Shown piece after piece: positions 1 to 64,000 of a stretch of DNA of 64,000 bases (its first letter is position 1; the number at the start of each line of letters is the position of its first letter). The stretch comes from Octopus vulgaris (lineage: Eukaryota). The notes under the pieces are model-generated. The model was not told where the DNA came from and made no database searches. It was given only the letters and a program-made list of their open reading frames with translations. Where the stretch lies: assembly GCA_951406725.2 (NCBI GenBank), contig OX597817.1, forward strand, positions 82,274,001 to 82,338,000, read 5' to 3'. The position numbers and the translations under genes were made by a program.

Positions 1-520
1 TGGTTCAGACCATGATCGTAACTGGAGCTTATGAAGTCATTTCCACCTGACCAACCATGTGAATGACTACAAAAATATGGTAATATTTTCGGTTGTACCA
101 TATACATCTAGGTTATGACAAAAGCTCCGTGATAAATTCAAAAATGCTTTTAGAGATTAATTTTGGAACAAATCCACTGGACTGCAACGCATAAAACAAT
201 ATACATTAAGTTGAAAAACCCTTTGGGATAGTTATAGCTGAAATTCAAAAGAGTTTTTCAACTCAATACATACATACTCTTATAGTTTCATGTACTTCGA
301 GATCCACTGTTCCAAAACAAAAATCACGTTCATTTATTATTCTTATTACGTCTATAACTTTTAGCAATATCAGAATGTGGTCAGAGGGAGATCACACTCT
401 AATGTCTGGCTCCTGTTCTACCAAATTCGAATGAGTCGTTTCTTGGATCCTTCTCGTATCACATATATTGTTTCATAAACTTCCCGTATAAAAACTGAAG
501 CGAACCAGAAAAGAAACATA

Positions 521-889
521 TATTCTTTTCTACTCTAGGAACAAGGCCCAAAATTTTGTGGGGAGAGGGCCAGTCGATTACATCGACCCCCTACGCAACT
601 AGTACTTAATTTATCGACCCCGAAAGGATGAAAGGCAAAAATCGATCTCGACGGAATTTGAACTCAGAATGTAGCAGCAGATAAAATACCTATTTCTTTA
701 CTATCCACAAGGGGCTAAACACAGAGAGGACAAACAAGGATAAACAAACGGATTATGTCGATTATATCGACCCTAGTGCGTAACTGGTACTTAATTTATC
801 GACCCCGAAATGATGAAAGGCAAAGTTGACCTCGGCGGAATTTGAACTCAGAACGTAGCGGCAGACAAAATACAGCTACGCATTTCGCG
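521..889 (-). mobile_element. tRNA-derived SINE, dimeric arrangement (two core monomers with different tails)
   Basis: Two copies of the core ACTTAATTTATCGACCCCGAAA(G/T)GATGAAAGGCAAA...GGAATTTGAACTCAGAA (reverse of a B-box-like GAGTTCAAATTCC). The same family recurs more than 10 times in the window. Confidence 0.85.
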
Positions 890-979
890 TATTATTTTTG
901 AGGTACTTAGGTCTGCTCAGGACTTGGTGTTTGCTTTTTCCATGGGTATGAGTAAGTATTTCACTTATATCTCACGTAT

Positions 980-1039
980 TTGCCGCTGAAGAGGGGAAAA
1001 TTCTTATGAATTAACTCCGAAATTGGTCCAATACGGTAA
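980..1039 (+). ncRNA. Type I hammerhead ribozyme, canonical core
   Basis: Stem I UUGCCG(980-985)/CGGUAA(1034-1039); CUGAAGA 986-992; stem II GGGG-AA-AAUUC[UUAU]GAAUU-AA-CUCC; GAAA 1019-1022; stem III AUUG[GUC]CAAU; AUA cleavage triplet ending at 1033. Confidence 0.85.
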
Positions 1040-1259
1040 TAACGAATTTTTTTAGAAATTTCTATCAGTTTATTTCGAGACGCATATACTATAATAGTTA
1101 ATCGACAATATTTGTCTTTTTTGGCATATTTGGCATTAGAATTTTTTCTTTTGCCCTTATATTGTAAATTATTTATAAATTTAACCTTCAAAGGTATTTT
1201 TTGATATGCTGTCCATTGATGAAATTTTTTTTCCCGAAAAAAATTTTAGCCTACATTAG

Positions 1260-1371
<112 letters not shown>

Positions 1372-2544
1372 ATGTTTCAAAAAGAAAATAGAAACTACAC
1401 GTGGAAGAGGTATAGGGAAAGTAAGAAGAAAAGAGCGAAAATAAACATTGGATGTCAAAAGAAAAAATAAAGGCTTTTTATTGAAAAGTAACGATAAATA
1501 CATACAATTAGATGAACTAAGGTAGAATTAAGAGGAATAAAAGTCATTATTTGGAATTACTGTTTACTGGCTTTGAATGGGCACCGATTATCGAAGGTGT
1601 TGGGTCTACTAGTCCCTGAGTAAAAATATTATATGTAAGGGAGGTAAGTCGTTCTGGATGTGGTGCAGTTAGGGTAGATATAATACCGTAATAAGAATGC
1701 TGTATGGGATGTATGGGAGTTAGTGGTATTATGGGTAGTTTTCCGTATGATGTTATGTGTTCATGTTAAGTTGTAGGTGGAATTTATAGATGAAAGTTGC
1801 CTGTTTGTTCATTCTTTGCTGCACTGATGTGTTCTGTGAACATTGATAGAAGGGAAAAATTAGGAAGTCTGTATCTGTCTGTATTGTGGGTGGCGGATTT
1901 GTTATATGTGAAGGATGGTTCTTCGACGGAGTGATATTCCTGTTTGGCCAAAATATTAATTACCACATCCTAAGCAGGTAATGGCATAGATTAGATTTTC
2001 TGAGGCACAGATGAAATTTGATTCAATCTTATATATTTCACCTAGTTTAAAGTGGAATTCTATACCCTCCAAAAGGCGGGGCATGTGCCACAGTTAGGCC
2101 GACCGCATTCTTTCACTTTTGGTTCCGTTGTTAATGGATATAGCCTTGCGTTGGTTAATATTTTTTTCAATGATTTCTTATGGTCAGTAAACCATAAATC
2201 TGACAGAGGAACACACTATAAATTATATATATATATGAATAGCATTTTAAGTATTTAATAACATAGAGTTCAGTAGATGTATTCAGAAAATGTCACAGGA
2301 GTTGGGATCTTTCTTCCGAATTTCAGAATAAGATCTGATTATTTCGAAAATCAAAATTCGAGTAGTTTTGTCAATATGTGAGTGTGAGTGCGTGTGTTTG
2401 TGCATGTGTATGTGTGCGTGCGCGTGTGCGCGTGTATTTCTCTCTCTGTGTGTGTATGTGTATGTGTGTGTGTGTGTGTGTGTGTGCGTAAGTGTGAGTG
2501 TAATACACTTTCTGTACTAAAGAAAAAACTCAGATTAGCTGTTA

Positions 2545-3300
2545 TAAAGCGGAAATTGAAGCATCCGGAAGCTGCGGGCGAATTTTCACCATATTGTATT
2601 GATGGTGTTGTCAAAACAGAGAGACCTCGAATTTCTTTGATACCACATACAACACAGAATGAAAAAAGAAACTAAATAAGTTAAGCAAACCATACAACAT
2701 AACTAATTAGAGATTAACACTTCATACAAATCTTCAGAAATTCTTAAAAATCAGTGAGCCAGGTGATTTGTAAGAATGTTGATATTGAAATATTATTTAC
2801 AAGCGTTCTAGCGTAAACTGTCACAGACATAATATGACAAAACTTTTTATTTTACTCCCCAGTGTCTTAAGAAAATTACTGATCTGCTTCCATTGACATC
2901 GTTCACAGAATAAAATCCTATAAACACCACAAAAGTATCGATCGATCTCCTTTTAAGTCTCATCATTGCTAGCTGTTAGATAATTAACCTGGAGACTAAG
3001 ATTCTGAATCACATGATAAATAAAGCATTTTCTAGACAAACTAGAGGCTCTTGGGATCCTTAAATGAACGCATGAATCCAGAATTAATTACAAACCCTCA
3101 CATTTTAGATTTAAATGAAAAGTTTCTAGCGATAACCTCACAACTTTGACCTAACCTCGAAGTATGTATTTCAACGATTATAATGGAACCTCGTTTAGCG
3201 ATAAATAATTTATAATTAGTACTATTGGGAATTAACCTTTCATTTAATATTCATTAAACAAAAATAGTATCTGAAAGGCCTAGAATACTAAATATCCGAA
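2545..3300 (+). mobile_element. decayed Penelope-like element reverse-transcriptase remnant
   Basis: Broken translations GEFSPYCIDGVVKT, RPRISLIPHTT, DIEILFTSVL and SP(L)SLIIA...LETKILN resemble the PLE RT motifs (YGxxKT, RPIIS, DVESLFTNVP, GSPLSPxxA) in the right order; many stops and frameshifts. Right boundary approximate. Confidence 0.65.
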
Positions 3301-4401
3301 TTAGCAAATAGCTTTATCATTTTATCATCAAGCACATTGCATATGCCTCTAGTAAAATGAATATGAGCCAAATAAGTAGCCTTCCTGGTCGCTAGTTTTT
3401 CAGAAATAGTAATCATATTTATCCCTAGCGATAACCATAACGTCCTCAAAAAAATATAGTTCAGAGTACATTATATTTGAACAAAACTACTGAATGGTTA
3501 TAGTTGGGATGTGTTTCATCAAAAGTTCAACAAAGACCGACCTGAGGTTAAGGAGCAGCAACAAGAAAGTGAAGCAACGAGAGAATGTGAGTGACACGGG
3601 TGAAGAAAAGCACAAATACTCACTGCTTTACTCACAAAGGATTTTACCAAAAATAGTTGCATCGTTTCTCTGCCATATTGATAGGAAGGCTTTTAAAATA
3701 GATATATTCACAAGACAAATATAGTAATGAAAGAAATACTTTTAAATATGACCACCTGGAATATATATTACTGACGAGAAGACTTTTAAATATGATCGCA
3801 TGGTAGATATATTATTACATATAAATTGCAGAACCATTAAAGTCAAGGTTTATATAACTTCAGAAAGACCTCCTTGTTAAGCCATTCTGTTTAATCAATG
3901 GTATGTATTGATTTATGTGAGACACGTAAAACAAAACTAAACAGAAATAATTCGATCAAATTACTAAAAGCACTCATTAAAATTAACAATAGTCAAGGAA
4001 AGATCATTACTAAATATCTTATAAGTGTTCTCAATAAACAAATAATTAGCAGTGATATGGCACTAGTATTATTCAATAAATCCATTTCGAAAAATATTGC
4101 AGAACACCACATAAAAAAACAAAAACAAAAACAAATAATCAAGTAGAAACCAAAATTAAAAAAGAAATCCTATACAAACCAAATTTTAAGTTAATTACCA
4201 GTGATGAGAGATTGGCAATATTCAATAAGTTCGTTCAGACATACATTCACAAAAGATATTTAATTAAAAAAAAAATTTAATAAATTTCAGAAGCAATTAA
4301 TTTAAATAAAATAAATGAATAATTCTTCATATTTCCATTTTATAGCATAAGCATATCCGGAATATAATGACAGGAACTTGTCACTCATTATTAAACGATT
4401 A

Positions 4402-4695
4402 TGATTTAGGAAACGCAATTTTTCTCAACGCCAACTTATCACGAAACTCCGTATAACTTATGAAAAATCATATTCTCTCTTTAGTTATTCGAAGTGCCAG
4501 AAATACCAGGCTAATTTTGCTCAAATCAAACCTTGCTAACATTTAAATTAATTTACCCCATGATGCACTATGCTGACATAAAACACATGATGGTCACGGG
4601 TGGAATACCTTTGGTCATAAGTCTACTCCAGCTGAGATGAGTTGGATCCAAACAAAACCAACTTATGTGTTTGCGCTTTCGAAAACAATCTAAAA
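4402..4695 (+). repeat. ~295-bp direct repeat, copy 1 (copy 2 at 6275-6569)
   Basis: TTTTTCTCAACGCCAACTTATCACGAAACTCCGTATAACTTATGA...AATCTAAAA recurs about 1.87 kb downstream at high identity. Confidence 0.9.
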
Positions 4696-5074
4696 TCTAA
4701 AAATTAACACAAACTAAATATTAACAGAAGCCTATCGGTTCTTCCTAATTCTTGATTCAACTAGCTTCTCACAAACACAGAAGCTTAAACTGTATATTAA
4801 CACCTGTACACCAATGATGATTGTGTATGAGGCGAGAACTTGACTTTCCCCGCATAACATAAAAAATTAATTATACCCAGTAACAAAATTAATTATATGT
4901 TCATGTAGTGAAGCGGAACGTCGAAAAATTACAATCTCTGCTGTAGTAAACACTCAATGATTACTAGACTGAGACATCGATTTAGTAATGATAAATACAT
5001 ATATTGAATAAGTTGTACTGAAAAAAGGTTAATAAATATCTCATTTTCTAATTAATCGCTTTATTGCAAGTAGA

Positions 5075-5520
5075 GACAAGTACAGCCTGGTTGATCAGCT
5101 GATGATCAGATGTCAGAAGACGTAGGATCCACCGAACAGAGATCTTCGTCATGCCAAGTTCATTGTGCAGAATATCCTGAACTCTCTCATACGGTATGTT
5201 AATAGTATTGACTATTTGATTTATAGTCAATCGCCTGTTATCCCTCGGTGGTGGCAATTGCAGGACGCCCAGACCTTGAGTCATGTTTAAGACTCTCCCT
5301 TTCCTTCTTAAATTTATCTGTTCAATTTGCGCTGCTGATAAAGATGAACTGTCATCTAATGTAGTAAGCATGTTAGCATGAACGTCCTTAGGGGCTAAAC
5401 CGTTTTTCTACTGGTACTTGATAATACCACGATGCCAGATTTTGTCCCTTTTCAAGAAAAGTCACTGCTAGTTACTTTTGAAGTCTTCTTCAAACAGTCA
5501 GATGTCAGTTTACGTATTTT
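5075..5520 (-). mobile_element. mariner transposase N-terminal (HTH) remnant
   Basis: DKIWHRGIIKY..GLAPKDVHANMLTTL...DNRRLTINQIVNTINIPYERVQDILHNELGMTKISVRWILRLLT (WVPRLL-like motif); stops and frameshifts. Confidence 0.85.
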
Positions 5521-5629
5521 GTGTCTGATTAGTATTTGCGACGGGAGATCATCGCTACCATCTCTAGCCTTACGTGATACACACGGATTCAAGTTTCTGG
5601 GTGGCTACACGTCTTCAGTGTTACCTTTC

Positions 5630-5775
5630 GTTAGCCAACTGGAAGAGATGTCTTCCTGGGACTATAAACGTCAGTAGCACTGTCCTGTATAGGACGCCAC
5701 ACTTGGTTAGCAATTAATTGTTATGATTCCGTATTGCTGCTGTTTATATCTCGCTCAGAGATTTAATATAGTATA
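5630..5775 (+). mobile_element. diverged fragment of the retrozyme-like family at 11744 and 20514
   Basis: TAGCCAACTGGAAGAGATGTCTTCCTGGGACTATAA...TGGTTAGC...CTGTTTATATCTCGCTCAGAGATTTA ending in TATA resembles the 3' part of 11859-12013. Confidence 0.55.
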
Positions 5776-6274
5776 TATACATTTATATATTTACATATCA
5801 TGACATATACACATAGAAACGTGAATATATTGATTAATGCAAGATTCTGCTATAAACGAAAGCAGTAGCAGATAATATATATTATGAAACGTGTCAGTTT
5901 AATGTAGCTAAATGTAATTAATCAATGAAACCAAGAATTCAATGTCACTAAATGATATTTGTAGATGTTAATCATGCAACAGATTATTATCAGCAATTTG
6001 CGAAGTCAAATTATTCAGAAATTGATTTCTTTATATTGTGTGGGAGTGCATATAGGCATAGAATTCGACATTTCTTTTACTACGTAGTGATTGCATTGAT
6101 GTGTGAACATTGAGCAATATTAGTTATGTTTAGGATTCTTGATGATCATGTACAAATAGTTTTGGCTAATCTGTTATAAAGTCTTCGGCCATATTGTTAA
6201 TATTCATCTTTAGAAGTATAGTTGCTATGATTATTGTTGGTTTTTCGAGAGAAGTGATGTGGCCATGGTTGATT

Positions 6275-6569
6275 ATAATTTAGGGGACGCGATTTTTCTC
6301 AACGCCAACTTATCACGAAACTCCGTATAACTTATGAGAAATCATATTCTCTCTTTAGTTATTCGAAGTGCCAGAAATACCAGGCTAATTTTGCTCAAAT
6401 CAAACCTTGTTAACTTTTAAATTAATTTACCCCATGATGTACTATGCTGACATAAAACACGTAATGGTCACGGGTGGAATACCTTTGGTCATAAGTCTGC
6501 TCCAGCTGAGATGAGTTGGATCCCAACAAAACCAACTTAAGTGTTTGTGCTTTGGTAAACGATCTAAAA
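6275..6569 (+). repeat. ~295-bp direct repeat, copy 2
   Basis: Matches 4402-4695. Confidence 0.9.
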
Positions 6570-9500
6570 GAACGTGTAAAAGGAATGAAATCATGGACAT
6601 TGAAATTTTCAGGAGGAAGAATTTAATAAAATGTTTAGTGGAGGGTTGCTATTCGGACTAGGAAGACAATAGAAATGGCAAAAAGAGAAAAGGAATTTTA
6701 TCGGGTGAGTTTTGGCGGAGTGGATACAAAGTTTGCTAGTTGATTGGAGTATAGATCAATATAGTAGTGACAAAATAGGCTAAGTAGATTGGTTGGTGGA
6801 ATTAGAATGTTCTTCAGTGAATCTTTACCATTAGCCGGTTTGCTAATTTTTTAATGCTATCTAAGATGTTTTGAGCGAATCAATAGCAATGCTCCAGATA
6901 TTCGAGCACTACCCTATCATGACACACAGTTTAATGATAATGACATGTGGCAACTAATACGTGTGCAAGTATTTTCTGGATGTGATGTCATAATTTTGTC
7001 TTTTGTACAAACGTTTGGCAACATTACATATGAGGGATCGTCATGAGATCTTGTGGCGTACAGAATTTGCAGTGATTGAGCATTTTGCTGTCTTTTGCCT
7101 GCAGGAGTAACATAACTCTGTGAAATTGGTTCCTTGAAATTTGTAATGGCTGGTTTTTGTACTTGTTGATAAAACTAAATTGTCATGTCTACATTGGGGA
7201 ATATTTCCAAGGATTTCGAACATAGAATCTATGTATATCTGATGTAAGGTGTCCAGAATGCGTGTAAATGATGCCTTGGTATAGAATGAAGATTGGTATC
7301 TCATGAAAAATAACGAAGTATTTAGCGTACTGAAGAAATGGTATCATAGACATCACCATTTATTTTTTAGAACACAGCTGATAGAGAATACAGATCGAAG
7401 ATATTCACGTCTTTTGCGTGCAGAAATGCAGCGTTGAAAGGCAGTTGGAATCCATACGCAGACATCATTGCAAGCTTAGATACCAGATACTGCTAATCCC
7501 ATATGAAATACTAGTGCTTTTCTGGAAGCTCTGAGTAGTGAAAGACCTTTCCCTGTAACAAACATAATGGTGACTACTTCAACGACAAAGAATCTGAAGA
7601 AATATATCGTGCGGTTGCATGAGATAGTTTATATCGTAATAAAGATAGTGGGTTGATAGAATCTAATTAGAAATATGGGACAATTTATATTGTCTTTGTA
7701 TTGAGGCACACTGCTGGAGTACATATATTGCGATAGATTTATGTAGAGAATGAAAGATACTAGAATTTGCTGAAAGCAGGAATTAGGTAGCGGATGTGTT
7801 GTTTTGTGATGCAAGGGACTATATCAAAGCATTTCTTCTACAAGACAGCGGTTACTAGAGATATCTTCAAACTTAAAAGTTGTGTATACGTGTTTGGTGG
7901 AGAAGGGGAGCTTTGGAAGGGTTTGTATGTTAGAAGATGAAATTTGGCAGGCAAATAGGGGGCTATATTTGCTGGTGAGCTATTGCGTGGTGTACAAAGA
8001 ATAATGGGTATTTATATGATAATACGAGCATTCAGGATGGCGAATCTTTTGTTTTCTGTAAAGGTGTCTTTCCTAAAAGATGTTTAGCGAAACCCCGGCT
8101 CAGATTTGAACAATATCTTTCAGATTTGGCCAATCTACAACCAAAAAGTAATGTATCACCATAAAAAGCCTACGTGAATTTGGCTCAACCAATTAGGACT
8201 GGTTGGGGCGACAATTTTCAATGGAAGTGTACGAGTTACCTCGTCAAACAGTTTGGCCGAAGATTCTAGAACTCTAGGGCTGACAATAATAAAATATGGG
8301 CGAATTCAAATTTAAGTACTCGAAAAAAGCCGTCCACCTTAAATTGTTATGTTGAGTAACACATATTAATCCTATGCAATGATTTAAATTATTTGCACTG
8401 CTTTCATATTACCTAGTAAGTTATATCCAGAAAATTCCTTTAGTTTGTTGGATGTACATTTGTAAATAAAACTATGCGAGTTAATAAATTATTTGAAAAC
8501 TCACACTTTAATTCTTATGTACCGCACATTGTGTAAAATAAGTAAAATATACTCTGGAAAATGGGATATAGAGCTTGAGAGATATGATAGATATTTCTAG
8601 TATTATTGAAAAGCATGAAATCTTATCACTTACCTAATAATGTTAATATTATGAAAGAACTCGAAAAATGTTTTGTGGTACCAAGAGCATCTGAATTAAA
8701 TTGACGAATCGTTTTGGGAATTTATATGAAAACAAGAGTACACGCTTATCGTTTGCTATAACCGTTGCTATTTCTAAACAGATGGCATACATTGACAACT
8801 GGAAGACCAAAATTCGCTCTAACTTGTAAGGTTTTCATGTATTTCAGGATTAACATTGTACTATATGTTCAAGTGAAAAACATTTTAACAATGCATATTT
8901 GAAAAGAGATTTTCGACATGGAGTATACAAATTTCTCAAATTCTTTCAGTCATTCAAATAAGCTGTGACCTGGTTTTCTATAGCTTATTTATCTTTTTTT
9001 AGGTATTGATCAATTTTCAACACTCTCAGTCTATAGCATTTTTTTCAGAAGGGGCTTCGATACATATAATTTTTTGAGTAACTTTTAGGAAATTAAGTTT
9101 CAGATCATTGCAGTAAGTGTACAGTCACCTCATTTGAAACTATTTTACGTGTCATTCACAATTGCAATAATTGAGTAGGATCAAGAATTTATCAGCGAGA
9201 GACCAATTGCTCATGTTTTGACATGGACATTTATTTTCAACTATTCCGCATTGTTTGAACTATAATTCTTCGTTCTGGCAATATTTGAAATATAATGTAA
9301 ACGCTGATCAATATCAACTGTTATCAGAACAAATTCCGAATGAATTGTTTATTTATTTATTCATTTTTGCTACTAAGCCTGTGTGCTTTATTTGTTTCCA
9401 TTACAAGTCGAGCAAATATATTTTTACGCAATCTGCATTTTTCTCTGCTACATTCTACTTTTGTTACTGTGTGAACTAAACTAGCTGTTACTTGTGTACT

Positions 9501-9890
9501 TTACACAAAAAACAACATGATGTGCCTGTCCAATTAATATATTGACAGATTATACTCGGTGCTTATTCTTTATTCTTTAACTTTTTTTACTTGTTTTAGT
9601 TATTACAATGTGAAAATTGGGAAGCATTATTCTTTCTGTTCAGCGTATATTTTTATACACATATGGCACAACTTGGGCGATATTCAGACGGCATCTGTTA
9701 CATATATAACCTTCTCTACATTTAGTTTATAAGAACTTGTAGGTGGTAACTCTTACCATTATTACTGATATTAAAGTGGACAGTTTTTCGTGTATTTTTC
9801 TGGTTGTTGATAGAGTGGTCATGTAATATTTTATAGGAATGTTTTTAACGTGTGTTGGTTGCAGTAATTTCCTGTATTTCATTTTAACAA

Positions 9891-9913
9891 AGAGAGAGAA
9901 AGAGAGAGAAAGA

Positions 9914-9968
<55 letters not shown>
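9891..9968. repeat. (GA)n microsatellite
   Basis: Direct reading. Confidence 0.95.
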
Positions 9969-9970
<2 letters not shown>

Positions 9971-10711
9971 GTATAGCGAAAAGAAGAGATGGTGTGTTAG
10001 AGAACGTATCACAGAAAAAAAAAAGATTTGATTCCTTAATAAAATATAAAACATGTCAGTTTTATTGGCAGTGTTTTACAGTCAACGAATAACTTTCTGA
10101 GTTAACAATGATAGATGTTTTAGCGTAATTTACAGTCCAAAATGATTTGTCAGACAAGGGAAATATTATTATAGTTTTGTATAAAAGTGTCAAAGACTAC
10201 AGAAATTTGGGCAATTTAGAATTATTTCTTGCTTTTATGACTTATTTATATAATTTTTAATTCTATGATTTTTGATTTGAGGAATTTAATATTGTTGTTT
10301 TGATCTTAATATTTTTCTGTTGCTTTGTTGACAATATAGTTGATATTGATAATATATTGTAGCATATTTATGGACGAAAGTATGGCCTTGTGGCTAAGAG
10401 TTTGGTTAGGAAATACATGATTCCAAATGTGATATTACGACTCCTTAATTAGGTCAACTGAAGCCTTATTTTAAAAAAGGGGTCGACAGAACTGCAGGAC
10501 CCATCAGATGTGATGACATGCTTGGGTGGTTTGCGTTCATGCCAAGTTACACTCAAAAACAATTTAGCATTAAACTGAAGGACTGTTCTATACTTTTTAA
10601 TGGAGTACCTATTTGTTTTGCAATAAAAGTTGACAATTACTTCGAAGCTTTGGCTTCTTCATCCGTGTCTATATATATTTATATACCCCCCACATATATA
10701 TATAAGAGACC

Positions 10712-11440
10712 AAACTACGTACGCCGCTATATATATATAAAAAGGAATCCAAAAATGGGATAAGAACGCAAAACATCCAGACAGTTAGATGATACAAATA
10801 AGGGACAAGAAAAAACAAGGACAGGTTATTCGGAGATTTTTTCCTCAGTTGTGTTCCAGATTATCTTTGCAATTTCGGCTGGTTATACACGAAATTGCTC
10901 CAATCTGGCCAGCCCCAAGGAAAACCTAAGCTAAGAGCACTGGATTCCTTGGAAGAAAGCAGCGAATGTATACAAAAACAAGGACGGAAAAAAATGGAGA
11001 AATGTTACACAAATACAAATGCAAATAATAGGACATTAACAATGGGTGTCTTTCGACTAAGGACAAATTAAATTAAGCTGGCGTGCATGGAGGTTAAGCC
11101 TTACAGCAGGGGTATAAGTGATGACAGGCATGGGGAGGTATATAGATGTTGCATGCATGGTAGTCGAACCATGAAAGGAAGGTCAGGCTTGGCCGAACAC
11201 CGGTCACTTGGAAAGAGGAGAGAGAGGTAGACGCAGAGGGATAGAGGAATTAAGGAGGGACAAGAAAAAAAAGAAAAGGGACAGAGTGACGTGAAAGAGG
11301 ATGGACAGTGAGAATGAAGAGAAAGCCAGGAAATGTGGGATGAGGAAACGAAAGAAAGTAGAATGGGAAGAACGAAGTAAGTGTGAAGGGGCTGATAGAA
11401 AGAAAGAAAGAAGGAAAGAATGAGAGATTCGTACAAAATA
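10712..11440 (-). mobile_element. TA-anchored PLE-like non-coding element with degenerate hammerhead-like motif
   Basis: Flanked by TA tracts. The first ~180 bp are homologous to the fold-back at 12033-12312. The minus strand reads CUGAGGA-AAAAAUCUCC-GAAU (one A short of GAAA). Confidence 0.5.
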
Positions 11441-11452
11441 TATATTTATATG

Positions 11453-11507
<55 letters not shown>

Positions 11508-11574
11508 TTGAGGGAATATTATTCCTAACTTACAGCGAAAAATTCAATTTAGAAATACAAATTTCACAAAATAT

Positions 11575-11722
11575 AATATATATATGAAAATTAGAAAAAA
11601 ATCTTTGAAGGATATTCCTATACCATCTAAAAAGGAATATATTATATGTAATTTTCTAGATGGTGTAATTTAATTGTTCACTTTGAATTAATAAAAGGTT
11701 TTTTTTTTCTAATTTACATATA
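11575..11722. mobile_element. short TA-flanked fold-back carrying a PLE-like ORF start
   Basis: Arms ATATATGAAAATTAGAAAAAAATCTTT / AAAGGTTTTTTTTTTCTAATTTACATATAT. 11584-11673 translates MKIRKKSLKDIPIPSKKEYII, reminiscent of the S-x-K-N-I-P-I-P-S N-terminal motif of some PLE ORFs. Confidence 0.4.
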
Positions 11723-11743
11723 TATATATATATATATATATAT

Positions 11744-12013
11744 AGTATATCTGCCATCTAAATATGGTTAACCACTAAGGATGGATGTTACTGTAGCTTG
11801 TAGCCCCAGGAGAACATCTTCTCCAGCGGGCTATTGACACACTTTCTGTTCCCTATCGGTGTGTCAATAGCCAGCTGGAGAAGATGTTCTCCTGGGGCTA
11901 CAAGCTACACTAACATCCACCCTTAATGGTTAGCCATATTTAGATGGCAAATATACTTCACATTGTCGTGCAGTTAACTGTCTATACCTTGTTCAGAGAT
12001 TTATCATTGCTTA
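11744..12013 (+). mobile_element. fold-back copy of retrozyme-like family A (hammerhead portion not included)
   Basis: Arms 11744-11842 and 11859-11957 are reverse complements; sequence matches 20789-20942; TA tracts on both sides. Confidence 0.85.
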
Positions 12014-12032
12014 TATATATATGTACTTACAT

Positions 12033-12308
12033 ATAAGAAACCAAAGAGTACGTACGCCGGCAAATGTATATAAAAAGGAATGCAAAAATGGGACAAGAAC
12101 ACAAAACATCCTGACAGTTGATACAAAAAAGGGACAAGAAAAACAAGGACGGATCATTCGAGTATAACCAGCCGAAATTGCAAAGATAATCTGGAACTCG
12201 ACTGAGGAAAGAAAACTTCGAATGACCCATCCTTGTTTTTTTTTTGTTCCTTCTTTTTTTGTATCATCGGTCTGGATGTTTTTGCGTTATTGTCCCATTT
12301 TTGTATTC

Positions 12309-12312
<4 letters not shown>
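12033..12312 (+). mobile_element. TA-flanked fold-back element (same family as 10712) with degenerate CUGAGGA...GAAU motif
   Basis: Left arm AAAGGAATGCAAAAATGGGACAAGAAC...GGATCATTCGA is inverted by TCGAATGACCCATCCTTG...GTCCCATTTTTGTATTCCTTTA. Confidence 0.75.
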
Positions 12313-12376
<64 letters not shown>

Positions 12377-12378
<2 letters not shown>

Positions 12379-12830
12379 TTTTGGGATTTGGTTTGCAAGA
12401 TTCTTATGTGAGTTCGTGTGTTGAAGCATATTCTGTTGTGTCAGGGGAGAGTCATTTTCTTTTTGTGTATCATAATTTAAGACACTCACCTGTAAAATTT
12501 CCATATGAAAATTTCCATACAAAAATAAAAAGTGGAAATTTTACCGGTGAGCGTGTTAAATTATAAGGCACAAAAAGAAAACGACTCTCACCAGACACAA
12601 CACATGGTAACATGAGGAAAAGAAAAATGGACGATGGCCACGTGTGAGCAACGAGAGAGAGAAACAGACAAAGTTGGGGTAGGTAGAGAGAGAGAGAGAA
12701 AACAGTGAAGGAAGGAGGGGGAGAAAAGAGGAATTAGAAAAGGATGGTGGAAGAAGACAGTACAGAGTAGAGAGTTGGATCAAAAAGGTGGTGTCGCGTT
12801 TAATTAAAATTAAAATTAAATAATAAATCA
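12377..12830. mobile_element. TA-flanked fold-back element (second copy at 60935-61045)
   Basis: Arms 12434-12503 and 12533-12602 are reverse complements; homologous sequence at 60935-61045 also ends in a TA tract. Confidence 0.75.
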
Positions 12831-12887
12831 TATATGATGTATATATATATATATATTCAATTCACCGTTAATCTTTCTTTTGTAAAA

Positions 12888-13198
12888 ATTAGTGTTTAGG
12901 GTATTCGACTCATGATCGTTTCATCGCAAGTTAGAATGCCACCGGTGTGTTTAGCTCTCGAGCAAGACACTTTATTTTACGTTGCTCCTGTGTACTTAGC
13001 TGGTAAAAATGAGTAGTATCTGTATTTCAAAAAGCCAGCCTTGTCACATTATGTGTTGCACTGAATCTCCCTAAGAACTACGTTAAGGGTTCGCTTGTCT
13101 GTGAAGCGCTCAGCCACTTGTACGTTTATTTCACGAACAGGCTGTTCCGTTGAACGGCTCACCTGATACACACGTCGTCGTAATCGACGATGTGCCAA
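12888..13198 (+). mobile_element. tRNA-derived SINE (family related to 59151 and 56469)
   Basis: TAGTGTTTAG A-box-like head, GAGCAAGACACTTTATTT core, and a tail GAATCTCCCTAAGAACTACGTTAAGGG shared with 59151-59505. Confidence 0.75.
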
Positions 13199-13418
13199 TT
13201 TTTTCTGTAAAAATTAATAAATATTAACTCTTTTAAAAAGTATTGAAATATCTTTCATTTTAATGTTAAATTGCTTTTATCTATAACACAATATAAATAA
13301 TCAATATATGTATATACACACACACACGCATATATATATATATATATATATATATGTAGATATATATGTGTGTACATATGTATACATGTATATATATATA
13401 TATATGCTATATATATAA

Positions 13419-13461
<43 letters not shown>

Positions 13462-13762
13462 GCATACATATGTATACACACACAGGTACAAAGTTGTGTA
13501 GATATAAATACATGTATACGTATATTTTGTGTGTGTAGGGAGACAGAAAGAGAGAAAGAGAGAAAGAGAGAAACTGTTGAGATGGGTTGTTTTATTTTGA
13601 TTTGTGTTTCGTATCAAAAACATCACGTCATTTGTACGTCACAAGTGGCGTCAGATAAGGACACTTTAAGTGATAAGGAGCGCACTCAACCACATTGCCC
13701 CTATTTCCAGTAATCACGCGATCGTTGTAACCTGCAAGACCTGGCCTTATTACTGCAAAATC

Positions 13763-13788
13763 TTCTTCTACTACTGCTGCTGCTGCTT

Positions 13789-13871
<83 letters not shown>

Positions 13872-13873
13872 GC
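13763..13873. repeat. (CTA)n/(CTG)n trinucleotide microsatellite
   Basis: Direct reading. Confidence 0.95.
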
Positions 13874-13874
13874 T

Positions 13875-14230
13875 TTCTATCATAGGCAAGGGAACTTGTC
13901 AATTACATCTACCCCAACACTTGACAGGTAGCTATCTAATCGACCTCAGAAGGATGAAAGATAAAGTTAAACTTTGCTTTTAGCGTGAAAGGCAGAGGTT
14001 AACGGAATCAACATTTTGTCCGACGCGCTAAAGTTTCAGAGAGCTCATCGTCTAATAATAATCTTCTCTACTATGGGCCCAAGGCTTGAAATTTCTGGGG
14101 AGGGTAACAGTCTATTTTATCGAACCCCGAAAGAGATGAACGGCAAAACCGACCTTGACTCAGAACGTTAAGCCAGAAGAGATCCTGCTGAGAATTTTGT
14201 TCATCGTGCTAATGATTCTACCACTTGGGC
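13875..14230 (-). mobile_element. two decayed SINE copies of the 521-889 family
   Basis: ATCGACCTCAGAAGGATGAAAG and ATCGAACCCCGAAAGAGATGAACGGCAAA cores. Confidence 0.65.
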
Positions 14231-14389
14231 CCAAAACAAGGAGGGCAATACCGAAGAACGACTTACAGCACACAATCACAAAACAAACAAAAATACAAAA
14301 GCAGATGGGGCTTATATCAATCAAAGGGAGATAATGCCACGTTAAAGGGTATAACATAGAATATGTAATAGAAATTAGAGTAATGAATA

Positions 14390-14730
14390 ATAAATAAGTA
14401 ATCATAATCTCCAAAAGCGGGGAAATCTACTGAGGGTAATTCGGGGTAAGCTCCAAGCAAGAATCCCGGATTGCTCTGCCATCCCCAAGGTATAGGAAAG
14501 TGCCATCTTCCAGTTTCTTTCCTCCTACTGAGAAAAGTACACTCAGAGTTTGTCTATTCGGTCTCACCAGTCTTACCATTGTCGACCACCTTTTGCTAAA
14601 CACACTAGAAGGCAGTACCTCCCTCTCTGCTCTTACCTTCATCTTCAAATGGTATTTGAAGAAATTGACGAATTTTTTGCCAGACAGGAAAGTGCCTGTC
14701 TTCAAACTTTTCAGACGAATCCACCACGCA
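14390..14730 (-). mobile_element. Tx1/L1-clade LINE ORF2 C-terminal fragment
   Basis: FFKYHLKMKVRAEREVLPSSVFSKRW is homologous to FLKVHLKRKVMVEREVLSSSDFMKKW at 48.8 kb. Confidence 0.7.
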
Positions 14731-14785
14731 GCTTTTAATAAAAATAGTAGTAGTAGTGGTAGTAGTAGTAGTAGTAGTAGTAGTA

Positions 14786-14834
<49 letters not shown>

Positions 14835-14839
<5 letters not shown>

Positions 14840-15223
14840 GGCAATTAAGGAAAGAAACAGAGAGCCTGCTTGTAGCAGCCTAGAATCAATCGATAAAAAA
14901 CAACTTGAGAAAAAATATATATGGGGAGAATGTATCAGAAAAATATAGAGCCTGTGGAATTTGGAACGAGAAAGTGGTACACGTTGTAGAAGAATGCTCC
15001 AAGTTGGCAGAGGAAGAGTGTAAGAAATGGAGGTACGGCCAGGTTGTAAAAGTTTTGTAGTGGAAACTGTGCCAGAAATGGTGATTTGAAGCTGGAAAAG
15101 ATGGTACAATTTCACGAGTCGAGGGGTACCGGTGTCGGAGAAATGTTAGATCTTGTGGGACTTTCCGATTCAAACAGACAAGAAGTTAGTAAATATTAAA
15201 TCAGACATAACGATTATAGATAA
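14835..15223 (+). mobile_element. R4/Dong-type (RLE) LINE fragment, left part, following a (TAA)n tract
   Basis: LRKETESLLVAA*NQSI...KYRACGIWNEKVVHVVEECSKLA (CCHC-like)...ILWDFPIQTDKKLVNIKSDITIID; interrupted by the Helitron. Confidence 0.75.
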
Positions 15224-15307
15224 CTAGCATTATGACCCGTCGTTGCCGGGTCATAGTGCTAGTGCATGTATATATGTGTATATATATGTGTACATATTAC
15301 ATGTACA

Positions 15308-15389
<82 letters not shown>

Positions 15390-16877
15390 AAATACAAAAT
15401 ACAAAGTTATATCTTGATATCGCTAGTGATAACAATACTCAAAATATATAACAGACTGGAATTGTAGGCCCGTCTCTTGCAATTTCGATCAATTGTATCT
15501 TGTCCTCCCTCTTGTATAGAAGTGTGGCTACAATCCAGCCTACCTCTAATTCTGGGGGGGACATTTTAAATTTTTATCCGGGACGTCCTACGTCCCAGAT
15601 ATAAAGGTAAAAATAAAATATTTCCACTTTGCAAGGTTCGAGTCGAGTACTCCCTTGCACGCTCCGTTGACTCGAGCCTTGCTTCTATTGTGGCGAATTT
15701 ACCGCCACTGGTTAGATATCTTTCATCGTCGCACCAAGACACTTTTCGATGGTGCTTTCTTCCAGGTGTTCACATCTTTTTATTTTCTCTACATTGTATA
15801 CTTTATAGACAATAGTCTTTTCTTTAATTTAATTTTTTATTTCGTTTGGTGGTTTTATCCTAGATTCACCGTCTTTGTCGATGATCAATCCGAAATAGGT
15901 TTGTATTTCTTCCATTTTAATTTTAATGAGTTCGCGCCCGCCGACGGCTGCCGCGAAATTCATTTTTGAATTTTCTTCTATCGAAGGCATTCTAACAAAA
16001 ATGCTTCCGTATAAACGGTGAAAATATTGTCAATTTCCCCAAACAGGGACACAATTCAATTTTTAAACAATAACCAAAGCTCCTTCTCCCAAAGGGGGAG
16101 GGTTACAGTTTACAATTATTTAACAAATGCAACACAACAACGTTTCCCTTACGAGGAACCAACAAACGTGATAACAATAGTCAAACAGTAATAATAATAA
16201 CAACAAACCTTACGGTGAATCAAAAAGCGGTACTCAGTTGAAGCTATAGTCCTTTATGTATAAGAAATAAACTAACAGCTGTACTCAGTAAAAGCGGTTG
16301 TTCGAGAAAACACATTACATACAGCCAAACTTCATATAGATACTTAATGCTAGCTAATTAGCAGATAATCTAATGTAAAAGCCGTGGTAAAAGGTATGTG
16401 CACACCTCCATCTGGACTATTCCATTTCTGCACGCTAATTTTATTTTCATTTTATTCCCATTCATGTGAAACCACTTATTCAAGTTCAAGTCATTGATGC
16501 AATTTTATACCAATTGCTATTTTTACATTTGTTATGTTACGACTATATTATACTTTAGTTTGATTTTAATTATTACATACTACATATAATTCAATTGTTA
16601 TTATTATCTTTATTTTTATTGTTAAAGTGAAAGTATCTGATATAAAATAGAGAAATGTTTTTGTTTCACCTTTAACACGTAATACTGAAATAGTGGAGAA
16701 TATATGATATTGCTATGGGCTCGCCCTTGGCAAGAAGTTGAACATTTTTTTGCCCATGAAACTACATGGACCCTAAGTAAGGCATGTGTAAAATTTGAAT
16801 GAAATTGGTTGTGTAGTTCTCAAGTTTTAGGGAAACACACAGACAGACACACATTCTCAGTTTTATATATAGAGAGA
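15224..16877 (-). mobile_element. non-autonomous Helitron (1654 bp)
   Basis: Minus strand starts 5'-TC(TCTCTATATATAAAAC) at 16877 and ends with hairpin ATGACCCG-GCAACGA-CGGGTCAT followed by AATGCTAG-3' at 15224. Inserted between A and T with no TSD; removing it restores the host LINE frame (IID-N-EKRSCLRINPSCPFD). Confidence 0.85.
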
Positions 16878-17010
16878 TGAAAAGCGTAGTTGCTTACGTA
16901 TCAACCCATCATGCCCTTTTGATTCCAAGATCGTAAAGAAAGAGGAAGAAAAAAAAGATACAATCCCTTAAAATTTGAAATAAGAAGAATTTGGGCATGC
17001 GAACAGTTGT
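16878..17010 (+). mobile_element. R4/Dong-type LINE fragment, right part (RLE nuclease region)
   Basis: EKRSCLRINPSCPFDSKIVKKEEEKK..YNPLKFEIRRIW continues the 14835-15223 frame. Confidence 0.7.
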
Positions 17011-17184
17011 TCCCGTTGTTCCACCTCCTTTCGTTCAGGGAGGATTGCTGGCCTGCTCACCTAGCCAGCAGTATGACGTCATTTGAAAGTTAAAACAACG
17101 AAAAGGCACATTGTGACTAGCAATGTGTAACGTATCTGATAGCCCGATCGGCTACATCTCCTGATCACCTGATATACACATATG

Positions 17185-17222
<38 letters not shown>

Positions 17223-17233
17223 TATATGCACGC

Positions 17234-17462
17234 GTGTGTGTCTTGGTGTATGTGTTTGTCCCTCACTACCGTTTGACAGTCAGTGAGGATTTGCTTATGT
17301 CCCCTTAACTTTGCGGTTTGGCAAAAAGGGAACGATGGTATAAGTATTAAGTTAAAATAAAAATAACAAGTACTGGGGTCCAGTTGTTCGACTGAATCCT
17401 TCAGAGTGGTGCCCCAGAATGGCCCAGTCCAATGACTGAAACTTGTAAGAGATAAAAGATAG
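17234..17462 (+). mobile_element. SINE 3' half (microsatellite-carrying family)
   Basis: TACTGGGGTC...TTCGACT...GGTGCCCCAG(C)ATGGCC...CAATGACTGAAAC tail shared with 17765, 24540 and 61350. Confidence 0.75.
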
Positions 17463-17764
17463 ATTATTATTATCGTTGTTGTTTTGTTTGCTATTTCTTA
17501 AAATGTTATTGTTGTCTGATAAAGAATTGTGTTTTCTTCTTATCTTTCTTCCATTTTTACTAGTCATTTTCGCTTTTTAAAAAAATGTTTTCTTTATTCG
17601 CTTTCTTGGCTACGGAATTATTAATTTGATAGCAAGCAGCCATATTTACAAAATTGACGACGAAAGAAAGGAGAAAAAAAATATTTCAGAAGACGAAACT
17701 TTTGAGGTCGGTTACAAAAATACAATAGATCTATAGTTTTGAAAAGTTTCGAATCTTGAAATTC

Positions 17765-18180
17765 ATATCTTTTATCTTTTATCTTTAATCTGTTTCAGAC
17801 ATTAGACTGCGGCCATGCTGGTACACTGTATCGAAGTACGTTAAGTTGAATGACTCGAATCCAGTACTTATTTTATTTTCTAAACCTCATACTTATTCCA
17901 TCAGTTTTCCTTTTGCCGAACTGTTTGGTTATAGGGACGTAAACAAACCAACAAGGGTTATCTAGCGCTGACGATGAACATGACACAAAGCACACACACA
18001 CACACACACAAACACACACAAACACCCACACATACACATACACATTCTTATGTATGTACGACGTGTTTCTCTCACTTTCTGTCCACCAAATCCACTCACA
18101 AGGCTGTTGTCGGCCCGAGGCATTAGTAGAAAATACTTGCCCAAGGTGTCACGAAGTGAGGCTGAACCCATTACCACACA
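17765..18180 (-). mobile_element. tRNA-derived SINE with internal (CA)n tract
   Basis: Homologous to 61350-61700 (CAAATCCACTCACAAGGC, ACTTGCCCAAGGTG, GCGGCCATGCTGG). Confidence 0.8.
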
Positions 18181-18269
18181 GCTACACCTGCGCCTGTAAG
18201 CCACGCCTGATGTTAGAAAATATAAAAATATCTTTTATTTACACTTTGTAAAAATCACGTGTTCGGAGA

Positions 18270-19340
18270 GACTGATGACGAGTCATGGAACAGAGGTCAA
18301 GTCCTTCATTTAGACGTACTTGAAGCTGCAACTGATAGAGCTCCATGAACAGCAATTTGAGTGACCGGTTGATACTGTAGATTTTTGTCCTTTTAGGTTT
18401 ACCACTACTTTGGGCTGTAAGGGGTCTAATTTACCGGTACTGGTATAACAGCCGGGATTTCGTCTCTGAATGACCTGTCGTAAACCGTTTCTATCGCCAT
18501 CCACTAGAGTGTACAGATTTAAGATCGTTAGTGGACTTGTGTTATCATGAACACTTCAACATCAATATCCAAAAAGTGCATTCCAGATTTTTGCGACATT
18601 TTTGGGAGAGACATTTATTAATTTCAAATAAGTACAATACTCTAATCTTCTAGAATTCTATAACCTCAATGCACTTGTTGTAATGGTCTAGTTACTTTGT
18701 AAAGGTCCAATGGAACTCTGACAAAATATCCTTCGTGTTCAAAACAACTGCCCCTGAAGCTGTTTGGGAAACAAACAGAAAGTCACAGAAAGCTAAGTTT
18801 AGGCTGTAGCAGGAGAAGGGACAGTTTTGATGCCCGTCTCTGTCAAGTAGTTGTTTACCAGTATAGAACCAGTATTATGTGACAAAATGAAATGCATTTC
18901 TAGCTGACCTTTCTATATGCATTCATTCAAGAATCCTTCAATGAGTGCAGAGATGTCACTTTCACTCTTCGAAGACTTCTAAAATATCCAGGGAATGCAC
19001 ACAAAATTCTCGGGCTGAAAGGCATTTGGTTTTGTCACATAATACTCGCATGCAATCTTTTGTTTTCCGTCTAATTCAAACTTTGTTTGGTGTATGTTTT
19101 ATCTACAAATCAAGAAACTCATCATCCTCATTAAAATTCCAGTCATTATTTGTATTTTAAAAATATTGTTTGTTCGTGTGTGTTGGTGCGTTGTTTCTAT
19201 GTTGCTATGGTTAAGTATATCACCATGACTGTTTTTTAAAGAACTATCTCCTCGGGAATGTAAATATATTCTCTTTCCAAAATGCTTGTATTTCGTTGTA
19301 AAATAGTGTCTAAATTCAGTGAAAAGGCATTCTCTTTCTG
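18270..19340 (-). mobile_element. highly decayed LINE (APE/RT) remnant
   Basis: Fragmentary motifs resembling GDFN and KGxKxxxxNYRPV; boundaries approximate. Confidence 0.35.
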
Positions 19341-19627
19341 TAAGGTTCCTTTTAGTAGTTGTTCCCTGGTTGTCATTTCATAGATGTATATATAAACAAG
19401 GCGGTGAACTGGCAGAATCGACTCCAGTATTTCACAGGTACTATATTTTATTGAGGAAGAATAAAAAGAAAAGTTGATTTCGGTGAAATTTTTACTTAAA
19501 ACGTATAGAGCCGAAACAAATATCGAATCACATTTCGTTTGTTTCTCTAGCGATTCGGCAAATTTACTGTCTTAATTTTTCATATATATTCTGACGTTAA
19601 GATGAAGAATTTCGTACAGCAATTTCT

Positions 19628-19997
19628 GGAGAGGGATTAAGTCAGTTACCTTGATCCCAGTGATAAACTGGTACTTATTTTCAGTAAAATGTAGTACCAG
19701 TTGGATGAAAGGCAAGTCGGTCTCGGCGTGATTTGAATACAGAACGTGAGGACGGACGAAATACCTATTTCTTTACTACCCACAAGGGGCTAAAAACAAA
19801 GAGGACAAACAAGGATAGACAAATGGATTAAGTCGATTATATCGACCTCAGTGCGTAACTGGCACTTATTTAATCGACCCTCGAAAGGATGAAAGGCAAA
19901 TTCGCCCTCGGCGGAATTTGAACTCAGAACGTAGCGGCAGACAAAATACCGCTAAGCATTTCGCCCGGCGTGCTAACTGTTCTGCCATCTTTCCACC
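19628..19997 (-). mobile_element. dimeric tRNA-derived SINE (same junction as 521-889)
   Basis: Shared junction AAATACC|TATTTCTTTACTA(C/T)CCACAAGGGGCTAAA. Confidence 0.85.
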
Positions 19998-20414
19998 ATA
20001 AGCGCCTCAAATAGAAGAAACTTTATCTCGTCCTAATGCTGTTGCATTAAAAATATATATAAAATATATGCTTTAGGAATTTTCTTTAAAACTACTATTT
20101 TGCAAAATGTCGTGAGTGAGTATCCAGTGTTAATGCAGCTGTCATTATTTATGATGCAACCCAGAACGTAGATTTTTTTTTTGAAGAACAACTATATTGA
20201 TTCTTGCAAATAGAATAAATATAGCCTAAGCAAGAAATTTATGAACGCTGCCTAACCTAACTTAATAAGAAAATAATCTGCAGGCGTTACCTTGCAGGAA
20301 TTTCACAAAAAATAAAAAATTCAATATTATATATTAGATACATACCCATACATATATACATATGCGCACACAGAGAAGCATAATTCTATAGGTATGAAAT
20401 GCATATACATACAT

Positions 20415-20501
<87 letters not shown>

Positions 20502-20513
20502 TATATATATATA

Positions 20514-20942
20514 GTGTTTAGTGGTTAGCCATATTTAGATGGCAAATATACTTCACATTGTCGTGCAGTTACTGTCTATACCTCGTTCGGAGATTTATTA
20601 TTGCTTGTATACACTTTTTCAAGATCAGTGAGGAAAAGTCACTGGAAAAAGGATATATGTATTTACATTGGGACCCTTCCATCGAAAACCGGTGACTGTC
20701 GTGCGCTGATGACGGGTCAATACCCAGAAACTGCAGTCCGTGCGGATCACTTAGGTTGACGAGGGAAGGATGACCTCCCTTTGCAAATACTGATAGGGCA
20801 CAGAAAGTGTGTCAATAGCCAACTGGAGCTACAAGCTACAGTAATATCCACCCTTGGTGTTTAGTCATATTTAGATGGCAAATATACTTCACATTGTCGT
20901 GCAGTTACTGTCTATACCTCGTTCAGAGATTTATTATTTCTT
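20514..20942 (+). mobile_element. retrozyme-like element family A: ~1.25 tandem units of a ~336-353-nt monomer in a TA tract
   Basis: ATATTTAGATGGCAAATATACTTCACATTGTCGTGCAGTTACTGTCTATACCTCGTTC occurs at 20531 and again at 20867 (period 336); contains a hammerhead; no ORF. Confidence 0.8.
20692..20750 (+). ncRNA. Type I hammerhead ribozyme (palindromic stem III)
   Basis: Stem I UCGUGCG/CGUGCGG plus GUGA/UCAC; CUGAUGA 20706-20712; stem II (C)GGGU[CAAU]ACCC(A); GAAA 20727-20730; C[UGCA]GUC with cleavage predicted after 20738. Confidence 0.8.
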
Positions 20943-20965
20943 ATATATATATACATATATAAATA

Positions 20966-21053
<88 letters not shown>

Positions 21054-21056
21054 ATA

Positions 21057-21100
<44 letters not shown>

Positions 21101-21111
21101 TAATTTAAAAA

Positions 21112-21179
<68 letters not shown>

Positions 21180-21290
21180 TATGAATATATATAATTTAAA
21201 AATTAATAATAAAAAGGTAAAATTAATTAATTAATCAATAATTTTACCAAGTAGATCGGTACGTTAAAATAACCTTTATAGGTAAAATTA

Positions 21291-21563
21291 TACAAATATT
21301 CTATAATTATAAACATAATTATAATTAGGGGTCAGCTAATTGCTTCACCACATACCGAATTTACAAATAGGAGTTAAATAATTCCTTTTCTACTACCGTA
21401 AGAATCTCCCAGACAGTAACACACTTTTTTCTCTTTGCCTACGTAAAAGAAAGGCTGTTAATCTCTGGGTGATTTTTAACTCCTATTTCTAAATTCGGTA
21501 TGTGGTGAAGCAATTAGCTGACCACTAATTATAATTATGTTTATAATTATAGAATATTTGTAT
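21291..21563. mobile_element. TA-flanked fold-back (~87-bp arms, ~100-nt structured loop)
   Basis: TACAAATATTCTATAATTATAAACATAATT...ATAGGAGTTAAA is inverted at about 21477-21563. Confidence 0.85.
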
Positions 21564-21570
21564 ATATATA

Positions 21571-21867
21571 TAATGATAGAAATGGTAAGACAACAAAAGA
21601 ATGAAAGAGACCTCGATATTATGTAAATAGAGGAATATATCTGTAAATGCAATTTGTGATAATTATTCGGCAACCGTGATAAAACTCCGAGTTTCGGATG
21701 TCGGGGTGGAAATCCACGCCGCCATCTCTTCAGTTATCCGGCCATCGGTCATTTTCATAGTATTTTTCCGATGGCCGGATAACTGAAGAGATGGCGGCAT
21801 GGATTTCCACCCTGACATCCGAAACTCGGAGTTTTATCACGGCTACCGAATAATTGTCACATATTAC

Positions 21868-21874
<7 letters not shown>
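21571..21874. mobile_element. fold-back element with a hammerhead in each arm
   Basis: Arms about 21642-21748 and 21768-21874 are near-perfect reverse complements, lying between TA and CA tracts. Confidence 0.85.
21774..21843 (+). ncRNA. Type I hammerhead ribozyme with long stem II (mirror copy on - strand at 21674-21742)
   Basis: Stem I GCCG-GAUAA/UUAUC-A-CGGC; CUGAAGA 21783-21789; stem II GAUG...UGGA UU UCCA...CAUC plus one extra C; GAAA 21821-21824; ACU[CGG]AGU; GUU triplet ending at 21833. Confidence 0.8.
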
Positions 21875-21907
<33 letters not shown>

Positions 21908-21982
21908 CACACACACACACACTCATATATACATATATATACATATATATACATATATATATATATACATATATATATATAC

Positions 21983-22049
<67 letters not shown>

Positions 22050-22050
<1 letters not shown>

Positions 22051-22247
22051 TTTATTTTAAGCAGCAGAAAATTCAACAAAATCTGTTACTCTGAGTTTCT
22101 CGTTAAACTGTCTGATGAACGGCAACGAGAAACTCAGAGTAACAGATTTTGTTGAATTTTCTGCTGCTTAAAATAAAGCATATTACTCTACCACTGGTAT
22201 TTGAGTACTCTTTTTTCCACCTTGTTTCACATTTATGTGTTTACTCC

Positions 22248-22250
<3 letters not shown>
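22050..22250 (+). mobile_element. TA-flanked fold-back (55-bp perfect arms) with minimal hammerhead
   Basis: Arms 22050-22104 and 22124-22178 are exact reverse complements. Confidence 0.85.
22105..22148 (+). ncRNA. minimal Type I hammerhead ribozyme
   Basis: CUGU/ACAG stem I; CUGAUGA 22112-22118; (A)CG[GCAA]CG(A); GAAA 22129-22132; ACU[CAG]AGU; GUA triplet ending at 22141. Confidence 0.65.
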
Positions 22251-22287
<37 letters not shown>

Positions 22288-23707
22288 AATATATATATAT
22301 ACATACATATATATATATGTATATATATACATATATATATATATACATACATATACATATATACATATGTATATGTATGTATGTCTATATGTGTGTGAGT
22401 GTGTTTGTCTATGTATGTATGTATCTATGTATGTGTGCCTAGGGAAAATTCATGTGTATGCATCCATACAAAGATAGTAGATATATGTAAAACGTTGACA
22501 TTTAAATATCTCTCTCTTTTTTGCTTCTTCTCCCCTCTCTCTTCCACTCCATATCACACACTCTCTCTCTCACTCTCTCAGACATCCACAGAGATACATT
22601 CATTTGAAGCACAGAGTAACATACAAATAGTTGAGTATGCTTAGATAAACATGCTTAAGTAATCTTAAGTAAAATATATCTGACAGGACAATGGCCGTTT
22701 AAGAAAAGAGAAAAAAAAAGAAAAGAAAAGAAAGGTAAGATTCAGAATCCGAGGTGGTTGTCCGCATTGACAAATAGCGTGGCAGTGAAATACTGTAGAG
22801 TGACTTTATTTGGTTTGATGATGGGTTGGGTGTGTGGAGGGAATACAACGTTTCTGTTGTTTGTATTGCTTATGCGGAAGAGAATACATTGGCCGTAATT
22901 AAACAAATTTGGGAAAAGGAAATTTAAGTGAATTAGAGAATCTGAGAAATCAATGTGGTGGAACGAATTAACATTGATACAATACTATGGACGTACATAG
23001 AAATAAGATAGGAAGGATATGGAGTGGAAGAAAACATAAGAATCGAAACTAATCAAAGGACTTGATAGAATGGGAATAAAGTAAAGTGTCACGGAGTGTA
23101 GGATTACTCAGAATTATAAAGACAAGGTGCCCAGGAAGCGAGGCTGACTATAGTAGTAGAATATTGTGTAAGATAAGGTGGACTGAAATAGAGGAAGATA
23201 TTTCTAATATAGGAATAAGGTCTGAAAATTTGGGGATAATGGCGATAAGTGCTAATATATCAGCATTGTATGTATAAACATATGGATAGTGTATACAAAA
23301 GCTGTACTCAGCAGATATAAGGCTGAGCGATATATACATATATATCGACGTGTGGGGACACTCATAAAACATATGTATAAGTACATACACACATATATAT
23401 ATGTGTACGTACACATACACACACATGTCCTGTCTTACTTTGGGTCGTGAACTTCTTAGCGAAGTTCTATGAGATGTGATGACATACATTGCGTCTTGGG
23501 TACGTTTTAGATGTTGCGGCGTCCATATATATATTCAGATCAAATCACCGCCAATTTCTTCCAGGACAATTAGAGTCAGACAGAGTGAAAGGAAGAGATT
23601 AAGCATCTCCAGTAAAGGGTTGGTACTTTATTATTTATCGACCGTGAGAGGAAGAAAGACGGAATTGAATTGGCAAGTTTTGAACATAGGAAGCCGGAAC
23701 ATTTATA

Positions 23708-23815
23708 TATAGAAGGTCTTACAGCTGTTTCCGGGATATTATTTTATGTCCCTTCATCGGAGATGGTGAAGGGATATAAGAAATATCCAGAAAACAGCTG
23801 TAAGACTTATTTATA
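23708..23815. ncRNA. fold-back of two decayed hammerhead copies (palindromic ACAGCUGU stem III)
   Basis: Minus strand: UCU-CCGAUGA-AGGGACAU...AUAUCCCG-GAAAC-AGCU-GUA-AGA. Plus strand: UGGUGA-AGGGAUAU AAGAA AUAUCCA-GAAAAC-AGCU-GUA-AGAC. Each core carries lesions. Confidence 0.6.
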
Positions 23816-24065
23816 AAAGTTCTAAAATCTTCACAGTCTTGTTTTTTTTCCTCATTCTGAAAAAGAAAAGAGTTTTTTAATATATACACATGCTGATGTA
23901 TGATCTACGTTGGACTCCTTATTAGCATAATCACCGAACCTGGAGCTTAACTATAGTCCGTCTATAGCACTTACTCAGCATTACCTGACACCTTTGGGTC
24001 TTATTCACACCATTACCTATCATAATCATTCTCTCGCTCTCTCTCTGTTTATGTATGTATGTATG

Positions 24066-24097
<32 letters not shown>

Positions 24098-24265
24098 TGT
24101 ATGTATGTATGTATGTATGTATGTATGTATGTAGGTATGTATGTAGGTATGTATGTATGTATATATATATATATATAATTAGATAGATAGATACATGCAT
24201 ATATATATATATATATAAGTCTATATATGTCTCTTTCTCTCTCTCTTTCTTTCTCTCTCTGTCTT

Positions 24266-24297
<32 letters not shown>

Positions 24298-24539
24298 ATG
24301 GAATGATTACTATGAAGCATTTTGTAGAATATATTGTATAAAGGATTGTGGGTAAGTCCAAAACAACGCGAAGTAAATGCAAGGTAAATCACAAGAAAAC
24401 AAATATGTGAATTAATATAGACCTTTATTCAGTATTACCCCATTTTCAAGAAATTGACAAATGTTGCCCATGTCCGCGTGCGTGAGTATGTGTGAAGTGG
24501 ACATGCACAGAAGGGTGTTGCTATAGCAACCAGCTAGCT

Positions 24540-24603
24540 TCCTGTAACTATCCTCAAAGCCTTGTGAGTGGATTTCGTAGACGGAAACTGAAAGAAGCCC
24601 GTC

Positions 24604-24654
<51 letters not shown>

Positions 24655-24870
24655 CATATGTATGCATGTGTGTGTTTGTGTGTCTGTGTTTGTTCCCTCA
24701 CCATCGCTTGACAACTGATGCCTACGTCCACGTAACCTAACAGTTCGACAAAAGAGACTGATAAAGTAAGTACTATGCTTAAATAATCCTGGTGTTGATT
24801 TGTTCGACTAAAGGCGGTGCTCCAGCATGGCCGCAATCAAATGACTAATTAAATAAAAGAATAAAAGAAT
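24540..24870 (+). mobile_element. SINE with internal (TA)n/(GT)n tract
   Basis: GCCTTGTGAGTGGATTT..AGACGGAAACTGAAAGAAGCCCGTCG-(TA)n-...GGCGGTGCTCCAGCATGGCCGCA; same family as 61350-61700. Confidence 0.8.
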
Positions 24871-24983
24871 ATATATACATATATATGTAGTAAATAAAAG
24901 AAAACGAAGAGCAAACACAAGAAAACAACAACGCGTGGACGTGGTACATGTAAGGTATTAGCAGACGCTCAGCTAAAGAAAGT

Positions 24984-25020
24984 GGTTTTAATTTTCGAGC
25001 AAAGCTCTTCTTCAGGAAGG
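24984..25020 (-). ncRNA. decayed PLE-type minimal hammerhead
   Basis: CUGAAGA-A-GAGC[UUU]GCUC-GAAA; stems I and III are degenerate. Confidence 0.45.
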
Positions 25021-25169
25021 AGATACAGGAACGTGCAATAGGAAAGGAAGACGAAGGAAAAAATCGCCAACGATTCACATATGCATACATACATACCTAT
25101 ACATGCACGTCTATATATACGTATATAGTTTCATTGATGAATATTAACTCTTAGAATCCTTAGTTCTCC

Positions 25170-25282
25170 TCGTCGTAGTCGTCTTCGTCCTCCTCCTCCT
25201 CGTCCTCCTCGTCCTCCTCGTCCTCCTCGTCCTACTACTACTACTACAATTACTACTACTACCACTACTACTTCTACTCACA

Positions 25283-25356
<74 letters not shown>

Positions 25357-25710
25357 CTATCATCATGATCATCGTCGTCTTCACCACCACCGTCACCATC
25401 ATCGTCATCACCAAACCCTCCATCATCGGTCATTATTATCATCATCACCGACATTATCACCATCATCGTTTTCATCGACACCACCACCACCACCACCACC
25501 ATGACCATGACCATCACCATCACTTCATCCTCATCATTGGTTGTTATCCTCCTCCTCCTCCTCCTCCTCCTCCTCCTCCTCATCATCATCATCATCATCA
25601 TCGTCGTCGTCGTCATCGTCGATATCACCATCATAATTGTCATCGCCACCAGGACAACGACGACTGGCCACCACTACTCCGACCGGCCACCACTACCACC
25701 ACAACCATCA
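25170..25710. repeat. compound trinucleotide (CTC/CAT/CAC/CTA) and TA/TATG low-complexity tract
   Basis: Direct reading; source of spurious poly-H/poly-P ORFs. Confidence 0.9.
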
Positions 25711-26365
25711 AATATTTTTTCAGTAAGTCTAGATTTCCTGCGAAAATCATATAAGGTTGTTGTTGAGAGTTTGAACTGAATTATTTTCCTGTTGTCAAAA
25801 TGGATGTCGCCAACAGAAATAACGTAGAACGATAATTACCATTTTAAGCAAGAAATAATTCTTTCCTGTTTGCAAGACATCTTAATAGATTTTATTGTAT
25901 TTTATTTTATTGCTTCTTTATCGTGTTATCTGTTTAACGAAATATATATCTTTATATATAATTGTGCTTTTTATTTTTTTTTCTGTGAACGAAGAATTAA
26001 TAGCCGCCAATAGAGACGAAATTCAATTTGGGGTCATATTAGGAACTATTTAAACATAATAACAGAATAAACTTTGTGTCTAGTTAGATTTATCAGCATA
26101 TGAGTAAACATATTGCATCACTCTACGATTTGAAGTGATATACAACAATGATTTGAAGCAAAATTAGACGGCAGCTCAGTGGCAAACAAAGCAATATGTA
26201 GTTTGATAATGTCACTTAGGTTTGAATGCCCGTGAAATGGCGGTTTCATGAAGGATGGTTAGCTGCGGTGTATAGTGTTTGATTGTACTGAACTTCCTTT
26301 ATCATCAAGTATTATTGAAAAATGAACATTTAAGCTTTAGACTCTCTCTCTCCTCATTTAGATAA

Positions 26366-26560
<195 letters not shown>

Positions 26561-26751
26561 GGGTGAGTGTAAGGACTATGTCTGAAACATAACTCTTACC
26601 CTTTCTATTCTTACTTAGGTATCAATCTAATATTAAACGTAAACGTTTCTGGTACTTTTGTTGTTTTTATATTTTATTTGCGTTTGATTCATATATGCAT
26701 GTGTGTGTGTGCGTGTGTGTATGTGTGCATGCATACATACATGTATATATA

Positions 26752-26970
26752 TTGGATTGTCTGGAAATCGTGCCGATTTATAGTAGCTTATCTTTCAACT
26801 TACCCTCCCAGGCACCTCAATTCCGGGAAGAGGGTGTTTTCAAGTTAAAGGAAAGATGGAGACGCATTGTGCAAGAAAATGGTTCATATTTGGTTGATTA
26901 AAAATGTAATGGCAAGTATTGACCTTTTTCTTTCCTTTAAAAATCGGCATGAACTTTCCGGACAACCCAA
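26752..26970 (+). mobile_element. internally deleted mariner (MITE-like, 219 bp)
   Basis: TA TSDs; TIRs TTGG(A/G)TTGTC(T/C)GGAAA..CGTGCCGATTT / AAATCGGCATGAACTTTCCGGACAACCCAA; retains the transposase C-terminus EGVFKLKERWRRIVQENGSYLVD*. Confidence 0.9.
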
Positions 26971-26981
26971 TACATATCTAT

Positions 26982-27047
<66 letters not shown>

Positions 27048-28859
27048 GCACACATTTTCATAGTATTTTCAAATTGCACTGATGTGTTCTGTTTTTCTCC
27101 TGAACGCGACAGTGTCAGACCTTGTGTTAATCAGTTATGATCCTTTACATTCTAACCCTTGTTTACTGTCCTGATCTACTTTTTCCCCATCTTTCCAACG
27201 ACGACAAATTAAGCACTTAGTCAATAAATTAATTGTAGTGTTTGACAAAATGAACTGGAAACAAGAAGGCAGCCAGTAGAATAAATATTCAAACTGTCCG
27301 TGAGTTTCAGTTAATTCTGCATTTTTCCCTTATTTGAGCCACAAAATAATTGGATGTTTGACGGTTTCGATGATGAGTATTCAGTTGTTCGATCAACTGA
27401 ATTACCTGTTAATTGCATTAATTTATATGTAGAGGAGTATTCCACAGCCGTACATTTGATCTTAAAGTAATTATCAGGAAGAATCTGTGTAACTTCGATC
27501 CATGTGACCTCACAATCAAAACGATAAGGGTGCATTCAAAATACCAATTTTCCTAAGAAATAATTCAAATGTTCAAGAAAATGTGTCTCACCTGGTTTGT
27601 AATGATAGTCACACTAAATGAAGCTGAGCGTGGGCATATCTACAGACAAATTCCACAAATATGAGGCATGTATGATGTCAAGGCCCACAGAAATGTGTTT
27701 TTATTAACAGCTAATTGTATTAAGGATATTTCTGTCATCATCGTGACATTAAAAATTGATTAGATTGACAATTACGGGTAAATTTCATCTTACGATATTC
27801 CAAACAATTTCCTTAAACCTTCTTTCACTCATAAGGTTTAGATTAAGTCAAAAGTATAGCAAAAACTCTAGCCGAAGTTGTAACGCACTGTCATTTAACT
27901 TAACTTGGAAACATGAAACTACGAAGCGAACTTCTTAACTATTCGGCCATGCAGCGTTTATATTTGATGCATACAACCTTTTCAGTAGGACATATATTGC
28001 TAATAAAGTTTATATGCAGTGATTTATTTCTAAAATATATGACCAAGAAGCGGTGCCAGTTGATTCTCTCATAAAATCGATAATTTACCAGAGCTTATCT
28101 CAGAAATAGAAGAGCTTAGAATGTCTTTCTTTCAATTATGCCCACAAGTTATGGAGCAAGATTGTATTCATAGTTTTCAGGATGTAAATAGATGTAAAAG
28201 TCGTTGGGCAGATTGATTTCTCAACTGGCAGTTCGTTCAGCTTCACAGAATAGAGTTTTGATAAATTAGTTAAAGTCCATGATCCAGCTTTGACTTTTGA
28301 TTTATAACTTTATTTCCCGGTTATAAAACTTGATTTAGTGCCCTTGGAATGTTAAAAATACTCTATCTTTTCTGGCGGCTATTTCCTCCCTTCAAAGCAT
28401 TCAAACTACCTTGGAACTGATTATTGTCTTAAACAAAGAAAATATATCGTTCTACATAGTTTACCTGATTTTAAAATGAATCCTTAACACGCACAAAAAA
28501 AAGCTTCAGGATACGTAATCAGCTCGTTTTAAGAAGCAAGTGTTTCATATATTTTATTACTGACCTCTTACAAATGTCTTGTAACGCATTATATGGAGTC
28601 ACACAACATAAGTTCAAAAACCTTTATCCAGTAAAAGAGGGAAAAATAAATATAAACATACTGGGAATCAATTTTCAGGAATAAATTGTACCAGATGCAT
28701 TTCAAGGAATATTTTACAATCAGTTTAGTAAAACTAATTTTATGGATAAAACCATTACAGATTTGATATGAAATAAACCTTTAATAAGCCTACCATATCA
28801 TATAAAATATGACGTGAAGGTATATTCAAGAAACTGTTAAGTATGTCTATATGTAAAAG

Positions 28860-29330
28860 GTTTATACCGCGGGTAAACTCCTCCAGGTCGTTGAGCAATC
28901 GAAAGTCATCAGCTCCAAATCATCTCTGTTGAAGAGACACCACCAAGATGGAGAATCAACTACCCAAGATCACGCTATATAGTGGAATCTCCCTTGGTCC
29001 TTGATAAAGGACCACCAAAGAAGAGGTACAAAGGCTCCCTAGAGAAATCCTTCGGCGTCTGATACATTGATCGCCGTCAGTGGTTGGTTCTTCCCGCTGT
29101 CTGTGAAGCCTTTGGGTAGTGTCCCCCTTTGAAATCACTAGTAATAGTCTTCTTGCAAACAAGACGAAAAAGAAGTAAAAAAATGACAACACGACAAGCG
29201 CTGACTAGTTCACCTTCTCATGCACTCTCCACAGCTGTACATGCCTATTTTGAATTGGACTCGTGGGGCATCAGCAAGCCTGTAACAGACAATCTTCGCT
29301 CACGAAGCTAAGCCAAGTGAAAGATACTGC
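28860..29330 (-). mobile_element. decayed LINE RT fragment (RTE-like)
   Basis: Broken QGDS and (F)ADD-like motifs followed by RLLNDLEEF. Confidence 0.4.
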
Positions 29331-30072
29331 AAATACTAATGAATCATTTTCAGAGACGACTACTCTATATTTTCTCTTTCATCGCTGTATATCTCGAGGT
29401 TCAGTTTATCCGAATGATTTGTCATTGCATAATTATTCGATCACACAACAAATTTTTAGTTCTATCCTACCCACAACCCTTTACAAATAGCTTGTCGATA
29501 AGGGACAAAAGAAAGTAATGCATTCAAATAGACTTTAAGTATTTCATGACAAAAGTTGGTTAAATTTGCCGAAAAAAGAGAAATTATTTTGAGTAATTTA
29601 TTATTAACTTACATCGAATTTCCGTATACAGCATGACAAATTATAAATGCCTCTTATAGCAACTTTAGTTTGCATTACACGAAAAGAGTAGGTTTAAACG
29701 CAATAATAAAGGAAAATCTTTTGGCATTTACGATGCAAGACTACACATATCAACTATAAACAGTTCTACTTGACTTCATATCGGAAAAATTGCTTATTAT
29801 ATTGCTCTGGCATATTTAACATAATTTCGCTTTCATGAGGCGATATCTTCTATTTTCAAGGCAAGCTGAAATAAATAATCATACGTATATTTTTTGAGAG
29901 AATTAACAATGATACTCATGCAACACATTCCGAATTCAATCTTACTGTGTTCCATACACATTCACTTGCGCGCACACATACGCACACACAAACATGTATG
30001 TATGTATGTATGTATGTATGTATGTATGTATGTATGTATGTATGTATGTATGTATGTATGTACGTATGTATA

Positions 30073-31704
30073 CAGTTGCGGCCAAAATGTTCAGAACGGC
30101 ATTGTTTTCGCCAGAAGAGTAGATATAAGTTTTTATCAAAGTTGTTTTATATTCTATAATTTTCACAGACAATAAATACAATATTAATTGTTATTGTCTG
30201 CGATTTTGGTGTAATTTGAGAGGATAATACAAAAGTTATGGATGATTTAGTGATTTACTGCAAAACCTATGGCGGCCAAAATTATCAGAACGGTTGCTTT
30301 TACTCCGTGTTTTAGTATATTTAACCGGCGAACTCTAATGTTTTGAATTTGTTTACGTGATGGTTCGTTTACTAAACATTAGTAAGAATATCTGCAGTGT
30401 ACTTTGTTAATATAATACCACTTACTCCGTTACCAATTCGTCAGCAGATTATTAAGCTTCGAAAGAAGGATAATTTAAGTATTGGGTCTATTGCTAATAT
30501 TGTTAACAAGTCAAAAAGTGTTGCTCACGGTATTCTTAAGGTCTTCGATAATTGTGGTTCGTGTGAAACAAGAAAGTCTACAGGTAGGCCAAGAAAAACG
30601 ACCAAGAGAGAAGATTGTGCTATGGTAAAGTTGGTTAAAAAGGACAGATTTAAAACTGCTGCTGCTGTTTCTTGGGAAATGAGCATTGTACTGAAGAAAA
30701 CGTTATCTCGAAAAACTGTGTCTCATCGTTTAGTTGAACATAACCTACAAGCAAGATCACCTGTAGTGAAGCCACTGATCAGCTCCAAAAATAAAAAAAA
30801 ACTGTCGTCTTACCTTTGCAACTGAACAGGTGTTGTGGTCTCAAGAAAAATGGCAAACGGTGCATTTCAGTGATGAATCTAAGTTTATGTTATTTGGCTC
30901 AGATGGGAAAAGGTACGTTCGTTGAAACGTAGGTGAAAAATTGTCGCCTGAATGCCTTAAGACTAGTGTTAAATTCGGTGGAGGAAGTGTCATGGTTTGG
31001 GGGATGATATCTGGAGATGGTGTGGGCTCTTTGGTGCGATTACACGGAAAGGTAAATACAGAAGTTTATAAACAACTTATAAAAGATCATGTCTTGCCTG
31101 TGCTGAGAAATTCAACTAAGCGACCACCCATATTCATGCAGGACATGCCCCATGTCACAAGGCTAAGGTGGTCATGAACTTACTCAACGCTGAAAAGGTT
31201 ATTATTATGGATTGGCCTGCTCAAAGCCCAGATCTCAATCCTATTGAAAATGTGTAGAATATTCTAGGAGAACGCTCGAAAGCCAGAAATCCTAAAACAA
31301 CCGAGCAATTATGGAATGCCTTTCAGGAAGAATGGAATAAGATCACCTAGCAAGAAATTGAAAATTTAACTTCCCCATGCAGTCAAAGATGTCAGAGTGT
31401 GATTGAAGCTAAAGGGCTTCACACTAAATATTAAATAATTCCAGTATTCTCTGTCATTTTTGATTATTTTGTTATTTTTTCAACCGTTCTGATCATTTTG
31501 GCCGCAATGGGTTTTGCAGTAGATCACTAAATCATTCATAATTTTTGTATTATCCTCTCAAATTACACCAAAATCTCAGACAATAACAAGTAATATCGTA
31601 TTTATTGTCTGTGAAAATTATAGAACACAAGACAACATTGATAAAATCTTATATCTACTTTTCTGGCGAAAACAATGCCGTTCTGAACATTTTGGCCGCA
31701 ACTG
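30073..31704 (+). mobile_element. full-length Tc1-family DNA transposon with ~225-bp IR/DR termini
   Basis: TA|CAGTTGCGGCCAAAATGTTCAGAACGG ... CCGTTCTGAACATTTTGGCCGCAACTG|TA; inner direct repeats at about 30273-30293 and 31484-31504. Confidence 0.95.
30415..31434 (+). pseudogene. Tc1 transposase pseudogene
   Basis: GRPRKTT, VHFSDESKF, VKFGGGSVMVWG, FMQD, WPAQSPDLNPIEN, GLHTKY*. Probable ATG>ATA at 30415; frameshifts near 30795 and 31145; in-frame stops. Confidence 0.92.
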
Positions 31705-31705
31705 T

Positions 31706-31757
<52 letters not shown>

Positions 31758-31880
31758 ATGTATATACATATATATGCGTGCGTCTGTGTGAGTGTTCTAC
31801 ATATATATGTGTGTGCCCATAAGTTTATATATAAAGTTATTTAAACTTTCTATTCCCCTTTTCAAATATATATATATATG

Positions 31881-33080
31881 CAGGGTGTGTAATGTATTGA
31901 GGGACATTCCTTTTCTGGGTCATTGCTGCATTTTCGTTTTGCTAACTCTGTATAATCTTTATTTCAGAAAATAATAATGGCTGACTCTCAGCTTACTCAA
32001 GAAAAGAAAAAAGCATGCTGTTATTGTGGTTATAAAGGCTGAGCATAACGATTTAGAAATATCTCGATTTCTAAAAGTTGCCAGCTCTTTCGTCTATAAA
32101 GTTTGTAAGGAGCTACAGACTGAAGATGGAAACGTATCACCAGTATCAAAGCGTAAATAGCATTCTAAATGATCTGAAATCATCAGAACACCTGAATTTA
32201 TCCCGCAAGTTCAACAGACCATTGATGATAATCCTAGAAAGTCCATGAGGTCAATTGCAAAAGATCTCCATGTGTCACAAGGAACAGTCAGAAATATTTT
32301 CCACAAAGACATCAGATATAAGTCTTATATGACAAGGAATGGTCGTCATATCTAAAAGGCCCTTAAACAAACTGAACAATCCAAACGAGAAACATTTCGA
32401 CCAAGATAAAAAAGTTAACAGAAGAAATGACAGATGGTTGTGTGCAAACCCTTCTGAAGTTCCAAGTGTAATGTATACAAAATTTCCTGCACCTGCCATA
32501 GTTTTAGGGGTTGTCAGCAATGAAGTGCATGTGATGCCTCCTTACTTCTTTCCACAAGGCATTAGAGTTAACTCTGACCCCTACATTGGGGTCCTGGAAA
32601 TAATTGTTAAGCCCTGGATAGACAGTGTATGCAATGTGTTTCAGGAAGACACGGCCTTATCACATATGGTTCTAGTAATACAGGAACGGATGGCTGAAAA
32701 TTTTCATGATCACATAACCCCTAACATTTGGCCTCCTAATTCCACAGATCTCAATACATTGGACAATTACATGCGGAGCTTTGTTGAGAGAGAGGTCAAT
32801 GAATATGCCCATAACACCAAAGATTCTTTGAAAGCTGCCATAGTCAGAGTAATGTCCAAAACGAACCAGGCGGACCTCTTGATTCGAGCATGTAGATGAT
32901 TTAAGTCTGATATATAAGCAGTTGTTGAAGTTGAAGGTGGCTTTATTGAATAACATTATAGAAAAGAAGGTTTATATTTATCCTCATAGCATTGTTTGAT
33001 CAATATAGTTATTATCTGTTATTATATATATGTTTTTTTTTATAAACATAAATCTATCCTCAAATATCTTACGTACCCTG
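31881..33080 (+). mobile_element. maT (DD37D) Tc1/mariner-superfamily transposon, decayed
   Basis: Imperfect TIRs CAGGGTGTGTAATGTATTGAGG / CCTCAAATATCTTACGTACCCTG enclosing a transposase. Confidence 0.88.
31977..32953 (+). pseudogene. DD37D transposase pseudogene
   Basis: MADSQLTQEKK..SMRSIAKDLHVS..NRRNDRW..FQED-(37 aa)-D in WPPNSTDLNTLD..GGFIE*; stops and deletions. Confidence 0.88.
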
Positions 33081-33150
33081 TGAAGGTTTTACAAATTGAT
33101 CAGCAAATATCTTACGTACCCTGTAAAGGTTTTACAAATTGATCAGCAAA
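33061..33150 (+). repeat. 43-bp tandem duplication spanning the right maT TIR and its flank
   Basis: CAAATATCTTACGTACCCTGT(G/A)AAGGTTTTACAAATTGATCAG x2. Confidence 0.95.
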
Positions 33151-35245
33151 AAAACGGCGGTGTTTGGATTTTCTTTATTTATGTTTATTGCCGTCACAAA
33201 GGCTGTGAAAATGTTATTAGTCCCATGGAAACCTGTAACCAACAATTACAATAACGAAAGGGAATTGAAATCATATCGAAGGCGTAGCGCAAATATTGTT
33301 GATGTCGATTTCATTCCGCCTTACACTTTAAATTATCATCGATAAATAAATGAACTACTTACACCGTTGATGATGTTGACCAATAATAAGAACTAATGAG
33401 GGTTGGACAATGAACAATTAAAACAAGCGGGTTCAGTTTTAAAAAGAATGACGTAACTGTTACGTCATTGTAATGAAATTGTGGTAACGTTGCATATTAG
33501 CTGATCAACTCTACTTAAGGACAGCCAACTATTGTCTATTGCAGCGTGAATTTTGACTAATAATATGGGACACGGCACTCGTAATTCTCTATTTTGTAGG
33601 GATGAGCTCTACCTATTCAATTGACTTTAGTAGTAATGCTGGTTATTGCTTAACTTTTTGTCAGTACAAAGCATTTTCATGCTTGTTTTCGAACTTTAAT
33701 TTAACCCTTGTTTCATACGTTGTGAGTAATACAAAGCTGTTTTATAATAAGTCTCAAGTTACTTCTGTTGTTGAAAAAAATTGGGCGTGTGTACCATACA
33801 TGATGCATAGACATCAGGGCAATATGTTCTGTGCATCACGTGATACACAGGATAAGTAAAGGGAGAAGAGCCCTAGAAAGGGAAAAAGGCTTGGTCGAGT
33901 TTTGCCTTCGATGAGTAGTTTTGAACCTTAGTTCATTCCACCATTTTATTTTGTTGTTAATGACCTCACCACACGAAGAAAAGCAGTGCCTAATACTTTT
34001 ACAGGTTCTTTGAGATTTGTGGAAGAAAGTGAGTAAATTTTCTTTTGGCTACAAATCTAACTCCAATATCTGCAATCAAGCATACTTCGCTTAGGGCCAA
34101 GTGCTTTTGCGAAACGTGGTTACTGATCAACTCTACCACCCAACTTCCAGAATATTCTTTTCCACTAAAAGTTTGCTCAAAGTTTTCTATCTACCAAACT
34201 TTACTCACAACACTTCCTTGAACTGGAAGCTATGGCGAATCTATGGCAGAGGACACCTGCTGAATATTGTGCGAAATGTCTCTACTGAGCGAGGGATTGC
34301 AAGTATTGCCTATTTGAGATTGAAACAAATTCTATATATGTGTGACTAAATGTTAAACTACGATGAATAAAAAAAAAATATGATAGAGCAATGCACGTTA
34401 ATCTATAATTGATAAAGAAACATTTAACTATGACCGACGAATACACGTGAAACTATGACTGATGAATAAACGTTAAACAAAGACTGTCAATGTCGACCGA
34501 AAAAATTCTATTGTGTTTGATTTTTGTAAATAGACCTCCAACAGTCTCAATGTGTTTCAGCTGTTTGATCAGCAGATTTACTGGCTCATTGAATTAGCTT
34601 CAAAGTAGCTGAGTAGGCCGTAATCTGAATCAGTATAAGATATGTAATAAGGTTAGATCTGTGAATTACGGGTACAGTCCAACTGACAAGCTTGTAAACA
34701 GTTTCCGTCTCCCGAAATTTACTTATAAAGCTCGAGCCTACTCGACGTTACTGTATATAGCATTTGTTCAAAATATCACGTATTGGGATTAAGTCCGAAA
34801 CTTTGTAAATCAGAAGCGAACGTCTTTACGGTTCTGTCAGCTAGGTCCATAAATTTTTCTACATTGGTAAACACCAACACTTTAAATACTGACTAAAAAA
34901 ATATTGCAGTTAACTGTTTTTCACGCAGAATCCATCCCTATGAAATATTTTCCGCTCTCATGATTTTATAATATAATCTATTGGGTATTATCAGCCGTTT
35001 ATAACGCTATTATAAACACTGTTCTACATTAATATCTGTTTGATTTCAAATTATATTCACGTTAAATATAACACAAGGTTTTATTGACACTTTGATGTTA
35101 CTATATTGTTTAAAAAACACTATTTTGTATCAACAGCAGAACCAATATGACACTATGATTGTCATCGTAAGTTACGGAAACAAAGGCGAACCTACTGCCT
35201 TGTTATATTAACATATATTTATTTTTTCTTGCCTTATCGATGATT

Positions 35246-35317
<72 letters not shown>

Positions 35318-36057
35318 AGCAACTGGCTAGGGTACAAGGTGTAGCGATCGTATAATTATAGCAAGGAAACTTCAGATAATTCTCGCCAATATAATAAATC
35401 TCCTAAGACAAGTTAACTTAGCTGTTTTATTACAAACCAGAACAACTGTACTCTGTGTCTTATCGTGTGCAATGATTTTATATTTACAAATAGGAAATTG
35501 CGTAACCATGCAGTTATCGGGAAAATTCTTGGAAAATAGAGATAAGGAAAACGCATAAATTTCTTGTTTCTTTTTATTGTAGAATCAATAAAGAGAAAGT
35601 CGATGCCCAAAGCTGTTTTGTTTTTCAGACCATGCTGTATTATCGTATATGATGAAAACAAAAATTGATGTAATTGTTATTAATGTTCTCTCTGAATTTT
35701 TTGTAAATCATTCTTTAAGGAAAGAGAGCATTAATAGAACAGATGTTACAAAGTTAATACGGTCCTGAGAGAGAAAAATCAAGTATCAGTGTTTGAGAAG
35801 GTGTTTATAGCTTAAACAAAAAATAGCATTGTAGTTGATGTAGAAGGGTAAGTAAGCGAGCGAAAGATATATATATATATATACATATTTTATCGATATT
35901 ATTTTTAAGAAATACATGCTTATAATGGAGTTCCGTAAACGTGCGTGCAAAAATATGTAGTAACTTCGGAATGAAGTATTCATGAATAGACTACGCTTTA
36001 TACACATTAGCAAATCGCAAAATCATCCATTAACTTTGATGACGAAAATATATATAG

Positions 36058-36104
36058 TAACAGAGATGTGGTAACGGAAATTACCGAAACTGACGTCAGT
36101 GTTA
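36058..36104 (+). ncRNA. hammerhead relic (5' core damaged)
   Basis: GGUAA[CGGAAA]UUACC-GAAAC-UGAC-GUC-AGUGUUA with an upstream UAACA; CUGANGA is not intact. Confidence 0.4.
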
Positions 36105-36260
36105 GTGTATATGTTTTCATTCATGTGCGTTAGAGCATTTTAGATATTATTTCTAGCAATGGAAGGGCTTTTCAACAGCCTAGTCACACTTAGTGACAAT
36201 TATAATTCTCCTCTTTCGCGGAACATTGCAACCTGGTGTTTATATTAATTTTGTATTGTG

Positions 36261-36301
<41 letters not shown>

Positions 36302-36466
36302 TAGTTATCGCCATACTAATATGGCATTCTTATAAAAATAAGAATAAAGCTGTCCGCTTATTAGCTCCATGAGGCCATCGCCTTAAGTTAGCTATTTGAT
36401 ACACAAACTGTATCCATATAACCTTCGAACAAGGGGGGTCAGTCGCTCCACACTACTTGACCGGCA

Positions 36467-36508
36467 GCTACAGACGCGTTTCGGGGTATTGCCCCTTTTC
36501 AATGCAGC
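36467..36508 (-). ncRNA. Type I hammerhead, U3-A8 core variant (mirror copy)
   Basis: Exact reverse complement of 36795-36836. Confidence 0.8.
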
Positions 36509-36794
36509 GTAGCCAGACCAGTAGGTGTCGCTTCTGACAATCTCTGTTCGAAGGTTTTATTTACCTAGCTTCGGTGGAATACATCCACTTGTTTTCAATA
36601 ATAGAAATATTAAAATTACTAAGTCTCTCTAAAAGAGAACAACGGCAGCGTTTCCGGAAAATAATAGTTATCGCCATACTAATATGGCATTCTTATAAAA
36701 ATAAGAATAAAGCTGTCCGCCTATTCCACCGAAGCTAGGTAAATAAAACCTTCGAACAGAGATTGTCAGAAGCGACACTTACTGGTCTGGCTAC

Positions 36795-36836
36795 GCTGCA
36801 TTGAAAAGGGGCAATACCCCGAAACGCGTCTGTAGC
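36795..36836 (+). ncRNA. Type I hammerhead, U3-A8 core variant
   Basis: GCUGCA/UGUAGC stem I; UUGAAAA 36801-36807; GGGG[CAAUA]CCCC; GAAA 36821-36824; palindromic ACGCGU; GUC triplet ending at 36830. Confidence 0.8.
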
Positions 36837-37061
36837 TGCCGGTCAAGTAGTGTGGAGCGACTGACCTCCTTGTTCGAAGGTTATATGGATACAGTTTGTG
36901 TATCAAATAGCTAACTTAAGGCGATGGCCTCATGGAGCTAATAAGCGGACAGCTTTATTCTTATTTTTATAATAATGCCATATTAGTATGGCGATAACTA
37001 TTATTTTCCGGAAACGCTGCCGTTGTTCTCTTTTAGAGAGACTTAGTAATTTTAATATTTC

Positions 37062-37413
<352 letters not shown>

Positions 37414-37427
37414 TGTATGTATATATA

Positions 37428-37480
<53 letters not shown>

Positions 37481-37497
37481 GTATATGTATATCTGCA

Positions 37498-37556
<59 letters not shown>

Positions 37557-37882
37557 ATGTACACACACGCGCCGGCTGTATTTACCTGTGTTATTTAGTT
37601 TCAATAATTTTTATATATAGTCTTATGCTCCAGAAATTGAATTATGCTATGTTAAACTGGTGTGAATAGGTATTCTCGCTATATTTACAATCTCTATGTT
37701 ATTATTATTGTTTTATATATGTGTATGCATATATGCATATGTATATTTATATAAATAAGTGTGTGTCGCATGCAAACACACAGGCTCACAAAAAAAGAAA
37801 CACATAAAAATACACAAAAATGCATTTTCTGCGTATGATCGCTCGTCTATAATTTTATTTTTGTCTCTCACTCTCTCTTTCC

Positions 37883-37883
<1 letters not shown>

Positions 37884-37972
<89 letters not shown>

Positions 37973-38145
37973 GTTTGTGTGCATATATATGTGTGTGTAT
38001 GTGTGTGTATGTGTGTGTGTACGTGCCTGTGACCTATGTGTATCTGTGTGTGTGTGCGTGTGCTTGTGCGTAATTCGTATGTTACATAGTGTATATTGTA
38101 ATATCTACCCTCCTCCTTAGAATTTTTTTGTATAATTTTCCTTTA

Positions 38146-38186
<41 letters not shown>

Positions 38187-38372
38187 GATAATAATAATAA
38201 TAATAATGATGATGAAGATGATGATGATGATGATGATGATAATAATAATAATGATAATAATAATAATAGTAATAATATATGTATGTATATCTATTTATCT
38301 ATCTATCTATCTATCTATCTATTTCTATATATATTGTACTTATATACCTATATACGTACATATGCATATATG

Positions 38373-38463
<91 letters not shown>
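37884..38463. repeat. cluster of (TCTA)n, (TAA/TGA)n and (CA)n microsatellites upstream of the promoter
   Basis: Direct reading. Confidence 0.9.
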
Positions 38464-38465
<2 letters not shown>

Positions 38466-38720
38466 ATCTGATAAAGTGGAACGTGCTTGACCTAAAAAAT
38501 TTCGTTGGTTGGAAAATGCTACCTTTACATCGCATGGCGTGATAAATAAAATTAATAATTATTCCAGTTAATCATAATTACTAAATCACTCACTTAATCA
38601 TTTTGTACCTCAATCCAATATACATAAATTGGTTTTATCACCTTTCGCATACTCATAGATATACACCACTTGAAAAAATATATTTGACCTTTGTATCTGT
38701 ACCATAGTTTATGATGGGTT

Positions 38721-38728
38721 TATAAAAG
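38721..38728 (+). promoter_or_regulatory. TATA box of the vWA-TSP1 gene
   Basis: TATAAAAG 29-47 bp upstream of three in-frame ATGs (38750, 38759, 38768) that open a signal-peptide exon. Confidence 0.65.
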
Positions 38729-38758
38729 TCAGGGCTTCATCGATTCCTTATGTCAAAA

Positions 38759-38828
38759 ATGACAAAGATGCATTCCCTCTACTGGTTTGCTTTGCTGCTC
38801 TGTGGTGGCAGCTTAGCAGCTAAACCAG
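38759..38828 (+). CDS. vWA-TSP1-vWA secreted matrix protein, exon 1 (signal peptide)
   Basis: MTKMHSLYWFALLLCGGSLAAKP with a hydrophobic core and small-residue cleavage site; donor CAG|GTAAGA, phase 1, in frame with the acceptor at 47487. Start codon uncertain among 38750/38759/38768. Confidence 0.75.
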
Positions 38829-39291
38829 GTAAGAAAAAATTATTTACCATATATTTAACGAATGCAATTACAATATATAACTATTTTAATATAAAACACA
38901 AAGAACATACTTCTTTGCCAGGATGTATACTCGATCTAATTATTTTGCTTTAGGCTTCGACCATTGTAGTCATATAGTTTGACCCTGATAAACACTTCCT
39001 AATTAATCTTAAATTTACATCTTGATAATTATTTAACTTTTTGTTTGTTGTGAAGTTTTTTTCTCGTCTTTGTGTTCTTTAATAGCATTCTCTTTGAAGT
39101 GATATAATGAGAATTTAATACGCTTTTGTCTACAAAATATTTGATTTCTTTCAATGCAATTCTCATCTGATACGATCGATAGAATTATTGCTTAATTTAC
39201 TGGGCAGCAAGTTGAAAATTCGATTCCAATCACAGTCGTTTCGCTGTATCCATTCTGAGGTTTTACCTCAGGGAACCAAAAAATGACGACA

Positions 39292-39292
<1 letters not shown>

Positions 39293-39377
<85 letters not shown>

Positions 39378-39400
39378 CATTATTATTATTATCATTATTA

Positions 39401-39453
<53 letters not shown>
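39293..39453. repeat. (TTA)n microsatellite
   Basis: Direct reading. Confidence 0.95.
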
Positions 39454-39454
<1 letters not shown>

Positions 39455-39489
39455 GCCACCTAAGTGTGTAGTCAATTGTAGAAATAACA

Positions 39490-39560
39490 GGACAAGGTTT
39501 AATTATCGGGCAAGGTTTAATTAAGGACAAGGTTTAATATCGGGCAAGGTTTAATTAAGG
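39490..39560 (+). repeat. four 17-18-bp tandem units (GG(A/G)CAAGGTTTAAT...)
   Basis: Direct reading. Confidence 0.85.
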
Positions 39561-40444
39561 CTCTTTTAAATCTGCGTTCAAATTCATCACTTTGCTTTTC
39601 GTCCTTCTGGGGTAGATAAAATAATAATGAAATTATTGTGTACAGTGCTCAGGTGCACCACAACGTATAAAGTATATGCATTTTCTAAGAGTATATTATT
39701 TCTTGTAAACATGTCCCAAGTCAATAATGAATGTTAGTTTATTCAACAAATTTGGTAATGGAGACAGACATTGGTAAAAATTTGGGCTAAAATGAAGAAT
39801 CTGTATGGTAGTGTCTCCAGTAGTCGGATGGGAATTGTATAAAATACTGCTTTCAAAACACTTCCTGAGACTTTGGATTCTAGCAAGCTTAATGTGCATA
39901 GATAATCACATTTTTATTTGTTTATTTACTTATAGAAACTTTAAGTGGAACCCTAGACTGGAGTATAACAAAAATTTTAATTTTTTCACTAACTCCATTT
40001 TTCTGAAACGCTTAAACACTCAAATCAGATAGTGTATTTCGGTACATGGACACCACCAACCACAAAAATATTTTCAAATCGATCAAAGCAGATCCTAAAA
40101 CGCAAAAAAGAGGCTAAGCCGAATGGGACCACATTGTTTTGTAAAAAAATCCCCCCCATGCAAAATCAATTTATTAAAACTATGAGCAGATGTACATTTC
40201 CTGAGATAATGAGGTACGCTTCGCTGAAGTGGAATCTACAACCTCTGAGGCAGTTTCTGTTTTTTTTCCCCCGTAAAGAAGAGTCCCTCTCCTATTAGAT
40301 GATTCATTCACCTCCAGAGGGGAGGACATGAAAATGAATTCTTCTTTGCCTATGTCCAAACTTACTGTAATCACAACACCTATATCCTGTAATCTCAACA
40401 TCCTCTCCCGAAATCACAGGCCCTGTGCCCAGAATTTGAAAACA

Positions 40445-40545
40445 TTCTTCTTCTTCTTCTTCTTCTTCTTCTTCTTCTTCTTCTTCTTCTTCTTCTTCTT
40501 CTTCTTCTTCTTCTTCTTCTTCTTCTTCTTCTTCTTCTTCTTCTC
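40445..40545. repeat. (TTC)n microsatellite at a SINE tail
   Basis: Direct reading. Confidence 0.95.
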
Positions 40546-40555
40546 TCATTATTAT

Positions 40556-40697
40556 AGAATTCCGCCGAGATCGACTTTGCTTTCATCCTTTCGAGGTCGA
40601 TAAATCAAGTACCAGTGAAACACTAGGGTCGATGTAATCGCCTATTCCCTTCCCCCAAAATTTCAAGGCCTTGTGCCTTCAGTAGAAAGGATTATTA
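40556..40697 (+). mobile_element. 5'-truncated SINE (521-889 family)
   Basis: AATTCCGCCGAGATCGACTTTGCTTTCATCCTTTCGAGGTCGATAAATCAAGTACCAG core plus GGCCTTGTGCC tail. Confidence 0.8.
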
Positions 40698-41084
40698 TTG
40701 TTGTTGTTGATGATGTTTTATGTACAGTCTACGCAACACCTGCAATATAAAACGGCAAGATAAGATATGAAATGTCAAAATTTTAGAAGAATATGACATG
40801 TCCAGTATCAAAAATATGCTGTTGAGAACTGAATGTACATAGGCAGTACATTTTCGAATGCATGAGTGTAGTTCGAAAATTCTCCTTTATGGTATAACAA
40901 TAAGTTGAAGCAATCACTAAAATCTTTACATATTGGGCAAGTTATTGCCTAGATCGATCTAATTGGTGTAAAAAGTGCCATGGCCCATCTAAACAATTTG
41001 AGTTGAAGAAACAGAGCAACAAAAGAATTATATCGTGCAGGCAATAGATACATCTGTCTCAGATCCATACTTGGTCTCAAATTA

Positions 41085-41198
41085 TTGGGTTGTCCGGAAA
41101 GTTCGTGCCGATTTATAGTAGCTTACCTTTCGACTTATTTTAGAACATAGCTGAGTTCATAAAATAGGATTTGACTACACTTCCATTTAGAGCACAGT
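41085..41198 (+). mobile_element. left end of the same mariner family as 26752-26970
   Basis: TA|TTGGGTTGTCCGGAAAGTTCGTGCCGATTTATAGTAGCTTAC. Confidence 0.85.
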
Positions 41199-41809
41199 AA
41201 GCACATGTAAGAAAATAAAGGGCATCAAAGCCATAATCATTTATCAAACAGAAAAAAAAATCTGCTTCACGATAAGCATAAGGATGTTTTCTTCTTTCCC
41301 CAAAAGAACAATTTTAGTTGTCTTCAACTGATATGTGGTGTAATATATTGTTCGTCGGTCGAGGGAGTTGCAAAGGAATTACATAAATGATATTCAAAAC
41401 GGGGGACGAGGTAAAAAATGAAACAAACCGAGTTGGTACGTTGCACATCTGACTGCACCGCAATATTTGGAGAGGTGTAGCACAAGGGATAACTTTATTA
41501 ATTGTTAGCATATCGTCAATTTTGTAGCGTGGTATATGCAGATAGTAACGAAGTAGCCGAAAAGACGTTCAGTGGCAATGTGGTCTATTTAGAAATACAT
41601 GCTTAATGATTCCTGAGAGCTATAGAGCAATTCTGAAACTGCTCCGTCGTGGGTTGAGAAAATAAGTCAGGAAACTAATGTTACAGGACAGAAAGATCAA
41701 TTGTTACACTTGTGAAAGAGAGTCATTTGAGTGGTGTCTACACTGAGGGACTAGAAAAGCCAAGGAATGGAGAGAGCAGCAGGTAACAACGTAATCAGAA
41801 ACATCAACA

Positions 41810-42176
41810 AGGGCAATTCCGAAGTTTGCTCTTCTACCACTGGTCGAAGCAACAGAAATGGTGGGCGGGTGGAATCGACTCGAGCTCGGTTCCAGCAGTT
41901 TGTTCCTTCTCGAGCCATGCATGTTTCCTTGGCGTATAGGTTCCCCACCTGGACGAGACGCCGGTCCATCGCAGGTGAGCTGCAAGATGCAGGAGGAAAG
42001 AGTGAGAGAAAGTTGTGGTGAAAGAGTCCGCAGAAGTTCGCCATTACCTTCTGCCGCAGCTGCGTGGAGCTTAGGTGTTTCGCTCATAAACACACACATC
42101 ACCCGGTCTGAGATTCGAACCCGCGATCCCTCGACCGCGAGTCCGCTGCTCTAACCACTAGGCCATGTGCCTCCAG
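41810..42176 (-). mobile_element. full-length tRNA-derived SINE
   Basis: Minus strand: A box TGGCCTAGTGGTTAGAGC and B box GGTTCGAATCTC; body CTGCGATGGACCGGCGTCTCGTCCAGG. Confidence 0.88.
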
Positions 42177-43489
42177 CAGTGGAAAAGGACGAATCGTCTC
42201 TCTCAACCCGCCATCCTCCTACGACGGTGAGGAGAACATGGAGTTTGCAAGGAGTTAGATAAAACAAGAAGAGGAAAAACAGAAGGTTGATAAAACATTT
42301 ATGAATTATGTTTCCGGATGATGAAAAAGATTTCAAAATATAATTTGTATACTGGAAGATTTCAGTGTACACAGTGTGGGTGAGTGCTTTCGACGTCATC
42401 ACTAAACCTGCAAAACTGTGTGTACATACAATTATCTACGCGTAAATACGTCATTCGAAAAAGCAAATTTTACTTAATTATTCAGCTTGTGTTTCATTTT
42501 CGAATGTTCCGAATGCCATTCCAAATGAAAGATGAAATCATATAAAGGTGAATAAAGAATAAAAATATTTGCTTTTCAAAGTAACAAATATTTATGAGCA
42601 TTACAAACACATACATGCAATATTCTAATTATTAAAACTCAATTATATAGATTAGCAAATTTTTTTAAAATATGCATTATCCTTGATAAGGGCAAAAATA
42701 GATTTTATTATGATAATACTATAATCTTTCATATCAGCCATATTGCATTGATAATTTAATTTCAACGTCCTCGAAAGAATTAGAAGATGGAATTGATATC
42801 ACCAATATTAAAACTTGGAGAAGAATGTATGCAATCGAACATACTTTTATTTCTAGAGAGCCCATTATTTCGTTTTACATATCATAAATATTTGAAGTAA
42901 TATGCTTAAAGTGCCATCGTTTTAATGGCACGGATTATGATTTCTCTTAAACTTTTTTTGTATCTGCCAACTGAACAAGTTGCAGCCACACAGGATTCAT
43001 AATTATCAGATATGCGTGAATGTTTCTTGATTTAAATGAAATTCTCATTATTTACTACAGTAATATTCCCGATATCGACTTTTTGTGTTGGAAACTACAT
43101 ACAAATAGCATATGTGTCCTGTACAGAAATAAATCCGAATAAGTTATTAACAAGCGCCATACTGTTTAGATATTTTTCGTAAGCTTTTGCAGTCTTTCCA
43201 TACAGCAATTCTAGATTTAAATTTTATGTAAATCTGATAAGTAGGACTTGATTATTGTGAGCACTTTCTTCTTATCCTTGTTCTGAACGAAAAAAAGTGC
43301 ATTGAAATATGTGTAGTTTTAGGTTTTCCAGAACGCAATAACCAAGACGTATAAGCAATTATAATAACCGAGCCTGTAATAAGTATGATGCAGAAAATAA
43401 AAGATATTTCATTTGCTCCTCATTTGAAAGGAGCAATTATATATTAAAATAAACTCATGGAGGGTGATGCGAAAATGATTGATTGACAA

Positions 43490-43755
43490 GCGCAAGGTTC
43501 ACTGGTTAGAGCGTCAGACTCATAATCATGAAATAATGAGTTCGATTCCCGGAGCGGGCTGTGCTGTGTTCTTGGGCAAGACACTTTATTTCTCGTTGCT
43601 CCAGTTCACTGGTGCCAAGCTGTATCGGCGTGGAGAGGGGAGGCTGGTATGCAATGGTGACTGTTAATCTTCTATAAATAACCTTGCCCGGACTTTCTAG
43701 GGTCACTTTCTTGGTGCAATCACATGGACATTCGTGACCAAAGAAGGTCATTAGC
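43490..43755 (+). mobile_element. tRNA-derived SINE
   Basis: CTGGTTAGAGC...GAGTTCGATTCCC; GTGTTCTTGGGCAAGACACTTTATTTC core. Confidence 0.8.
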
Positions 43756-44379
43756 TTTTACTCTTTTATATGGAAGAAGCCTGCAACTGACAAAACTTGT
43801 GCCAGCAATCTATAGTTTTAGAGCAGGAAATATTAAGATTCATATCGAAATATTTACATAGTATTGATAAGGGTGTAGTTAAGTCCGAATCTGTCTACGT
43901 CATCAAATGGCGTGACCATCCCGTCATTTTCAAGTATGCTATATCTATGTATATGTTATGTTACGAACAGATAATTGACTGATTTTTCAGAAAACCTGAT
44001 GTTTGATCAAAATTAATAGACAAAACTAAATGCTTCAATAGAGACACATAGATAAAGACTCTAAAGTGCAGACAGTGTAATGAATAATCACAATACTCAG
44101 AATACTTTGAACTTCAAAAGAGAACTAATTTCCATTTGCAGACACAGAAACTTTTTCCAGTTCCTCTGCTCTCATCAAAAAATTTAACTACATGCTCTGC
44201 TAACCGCTATTCTACTCCAAACAAATTTCAGTCTGTCGTCTATAACATGTCTGCTCTCTTGGGTATTCATTTAGCTTCAGCAACTTACTTTTGCCATTCT
44301 TTATAGTACTAGGTATTTTTTTCGTGCAGCTATTGCTCACCTTAATGTTCAACAAGCACAACAATAAGTTAAGTGACAG

Positions 44380-44700
44380 CTGTATCAAAACTTTCTGATG
44401 CTATTAAGAGCTACAATGCTAAAATAGTGCAAATAAACGAAGAGCAAAGGGGTAGGGTTATATAACATTGAGGAAACATTAAACATTTCCTATAAAGGCA
44501 AATACTGAAAGAAAACTTTGTGCATTGCATGGATGTAGCAACCAACAACACAATGGATTACATATAAAGTTCAGATCGCAGTCTTGCAAGATTCGCCTTC
44601 ACGAAAATAACAGATCTTTCTCTCAATGCCATGAAAGGCAAAACAACGTGAAGGCACAGTTGTCTCTGTATGTCCACATTTGGTTATACAGAGACGAAGG
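44380..44700 (+). mobile_element. possible piggyBac transposase C-terminal remnant
   Basis: AIKSYNAK...FVHCMDVATNN...QCHE..LYVH resemble the YNxxM, F..lD.a..NA and cysteine-rich tail motifs; heavily decayed. Confidence 0.35.
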
Positions 44701-45646
44701 AAATACCGTTACCAGCACCATAAAAGCGGTGCTAGATACGATACATACATTTAAGAACGGATCAAAATCACATAGCTCCAGCACACAGAAAAGATCCACA
44801 CCATCTGACAATGCTATGCCAATCATAGAAACTAAAAGCAAAAAACAAGCAAACGAAGAAAGAAAGAAAGAAACAAACAAACACGTTAATAACTGCTGAT
44901 ACATTCACGTTCACATTTTAGAACTTCAAATATGATTTCTCTATTGCTTGTCATCTAACTCGTCGTAATGTTTTACATCGCTTACACCATTTAGACTCAA
45001 CTTATTACTTAAAAGCTCGCTGAAGTGAATGGCACAGCGATCGAAAAAGAAAATTGACGCTCAGTGAGGTAATCGTTGTTTATCTCAAATGTTGGCGCAT
45101 CCCCCCACCACACACACACTCCACTACAAATACGCACACACACACACAAACACACACACATACACAGATCCGTACACAAATAGCGAAAAGACGATGAATG
45201 CATAAACATTTTCTATGTTAAGTTCAGGGTTATCTCGATTCTCTTCTGCTTTCTGGTATATACAATAACCGTAGCTCTATATAATTTGATATATGTAATG
45301 GTAAATCACTTAAAATTTACCTGTTGAAACGAAGAGGGGTTAGAATATACTTGATGAAATCAATGTATGTCTGTAACACATTCACATACATATCTTTGCC
45401 ATTGTGTTACACTGTCGTATGTCCAAATTTGACTAAATGCGTTTTTTTTTCTCAATATTATTTTTGCCTGCAATAGCCGGTTCTTTTGGTCAAACTATCG
45501 TATCTCCAGCTGCTTCAGATACCAAGATTTCAAAACTTCTCAAATTGTAGTACAACTGTTTTGCTAAGGAATGGTGAAATGGTGAAACTATACTTTCGTT
45601 TTCCGAAAAAGCAACGTTTTGGACTTGTGACATAATGGCAAAGATA

Positions 45647-45677
<31 letters not shown>

Positions 45678-45764
45678 ATCTGTGCGTAAATAAATATATA
45701 TTAATATATATTTATTTGCATATGTATGTATGTGTATACCTGTATGTATGTTTATGTGTGTGTG

Positions 45765-45804
<40 letters not shown>

Positions 45805-45806
<2 letters not shown>

Positions 45807-46126
45807 AGTGAATTGAAGAAATGGAGTTGAACGAAGATTGTACAGAATTCCTTTTATTACATTCTACACATGTTTCCAATTGGAAAATTGTGGCCTTTGA
45901 AACATGTGTAGAATGTAATAAAAGGAATTCTGTACAATCTTCGTTCAACTCCATTTCTTCAATTCACTAATTATATTAAACTTCAATTATCCGCACCAAC
46001 GCACGGTGGCAACACCATATGGTCTTATCTCCAACCGTGTTTTTTCTGCTGTGATTTTTGCTACCCAGGTATCGGTTAAACTTTTGAATAATCCGTAACA
46101 AGATAATTCATCTTTCCATTTCAACA

Positions 46127-46128
<2 letters not shown>
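45805..46128 (+). mobile_element. TA-flanked fold-back (72-bp perfect arms) truncated inside a hammerhead
   Basis: 45805-45876 and 45899-45970 are exact reverse complements; the right arm begins GAAAC-AUGU-GUA-GAAUGU-AAUAAA (hammerhead 3' half). Confidence 0.85.
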
Positions 46129-46170
<42 letters not shown>

Positions 46171-46184
46171 AAGGTATATACAGA

Positions 46185-46216
<32 letters not shown>

Positions 46217-46356
46217 ACAAAGGTATATACAGAAATATACATATATATACATATATATATATATATATAAAATAATACAATTAAAATATAAATATATGCA
46301 TATATACATACATATATGTACATACCTACATATATATGTATATATACATGCATATA

Positions 46357-46980
46357 TGGGTACAGGTCATCAAAAAAGCATCAACAAAATGAGAAACAAG
46401 AACGTAAAAAGCAAAAACAGAAAACGAACCTTTTTTCGAAGAACGAAAGAAACGAGACAGGCAAAGTTCCCTTCATCAGTTGTCCCCTGCTTTATCTACT
46501 CCGCGTTTTCGAAGGTAAGGAAAAAACGCGACTTCGTTAACACCGTCTTTCCCGCAAAGCAAATTAAATTTGCGGAGGGTTAACCTGGTAACAAAAACAG
46601 GACAGTAAGAACAAAGCAGTAAAAACAAACGGTGAGGGCTGTTAAGCCAAGACGATATGAAGTGGTGAACGCTGGAAAAATGAGCTTTGAGAAGAGACAG
46701 GCAAAAGTACGTCTTGTCTTAGGAAGGAAGTGAAAGAAAGGAAGATGGATAGCCGTTGGTCACCTGCGAGCAGCGAGAGAGTCACGGAGGAAGAGTGAGA
46801 GAGACAGGGAACAGTGAAGGGGAGAGGAGAAGAATAGGGAAAGTGTAGGAGAGAAAAACAGGAAGAAAGAAGAACAAAAGAGGGAGATACATAGAAAGAA
46901 TAGAGAAGGATAGATTGCGCATCGGAATTATAAAGATAAAACTTGAAAAATGATGTGCGGCGTTCGATCATATAATATAA
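46357..46980 (-). mobile_element. TA-anchored PLE-like element with partial hammerhead motif
   Basis: Minus strand GGGACAA-CUGAUGA-AGGGAACUUU...UGUCUC near 46455-46487 with no GAAA; same layout as 10712-11440. Confidence 0.45.
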
Positions 46981-47107
<127 letters not shown>

Positions 47108-47338
47108 TTCAACAATATAAGGAATGGCCCTGATAGACCATTCGACTCACTAGAAAGAGCAGCCAAACTGAAACCCCTAAATAGTTGTAATTCTGAAATT
47201 GAAAGAGAAATAAAAACATTTACCCATATAAGGGCCATTCCTTATATTGTTGAATGTATATTATATAGTCTTTGACTATATTTTCTTCCTCACTAGACCG
47301 CTGGTAGCGGAGAATTTTCTTTGCTACCCTTATATTTA

Positions 47339-47340
<2 letters not shown>
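47108..47340. mobile_element. TA-flanked fold-back (24-bp perfect arms)
   Basis: TTCAACAATATAAGGAATGGCCCT (47108-47131) / AGGGCCATTCCTTATATTGTTGAA (47231-47254). Confidence 0.75.
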
Positions 47341-47395
<55 letters not shown>

Positions 47396-47486
47396 GTGTG
47401 TGGGTGTGTATATGTATACATGCAACCAGACGTATATTCTTAGTTTTCGATATATGTTTGTAACTATTTTTCTTTATTTTCTGCAG

Positions 47487-47827
47487 ATCTTATGGATTGT
47501 AAAGACAATCCTCTTGATGTACTCTTCTTGGTGGATACTTCCGGAAGTGTCGGTGCTTCCAATTTCAAGACAACTCTTCGATTTGTGAGCAGTTTTGTAG
47601 ATAGCTTTGAAATTGGTCCTAAACGAGTTCAAGTTGCAGTAACAACGTTTGATCATACTGTGATGCCAAAAATCAAACTTAACCAAATACACGATAAACA
47701 AGCTCTTAAAAACGCTATTAATAGTATCCCCCATCATGGCGGTATGACTGCAACTGATAAAGCCTTGGCGTTTGCCAGAACTCAAGCTTTCACTCGACAA
47801 AACGGTGGACGTACAAATGTCACGCAG
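47487..47827 (+). CDS. exon 2: vWA domain 1, N-terminal part (MIDAS DTSGS, T)
   Basis: Acceptor TTTTCTGCAG|AT, donor CAG|GTATGG; DCKDNPLDVLFLVDTSGSVG...GGMTATDKAL...GGRTNVTQ; 341 nt, phase 1-0. Confidence 0.95.
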
Positions 47828-47849
47828 GTATGGATTTTAACTGTTTTGT

Positions 47850-49132
47850 GGATATGAATTGGGAAGAGGGGGATGAACATGTTTGCCTCTCTTACTCAGA
47901 AAGAGGCAGAGAGAAAGTTGTCTCTGAAAGGCTAAGCAGAAGTGGCGAATGCCAACATCGCCTCTGACAGTCGTGCCTTGCCCCAGTTACTGCTTGATTA
48001 GATTGGAGCGTACCCTGTTTATTTTCTTGTGAAAGGGATGCGCTCCACTGGTCAGATGGTCACTTAGGCGTGCTATGGCTTTTGATGCACAGTCACGCAC
48101 TCACGTTGAGTCACTTGCAACGATTTCTAGATGAATGAGTATGGGATCTGTTTGTGAGACACGTTTTTTTCCGCAGCTCGTCTCCTTCATGGATCTGCTG
48201 TCCTAGGTAAATGATAGGCTGTGACAGGGGGCCTGGAGATTAGAATGTCGTCAGACGGTCACTGACCTCTAAAAGTCGGGTAATAGGAACGGTGGATGTT
48301 CTACTTTAGCAATATGTAGAGTGTTAGTAGCTTGGAAATGCGATGACGTCCTCAGGGAGACTCTAGGCACCGACGAAAATGAACTGGCAAGTCTATTATG
48401 GAGGACTTTCCGGTTGGGGACTACTGTGGATAATTTCCAGATGTCTTTGACCTGACAGTGCTACCGGGAGACACTACCGGGGGCCGCTACCGGTTCGAGA
48501 TAAACTCTACAAATAAGGATGTGCTGTCAGACGGGTTTGCCCGAGGTACTCGCAGAGCGACGAAACTGTTCTGCATGCATTCGTTCAGTGCCCGTGCATT
48601 GCTGACTTGTAGAGTTACTTCGAGCAGCTGCTGTCACATGTGGGGCGGATCTGTATGTCAGCCGAATCCATAACGATGATTTCTCCGCAGCCATCCTGTA
48701 ATCAGGTAGGCAGGACAGTTTTCCTTCATCTGGTGGCTGTGATGAAAGAGGTTGTCTGGTGGACGAGGCTGAAAGGAATGAGGACACAGACATTCTTCTT
48801 TAGTAAAACCCACATAGAATTTTTAAAGGTTCACTTGAAAAGGAAAGTGATGGTGGAGAGGGAAGTGTTGTCCTCGAGTGATTTTATGAAAAAGTGGATG
48901 ACAGTTGCGAAAATGGCAGGAGTGGATGGTACCATTCTCAGTGTAGAACTGTGAGTCGGAAGAAAGAAGTTGGAGAGGGCTCCCGTCCATGGTATTCAGG
49001 GTAATCTTGGATGGTGGGGTTCTTCGATTATCACTTGATGTCCTCCTGTATCATGGGGACCCTATTACTACTACTTTCCCCTCTTTTTCTATTGTCTTAT
49101 ATTATTTATACTTCCCTTCTTCTAAAGTTTAC

Positions 49133-49163
<31 letters not shown>

Positions 49164-49240
49164 TAGGATGTATATATGTATATATAAACACCCACACTTT
49201 ATGTTTGTCTTAGTATTGTCCTCCTCATCCTTTGCCCTGG
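47850..49240 (+). mobile_element. Tx1/L1-clade LINE 3' fragment in intron 2
   Basis: VCPRYSQSDETVLHAFVQCP (zf-RVT CCHC-like) followed by KEVVWWTRLKG..HLKRKVMVEREVL; 3' UTR ends at CCAATAACAGAAAT. Confidence 0.75.
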
Positions 49241-49254
49241 TGACCAATAACAGA

Positions 49255-49500
49255 AATCATTATTATTATTATTATCTATTGTCTTTGCACACCTTCTACT
49301 GTGTCAGCTGTTCACTACCAGTGAATTAAGGTAACACCCCTTATTTCTCGAGCACTTTCCGGAGTATTCGAGCGGTTCCAAGCAGTTCTGTTTTCTGCAA
49401 GTGCTCCACCCTTTTTGCAACCCCTATTTGTTCCACGTACTTCTCGAGATTTTCGCTCACTGTCCCCAGGGCTCCAACAATTATTGCTACTACTGCTACC
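49255..49500 (-). mobile_element. R4/Dong-type LINE 3' end between (TAA)n tracts
   Basis: LQKTELLGTARILRKVLEK* C-terminal motif. Confidence 0.75.
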
Positions 49501-49521
49501 TTTTTCATCGGTCACAACTGA

Positions 49522-49554
<33 letters not shown>

Positions 49555-49570
49555 CATCATATTATTATTA

Positions 49571-49641
<71 letters not shown>

Positions 49642-49642
<1 letters not shown>

Positions 49643-49958
49643 TATGTTTGACTTTTGCTTTATATTTGTACAAGTTGGCTCCAAGTCTCACCCAGAGACC
49701 TCAAGAGACAACAGGCTGGAAGTTCATGTTGTTGTTATGCCTAGTGTGCCATATATTTGGTGGGGGGGTGTTGTACTAATGAATGTCTAAAAAAAAAATT
49801 TTTTTTTAAACCGAAAATTAAGTTTGTTTTAAACCTTGAGATTACATAGAAAGTATTTTGCGTAGGATATGAGCAGTTCCCATGAGCACTATCTTTTGAA
49901 TTTCTGCCATTTTGGGGTTTCCTGGTATCTGAGTTAGGTAGCTATCAGCCCCTTTTGC

Positions 49959-49960
<2 letters not shown>
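49642..49960 (-). mobile_element. second R4/Dong-type LINE 3' end inside a (TAA)n tract
   Basis: AKGADSYLTQIPGNPKMAEIQKIVLMGTAHILRKILSM* plus 3' UTR, with TAA repeats on both sides. Confidence 0.8.
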
Positions 49961-50002
<42 letters not shown>

Positions 50003-50009
50003 TATTATT

Positions 50010-50215
50010 AAGGGAGCGAGCTGACAGAATCATTAGCATGCCAGGCAAAATGATTAGCGGTGTTTCGTCCGTCTTTACATTCTTGGTTCAAAGTTCATCG
50101 AGGTCTTCTTTGCGTTTCATTCGTTCGGGATCGATAAATTAAGCACCAGTAAAACAGTGGAATCGATGTAATCGACTAACCCCTTTCCTCCAAAATTTCA
50201 GGCCTTGTGCCTTTA
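50010..50215 (+). mobile_element. SINE (521-889 family)
   Basis: AAGGGAGCGAGCTGACAGAATCATTAGC head; core; GGCCTTGTGCC tail. Confidence 0.8.
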
Positions 50216-50250
50216 AGTGCCTTTAAGAGAAAGAATTATCATTATTATTG

Positions 50251-50341
<91 letters not shown>

Positions 50342-50353
50342 TATTATTATTAT

Positions 50354-50826
50354 TGAGTGAAAGAGCAGTGCATGCCATCAAAGTGACACTGGGGTAAAAT
50401 ATACGAAGCCCAATATACCCATCATGACTACCCGTCTGATAAAGGTACACCAGGCACATGAATCACAACCATATGTGCGCGACATGGTGATCTCATATCA
50501 AGATAAACAGCACATGACCTTGCAGGTGGGGCCCAGTTAGAATTTTCTTCAGGTTGAGTAGCCCATCCTGCTCAAAAGGTCCCTGAATAAGGGTTGTTTA
50601 AGGATGTTGAAAGAACCACCCATGTTTCCAGAGGTGAATTATTCAAACCCCAAAGAATTCCTCTCAAGACATGGCTATGATGCTCCCCCACTACTTCTGC
50701 TCGTGATCAGAGATGCACATATCGTCAGCCACTAAGGGACATGCTCAACTGGTTAAGGTCAAACAACTGACAAGCAAATCTGTGGTATTGAGCAGAATAT
50801 TTGCTGTAGCCCATCTTTTATACCAA

Positions 50827-50827
<1 letters not shown>
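50354..50827. mobile_element. ~470-bp non-coding insertion splitting a (TTA)n tract, probably the 3' UTR of a TAA-targeting LINE
   Basis: GC-richer block sharply bounded by (TTA)n on both sides; no ORF; class inferred. Confidence 0.5.
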
Positions 50828-50895
<68 letters not shown>

Positions 50896-51364
50896 CAGGT
50901 TAACAGTTAGACTTCCTTATTGTTTTTGCTTACGCCCCTACATATTCTGCTTATTCTTTTGGTGTTTACTGTCAAGGATTTATTGAATTCATAAGTTGAT
51001 ATAGAAACAGTAAATCTATTTATCATGACTCGCAGCGATAGTAGTACGAGGTTGCATTTAGGAAACATGAAATAATTTGTCAATCTGAACTTATTGTACG
51101 AATTTAGAGGCTTAAGAGAAATTGGCCTCAGCAGATTTTCTGTTGAAAGAGGTCAGATAGATGAGCGATGGAATAGATATCTGGACAATAATATTGCTGT
51201 AAATTAATTCTTGTTATTTTACTTTGTGAGTTGAAATTCTGCTGAATCAACCCCACTTCATCTGTCCTGTCATAATGGAAAATGTCACATGATACATTTA
51301 TGTCAGTTGAATCCGTTATGTTTAAAATGCAATACATTTACTCTGTTGTTCTATAATATTATAC

Positions 51365-51585
51365 AACGTATAAAAATGCTAGCTGACAGAATTGTTACTG
51401 TGCCAGGCAAACTGATTTTTCGTCCATCTTTACGTTTTGGGTTCAAATTCCGCCGAGGTCGATTTTGCCTTTTATCCTTTCGGGGTACATAAAACAAGTA
51501 CCATTGGAGCAATGGGGTCGATGTGATCGTTCTACGCCCTACCCCAAAATTGCTGGTTTTATGCCAGTGTTTGAAACCGGTATTA
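51365..51585 (+). mobile_element. SINE (521-889 family)
   Basis: GGTTCAAATTCCGCCGAGGTCGATTTTGCCTTTTATCCTTTCGGGG core. Confidence 0.8.
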
Positions 51586-51668
51586 TACAACGCATCAATG
51601 TATAGACAGTTAAATATTCAACGTATATAACAAATATATTTACCAGTTTCCATATTTTGAATTTTCAG

Positions 51669-51897
51669 GTTGTTGTTGTTCTTACAGACGGAAGATCAGG
51701 TAACAAGGTATCGACAAAACATGAGGCGGACCTGATACATCAAACAAACATACAAGTATTTGCAATTGGAATTGGCAAAGGTGTTGACCAGACCGAACTT
51801 AAATCTATAGCTTCTACACCAGATATGGTTTCAACCGTCGGAAACTTCAACGAGTTACGGAAAATCCAAGACAAGTTGCATACACAAACTTGCACAG
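51669..51897 (+). CDS. exon 3: vWA domain 1, C-terminal part (LTDG)
   Basis: Acceptor TTTTCAG|GTT, donor CAG|GTGAAT; VVVVLTDGRS...VFAIGIG...ELKSIAS...TQTCT; 229 nt, phase 0-1. Confidence 0.95.
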
Positions 51898-52579
51898 GTG
51901 AATTGAAGCTAATTTCAAAATAAGAGTCTTTCTTGTGTTGACCTCATGTTTTCCTTATCACTCAGTGAATATTTAAAAATACCTTCACCCGTTCGGGGAG
52001 CAAATACGCTGGACACGTTGTGATTGCCATTACAGTAGTTTCTGAGTAAAACAATACACCCTGTACGGCTATGTCTCTCTATCGGGTTTGTCTAATTGCT
52101 CTGCTCGAGTTAAAGGCTTTCACATAACTTAATTTGATTCTACTAATCGTAACTACGCTCTTATATTTATGTAATTCATTAAACTGGGAGAGTTGTAGAG
52201 TTTTAAGATGTTTCATTAGCATGCATTATTGTCTTAATTATACATTATCTCTTCTCGAAGAGAGATGAGCTGCTTAGGACATATTTACGCTATAAAACAC
52301 ACACGCACACACACATGCGCGCACACACATACATTTATGTATATATGTATATATATATGTGTGTATATATGTATGTGTGGGTGTATCACCAACATCCTCA
52401 ATGATACTGCAATAAACAAACATTTGCAATTAAATCAATGAAGGTATTTTAAATGATTTTTGTTTCCCATTCATTCACTCACCCTTTATGTATATCTTTC
52501 GTTCATAATAGAAAAAGAACTACACTGCACTTTGGCCATATGTTCTAATGTCTTTGTTGATTTCTTCTATTCTATTTAG

Positions 52580-52729
52580 CTAAACGTCAATATGATAACT
52601 GGGGTGCTTGGTCTGCCTGTACAGTTTCTTGCGGAACAGGTGTTTCAAAGCGTACCCGACACTGTCTTCTCGCGAAGTGTTACGCCAATTCAGAAGAAAA
52701 CAAAACGTGTAACGCACAGCCCTGTCCAA
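52580..52729 (+). CDS. exon 4: thrombospondin type-1 (TSP1/TSR) domain
   Basis: Acceptor TATTTAG|CT, donor CAA|GTAAGG; (A)KRQYDNWGAWSACTVSCGTGVSKRTRHCLLAKCYANSEENKTCNAQPCP with 6 Cys, WxxW and RxR; 150 nt, phase 1-1. This frame is absent from the ORF track. Confidence 0.93.
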
Positions 52730-53194
52730 GTAAGGAAATGTTTATTGGAATTAATACTATTCATTCACTTATGATATTATAACCTGGGAATTATTAGTTT
52801 TGCTTTTATCGTTTATATGAAATCTTGAGTTAATTATTATACCAAAAACAAACTTTGTAAAATAAGTATTTGAAATCAAACGACAAACAGGTATGGTATT
52901 AATGATGGCCGACTTTTCATATATCTTGCCGAGATTACTTTTGATTCGCTTTGTAATTTCTTCCCAGAACAAAAACTGTTATTGTCTTTTATCCTCATAC
53001 AAAATGAGTAAATACTATTATATTACAGCGTTATGAGTAAATAATATTTATTATCTTATAACGTCATATAATTTAGCAAGCAATAACATTAACTTTAGCT
53101 TCATACATATGATCAAACAAAAGTATTATGTTATAGTATCGTACAAATGAGCAAACAATAATTTATAGTGTCTTACAAATTATCAATCAAATCA

Positions 53195-53625
53195 AAGGCT
53201 GCGAACTGGCAGAATCGTTAGCACGCTGGGTAAATTGTTTAACAGCATTACGTTTCGAGTTCAAATTCCGCCGAGGTCGACTTTGCTTTTCATCCCTTTG
53301 GAGTTCGATAAAATAAGTACCTGTAAAGCACTGGACACGATGTCATCATCTCCCTCGAAATATTTGGCCTTGTACCAACATTTGAAACTAATATTATTAT
53401 ACTATATAAAGGCGGCATGCTGGCAGAATCGTCAACACGCCGCTCAAAATGCTTAGCAGCATTTCGTCCGTCTTTACGTTCTGAGTTTAAAATCCGCTGA
53501 GGAGACTTGCATTTAATCATTTCGAGATCGATAAAATAATTATCAGTTGAGCCCTGGGATCGATGTAATCGACTTATTCCATCGCTCGAAATTACTGGGC
53601 TTGTACCAAAATTTGAAATCAATAT
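53195..53625 (+). mobile_element. two adjacent SINE copies (521-889 family)
   Basis: AAGGC(T/G)GC..CTGGCAGAATCGT heads at about 53195 and 53409; B-box-like GAGTTCAAATTCC; core and tail. Confidence 0.85.
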
Positions 53626-54407
53626 AGCGTTATACAAATATTCGAGTGACAATACTATTTTTAAGCATCATATAAAAGATCAAACAATACATTCATCTAA
53701 TTGCGTCATAGAAATATGAAACAATACTATCTTGCAGGTTCATACAAATTAGTAAAACATTACTATTACTCTAATGGGTAAGAGAAATGAACAAATGATA
53801 CTATTATTTTATAGTGTCATACAAAGAAGGAAAGATAATTATTCTATCACCTCATACAAATGAGTATCAGTTCACATTAAGAATACCTGCCATGAAAAAA
53901 AACACCTTGTTCGTTTATGAGGGAGAATGCATCGAAGAATGCATCATCCCAAATGTCTTCGCCTTTCAGAAAGGTAACGTGCGATTTTATGGAATTTTGG
54001 CGGCTACTTTTAGCTAGTCAGGGGATCTCATCGGGACTTACATGTTAGTTTGCCGTTACTGAAATACACATAAAGTATGAAATGGAATCGGTGGTCTTTG
54101 TGGTTATGTAAGAATTCCTTATTGACCAAAGATATCTTGGGGAAAAAAAACCTTAGTTTTTGTTGTTGCTATTTAACACCAGTCCATCCTGCATTATGTA
54201 AGCATTATGATCAAAATCATTCCAGTTACAGTAGAGATATCTTGTGCTAAACTATCTATTATAAAATCAATTGTTTTTAGTTGCTAGAGTTGTGATCTTA
54301 GGGTGATTTAACTACTCTTTGTAGTAGGTAAAGTCCCTACATTTAGATTCTTTCGAATTCTAGGTAATTTTAAGCTGATGACATATTTTATAACTAATTG
54401 GCGACGA

Positions 54408-54950
54408 ATGGAGGCACGTGATTTAGTGATTAAGGTGCTGTACACATGATGGCGCGACTGTGGTTTCGATTTCTGGGTCGGACGATGCATTGTGTTCTTA
54501 AGTGAAATATCTCGCTTCATATTGCTTCTATCCACTCAACTGGCAAAAATGAGCAACGTACGACGAAACTGTGTTCTGTTGAAGAGGAAATATATATATC
54601 ATGGAATCCGTGAAGGTTGCCGACGGGCCTTATTTTTCGTTTTTGAATTAGCAGGGTCGTTAGAGCATCAGGTAGAATGATTTGTGGCGTTTGTTTTTAT
54701 CCTCTTTGCTCTTGGTTCATATCTCACCGAGGTGAACTTTATTCTTCATTCCTTTCGGGCCTGATATTTATAGAAATAATCGACGATGAAGAATTGGTGA
54801 AATTGTGTCAGTCTTGTGTTATCAGTTTCGAGACTGAGTTCTGAGTTCAAAGTCATTTGAGGTAAACTTTGTCTTTCATTTCTTTCGAGTTCGATATATA
54901 AAGTACCAATCGAAGAGTAGAGGATTAGCGAATTTGTATGACAGCCGATC
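54408..54950 (+). mobile_element. cluster of decayed SINEs
   Basis: TGGAGGCACGTGATTTAGTGATTAAGG head like 56469, then two degraded cores of the 521-889 family. Confidence 0.65.
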
Positions 54951-55219
54951 AAGGCATCTCATGGTATTAATTCAGAGATTGAGTTTTAAGGTAAAATTGC
55001 ATCTCCTGTCGCCGAAAAATAAAATACAAAAGAATAAAACAGGAAAGGAAATATTCAGCATCACTTCTATCAGAAGACCTGACCGACAGATACTATCAGT
55101 AAGAGATTTAACCCCCCCGCCAAAAAAAATACTAGAAATTTAATTTATACAGTTCGATCAAAAGATCGATTACCATCATACGATACAACTTATTAATTAT
55201 TTGAAATTTTGTTTTGCAG

Positions 55220-55246
55220 CCATACCCCCAACAACAAAGCCGCCAG
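55220..55246 (+). CDS. exon 5: 27-nt Pro/Thr linker micro-exon
   Basis: TTTTGTTTTGCAG|CCATACCCCCAACAACAAAGCCGCCAG|GTAAGT; phase 1-1; (T)IPPTTKPP joins TSP1 to vWA2 in frame. Confidence 0.8.
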
Positions 55247-55913
55247 GTAAGTAAACAAATATTATATGACCAAGATGTGTAGGCGAATTGATAGGTAATT
55301 ATAGAACTTAAGGCTAAATTCTAAACAATATAGTAATTTTGTTTTACTTTTCTCATATTATCTGTTAAAAACCTCGGGTGTTCACTTTATCTCCGACTTT
55401 TAGTACTGAAAATGTTAAATACCAGTAAAATAATTGAACAATTCTATCGCTTGTATGCTTTTTATTACCCTAACAAAGCATTATTCCGAAAGAAATTATA
55501 GAAGAAAAAATACCATGATATTCAAATGGCATCTAGGTAAATTGCTCCAAGAAATACTAGACAAACTATCAATACTCGGATATATCTCTGCAAATATCTG
55601 TCTATTTGCGTGGGTTGTGCTGTGATATCTTAAAACATGACTTAAAAGGCAACTTCAAGCACTGCTCTTATGTGGGACATATCCTGGGTCAATAAAGGCC
55701 AAAATCCGTCTAAGTTACCACGGAATTATGGAAACATATTTTTTACTCTTCTATAGGTATCGGGTGCACATATTTTGTTCTTTCGTGATATCACTTATAA
55801 ACGGCTTACACTTAGATGTCCAGATACATACGTACATACATACATACATACATACATACATACATACATACATACATACATACTAAATTTAACACTTTCA
55901 TTCTTTTCTGTAG

Positions 55914-56254
55914 TTATCCTAGACTGTAAAGACAATCCTCTTGATATACTCTTCTTGGTGGATTCATCCGGAAGTGTCGGTGCTGCCAATTTCAAGACAA
56001 CTCTTCGATTTGTGAGCAGTTTTGTTGATAGCTTTGAAATTAGTGCTAAACGAGTTCAAGTTGGAGTAACGACGTTTGATAACACTGTGATGCCAAAAAT
56101 TAAACTTAACCAAATATATAACAAACAAGCTCTTAAAAATGCAATTAATAATATTCCTTATCATGGCGGAGGAACTTCAACTGACAAAGTTTTGGCGTTT
56201 GCCAGAACAAAAGGTTTCTCTCCACAGAACGGTGGGCGTACAAATGTCACGCAG
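55914..56254 (+). CDS. exon 6: vWA domain 2, N-terminal part (MIDAS DSSGS, T)
   Basis: Acceptor TTTTCTGTAG|TT, donor CAG|GTAAGA; 341 nt like exon 2; about 82% amino-acid identity to it. Confidence 0.95.
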
Positions 56255-56468
56255 GTAAGAAATTTAACTTATTCTCATTTTTATATTTCCAATGTTTATT
56301 CATCTTTTTGTCGTATATCTTGCCTTAATGTGGAAACCTAATGTCCAATGCTGTTTCAAAGTCGAGTTTCCCATTTATAGCCATTAGGAATATTCTGTTG
56401 TTTCGAATTTTTTGCAAAGTAAACTTTCAAAGTTGTTCTCGAATATTAAGTAATTACACTTTGAATAC

Positions 56469-56727
56469 GTAGAGGCGCATGACTTAGTGGTTAGGGTGTC
56501 AACATCATGATCGTAAGATTGTGGTTTCGATTCCTGGACCGGGCAACGCGTTGTGTTCTTGAGCAAAACATTTCATTTCACGTTGCTCCAGTCCACTCAG
56601 CTGGCAAAAATGAGTAACGCTGCGATGGACTGGCGTCCCGTCCAGCTGGGAACACATACGTCATAGAAACTGGGAAGCCGGGCCCAAGAGCCAGGCTAGG
56701 CTTTAAAAGGGCGCATTTATTTTATTT
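56469..56727 (+). mobile_element. full-length tRNA-derived SINE with 15-bp target-site duplication
   Basis: TTACACTTTGAATAC at 56454-56468 and 56728-56742; A box TGACTTAGTGG, B box GTTTCGATTCC. Confidence 0.92.
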
Positions 56728-58156
56728 TTACACTTTGAATACATAACGACTACAATAGTGCTTAGAATAATTATCTTATTATGTTGTTTTTATTGTCCTT
56801 GGCGCTTTATCTCCTACGCACGTGTCCAAGAGGTTAGGAAATTGCACTTACAATCATAAAATAGCGATTTCCTGACAGGGAATCTTGATCAGATCAATTC
56901 ATTTTACTCAGCTCCAGTACACTCAGTTGTAAATGCGTTCACTTACACGCCAAGGAAAACGGGTTAAGCTCTGGTTTTATGATTTTGATCAATCACGTTT
57001 TTTGTCTAAGTGAAGAAGTACCAAAGGCCTTAAAAAAAGTAAGAATCAAGAAAAATCCGTTAACTAGTCTTCTTGATAACATAGTTCCTGAAGGTCCCTC
57101 TCTAGTTCATTGAAGGTCCCTCTCTAGTCTTCATTAGTGAATTGCCTGAATTGTTTAATTGGTGGATACTACTCATAGAAACATTAATATAATAACTGCA
57201 AAGAGTAGAAGTGGTAAAACACGCTATACAAAAATGTTGTTGCTAGTGTTGTTTAGGCGCAGATAACCTTTAATCTTGTAGATATAAGGCATGACAGCCA
57301 TGATTCTTTCTCTTATTTTCAGATATATAAAAAAAGTCTAAACTGTATAATTATCTAATGTATTTGTATTTCTAAGACGGTAGAGAGAACGCAATGATTC
57401 TTTGTAGCAGATTGTGTTCATTTCATGTACATATATCTGCAAGCGTGTGGTAATCTTTGTTTTATGTAGCCACTTTTTCCATCTTTAAATGTTTGAATCG
57501 AAAATGAAATATTTGACACTGTAGTTAATTCACAAATGTATCGACGACATTTATTTTTAAACTATCTATGGTTTATTTTAGTATTTGAGCAGCGCTTTTC
57601 ATCATATTATTCTTGACTTTACAGTCTAGAAGTGAAATAATTTGTGAAAACAGCGGCCTGGTTTCAACACTTCTTTCTTCTCGCATCTGTTATCAAGCAC
57701 CGATGGTGCCAGTTAGTAAAACAAAACAAAGGGAGAAAATATAATTAAAACACTGAATTGATAATGGCTTTTCTTATAAAAATATAGGTAGATCTAAATG
57801 TCTCTAAATCTGAAAGAATTGTTTCTAAGATGAAAAATACCTCGTACTTTAGATGCAAATTCTGCTTCGTATCAATTTCATGGTCTCACGTCTCAAACCC
57901 GATGCAGTTGAAGAATTGGTAGATTTCATATTCAGAGTAACTAGTACACAAAGAAGCAAATCTATCTCAACCAAATTACTAAACAAATTAGAAGAAACTG
58001 CAATTTACTAGAACATAGGTACAAAGAGATGAAACCAATAACCCTAAAGTTAGAAGCTCAAATATTAATGAGTTAAGTTTTGTATTGGAATATTAATGGT
58101 AAAATAGTCCTAAAGTTGAAGCTGGAATATTAATGGTTTACCTTTTGAATTGTTAG

Positions 58157-58385
58157 GTTGTTGTTGTGCTAACAGATGGACAATCGAGTAATAGAGCATT
58201 TACAAAACGTGAGGCGGACCTTATCCACGGAACAAACATACAAGTATTTGCCATTGGGATTGGTAAAGGCATTAATCGTAACGAACTGAATTCTATCGCC
58301 TCTACCCCTGATATGGTTTCAACTGTAGGAAACTTCAACGAATTAAAGAAAATCCAAGACAAGCTTCATACACAAACATGTACAG
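58157..58385 (+). CDS. exon 7: vWA domain 2, C-terminal part; gene continues beyond the window
   Basis: Acceptor TTGTTAG|GTT, donor CAG|GTAATA; 229 nt like exon 3; no further exon recognised up to 64000. Confidence 0.95.
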
Positions 58386-58418
58386 GTAATATAGAAGTGA
58401 TTCTAATACATCAGTAGT

Positions 58419-58470
58419 TCTTTTATTAACATCGTTTCCTACATCTTTTATTAACATCGTTTCCTACATC
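58419..58470 (+). repeat. 25-bp tandem duplication
   Basis: TCTTTTATTAACATCGTTTCCTACA x2. Confidence 0.9.
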
Positions 58471-58839
58471 CACCAACGAATTATTTCTATATTACTTTTT
58501 GGTTCATTATTATCCAGCATTGGGAAGCTAAGAAATGTCTCGTTCCTGGTAGCATTAAAGTGCGGCTGACACTGAACACGAGTTTCTACATCACCGTTAT
58601 ATGTATGCATGTATGTATGTATGTATGTATGCATGTATGTATGTATGTATGTATGTATGTATGTATGTATGTATATATATGTATTTATGTGTGTAAGAAT
58701 ATATACATTTAAAATCAATTAAAGGTTATGTTATCCTCGTGAAGGGATGGTTCCATTCATGGAAATACTGGTTCAATACCTAGTAGTGTTGGAAAATGAA
58801 ATTCCTTTCAAACAATCGGTATATATTAAGCATATAGTA

Positions 58840-59141
58840 TATAGCCAGTAAAAAGAAGAAAACGGAGGTTAGGAAGTTAACACTTATTTATAATTTACAA
58901 ATTGGTAATTTCCTACTGAAATGAATTGATAGGACCGCATATAACATCTCAAGGTACACCTTTTTTTATTTCTGTTGAAATTATGGTCATATCACATATA
59001 TGCAAATTTAATGTACAAATTTTTAATTAAATTATTGAGTAATAATTGAAACGGCCGTTAGAAGCAAAGATGACCAATTTGTTAATAATGAACAATTGTT
59101 AACTTCCTAACCCCCATTTTCTTTTCTCCTTTTGACTGTAT
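58840..59141. mobile_element. older fold-back element with hammerhead 3' half
   Basis: Imperfect ~80-bp arms (GGTTAGGAAGTTAACA / TGTTAACTTCCTAACC); AAUUAUU[GAGU]AAUAAUU-GAAAC-GGCC-GUU at about 59030-59059. Confidence 0.65.
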
Positions 59142-59150
59142 ACACACTCG

Positions 59151-59505
59151 TGGAGGCGCAATGGCCCAGTGGTTAGGGCAGTGGACTCGCGGTCGTAAGA
59201 TCGTAGATTCGATTCCCAGACCGGGCGTTGTGAGAGTTTATTGAGCGAAAACACCCAAGGCTCTACGAAGCTCTGGTAAGGTGTTGTAGCGAACCCTGCT
59301 GTACTATTTCACCACAACTTTCTCCCACTCTTTCTAACTGTTTCTATTGTACCTGTATTTGAAAGGGCCAGTCTTGTCATACACTGTCTCACGCTGAATC
59401 TCCTCGAGAACTACGTTAAAGGTACACGTGTCTGTGGAGTGCTCAGCCACGTGCACGCTAATTTCATGAATAGGCTGTTCCGTTGTAACCGACGGAGTGC
59501 CACGT
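59151..59505 (+). mobile_element. tRNA-derived SINE
   Basis: TGGCCCAGTGGTTAGGGC A box, GATTCGATTCCC B box; tail shared with 12888-13198. Confidence 0.88.
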
Positions 59506-59636
59506 TACACGCACATATATGTATGCATAAGTTAAAATTAAAGATTAATTCTAACTTTAAAATTTAAACAGCGTTTTGGGAATGTCCTTAGTAGTATGCC
59601 GACAAAGCATACATACATACACAAAGACATGAATAC

Positions 59637-59711
<75 letters not shown>

Positions 59712-60001
59712 AATGGATGTATGGATGTATAATGTATTTATCTATAAATATATAGTGAGAAGTTGCGGGAAAAATTTCTTGTGTAGAAATGTAGCAAAAA
59801 ATAGAAAAAGAAGGAAAATGCAGATAATTTTCGTTGGAAAACATATTTATGAAATAAATCATTTACATAGTCAACCAGTTTTGCTTATGCTAATCATATC
59901 CCAAATAGTCGGTGCTAATGTTATGATTTCATGGTACCGTAAGCTTTCATTCTATGAACAAATTTTTTCCAACATGAAATTCCTGTGCATTTTCCTTCTT
60001 T

Positions 60002-60900
<899 letters not shown>

Positions 60901-60934
60901 TCTACCCGTGTAGAAGAGAATAATTTTGTTTCCT

Positions 60935-61045
60935 GTGTTAAATTATAAGGCACGAAAAGAAATGACTCTCCCCCAGACACAACAGAATATGCTTCAAAAC
61001 ACAAACTCACATGAAGAATCTTGGAAACCAAATCCAAAAGCGAAA
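60935..61045. mobile_element. second copy of the 12377 TA-anchored family
   Basis: Reverse complement of about 12377-12490. Confidence 0.8.
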
Positions 61046-61174
61046 TATATATATATATCAATAATATACATATATAACAATTATATATATATAAATTCAT
61101 ATATATATATATATAATCTATATTTAACGGCGGTGTATAAGCATGGCCGCAGCTCTGAGCTGAAACAAAGAATG

Positions 61175-61285
<111 letters not shown>

Positions 61286-61288
61286 ATA

Positions 61289-61324
<36 letters not shown>

Positions 61325-61349
61325 ATCTATATATATATATATATATATA

Positions 61350-61700
61350 TATACTCTTTTACTTGTTTCAGTCATTTGACTGCGGCCATGCTGGAGCATC
61401 GCATTTAGTCGATGAAAACGGACCCCGGGACTTATTCTTTGTAAGCCCAGTACTTATTCTATCGGTCTCTTTTGCCGAACCGCTAAGTGACGGGGACGTA
61501 AACACACCAGCATCGGTTGTCAAGCAATGCTAGGGAGACAAACACAGACACACAAACACATACACACACATACATATATATATACATATATACGACAGGC
61601 TTCTTTCAGTTTCCGTCTACCAAATCCACTCACAAGGCATTGGTCGACCCGGGGCTATCGCAGAAGACACTTGCCCAAGATGCCACGCAGTGGGACTGTC
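61350..61700 (-). mobile_element. SINE with internal (CA)/(TA) tract
   Basis: CTTTTACTTGTTTCAGTCATTTGACTGCGGCCATGCTGGAGCA...CACTTGCCCAAG.TGCCACGCAGTGGGACTG. Confidence 0.85.
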
Positions 61701-62505
61701 TACATAGCATATATGTCTGTATGCATGTATGTATGCATGTATATATATACATACACATACATACACGCATATATTTGTATGTTTATGTGTGTGATTGAAT
61801 GTGCGTTTGTGCATCATCTGTAGTTGAAGAATTATTCACTTTCTTTTTTGAGATTATATAACGTCGGTATAAACATATTTAGACCTTTCTGCTTACGTAA
61901 GAAATAAGTATCAATTTAATATAATGTCCTTATCTGATCGATACTGTGAATACAATTCATCAAAATCTGAACTGTTTTCTAAATATATTACGTGTTTACG
62001 ATGGCTTCATATCACATGATTAATATTTTTAAAGCTTTTATTAATGCATTGCTTATTTTTCTTTTATATTTTCTGAAAGTAAGATGATTCAATATTAAAG
62101 ATGTAAAGGAGAGAGGGGTGTGTTTCTATTCAGCAAACAAAATACTATTGTCTTACATTGTATAATGATTTGAGCATATAATCTGACTTAGTGTATGCAC
62201 AGCAACTTTTTTGTTTCCATAATAATATGATCATACAGAAGTAAATACAACAAAAAAGCAATACCTCTCAACTTCTTCTTCTTCATCTTTTTCTTCTTCT
62301 TCTTCCATTCTGAAATTCCGCCTTCATTGACCTTGTTTAAATAGGAGCAGTAGAGCTTTCAATCCTCGCCGGAAACAGGTTAACTTCTATCAATACCTGA
62401 TGAGGTGCTTGGTGGTGTTGAGGCCTAAGGCAGTCATTGCCGAGAGAAACTATAATTACAGGCGTTTCCGCCATGAGCATACTATTTCTTTATCTGGCTT
62501 ACCTG

Positions 62506-62572
<67 letters not shown>

Positions 62573-62628
62573 CACAGACATATACACACACAGACACACT
62601 CTCACACACACGCGCGTGTACATGTTTG

Positions 62629-62670
<42 letters not shown>

Positions 62671-62713
62671 TAAGAAAAAAGGTTTGAAAATGCAATTTAA
62701 ACGATGTTTATTT

Positions 62714-62754
62714 ACTTAACCGGTTTCACTCTTTGGTAAAAGATTGTCAAAAGT
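62714..62754 (-). ncRNA. minimal hammerhead, U3-A8 core variant
   Basis: ACUU-UUGACAA-UCUUU[UACC]AAAGA-GU-GAAAC-CG-GUU-AAGU followed by AAUAAA and then the TA tract. Confidence 0.6.
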
Positions 62755-62766
62755 TACATTTAAGGA

Positions 62767-62997
62767 AACATTGAATAATATGGGTTCAAAAAAGTTTTTT
62801 ACATAATTGTCACATTGAATATTATGCATTCAAAAAAGTTTTTTACATAATTGTCACATTGGATATTATGGGTTCAAAAAAAGTTTTTTACATAATTGTC
62901 ACATTGAATATTATGCATTCAAAAAAGTTTTTTACATAATTGTCACATTGGATATTATGAATTCAAAAATGTTTTTTTATACATAATTGTCACATTA
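62767..62997 (+). repeat. minisatellite, ~5 copies of a 44-47-bp unit
   Basis: CACATTG(A/G)ATATTATG(CA/GG)TTCAAAAAAGTTTTTTACATAATTGT, with units at 62767, 62811, 62855, 62900 and 62944; variants alternate. Confidence 0.92.
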
Positions 62998-63359
62998 TTT
63001 GGGAAAATTTGGCAGAAAAGGATAAAACAAATATATTATTGGGAATTGGTTGCGTTAATTATTGGTTGTCGCAAATTGTCACATTACATGTATATATATA
63101 CAATCTTTGGTATATATATATATACAGCGTTTTGACAGCAAAAATTAAAATGGATTTTTTGTACATCTCAGAATATTTTAAGTATGTTTTTACTGACCTG
63201 TCAGTATTAGCAGAAAGGCTGAACTGAGAGAACAGAAGAAGTAGCCAATGTGGTGTATACTTCCCCTTTATGCATGAATGATTTTGGGGTTATCAGGAGG
63301 TTAGTATGCGGGTGTGAATAGATGTGTCCGTGCCTGCTGGTCAGACAGCGTCTGTTTGT

Positions 63360-63578
63360 CACACACATATATATACACACAAACACACACACACACAACA
63401 ACACACACACACACACACATAGTATACAAACACACACCACATACAAACAACACACACACACACAGAACACACACACCCACACACAACGCACCCACATATA
63501 TCACATATACACACAGCACACAAATATAACATGTATCTATATATAACATACACAGATATATAACACACATACACACAC

Positions 63579-63617
<39 letters not shown>

Positions 63618-64000
63618 CACACGCACACATACATACATAATATAAATATCACACAAATACACCTAGCATATATATACACACATACAATACACACATACAG
63701 CATGTAAGTAATATACATACACAATATATGCATGCAATATACATACGCAATACATACATATAATATATATATATATAGACAATGCATATACATATATACA
63801 CATATACATATAAATAGTGTTTACATACACATACATAGATGTACCACATATACACACAACACACATACATACAATGCATACACATACACGTACGCATACA
63901 TATAATATATATATACACACACACACACATAACATACATACACACACAATGCATACATATATATACACGCAATGCATATACATGTATTCATGCACATATA
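63360..64000. repeat. degenerate (CA)/(TA) low-complexity tract
   Basis: Direct reading. Confidence 0.9.

Follow-up and report, generated by a model that had tools for sequence, protein, structure and literature searches.

Penelope-like insertion ends and a type I hammerhead motif in a dispersed, non-coding, retrozyme-like repeat family of Octopus vulgaris

The insertion and its surroundings

The window, that is, the whole stretch of 64,000 nucleotides of Octopus vulgaris DNA that was analyzed (contig OX597817.1, positions 82,274,001 to 82,338,000 of the forward strand), contains a repeat insertion with a single hammerhead motif, and its parts are listed in Table 1. The insertion has a GC content of 0.41, its longest stop-free frame is 80 codons and no ATG frame is longer than 37 codons, which agrees with a first-pass annotation of this DNA that had reported the absence of an open reading frame. 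The terminal direct repeat described in that annotation is also real, that is, 20518-20606 and 20854-20942 are 94% identical over 89 nt, and 84 of 93 positions match at a period of 336 compared with 20-30 at the neighboring periods. The period of 336 bp, however, results from a 17-nt deletion in this copy, so the monomer of about 350 nt that had been proposed describes the family (351-355 bp between ribozymes) and not the window copy itself. With one ribozyme and with repeats that have diverged by about 5%, the window copy is likely a decayed and inert insertion.

Three family members had been claimed in the window. The one at 11744 belongs to the same family but carries no ribozyme, whereas that at 5630 belongs to a sister family. 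A repeat search of the whole window was dominated by microsatellites. Five other hammerhead-like motifs, at 22112-22150 (+), 12202-12235 (+), 10848 (-), 986 (+) and 25015 (-), are unrelated to the family in sequence and are probably the ends of other Penelope-like elements (PLEs). In addition, two exon-like stretches at 47489-47818 and 55916-56245 (both +) are 82% identical as protein and presumably resemble von Willebrand A domains, 252-nt inverted repeats of 91% identity at 30045-31732 surround a frame which we take to resemble a piece of Tc1/mariner transposase (similar pieces lie at 5048-5407 and 32333-32899), and nested inverted repeats of 128-148 nt and 98-99% identity at 36296-37067 are possibly another young two-armed insertion.

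Table 1. Features of the repeat insertion and of its relatives in the window
Feature	Position	Strand	Remark
Whole insertion	20514-20942	+	1.27 repeat units, subfamily A1, flanked by (TA)n runs
5' copy of the terminal direct repeat	20518-20606	+	Belongs to the end of the preceding unit; its 5' limit is a truncation point that varies
Rod extending stem I, 5' side	20675-20691	+
Type I hammerhead	20692-20750	+	The only ribozyme in 20514-20942
Stem I	20692-20705 with 20739-20750	+
Core CUGAUGA	20706-20712	+
Stem II	20714-20725	+	C.A mismatch at base
GAA	20727-20729	+
Palindromic stem III	20730-20737	+
C17	20738	+	Predicted cut 20738/20739
Rod, 3' side	20751-20769	+
17-nt deletion site	20827/20828	+	Relative to other copies
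3' repeat up to end site A	20854-20893	+	About +172 from the cut in intact copies; putative first reverse-transcription start
Optional tail of about 45 nt up to end site B	20894-20942	+	Putative second reverse-transcription start
Relative of the same family	11744-12012		5'-truncated, two back-to-back arms, no ribozyme; minus arm ends near site A, plus arm at site B
Sister family A2	5517-5770		About 70% identical; plus arm ends at site B, minus arm holds the decayed ribozyme
Decayed ribozyme of the A2 element	5586-5618	-

Ribozyme fold and repeat family

The type I hammerhead with a palindromic stem III was found as first annotated, with the core, GAA, palindrome and C17 in their given places, and the rod prolonging stem I, with CCUUCC (20675-20680) opposite GGAAGG (20764-20769), is likewise present and its pairs occur in the fold. 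Ribozymes of subfamily A1 (the labels A1 to A4 are coined here, A1 being that of the window copy) carry two G.U pairs in stem I besides the C.A mismatch that lies at the base of stem II. A 106-nt hammerhead piece taken alone folds at z -1.79 against shuffles, and its minimum-energy fold mispairs the proximal part of stem I. Rfam gave no hammerhead on the element at E<=10, and its matches in the window were microRNA look-alikes at simple repeats, none of them on the element.

Comparison of the copies supports the fold. Among 23 hand-picked A1 and A2 copies, 95.9% of the cells of 19 hammerhead pairs are standard pairs and double changes occur in seven of the 19, although, given the kinship of these copies, the counts do not represent independent events but a few lineage events. 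The covariation score was reached by none of 500 shuffles and slid controls were far lower. Stem I switches between G-C and A-U, and stem II does so within A1. In a hand count of the first 100 of 567 cores, strict stem III palindromes were found in 69 (UGCA in 37, UCGA in 20 and CCGG in 12), and the rest consisted of 14 UCGG, which self-pairs through G.U, and 17 other loops. Subfamily A4 has a fourth palindrome of six bases, shorter than the other three. Furthermore, the core pair C3-G8, present in the window copy, is replaced by U3-A8 in A3 and A4, in which the base of stem II is a G-C pair. Although their letters differ there, A1 and A2 both keep the rod, as judged by eye because the alignment is out of register in this part. 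Natural cut-to-cut monomers folded as circles were below their shuffles in six of six cases (z -1.9 to -4.2, 25 shuffles each), and the predicted circular monomers are 57-63% paired. On the strength of the covariation, the motif is a canonical type I hammerhead for which cleavage is predicted. Short palindromic stems III are described as working in the form of dimers (PMC4209133), and the same source describes the U3-A8 swap in hammerheads of the Schistosoma PLE Cercyon; unlike in Cercyon, the swap in octopus lies in canonical ribozymes of non-coding repeats, A3 and A4 being younger relatives.

The genome (2.8 Gb in 227 contigs) was searched for further copies, and from each search the 20-30 loci that came first or scored best were inspected. 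The unique middle of the unit as query gave 3329 first-look candidates, 40 of which were scored; the exact 33-nt core has 74 occurrences, spread over 30 contigs (control 0), one pair of which is spaced like a tandem; a degenerate version of the core pattern gave 567 matches (control 0); and a 14-mer of the A3/A4 core with U3-A8 has 512 matches against 11 in the control. Two ribozymes at a distance of 351-355 bp were found at seven loci besides the window copy among 60 loci (duplicates included), which gives a unit of about 354 bp, and all the units measured are 336-359 bp. Multi-unit arrays, whose search the first-pass annotation had advised, do exist: there are dimers, a 10.2-unit A3 array (G000:C4:13620759-13624377) with 99% identity between units, which ends at site A, and a trimer on C8 related to this array. 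A3 is about 80-85% like A1, and the A4 dimers are young, since they differ at only two of 150 positions. A trimer (L199, 3776-4760) and a dimer (L200, 2906-3631) have ribozyme cores changed at positions 3-4, and the trimer units are still about 97% alike despite the altered cores. Moreover, locus L024 (2046-2896; G000:C23:42842895-42843745) contains an array of about 17 x 50 bp inside a two-armed insertion, each 50-bp unit containing the 5' part of the hammerhead without a cut site.

At the level of sequence, the family falls within the definition of a non-LTR retrozyme, with cleavage and a circle as predicted properties. The first-pass annotation had read it in the same way, and this stands for the non-coding unit of about 355 nt, the covarying type I hammerhead and the self-paired circular fold predicted from it, but not for the window copy as a source of monomers, because with only one ribozyme this copy cannot release a monomer or give rise to a monomer circle. 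The family shares with the metazoan non-LTR retrozymes of mussel and axolotl (PMC7229834) a non-coding unit of 150-450 bp, a GC content below 50% (41% here), a canonical type I hammerhead, a range from monomers to multimers and a self-paired circular fold (predicted here), and with the amphibian retrozymes of the same paper a short palindromic stem III. It differs from the mussel and axolotl retrozymes in that circular RNA and cleavage were shown there and are predictions for the octopus family, and in that most octopus copies are dispersed insertions of 0.6-1.4 units with fixed ends of the PLE type and inverted arms.

Insertion ends, templates and the search for a coding partner

For the insertion ends, the first 30 loci with the exact core, out of 74, were surveyed; two of these 30 are arms of a single insertion. 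As many as 29 of the 30 copies end at one of two sites, namely 16 at site A, which lies about 172 nt downstream from the cut, and 13 at site B, about 45 nt further (about 217 nt), and one ends elsewhere. Their 5' ends are scattered from 38 to 314 nt upstream of the cut, and 12 of the 30 have an inverted truncated arm. Of eight clear two-armed cases, seven have one arm with its end at A and the other with its end at B. TA or CA repeats adjoin about 18 of the 30 copies, as judged by eye. Outside microsatellite targets, the flanks of L129, L158, L176 and L039 show what appear to be target-site duplications of about 9-12 bp, also by eye.

Partial tandems, inverted arms, an optional tail of 30-40 bp and (TA)n targets are described for PLEs (10.1101/2021.04.23.441226), and in a lizard PLE two internal reverse-transcription starts lie downstream of the hammerhead, with the tail spanning the interval between them (PMC11167929). 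The octopus family resembles Anolis Poseidon PAc (PMC11167929) in having two such putative starts that define an optional tail, and PLEs including Neptune and Naiad (10.1101/2021.04.23.441226) in its partial tandems, inverted truncated arms and AT-rich or (TA)n targets. It is unlike PLEs (PMC11167929, 10.1101/2021.04.23.441226) in having no reading frame, in its size (354 bp versus several kb) and in its hammerhead, which is canonical and not minimal. The combination of two fixed 3' ends, an optional tail, a variable 5' end, inverted arms and an AT-rich target suggests that the insertions were mobilized by a PLE. Judging from these ends, which the first-pass annotation did not mention, the family behaves like a non-autonomous PLE, and a PLE endonuclease and reverse transcriptase are the likely carrier class.

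As to the template, 52 loci are anchored at site A, and read-through was surveyed in the first 30 of them (these include three pairs that are each the arms of a single insertion, and one locus next to a gap). Eighteen of these 30 copies pass the cut, five are longer than one unit and none has its 5' end within 3 nt of the cut, where there is no pile-up. Since the 5' ends are not at the cut and 18 of 30 copies pass through it, the cleaved linear monomer would not be the usual template. The 5' and 3' repeats differ by 5.8% within a copy versus 8.5% between copies, with the lower value within the copy in 32 of the 34 that had enough overlap out of 43 copies longer than a unit, and a common non-CpG marker is concordant between the repeats in 30 of 37 copies (the samples were enriched by the use of L024 as query). 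This concordance fits a monomer circle or a uniform array equally. On the other side, L047 and L052 have unrelated flanks and match at 98% over 452 bp, yet the difference between the 5' and 3' repeats of each copy is 8.5% in L047 and 4.7% in L052, the discordant markers being common to both. Because these are independent insertions with common discordant repeats, some templates apparently held unlike units, and on this comparison the two copies contradict a monomer-circle template for themselves. L024 has a five-site variant in its 3' repeat, and L033 and L039 have it in their 5' repeat; the three loci lie within a 2-Mb stretch of C23. The unlike units may come from an uncut mixed-tandem transcript, a mixed circle, template switching or gene conversion.

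Four sequencing runs may be RNA, although none is recorded as such; the contigs of each gave 75-355 matching records, and they include ribozyme letters of the A3/A4 type as loose ends, but contigs cannot show ends or circles, and one contig joint going back 347 nt is such as any tandem copy gives. Reads across the junction GUC/CGUGC, which had been suggested as a check, cannot test circularity because the junction is identical to the genomic sequence.

Mixed templates of this kind speak for a non-autonomous mini-PLE that has no circular stage, in which linear uncut tandem transcripts would be the sole template and the ribozyme would trim ends or act late. The discordant markers common to L047 and L052, the five-site variant lying 3' in one copy and 5' in two others, the 5' ends that do not pile up at the cut and the unprocessed RNA that is the main substrate of the lizard PLE (PMC11167929) all agree with it. 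We nevertheless regard it as rather unlikely, since the repeats agree at the common marker in most copies, a unit of 350-359 bp and a rod spanning the cut are kept across subfamilies only 70% alike, which a circle explains simply, and mussel repeats of similar size (350-390 bp) give abundant circles (PMC7229834). This alternative and the preferred reading, a PLE-inserted retrozyme family, overlap in part.

Coding PLEs are present in the genome, which has many open frames of 781 codons with reverse transcriptase and GIY-YIG matches; in the one scanned, GIY-YIG is above the Pfam cut-off and the reverse transcriptase just under it. A young PLE family with such a frame (L117, 663-3006 and 3' region, and L116) has at its 3' end a hammerhead-like motif of its own with a U3-A8 core and two alternative ends, and a fragment of a PLE endonuclease region, 54-64% identical to the 781-aa frame, lies in the window at 1863-2176 (-). 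Animal retrozymes have been proposed as PLE derivatives in a preprint (bioRxiv 10.64898/2026.07.22.740005), and the octopus family is like them in its proposed dependence on PLEs, its dispersed solo monomers and its rare multimers. The basis of that proposal, as presented there for vertebrates, insects and a coral, is co-occurrence and pseudo-LTR similarity, whereas here it is the insertion ends, and no parent pseudo-LTR was found in octopus: among 150 scored GIY-YIG loci, the 30 fetched and compared show no DNA likeness to the unit, nor do three longer stretches. Matches between the PLE-frame protein and the unit all had E>0.02, and an apparent likeness of the tail to the 781-aa PLE was rejected, as it was matched or beaten by 285-356 of 400 background windows.

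The first-pass annotation had itself named a pseudo-LTR attached to a coding PLE as the case against its reading, and no attached coding PLE was seen in the loci checked. That the unit is a solo or partial pseudo-LTR would account for its PLE ends, tail and ribozyme, it would agree with the relation of retrozymes to pseudo-LTRs (bioRxiv 10.64898/2026.07.22.740005), and the inspection covered the first or best 20-30 loci per search. It is very improbable, however, because other sequence was never shared upstream of the unit in 30 ribozyme-anchored and 30 end-anchored loci, where more unit, an inverted arm or an unshared flank is found instead, and no long frame of ordinary composition lies near the arrays. 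The 781-aa protein, compared with all fetched loci, matched five of the repeat family, and in the two inspected (L146 and L219) the PLE piece is at least 370 bp from the unit; L219 was accordingly rejected as a unit-PLE fusion, with about 370 bp of unrelated DNA between the unit and the downstream PLE piece. A satellite or an ordinary SINE with a chance ribozyme-like motif is scarcely credible, for although Rfam gave no hammerhead match and the A1 core decays at 4.5%, much like the rest (4.7-8.1%), such neutral decay is expected after insertion anyway, and double changes occur in stems I, II and III and in the core pair between subfamilies.

Proposed cycle and significance

In our judgment, the insertion is quite probably a decayed single-ribozyme copy of a dispersed, non-coding, 354-bp non-LTR retrozyme family that has a predicted dimer-dependent type I hammerhead and was likely inserted by PLE enzymes into TA-rich DNA. 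From the anatomy, covariation, ends and arrays observed, we infer cleavage, a circle and the enzyme in the following cycle. Tandem copies would be transcribed, neighboring ribozymes would pair via their stem III palindromes and cut out unit-length RNA, and this RNA would be ligated into a self-paired circle. A PLE enzyme would then start copying at site A or B, often from both cut target strands, and copying would proceed across the cut junction, covering 0.2 to 2 units or more. For most copies the template would likely be a monomer circle or else a multimer of uniform units, and some copies would likely derive from an uncut multimer whose units are unlike one another.

Known systems advise caution about the ribozyme step. 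Of nine frog retrozyme dimers, eight failed to cleave in vitro (bioRxiv 10.64898/2026.07.22.740005). By the rule of the same preprint, which asks for two consecutive ribozyme units, the window copy does not count as "active". The ribozyme of a lizard PLE needed protein, and cleavage was dispensable for insertion in vitro (PMC11167929). Earlier work has already described the class, size and dimer palindrome as well as the U3-A8 swap. A literature search, with thin coverage of subscription papers, repeat databases and supplements, gave no description of a cephalopod retrozyme; "ribozyme" and "retrozyme" are absent from the main text of an octopus repeat annotation, and a squid genome paper lists 235 hammerhead matches without detail.

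How animal retrozymes return to DNA and what role the PLE hammerhead plays are open questions in the field. Direct tests could draw on the family's natural ribozyme variants, its young dimers and its array, and the insertion ends link the family to PLE enzymes. More tentatively, and with slightly less than even confidence, the family may be a long-lived RNA-circle replicon, in which the successive waves A2, A1, A3 and A4 kept a circle of 350-359 nt while changing the core pair and the dimer palindrome, and around which a Penelope enzyme copies from two set starts, also using uncut mixed multimers. If this is true, the insertion record would supply evidence from the genome for the circular intermediate that has long been proposed in PLE-type transposition, as well as a way to count circle-born versus multimer-born copies.
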